From: Pseudobdellovibrionaceae bacterium
GTDB lineage: Bacteria; Bdellovibrionota; Bdellovibrionia; Bdellovibrionales; Bdellovibrionaceae
Direction: 5' to 3'
DNA length: 15,005 bases
NCBI GenBank assembly: GCA_050186175.1
Contig: JBFWYS010000030.1
Location: 1 to 15,005 of the forward strand
How positions within the stretch are numbered: position 1 is the stretch's first letter; every line of letters starts with the position of its first letter. A program made the translations under genes and the position numbers. Below the pieces are notes generated by a model. That model made no database searches. It saw nothing but the letters and a program-made list of their open reading frames with translations, and was not told the DNA's origin. Below, piece after piece: positions 1 to 15,005 of the stretch.

Positions 1-23
1 TCAATGATTTCATTCTCTTCCAT
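1..23 (-). CDS. 5' end of an unidentified gene that runs off the left edge (ATG at 23..21, reading MEENEII...)
   Basis: Reverse complement of 1..29 is acaaaaATGgaagagaatgaaatcattga. Only 7 codons are visible, so no product can be assigned. Confidence 0.2.
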
Positions 24-30
24 TTTTGTG

Positions 31-84
31 GTCCTTTTCGTTTTTTTTGTGGTTGAAAACAAAAAATTTAAACCAAAAGGACCT
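31..84. other. Long imperfect inverted repeat (GGTCCTTTT ... AAAAGGACC, with an inner TTTTTTTTGT / ACAAAAAA pair) between the band-7 stop and the next minus-strand start
   Basis: Bases 31..39 (ggtcctttt) are the exact reverse complement of 76..84 (aaaaggacc). The interior has a second complementary pair. No U-run follows on either strand. Confidence 0.35.
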
Positions 85-109
85 CATTTTCAAGTAGTTA
101 TTTCATTCC

Positions 110-835
110 TTATATGCAACTGGCGTAAGTCATTGAAGCTTCTTTGAACTTTTCCGCTATCTGTCTTTCTGAGTCTCCTAGGATGACTCGCGCTTGTCGC
201 TCTCTCTCCGCCTGCGCTTGCATTGACATCGCATTTTCAAGAGATTGAGGAATAAGAACATCTTTAATTTCAACAGAGCTCACTTGTATCCCCCAAGGCT
301 CAGTGCGATTATCAATGAGCTTTAAAAGCTCTTTGTCTATCTTTTCTCTCCCTTCAAGCATATCTGAAAGCTCGGTCTTTCCAATCACATCCCTCAGAGC
401 TGTTTGGGCTGCCCAACCTATAGCATTCTCATATTCAGCCACTTCAAGAGCGGCTTTCTTAGGGTCGATGACTTTCCAAAAAAGCACAGCATCGACATCG
501 ACGGGAACTGTATCTTTAGTCAGGGTCTTTTCTGCTTTAAAAGAGGTAGAAATAGTTCGGGTATCTATCCAAGCGGTGATTCTATCGATCAAAGGAACAA
601 TGAAAAAAAGCCCTGGCCCTTTTAGCCCCTGAAAATTCCCTAACCTTAAAACAACAGCACGATCCCACTGGTCTGCAATTTTAACAGCTGATGAGAGGTA
701 TATCGCGACAAGAAATGCCACCCCTAACACCCAAAGTCCTTCAGGATTATTTTCATAAGTGATATACTCTACCCCAAATCCCCCGGCTAAAACGATAAAA
801 AACAAAAGCGTTGATATTGAACTGATACTTTTCAT
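110..835 (-). CDS. SPFH/band-7 (stomatin/prohibitin-family, QmcA/YbbK-like) membrane protein
   Basis: 241 aa with an N-terminal TM helix (ISTLLFFIVLAGGFGV). The remainder matches the stomatin core pattern (RLGNFQGLKGPGLFFIVPLIDR..., VDVDAVLFWKVIDP, AQTALRDVIGK, WGIQVSSVEIKDV) and ends in a coiled-coil tail (AQAERERQARV). TAA stop. Confidence 0.85.
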   Translation of the reverse strand: MKSISSISTLLFFIVLAGGFGVEYITYENNPEGLWVLGVAFLVAIYLSSAVKIADQWDRAVVLRLGNFQGLKGPGLFFIVPLIDRITAWIDTRTISTSFKAEKTLTKDTVPVDVDAVLFWKVIDPKKAALEVAEYENAIGWAAQTALRDVIGKTELSDMLEGREKIDKELLKLIDNRTEPWGIQVSSVEIKDVLIPQSLENAMSMQAQAERERQARVILGDSERQIAEKFKEASMTYASCI

Positions 836-1065
836 GATTACTCCCTTTGATTCCCCTATAACAAAGGGGGGATTTTCTTTCCTAAAATTTAAAAATCCAG
901 AGGTTCAATCAAAGCACATCCTAATTGTCTCTCCTACGCAATACAGCCAAAAAGCTCTTTGTTTTTATACCTGAGCAAAAAAGGTCAAAATATTTTTAGG
1001 AGGCGCCCTTGAAATCTTCAACGACTTTCAGTACATTTAGATTTTGATTTAAAGAGTCCTTTAAT

Positions 1066-1293
1066 ATGTCGTCAGAAAAACCTACCTATCAGGCTGAAAC
1101 TAAAAAGCTTCTAACGTTATCAAGATTTTTAGATCCCCTTCCCATTTTGCTCGGGGTATCTGTAAGTTGGATTTGGAAAAAGGAGATCGATATTAAGGTT
1201 ATGGGACCAGTTGTCGCAGGTGGATATTTGCTCCTTGCCTCCATCACTTGGCTGGCATCAACAAAAAGAAAAAAAACTAGGAGCAATTCTTAA
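1066..1293 (+). CDS. small hypothetical membrane protein (2 predicted TM segments, basic C-terminus)
   Basis: 75-aa ORF, ATG start, TAA stop. It is the first of four closely spaced same-strand ORFs (gaps 27, 16 and 5 nt). Confidence 0.4.
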   Translation: MSSEKPTYQAETKKLLTLSRFLDPLPILLGVSVSWIWKKEIDIKVMGPVVAGGYLLLASITWLASTKRKKTRSNS

Positions 1294-1320
1294 CAAATCT
1301 CATGGAGAATAAGAAATAAA

Positions 1321-1875
1321 GTGAAGCTGAAAAACCACAAAGACTTGATAAATGATTACTTCTCCATAAACAAATACGGGAGAAAAAGGGATATGGTTGC
1401 CATGCTTATGCAGGTAAGCGTGATAACAGTTTTGTTTAGCTGGAAGCCCGCTCAGATAGAACATTACAAAATCGCAGCACCCATTCTTTTGTCTATTTCC
1501 CTATATTTTTTCTTCAAAGATTTTCTAGCTTTCCTAAAAATCGACAAAATAAAATCCGTAATCATTTCAAAAGGCATAGAAATCGAGCAGAAAGACTCAA
1601 AGGTTGAAAGATTTTTCCACGAGGCTCTTGAGGACTTCAGTCTTCCAAAAATCCTATCTCTTAGATCCGCATTAAATTTGGTGTCTTTAGGGATCATTGG
1701 ACACTTAATCTATCAATACCTCGTTGAAATCAATCCCTCAATTTCGATTAGCAGAGAAGCTGTCATTGTAATATTTTCAGGAAGCTTAAGTGCTTTAGCA
1801 TTTATCCTGTATTACTCTTCTTTCGAGCCTCTCAAACGGCTTCAAGCAACAGCATTAAAATCAAAGTCTTTATAA
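1321..1875 (+). CDS. hypothetical membrane protein (about 4 TM segments), GTG start
   Basis: 184-aa ORF with several hydrophobic stretches and a TAA stop. No recognisable family. Confidence 0.45.
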   Translation: MKLKNHKDLINDYFSINKYGRKRDMVAMLMQVSVITVLFSWKPAQIEHYKIAAPILLSISLYFFFKDFLAFLKIDKIKSVIISKGIEIEQKDSKVERFFHEALEDFSLPKILSLRSALNLVSLGIIGHLIYQYLVEINPSISISREAVIVIFSGSLSALAFILYYSSFEPLKRLQATALKSKSL

Positions 1876-1891
1876 ATAAAAGGATTAAATT

Positions 1892-2620
1892 ATGAGCAAC
1901 ACTGTATTAAGTCCAGATTTTGCCGAATCTTTCAAGACAGAGTTGACTGAGACCACTGAAGAAACTATGAAGATCGCTGGAGTTCTGAAAGAATCCGATC
2001 TTTCTCAATACATTCCTTATGGAGATGGGTCTCTATCGGAGGAGCTATTTTTTCGCTTACAGAAAACAGACCAGAAAAAACTCGCTGAACTTATTAAAGA
2101 AAATGTCATTAATCAAAATCCTAAGAGTTACTCTCCCAGGCGATCCAAATCTTCTGTCATTTCACATGACATCGCTGAAGAACTAGAAAAGGTTATTGAA
2201 AGAGCCATGGATAAGGTAAAAGCACAAAAAGAGTCTGATCTCTGCCCCTATATACCCTACCGCAATAAAAGACTGCACCATTTCACCTATGGACAGCTGA
2301 AAAAGGAAAGCCCAGAAGACGTTCTCAATCTCATCCAAGAGCATATTTTAGACAAGCCTCCCCAAAAGCTTGCTAGAAAATACCGCCCCCGAACTCCTAA
2401 GGAAAAAGTTTCTGCTGAAGATAAAAAAAGCGAAAAGACCCCGAAAAACTCAAGGAGCTCATTCAAACTTATGTTGTCTCCCCCACAAGTCCAAAGCGCT
2501 TTCCACCAACCCCTAGAAATTCAAACTCTAGAAAACCTAGTACCAACCACTCTCCTCAACCTTCCCAGGAAGAAAGCTCAAAAGTTGAACACCTCCTTGA
2601 AAAAACATCTCAATCAATAG
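1892..2620 (+). CDS. hypothetical soluble protein with an internal repeat (KESDL[SC][QP]YIPY) and a Lys/Ser/Pro-rich C-terminus
   Basis: 242-aa ORF preceded by aagga 8 nt upstream. KESDLSQYIPYGDGSL and KESDLCPYIPYRNKRL occur about 80 residues apart. TAG stop. Confidence 0.55.
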   Translation: MSNTVLSPDFAESFKTELTETTEETMKIAGVLKESDLSQYIPYGDGSLSEELFFRLQKTDQKKLAELIKENVINQNPKSYSPRRSKSSVISHDIAEELEKVIERAMDKVKAQKESDLCPYIPYRNKRLHHFTYGQLKKESPEDVLNLIQEHILDKPPQKLARKYRPRTPKEKVSAEDKKSEKTPKNSRSSFKLMLSPPQVQSAFHQPLEIQTLENLVPTTLLNLPRKKAQKLNTSLKKHLNQ

Positions 2621-2625
2621 ATACA

Positions 2626-2820
2626 ATGTCAGAAATGCTAAAGTCCTTTTTGGAGTCCGAGAATTTTCATGAGAGAAAACGATCTACCCCTATACAAAGT
2701 CAAGAAAATCGCATCTTACAAACTATTCAGAACCAGCTGATCAAGCAAATCAGGCGAAAGGAGGTGGACTTTGAGTTATGGGACACATATGTCGAGCTTA
2801 TTCAAACAAATTTCATGTAA
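2626..2820 (+). CDS. small hypothetical protein (64 aa)
   Basis: ORF begins 5 nt after the previous stop and ends in TAA. No family is recognised and the coding call is weak. Confidence 0.3.
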   Translation: MSEMLKSFLESENFHERKRSTPIQSQENRILQTIQNQLIKQIRRKEVDFELWDTYVELIQTNFM

Positions 2821-2872
2821 CCAACGAATCGCTTCTCTTGTATTTATTTATGAAAGCTTTACGATTTGAAAC

Positions 2873-3913
2873 GTGTCTTTTAAGACAATTTCAGGAATTT
2901 TGATGTCTCGACAAATAAAAAATTGCCCTTCTGTGTTTTTTTATGTTCTCCTCTTTTTAACGATCAACTCAGTATGCTATTGTAAAAAAAGATCATATGA
3001 TCATTTAGAGAACCATCCCGACATAAGCTACATTCCTTGGTTTACAGGCCCTCTCCTTTCACCTACACCAGTAAACATGTTGCCGGGACACCCGGCTATT
3101 GAACCATCGATTACAATTGGTAGTAACTATGGAGAATACGATTCTCATTGGAGATTAAATGGGGAAGCTAATGAATGGTTCATTAATCCATTTTTAGATT
3201 TCCAATTGGGGTTTACAGATAGAGTTGGGCTGGAAATTCTTGCATCATTTATTTCGAACTTCAAGAAAGGAGCTTCTGCTACGAGAATGCAAGATACCAT
3301 TTTACTTTTGGGATTTCAAATCGCTAATGACATAAAAGGAAGCTGGGTTCCAGATATTCGAATAGATCTACAAGAAACATTACCAACAGGGAGTTATCAA
3401 AAACTAGACCCTAAAAAATTCGGTACAGATTCTACAGGACAAGGAGCATTTCAAACTGGACCTCTTTTGATCATTCACAAGCTGTTCTACCCGGGAAACC
3501 ACTTCTTATCTCTTAAAGTGAGTTTAAGTTATCTATTTCCATCTAACGTTAAAGTAAAAGGATACAATACTTATGGAGGAGGAACTCAAACAAATGGAAC
3601 CGTACATCCTGGCCAAACTCTAGCCACCTTTTTCTCAGCAGAATATTCCATAAGTCAAAGGTGGGGCTGGGGGTTCGATGCTCTGCTCACTCACCAGAAA
3701 AAATCTACTTTTTCAGGACGTTCTGGGAGCAACAAATACAATCAAGCAGTTTCAGTTGGGCTTCCCTCCTCTACACAGATTAGTTTGGCTCCATTCATCG
3801 AATACAATTTCTCCTCAAGAATGGGAGTCTTAGGAGGGTCTTGGTTCACTGTTGCCGGAAGAAATTCTTCGACCTTTTTATCAGGATATTTTGCTTTCTT
3901 ATATGTTTTTTAA
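2873..3913 (+). CDS. MOMP-like outer-membrane beta-barrel protein (chlamydial porin family); the true start may be Met-11 at 2903
   Basis: From Met-11 there is a signal-peptide-like segment (MSRQIKNCPSVFFYVLLFLTINSV). The body is Gly/Ser/Thr/Tyr-rich with alternating-hydrophobic strands, and the C-terminus ends FAFLYVF (C-terminal Phe typical of OM beta-barrels). There is a Cys pair near the N-terminus (CYC). TAA stop. Confidence 0.6.
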   Translation: MSFKTISGILMSRQIKNCPSVFFYVLLFLTINSVCYCKKRSYDHLENHPDISYIPWFTGPLLSPTPVNMLPGHPAIEPSITIGSNYGEYDSHWRLNGEANEWFINPFLDFQLGFTDRVGLEILASFISNFKKGASATRMQDTILLLGFQIANDIKGSWVPDIRIDLQETLPTGSYQKLDPKKFGTDSTGQGAFQTGPLLIIHKLFYPGNHFLSLKVSLSYLFPSNVKVKGYNTYGGGTQTNGTVHPGQTLATFFSAEYSISQRWGWGFDALLTHQKKSTFSGRSGSNKYNQAVSVGLPSSTQISLAPFIEYNFSSRMGVLGGSWFTVAGRNSSTFLSGYFAFLYVF

Positions 3914-3967
3914 TAGTATTGCTATTCTAAAAAATTCTTTCGCAAAATAAAATTATGAGGATATTGA

Positions 3968-5038
3968 ATGACTTGCAAAAACACTGATAGTCCTGTAACA
4001 GATTACACAGTAGCATCAGATGGATCAGGAGATTACACTTCCGTTCAAGCTGCAATTGATGCTGCGATGAGTAATGGAGGAAATGCTACAGTTTGGTTAA
4101 AAAATGGAAATTATGTAGAAAATCTCACTTTTTACAGCGGCATTAATATAGTTGGGTCTTCAGGCCTAGGAGACTTAGGAGACGTTCAAATTACAGGGAC
4201 TCACATACCTCCTCTTTCTGGTCATGTTATTTTAAGAAATATTAGATGGAACAGCTCCGATTATATCTTATATTCCGAGAAACCTGGAACGTCTCACATC
4301 ACTTTCATCGATGCACTTTTAAATGTCACTAATGGATACACTTGCTATCTACCCTATTGGAATGGAGCTGAAGGTGGAGTTTTAGAGTTTGAAGACATTA
4401 ATGCGGGCCTACCCAATCAATCTCAAGACGGAGGAATATATAATCCTTACGGAGGAGCACAGATTTTTTTGTATAATGCTGGAATTGGGATGGGTAAAGA
4501 GCAAGAAATGCATGTTAGTGGTCAAATGGCCATGTTAGCAGGGTCTATTAATTGTCCATTTCATCTTGACTCGGGAGCTATTCTTGAGTGTGATTCTAGC
4601 CTTATTCTGGGTGGGATGATCTTTGGTGGAAATTCCGAAGCCAGAATTTCAAACTCTAGAATTACGAATGATTCAGGAGCCTCCATAATAATGGAAAGCA
4701 TTGGTAAAATCGAGCTAAGCTCTTGTGTTATAGACTGCTACAATAACCCTACAATTACTGGTAACAGTAAAGGTGAACTAAAAATAAGTGGCTGCACTTT
4801 CCCAAAAAATACAAATATTTCAGAAAATGCTAGCCCTCAAATTACAGGATCATTGAAAGTTGGTTGTTTAGAAGTATCTCCAGGACAAGTGAAAGTTTTC
4901 TCTAGCCTAGGACCTCCCACCAGTAAGGCACCGAAAGGCTCTTTATACTTGAGAACAGATGGACTATCTAGTAAAACAAGGTTATACATCAATATCGATG
5001 GTGAGTATGAATGGACACCAGTTCTCACTGAAAAGTGA
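3968..5038 (+). CDS. right-handed parallel beta-helix repeat protein (pectin-lyase-fold superfamily) with no signal peptide
   Basis: The N-terminal cap DGSGDYTSVQAAIDAA...NATVWLKNGNYVENL is the classic beta-helix or pectinesterase-type cap. Repeated G-rich, N/S-containing ~22-aa turns follow. Canonical pectinesterase catalytic motifs (QDTL, DFIFG) are absent. The RBS gagga sits 8 nt upstream, and an in-frame TGA lies immediately before the ATG. TGA stop. Confidence 0.7.
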   Translation: MTCKNTDSPVTDYTVASDGSGDYTSVQAAIDAAMSNGGNATVWLKNGNYVENLTFYSGINIVGSSGLGDLGDVQITGTHIPPLSGHVILRNIRWNSSDYILYSEKPGTSHITFIDALLNVTNGYTCYLPYWNGAEGGVLEFEDINAGLPNQSQDGGIYNPYGGAQIFLYNAGIGMGKEQEMHVSGQMAMLAGSINCPFHLDSGAILECDSSLILGGMIFGGNSEARISNSRITNDSGASIIMESIGKIELSSCVIDCYNNPTITGNSKGELKISGCTFPKNTNISENASPQITGSLKVGCLEVSPGQVKVFSSLGPPTSKAPKGSLYLRTDGLSSKTRLYINIDGEYEWTPVLTEK

Positions 5039-5067
5039 TAAACCTCTAAACACAAAAAGATAAATCA

Positions 5068-5556
5068 TTGATTGTTAAAAATATAATTTCGAATTATGGG
5101 CTTAAGCCCCATCCTGAAGGTGGATATTACAAAATTTCATTTTGGGATTCCGAAGAAATTCCTCACTTTGCGTTGCCCAGTGAATATGCTGGACCAAGAG
5201 CTTATATGAGTTCCATTTTATATTTACTTCCTAAAAAGGAAAAATGCATTTTTCATAAAATTAAAATGAATGAAGCTTGGGCTTTTCATGCTGGTGGTCC
5301 CTTAAAACTCTATCAATTTTCTCCTACGGGTGAAACAACAGAAGTCATTCTAGGATCAGGCATCAATGAAAGCGTGTTTCATGTTGTTCCAAAGGGATTT
5401 TGGATGGGAGCCTTACCCTCGAATTCTCATGATTACTCGCTAATCAGCTGTATAACTGCTCCTGGATTCACTCCAAATGACTGGATGAAGGGAGAAAAAG
5501 AAGATCTAATTAAAAAATACCCAAGTCACATAGATATTATAGAAATGCTAACCTAA
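5068..5556 (+). CDS. cupin-fold protein of the DUF985 / cupin_5 family (TTG start)
   Basis: It carries the hallmark N-terminal motif LKPHPEGGYY followed by a cupin core (FHKIKMNEAWAFHAGGPLKLY). The only in-frame start is TTG at 5068, since the nearby ATG at 5096 is out of frame. TAA stop. Confidence 0.8.
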   Translation: MIVKNIISNYGLKPHPEGGYYKISFWDSEEIPHFALPSEYAGPRAYMSSILYLLPKKEKCIFHKIKMNEAWAFHAGGPLKLYQFSPTGETTEVILGSGINESVFHVVPKGFWMGALPSNSHDYSLISCITAPGFTPNDWMKGEKEDLIKKYPSHIDIIEMLT

Positions 5557-5571
5557 AGCAGCCAAAGATAA

Positions 5572-6726
5572 TTAACTCTTGTATTCTATCCATTTTTGGA
5601 CAATTTCTTGTTGAAATTTTTTATTCAGCTCAACAAACCCATTTCCCTGATATTTTTCAAGACAAGACTGAAAAATTCCTGCTAAAAGAAGTCCCCTTGT
5701 AAGCTGAAAATCTTTAAGATCAATCTCTTCATAATTTCCATCAAATGGATAAGGAAACCCGCTATTAACAAGACACAAACCTTCAATCCAAAGATCTTCA
5801 TGACAATTAGATCGTGGTTCGATTTTTTTTCTTAAAGCCACAGCATCAAACTCTCTGTCCGAAGATGAGACACTAACCAAAAAATTCGGTCTTTTTAAAT
5901 ATTTATGCAAATGTTTTGGTATACTACAAGATCCTGTACACCCAATAATAGCATCACAAGTTGGTAACAAAGAAATTAATTCATTTTCATAATTATCAAT
6001 AGATAAATAATATTTATTATCTATAGTTCTAATATTGAATCTATTCCTTAAAGTTTTTTTCATGCAGGAACCGATAACACCATTTCCTATAACAAGAATA
6101 TCTTTAATCTGTGACTCTCTTTTATAAATGTGTTTTTTCAACCTATTTACACACAAATCAATAACTAATGGTGTTTCATAAATCAATTTCGCCTTACTTC
6201 TAGCCACATTAATTATAGGAAAGTTGATTTTTTCACTATTTAATTTATTAAATCCAGAGCTTGTTTGTTCGATACCAGAAAAACTATATTTATTAATATA
6301 TTTCTTGTTAAATAAAGAAAGTAAACTTCCCCCTTCATCTAAGAGAATAATTTTATTAAATTCTGTGTTTTTTTTATCTAGAAAAGATTGTATTTCTAAT
6401 TCAAGGTTATTTTGAAAATAATCGTCAAAAGCTAAATGGCTATCATAAAAGTTTGAAAAGCGAGATACTTCAACTCCATCTTCTTTCAGGAGTTTAAGCG
6501 TTTCAGGTCTAGTTGAATAACATTTTCCCATCACAAACAAGTTTTCTGGCCGCAATCCAAATTCAAAAAGGAGAGAAAACAGTGAATGAGTTGTCAAAAA
6601 AAGATGTTGAACGCAAATAAGTAAGACTTTTGAAAGATCCAAAACTTTATTACTTTTAAAACTATTTGCAAACCCCTCCAATACAGGCAAATGTAAATTT
6701 TTTTCTAATAAGATAGAATCATTCAT
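5572..6726 (-). CDS. highly divergent S-adenosyl-L-homocysteine hydrolase (AdoHcyase)-fold NAD-binding protein with non-canonical active-site residues
   Basis: SAHH landmarks are recognisable in the correct order. These are the catalytic-domain helix (CVQHLFLTTHSLFSLLFEFG vs CLHMTVETAVLIETL), the DDGGD loop (LLDEGGSL), EETTTG (EQTSSG) and INVNDSVTKSK (INVARSKAK). The Rossmann GxGxxG (VIGNGVIGS), the TTTGN region (IGCTGSC), HFD (SSDREFD) and the EGRLVNLG..GHP segment (EGLCLVNSGFPYP) are also present. The two conserved histidines are missing. Its start overlaps the MFS stop by 8 nt (tATGAATGA). TAA stop. Confidence 0.6.
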   Translation of the reverse strand: MNDSILLEKNLHLPVLEGFANSFKSNKVLDLSKVLLICVQHLFLTTHSLFSLLFEFGLRPENLFVMGKCYSTRPETLKLLKEDGVEVSRFSNFYDSHLAFDDYFQNNLELEIQSFLDKKNTEFNKIILLDEGGSLLSLFNKKYINKYSFSGIEQTSSGFNKLNSEKINFPIINVARSKAKLIYETPLVIDLCVNRLKKHIYKRESQIKDILVIGNGVIGSCMKKTLRNRFNIRTIDNKYYLSIDNYENELISLLPTCDAIIGCTGSCSIPKHLHKYLKRPNFLVSVSSSDREFDAVALRKKIEPRSNCHEDLWIEGLCLVNSGFPYPFDGNYEEIDLKDFQLTRGLLLAGIFQSCLEKYQGNGFVELNKKFQQEIVQKWIEYKS

Positions 6727-7927
6727 AGTATGAGTTAATGTTGTGAGATTTTTCTTTATTCTTGCGTGGTCTCTGATAAGTCAAAAATGAGCAAATTAGT
6801 AATAAAATAATAAACGTTGGAAAATTAAAAATATTCATTTTTGACAAAATTGGACCAAGAAATTCAGCCAAACTTAGCAAAGCTTCAAGAATTCCAAATA
6901 AAAATCCTTCTTCGTGAATTTTTGTATGTTTTATAAATCCAGCATAAATCAATGGAAGAGCAAAAGAGCTTATCCCTGCAAATGGTAAATAGTAACTGAA
7001 ATTAGAGAGAGAGGCAGAGGAAAAGTATTTAGATGAAATATAGCCAAATACAAAAAGAAGCGCGCAAATAAGATATGTTGTAAAAAGATTTTTCAAATTT
7101 GGAACAAACCTAACAAAAAGATGCACGATATTGCCTATAAAAATACCAACTCCTAGCAAAAAGAAAGAGTTTGAGAGAGTTTCCTTTTGAAAATGAGAAT
7201 CAAGATAATACTGCATCAAATGATAAGATATACCCAAAAACAAAAAAGATAAGAAAATTCTTATCTTTGTCTTTCCTAATCTCTTAATCGAGCTAATCAT
7301 GCTAAGCTCTTCAGAATGATTCTTGTCTTTCTTTATCTTTAAAACAAAAAAACTAGAAAAAAAACTAACAATCCATGTTAAAATCGCTAATTTAAAAACA
7401 TAAGAATTGTATATCTTATAAGAAGAACAAATAATAACCCAGGGTAGAGCTTGTACGGCATAGGACTCTGCAATGATTCTGACGTGGGAGCGCCCATGGT
7501 TTTCACCATGTTCATTTTGGTACCCTTCTTTCTTTCCTTTGTAGTGTTTAGAAAGTTTAAAGTAACTTACATCACAGTAAGCTGCTCTTGCAACAGCTGT
7601 TACATTACAAAATATTCCGTCTATTATTACAGCTGGCAATATCTGATTCATGTAAAGTAAAAGAATTGAAAGAGAAGAGATTAAAACAGTGAACGCAAGA
7701 ACGCTTTTACGACAATGCTTATCAGAAAGATGTCCTGTTACAATTGAGAAGACTACTTGCAAACCAATCCACAACGTAGCATAATTTTCTCCAACCTCAC
7801 CTATATCGCTAAAAACAAGGAGAAAGCACAGTTTAAAGACTTCCTTTGAAGCGATACAAAGCAAGACAATGAAACTGTACAACTTAGTTCTACTCTCCAA
7901 GGGAAAGACGGTAGATTCTATTGTCAT
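6719..7927 (-). CDS. major facilitator superfamily (MFS) transporter, about 12 TM
   Basis: 402-aa polytopic protein with MFS motif A after TM2 (GHLSDKHCRKSVL). The ATG start overlaps the methyltransferase end by 38 nt. An alternative TTG (codon 16, 7882..7880) would remove the overlap, so the start is uncertain. TGA stop. Confidence 0.8.
   Translation of the reverse strand: MTIESTVFPLESRTKLYSFIVLLCIASKEVFKLCFLLVFSDIGEVGENYATLWIGLQVVFSIVTGHLSDKHCRKSVLAFTVLISSLSILLLYMNQILPAVIIDGIFCNVTAVARAAYCDVSYFKLSKHYKGKKEGYQNEHGENHGRSHVRIIAESYAVQALPWVIICSSYKIYNSYVFKLAILTWIVSFFSSFFVLKIKKDKNHSEELSMISSIKRLGKTKIRIFLSFLFLGISYHLMQYYLDSHFQKETLSNSFFLLGVGIFIGNIVHLFVRFVPNLKNLFTTYLICALLFVFGYISSKYFSSASLSNFSYYLPFAGISSFALPLIYAGFIKHTKIHEEGFLFGILEALLSLAEFLGPILSKMNIFNFPTFIILLLICSFLTYQRPRKNKEKSHNINSYYE

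Positions 7928-15005: not shown

What the first reader, a model, noticed from the sequence alone, without database searches (positions are those of the whole stretch)
5572..6726. SAHH-like protein has lost the canonical catalytic histidines while keeping the NAD-binding Rossmann motif
Canonical SAH hydrolases are about 430-470 aa and extremely conserved. This ORF is 384 aa and keeps the landmark order (helix, DDGGD, EETTTG, INVNDSxxKSK, GxGxxG, TTTGN, HFD, GHP). However, HFD has become REFD in SSDREFD, GHP has become FPYP, EETTTG has become EQTSSG and DDGGD has become DEGG. The lysine in INVARSKAK and the GNGVIGS NAD loop are retained. This pattern, an intact cofactor site with a remodelled catalytic site, is typical either of a pseudo-enzyme that only binds SAH or adenosine, or of an enzyme with a new substrate such as a different thioether nucleoside. 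Either would be new for this fold in Chlamydiae.
Basis: partly seen in the sequence, partly recalled or inferred. Interest (0 to 1): 0.7.

Follow-up and report, generated by a model that had tools for sequence, protein, structure and literature searches.

The report
Divergent SAHH-like enzyme family, methyltransferase-linked
This chlamydial gene encodes a conserved but very distant relative of S-adenosylhomocysteine hydrolase, from a large uncharacterised family of mostly host-dependent bacteria that keeps the enzyme's NAD-based catalytic core, has rebuilt both substrate-binding ends, and is repeatedly fused or adjacent to methyltransferases and exporters.

Summary

H301 is Ser, E156 is Gln, no His exists at the GHP position, and K186 and the NAD loop are kept. 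However, the general-base His55 is retained (invariant H41), HFD aligns to SSD rather than REFD, and His353 acts only through its backbone.

This is not a one-off. The family has at least 1,329 clusters at 50% identity, with a near-invariant signature in 256 diverse members, and dN/dS is 0.16. The homocysteine channel, the base-recognition motif and the C-terminal NAD clamp are all replaced.

The gene sits in an overlapping MTS-methyltransferase / MFS / SAHH-like operon. Relatives are fused to several methyltransferase types and recur with FkbM methyltransferases, EamA or MFS transporters, SDRs and a DUF985 cupin, and some lie on conjugative plasmids.

My best reading (about 0.42) is an active enzyme that clears SAH, or a close SAM-derived thioether nucleoside, for partner methyltransferases. 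The substrate is unproven. I class it as a new variant of a known kind.

The parts
5572..6726 (-). SAHH-like protein, 384 aa; member of an uncharacterised, deeply divergent sister family of S-adenosylhomocysteine hydrolase
6589..6609 (-). QHLFLTT (res 40-46). H41 = His55 (general base) is retained. The SAHH base-recognition signature HxTxQ(E) is replaced by H-[LIV]-x-x-[TS]-T, and invariant Q40 replaces Leu54
   Evidence: signature definition from PMC10978960
6511..6528 (-). GKCYST (res 67-72), aligned to C79-N80-I81-F82-S83-T84. G67 and K68 replace the Cys79/Asn80 lining of the homocysteine channel. K68 and Y70 are 256/256
   Evidence: PMC4647836
6328..6339 (-). DEGG (res 130-133) = DDGG of SAHH. 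E131 takes the place of the C4' proton donor Asp131 (Asp in 245/256 family members; Glu defines the window's clade)
6253..6270 (-). EQTSSG (res 153-158) = EETTTG. Q154 replaces Glu156 (Q in 251/256). T155 = Thr157 is kept
6175..6210 (-). NVARSKAKLIYE (res 173-184) = NVNDSVTKSKFD. K180 = Lys186 and E184 = Asp190 are invariant. R176 replaces Asp182
6019..6087 (-). NAD-binding Rossmann signature: GNGVIG (214-219) and the acidic residue D236 (= Glu243) at the end of the second strand
5845..5868 (-). SSSDREFD (res 287-294) = GHFDVEID. S287-S288-S289 replace the Gly300-His301-Phe302 'gate'. D290 and E292 are kept. R291 is new
   Evidence: PMC4647836
5743..5766 (-). NSGFPYPF (res 321-328). N321 aligns to Asn346. 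The equivalent of His353 is either F324 or F328 (both invariant Phe), followed by a roughly 9-residue insertion. The protein ends at about human residue 403, so it has no Lys426/Tyr430 tail
   Evidence: global hhalign; low-confidence register
6719..7927 (-). MFS transporter (402 aa). Its stop overlaps the SAHH-like start (ATGAATGA, 8-nt overlap). The same order is seen in the 85% orthologous locus L083, and an MFS is adjacent in 7 related loci
7890..8567 (-). MTS/HemK2-like SAM-dependent N-methyltransferase (225 aa), first gene of the operon, overlapping the MFS start by 38 nt. Orthologues (45-63% id) are within 4 genes of the SAHH-like gene in 18 of 76 loci, and it is fused to the SAHH-like domain in P0144
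5068..5556 (+). DUF985 (Cupin_5) protein, convergent, 15 bp from the SAHH-like stop. It recurs within 4 genes of the SAHH-like gene in 9 of 76 loci
8809..9339 (-). Truncated MFS gene (176 aa, N-terminal half only) upstream of the operon; probable remnant

Best explanation
The ORF encodes an active, NAD-dependent enzyme of a distinct sister family of SAH hydrolase. It works as an accessory to the SAM-dependent methyltransferases encoded beside it.

Proposed mechanism (inferred by homology, not shown). Bound NAD+ oxidises the ribose 3'-OH of a 5'-thioether nucleoside, with K180 as base, assisted by E184, Q154 and T155. E131 (Asp in most members) handles the C4' proton. The 5' substituent is eliminated, and H41 acts as general acid/base for water addition or proton transfer. 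NADH then reduces the 3'-keto group again.

The most likely substrate is S-adenosylhomocysteine, the methyltransferases' inhibitory by-product, or a very close SAM-derived analogue. The His-Phe gate of SAHH is replaced by Ser-Ser-Ser. Together with the new invariant K68, R291 and R299, this would give a permanently open, positively charged exit channel suited to the amino-acid carboxylate of the leaving group. The adjacent MFS (EamA in relatives) would then export a product such as homocysteine.

The three genes MTS-MFS-SAHH-like are one overlapping operon. It belongs to a mobile accessory module found mainly in Chlamydiota, with relatives in Rickettsiales and some gammaproteobacteria. In the chlamydial genomes surveyed in 2011, most lacked sahH, pfs and metK.

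Shown here: homology, fold, residue conservation, purifying selection, and linkage or fusion to methyltransferases and transporters. Inferred: NAD binding, catalysis, the identity of the substrate, and the role of the transporter.
For: SAHH homology and fold.

The catalytic core and NAD motif are near-invariant in 256 members at about 39% median identity: H41, K68, Y70, E153, T155, K180, E184, D236, N321. dN/dS is 0.16.

Residue roles come from PMC4647836. His55 is the general base and Asp131 the C4' proton donor. Lys186 and Thr157 bind the 3'-OH, and Glu156 and Asp190 bind the 2'-OH. His301-Phe302, Cys79 and Asn80 form the homocysteine channel.

Fusions of the SAHH-like domain to different methyltransferase types: P0144 to MTS, P0134 and P0184 to Methyltransf_11/25, P0195 to a weak Methyltransf_23/31 match.

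Methyltransferases are the commonest Pfam class among 127 immediate neighbours: MTS 13, FkbM 5. 34 of 76 loci have a methyltransferase within 4 genes, and 34 of 76 have an EamA or MFS transporter.

The operon order is conserved in the window's clade: L083, L081, L082. The start and stop codons overlap.

The same catalytic constellation is present in all six context-defined clades, which suggests a common metabolite as substrate.

Of 26 chlamydial genomes analysed in 2011, only two had metK and sahH; the rest are proposed to rely on a DMT-family SAM/SAH antiporter (PMC3104491). SAH cleavage is thermodynamically unfavoured and needs product removal (PMC10978960), which fits an adjacent exporter.
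Against: Both substrate-specific ends of the pocket differ from every SAHH. The base signature HxTxQ(E) is not met, Leu54 is Gln, and the Gly-His-Phe gate, described as completely conserved in SAHHs, is Ser-Ser-Ser (PMC4647836, PMC10978960). This is the classic pattern of 'same chemistry, different substrate'.

E156Q and the loss of His301 would be expected to cripple a canonical SAHH. In the SAHH homologue AgmF, H299A abolishes activity (PMC8599513).

The C-terminal NAD clamp (Lys426/Tyr430) is missing.

Other recurrent partners are not explained by SAH clearance: SDR, DUF985 cupin, Nudix plus NDT-like, hybrid histidine kinases and a cNMP-binding fusion.

Two paralogues (35% identical) can sit in one locus with different partners.

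A divergent member is on L. pneumophila plasmids, although that species has a canonical SAHH.

I could not test whether the host genomes lack sahH and pfs. The EamA neighbours could not be linked to known SAM/SAH carriers.
Confidence: 0.42

Rival explanations
1. It is an active SAHH-type oxidoreductase or lyase whose substrate is not SAH. Instead it acts on another ribonucleoside or nucleotide derivative as one step of a small, mobile pathway. In that pathway the SDR re-reduces or redirects a keto intermediate, the cupin isomerises, the MTS and FkbM enzymes methylate, and the MFS or EamA transporter imports the precursor or exports the product. This is comparable in logic to AgmF in angustmycin biosynthesis.
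For: The base-recognition motif and the 5'-substituent channel are remodelled while the catalytic core is kept. The base-motif positions 43/44 and positions 73/74, 134, 178 and 183 differ between clades. A multi-gene module recurs: MTS - SAHH-like - SDR - EamA(-FkbM) - Cupin_5. There is a Nudix-SAHH-like fusion and a Nudix>NDT-like>SAHH-like triplet in 7 loci. Paralogues coexist in one locus. Members are plasmid-borne. The loss of the NAD-clamping tail could allow NAD(H) exchange and net redox. There is precedent: AgmF is an SAHH homologue that does not accept SAH (PMC8599513).
Against: The core pocket is essentially identical across clades with quite different partners. That is unexpected for pathway-specific tailoring enzymes. 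The partner methyltransferases belong to at least three unrelated types, and their only shared ligand is SAM/SAH. No candidate substrate can be named from the data.
Confidence: 0.33
2. It is a non-catalytic ligand-binding protein (pseudo-enzyme or sensor) that binds NAD and adenosine, SAH or SAM. It would regulate the neighbouring methyltransferase or transporter, or a histidine kinase in other clades, as AHCYL1/IRBIT does in animals.
For: The best PDB sequence matches are AHCYL1/2 (3mtg, 3gvp). Glu156 and the His301/Phe302 dyad are lost, and His353 has no His equivalent. There are fusions to a HisKA-HATPase-REC module (P0208) and to a cNMP-binding domain (P0257), and adjacency to hybrid kinases in Rickettsiales, gammaproteobacteria and Legionella plasmids.
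Against: The residues that perform 3'-oxidation and C4' proton transfer (K180, E184, T155, H41, D/E131) are near-invariant, together with the nicotinamide-site Asn. The dominant contexts are metabolic operons and enzyme fusions. There is no N-terminal regulatory extension. Purifying selection alone does not discriminate between the readings.
Confidence: 0.13
3. The Rossmann site binds SAM/SAH rather than NAD, and the protein is itself a methyltransferase-like enzyme, as in HcgC.
For: There are weak Pfam HcgC hits on the Rossmann region: E=0.12 for the window protein, 5.6e-5 for P0258 and 2.6e-4 for P0195. The precomputed Pfam labels show the same.
Confidence: 0.04
4. It is simply this organism's ordinary housekeeping SAH hydrolase, fast-evolving because of reductive genome evolution.
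For: JGI and one GenBank record label members 'S-adenosylhomocysteine hydrolase'. The fold and motif order match.
Against: It scores 15.6 bits against a 497.6-bit cut-off and has no Pfam AdoHcyase hit. Identity to SAHHs is 15-19%. Its own strict signature is conserved over at least 1,329 clusters at 50% identity, so this is a separate family and not drift in one lineage. There can be several paralogues per genome, and members are plasmid-borne. Canonical chlamydial SAHHs, where present, keep the standard motifs (PMC3104491).
Confidence: 0.04

Closest known systems
S-adenosyl-L-homocysteine hydrolase (AHCY/SahH, EC 3.3.1.1; TIGR00936, PF05221 + PF00670)
   Different: Identity is 15-19%, far below the curated HMM cut-offs. 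Glu156 is Gln. The Gly300-His301-Phe302 gate is Ser-Ser-Ser. Cys79/Asn80 are Gly/Lys. The base signature HxTxQ(E) is absent and Leu54 is Gln. There is no His at the His353 position. The C-terminal Lys426/Tyr430 tail is missing, and the protein is about 50 residues shorter. New invariant residues are Y70, R176, R291, R299, F324 and F328. It is encoded in accessory, partly plasmid-borne modules with methyltransferases, not with methionine-cycle genes.
AgmF, the SAHH-homologous NAD-dependent dehydratase of angustmycin biosynthesis (PMC8599513)
   Same: Both are SAHH-superfamily proteins annotated as SAH hydrolase that sit in an accessory gene cluster. AgmF shows that the fold's oxidation-elimination chemistry can be used on a substrate other than SAH.
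   Different: AgmF keeps all the canonical catalytic residues (H56, D129, K184, D188, H299), each essential, and is close to SAHHs in sequence. The window's family lacks the H299/H301 equivalent and is much more divergent. Its neighbouring genes are unrelated to the agm cluster.
AHCYL1/AHCYL2 (IRBIT), the SAHH-like pseudo-enzymes of animals (PDB 3MTG, 3GVP)
   Same: They are the best-scoring solved structures for the family profile (E=2.5e-18 and 2.6e-17) and for Foldseek. They are a precedent for an SAHH-fold protein that binds cofactor without hydrolysing SAH.
   Different: In the alignment the AHCYL sequences keep GHS at the Gly-His-Phe position, so the His is retained. Each gives E <= 1e-140 against human AHCY over nearly its whole length, so they are close in sequence to AHCY. 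From my recollection they carry a long N-terminal regulatory domain. They are eukaryotic, and there is no operon or methyltransferase-fusion context.
Archaeal-type SAHH / S-inosyl-homocysteine hydrolases (PMC10978960)
   Same: They have a shortened C-terminal domain relative to bacterial and eukaryotic SAHH, and an altered nucleobase-recognition motif that shifts substrate preference.
   Different: [quoted passage not shown] In the PDB searches they behave as SAHHs (E about 1e-106 to 1e-113 against human AHCY), whereas the family profile matches them only weakly (E about 1e-9 to 1e-10).

Membership tests
Canonical SAH hydrolase (EC 3.3.1.1) | Two-domain SAHH fold (substrate-binding plus NAD-binding Rossmann domains) | tested here: met
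Canonical SAH hydrolase (EC 3.3.1.1) | Scores above the curated family thresholds (TIGR00936 ahcY; Pfam PF05221/PF00670) | tested here: not met
   TIGR00936 gives 15.6 bits against a cut-off of 497.6. Neither Pfam AdoHcyase family is hit at E<=1. phmmer against the PDB finds nothing.
Canonical SAH hydrolase (EC 3.3.1.1) | Catalytic residues His55, Asp131, Lys186, Asp190 and Thr157 | tested here: met
   The equivalents are H41, E131 (Asp in 245/256 of the family), K180, E184 and T155. Asp to Glu at two positions is conservative.
Canonical SAH hydrolase (EC 3.3.1.1) | Glu156 (2'-OH ligand) | tested here: not met
   It is Q154, Gln in 251/256 members.
Canonical SAH hydrolase (EC 3.3.1.1) | Gly300-His301-Phe302, 'completely conserved among SAHHs', which gates the homocysteine channel (PMC4647836) | tested here: not met
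   It is S287-S288-S289. S288 is found in 253/256 members.
Canonical SAH hydrolase (EC 3.3.1.1) | Nucleobase-binding signature HxTxQ(E), or HxT(E)xK in extremophile enzymes (PMC10978960) | tested here: not met
   It reads H41-L-F-L-T45. Position +2 is a variable hydrophobic residue and +4 is Thr/Ser.
Canonical SAH hydrolase (EC 3.3.1.1) | C-terminal domain reaching the neighbouring subunit's NAD (Lys426, Tyr430) | tested here: not met
   The global hhalign ends at human residue 403 and the protein has no further residues. This part of the alignment has low confidence, but the length alone (59 residues after GFP against 78 after GHP) leaves no room for the tail.
Canonical SAH hydrolase (EC 3.3.1.1) | NAD-binding motif (GxGxxG, acidic residue after the second strand, Asn346) | tested here: met
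   G214/G216/G219, D236 and N321 are present and near-invariant. Actual NAD binding cannot be tested with these tools.
Canonical SAH hydrolase (EC 3.3.1.1) | [quoted passage not shown] | not testable with these tools
   This needs recombinant protein.
AgmF-type SAHH-like dehydratase | Essential residues H56, D129, K184, D188 and H299 (PMC8599513) | tested here: not met
   The H299 (= His301) equivalent is Ser. The other four equivalents are present.
AgmF-type SAHH-like dehydratase | Encoded in a nucleoside-antibiotic cluster with the AgmA-E type enzymes | tested here: not met
   The neighbours are an MTS methyltransferase, an MFS transporter and a DUF985 cupin. Relatives add SDR, EamA and FkbM.
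AHCYL/IRBIT-type pseudo-enzyme | Long N-terminal regulatory extension before the SAHH-like domain (from my own knowledge of the family) | tested here: not met
   Residue 1 aligns to human AHCY residue 17, so there is no extension.
Uncharacterised SAHH-like family defined here | Signature QH...GKCYS...DDGG...EQT[ST][SA]G...NVARSxAKxxxE...GxGxxG...D...GCTG...SxSSSDREF...R...GFPxxF...QLT | tested here: met
   The window protein has every element, with D131E and GFPYPF as variants of its clade. It scores 504.8 bits against the family profile (P0001).
Uncharacterised SAHH-like family defined here | Genomic linkage to SAM-dependent methyltransferases and DMT or MFS transporters | tested here: met
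   The window has an overlapping MTS-MFS-SAHH-like operon. In the family, 34/76 loci have a methyltransferase and 34/76 a transporter within 4 genes. Fusions are shown.

The most novel reading that the evidence does not exclude
The family is a previously unrecognised, horizontally mobile route for disposing of the by-product of SAM-dependent transferases. It would be a gate-less, tail-less SAHH-type hydrolase or lyase that is physically coupled, by operon or fusion, to methyltransferases and an exporter. It would let SAM-auxotrophic intracellular bacteria that lack SahH and Pfs run accessory methylation pathways, and perhaps salvage adenosine. This would be a fourth solution to SAH removal, beside SahH, Pfs/LuxS and the deaminase/SIHH route. 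An equally novel variant is that its substrate is a different SAM-derived nucleoside.
Probability: 0.3. Interest if true: 0.75.

Novelty: new variant of a known kind. Interest (0 to 1): 0.6.

Why it matters
SAH hydrolase is one of the most conserved enzymes known, and very few functionally divergent homologues have been described (AHCYL/IRBIT, SIH hydrolases, AgmF). This family has at least 1,329 clusters at 50% identity. It keeps the NAD redox core but replaces the residues that recognise the base, the gate of the homocysteine channel and the NAD clamp.

It is concentrated in Chlamydiota, Rickettsiales and related host-dependent bacteria. In the chlamydial genomes surveyed in 2011, most had lost the methyl cycle and are proposed to import SAM.

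If it removes SAH, or a related by-product, it changes the picture of how these organisms handle methylation by-products, and it identifies a mobile 'methylation plus export' module. If it acts on another nucleoside, it is a new reaction on a classic fold.

Either way the question can be tested directly. Cultured carriers exist (Simkania negevensis Z plasmid pSn; L. pneumophila plasmids carry a divergent member). Natural fusion proteins are available, and the family has a sharply defined signature for annotation. At present it is labelled either 'hypothetical protein' or, misleadingly, 'S-adenosylhomocysteine hydrolase'.

Tried and rejected
- **Histidines present but shifted.** Rejected for His301, where high-confidence alignments place Ser there. 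No His exists in residues 319-345 for His353. The only nearby conserved His is H309 (229/256). Its spatial position could not be inspected because model coordinates are not exposed.
- **Defence system.** PADLOC finds nothing for the SAHH-like protein, the MFS or the cupin. The methyltransferase gives only a generic hit.
- **Are the EamA neighbours SAM/SAH carriers?** NCBIfam gives only generic DMT/2A78 hits. A profile search returned only 'DMT family transporter' names. This is inconclusive.
- **afdb50 fold library.** It was unavailable.
- **Promoter and terminator scan of 5000-9900.** Counts equal those of shuffled sequence, so it is uninformative.
- **Rfam and tRNA scans of the window.** Nothing found.
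- **Phage collection.** No family member found.
- **Literature.** Searches for a described chlamydial or 'SAHH-like' family of this kind found none. The HcgC structural paper is not in the library.
- **L. pneumophila coexistence argument.** I considered it and down-weighted it. The plasmid protein is a divergent member that lacks several signature residues.
Full report
**1. The observation**

The window has a 384-aa ORF at 5572..6726 on the minus strand.

On its own the sequence is barely recognisable as an SAH hydrolase. It hits neither Pfam AdoHcyase family at E<=1. It scores 15.6 bits against NCBIfam ahcY, whose cut-off is 497.6. phmmer finds nothing in the PDB.

**2. It is a true but very distant SAHH homologue**

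A database search found 469 relatives of 370-420 aa. A 45-sequence alignment (A1) used as a profile hits only adenosylhomocysteinases at the top of the PDB, with E down to 2.5e-18 over profile positions about 7-300.

hhalign of A1 against it gives 96.6% probability locally (query 12-299 to human 28-312) and 97.4% globally (1-384 to 17-403).

**3. Residue map** (roles from PMC4647836 and PMC10978960)

Retained:
- H41 = His55, the proposed general base.
- D130-E131 = Asp130-Asp131, the C4' proton donor. The family has Asp in 245/256; Glu marks the window's clade.
- T155 = Thr157, K180 = Lys186, E184 = Asp190.
- D290 and E292 = Asp303 and Glu305.
- GxGxxG, and D236 = Glu243.
- N321 = Asn346.

Changed, and changed in the same way throughout the family:
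- Glu156 is Q154.
- Gly300-His301-Phe302, the gate of the homocysteine channel and 'completely conserved among SAHHs', is S287-S288-S289.
- The channel-lining Cys79 and Asn80 are G67 and K68.
- Leu54 is Q40.
- The base-binding signature HxTxQ(E) is H-[LIV]-x-x-[TS]-T.
- Asp182 is R176 and Val304 is R291.
- New invariant residues are Y70, R299, F324 and F328, plus a mostly conserved C308-H309.

The family ends at about human residue 403. It therefore lacks the C-terminal segment whose Lys426 and Tyr430 clamp the neighbouring subunit's NAD.

First, HFD aligns to SSD, not to REFD. Second, His55 is kept, so only one catalytic histidine side chain (His301) is lost. Third, His353 binds adenine through its main chain only. 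Fourth, its equivalent is F324 or F328, and the register is unresolved because the C-terminal part is aligned only in global mode and model coordinates cannot be inspected.

**4. It is a large, strongly constrained family, not a decaying gene**

An exhaustive profile search of 1.84 billion representatives found 3,443 clusters at E<=1e-3 and 1,329 at E<=1e-30.

In 256 diverse members (median 39% identity to the window protein) the signature is almost invariant:
- K68, Y70, E153, K180, E184, D290 and E292 are 256/256.
- H41 is 251, Q154 251, S288 253, F324 253, F328 255 and R299 255.

dN/dS between the window gene and its 85% orthologue is 0.16.

NCBI names the window protein's 90% cluster 'hypothetical protein' in Parachlamydiales and Chlamydiales MAGs. 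JGI and one GenBank record call relatives 'S-adenosylhomocysteine hydrolase'. No Pfam or NCBIfam model covers the family, and literature searches found no description of it.

**5. Local context**

The gene is the last in an overlapping operon:
- An MTS/HemK2-like N-methyltransferase at 7890..8567.
- An MFS transporter at 6719..7927.
- The SAHH-like gene, whose ATG overlaps the MFS stop (ATGAATGA).

A DUF985 cupin is convergent, 15 bp away. The same order occurs in the 85% orthologous contig L083. The 61-62% relatives show MTS > SAHH-like > < EamA-FkbM fusion (L081), and MTS > SAHH-like > EamA > Cupin_5 > FkbM > < SDR (L082).

**6. Family-wide context**

I fetched 76 distinct genomic loci, of which 74 are usable here. 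With the loci fetched in other calls and the window itself, 76 loci hold a full-length gene. In these, the partner families found within four genes are as follows:

| Partner within four genes | Loci (of 76) |
|---|---|
| FkbM methyltransferase and/or EamA transporter | 29 |
| MTS methyltransferase | 18 |
| SDR | 15 |
| Cupin_5 | 9 |
| Nudix | 9 |
| MFS transporter | 7 |
| Hybrid histidine kinase | 6 |

- Split by domain, the FkbM/EamA ORFs are 12 EamA alone, 10 FkbM alone and 7 genuine EamA-FkbM fusion proteins.
- Seven of the Nudix loci have the order Nudix > NDT-like > SAHH-like.
- Overall, 34 of 76 loci have a methyltransferase within four genes and 34 of 76 have a DMT or MFS transporter.

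A Pfam census of 127 immediate neighbours puts methyltransferases on top, with MTS 13 and FkbM 5. By my rough estimate, if methyltransferases are 1-2% of bacterial genes, only one to three would be expected.

Long family members are fusions:
- With an MTS domain (P0144).
- With Methyltransf_11/25 domains (P0134, P0184).
- With an N-terminal region that weakly matches Methyltransf_23/31 (P0195).
- With Nudix (P0258).
- With HisKA-HATPase-REC (P0208).
- With a cNMP-binding domain (P0257).

Context types map to clades. The catalytic constellation is identical in all of them. Only the base-motif positions 43/44 and a few peripheral positions are clade-specific. Two paralogues, 35% identical, can sit in one locus with different partners.

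Family members are also found on conjugative plasmids. Simkania negevensis Z pSn has the full signature (517 bits) in the order SAHH-like > SDR > EamA. L. pneumophila plasmids carry a divergent member (212 bits), annotated 'NAD(P)-dependent oxidoreductase', next to a 711-aa 'response regulator'. This mobility fits the low GC of the window gene: 29.0%, against 36.8% for the whole window.

**7. Interpretation**

What is shown: an SAHH-fold protein under purifying selection. Its redox and elimination core and its NAD motif are conserved. Both of its substrate-specific ends and its NAD clamp are rebuilt. It is tied by operon and by fusion to SAM-dependent methyltransferases of several types and to exporters.

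What I infer as most likely (about 0.42): it is an active NAD-dependent enzyme using SAHH chemistry on SAH or a very close SAM-derived thioether nucleoside, clearing the inhibitory by-product for its partner methyltransferases. The Ser-Ser-Ser segment plus K68, R291 and R299 would form an open, cationic exit channel, and the adjacent transporter would remove a product.

This fits the biology of Chlamydiae. Of 26 chlamydial genomes analysed in 2011, only two had metK and sahH; the rest are proposed to depend on a DMT-type SAM/SAH antiporter (PMC3104491). It also fits the need to pull the unfavourable cleavage reaction by removing product (PMC10978960).

The main rival (about 0.33) is that the substrate is a different nucleoside or nucleotide derivative, handled in a small mobile pathway with the SDR, cupin, methyltransferases and transporter. 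AgmF is a precedent for an SAHH homologue that does not accept SAH (PMC8599513). The remodelled base and 5' pockets, the coexisting paralogues and the Nudix/NDT-like partners favour this reading. The constancy of the pocket across contexts, and the diversity of methyltransferase types whose only shared ligand is SAM/SAH, argue against it.

A non-catalytic sensor or pseudo-enzyme (about 0.13) is kept alive by the kinase and cNMP fusions and by the AHCYL precedent. An HcgC-like SAM-binding protein and an ordinary housekeeping SAHH are both unlikely (about 0.04 each).

**8. Verdict**

The feature is not unique to this genome. It represents a big, undescribed, misannotated subfamily of a classic enzyme fold.

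I rate it a new variant of a known kind, with interest 0.6. It is not categorically new chemistry, but a specialist would be surprised to see an SAHH relative without the His-Phe gate, Glu156 or the NAD-clamping tail, conserved this strictly and wired to methyltransferases in methyl-cycle-deficient symbionts. The question is directly testable with recombinant protein.

Noticed in passing
window 8809-9339 (-): A 176-aa ORF that matches only the N-terminal half of an MFS transporter (Pfam MFS_1 positions 36-140 of 347; it has a motif-A-like GYMSDLTSRKKV). It is probably a truncated remnant just upstream of the MTS-MFS-SAHH-like operon.
   Followed up: partly
window 5572-7927: GC content dips here. 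The SAHH-like gene is 29.0% and the MFS 32.2%, against 36.8% for the window and 39-43% for flanking genes. Together with family members on conjugative plasmids (L084, L085), this suggests the module was acquired horizontally.
   Followed up: partly
L010, L017, L020, L025, L053, L063, L081: These loci encode single proteins of 650-700 aa that fuse a 10-TM EamA/DMT transporter to a C-terminal FkbM-family methyltransferase, next to the SAHH-like gene. A transporter-methyltransferase fusion is unusual. Its substrate is unknown, and a link to the DMT-type SAM/SAH antiporter could not be shown.
   Followed up: partly
L001 (Rickettsiales bacterium Ac37b, CP009217.2) 1-11800: There are repeated modules of [methyltransferase - hybrid histidine kinase]. 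One is preceded by a tryptophan-dioxygenase-like gene and one by the SAHH-like gene. A natural SAHH-like-HisKA-HATPase-REC fusion (P0208) also exists.
   Followed up: no
L015 (Rhabdochlamydiaceae symbiont of Dictyostelium giganteum) about 5998-7158 and neighbours: The SAHH-like genes are split into several adjacent fragments, so they are probably pseudogenised copies in this symbiont.
   Followed up: no
L005 (contig labelled Candidatus Dojkabacteria, 2473 bp): It is 99% identical to the window over the SAHH-like and cupin genes, while the same 90% protein cluster comes from Parachlamydiales and Chlamydiales MAGs. The contig is probably mis-binned. Several other MAG labels (Acidimicrobiaceae L021, Acidobacteria L017) share exact gene order with chlamydial loci and look mis-binned too.
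   Followed up: partly
L014, L018, L032, L033, L042, L044, L046, L050, L057, L071, L074: A separate clade of SAHH-like genes has none of the usual partner genes within three genes. It is carried on contigs labelled CPR bacteria or DPANN/other archaea. I did not resolve whether these are real occurrences or mis-binned contigs.
   Followed up: no
L085 (L. pneumophila plasmid NZ_CP015948.1) 5917-7281: This is a divergent family member (212 bits, 454 aa, 'NAD(P)-dependent oxidoreductase') that differs at several otherwise near-invariant positions (D131H, Q154K, R176N, R299N, N321R). It sits beside a 711-aa 'response regulator' and may be a functionally shifted subfamily.
   Followed up: partly
window 11716-12459 (-) and 12502-12876 (-): Two ankyrin-repeat proteins, which are typical of amoeba-associated and intracellular bacteria. 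Most other ORFs in the window have no family assignment.
   Followed up: no
window 13300-15005: About 1.7 kb with no ORF over 100 aa and low GC (about 0.33). It has no Rfam family at gathering threshold and no tRNA.
   Followed up: partly
window 3968-5038 (+): A 356-aa protein with weak pectinesterase / right-handed beta-helix matches. Homologues sit two genes from the SAHH-like gene in 3 loci, counting the window itself.
   Followed up: no
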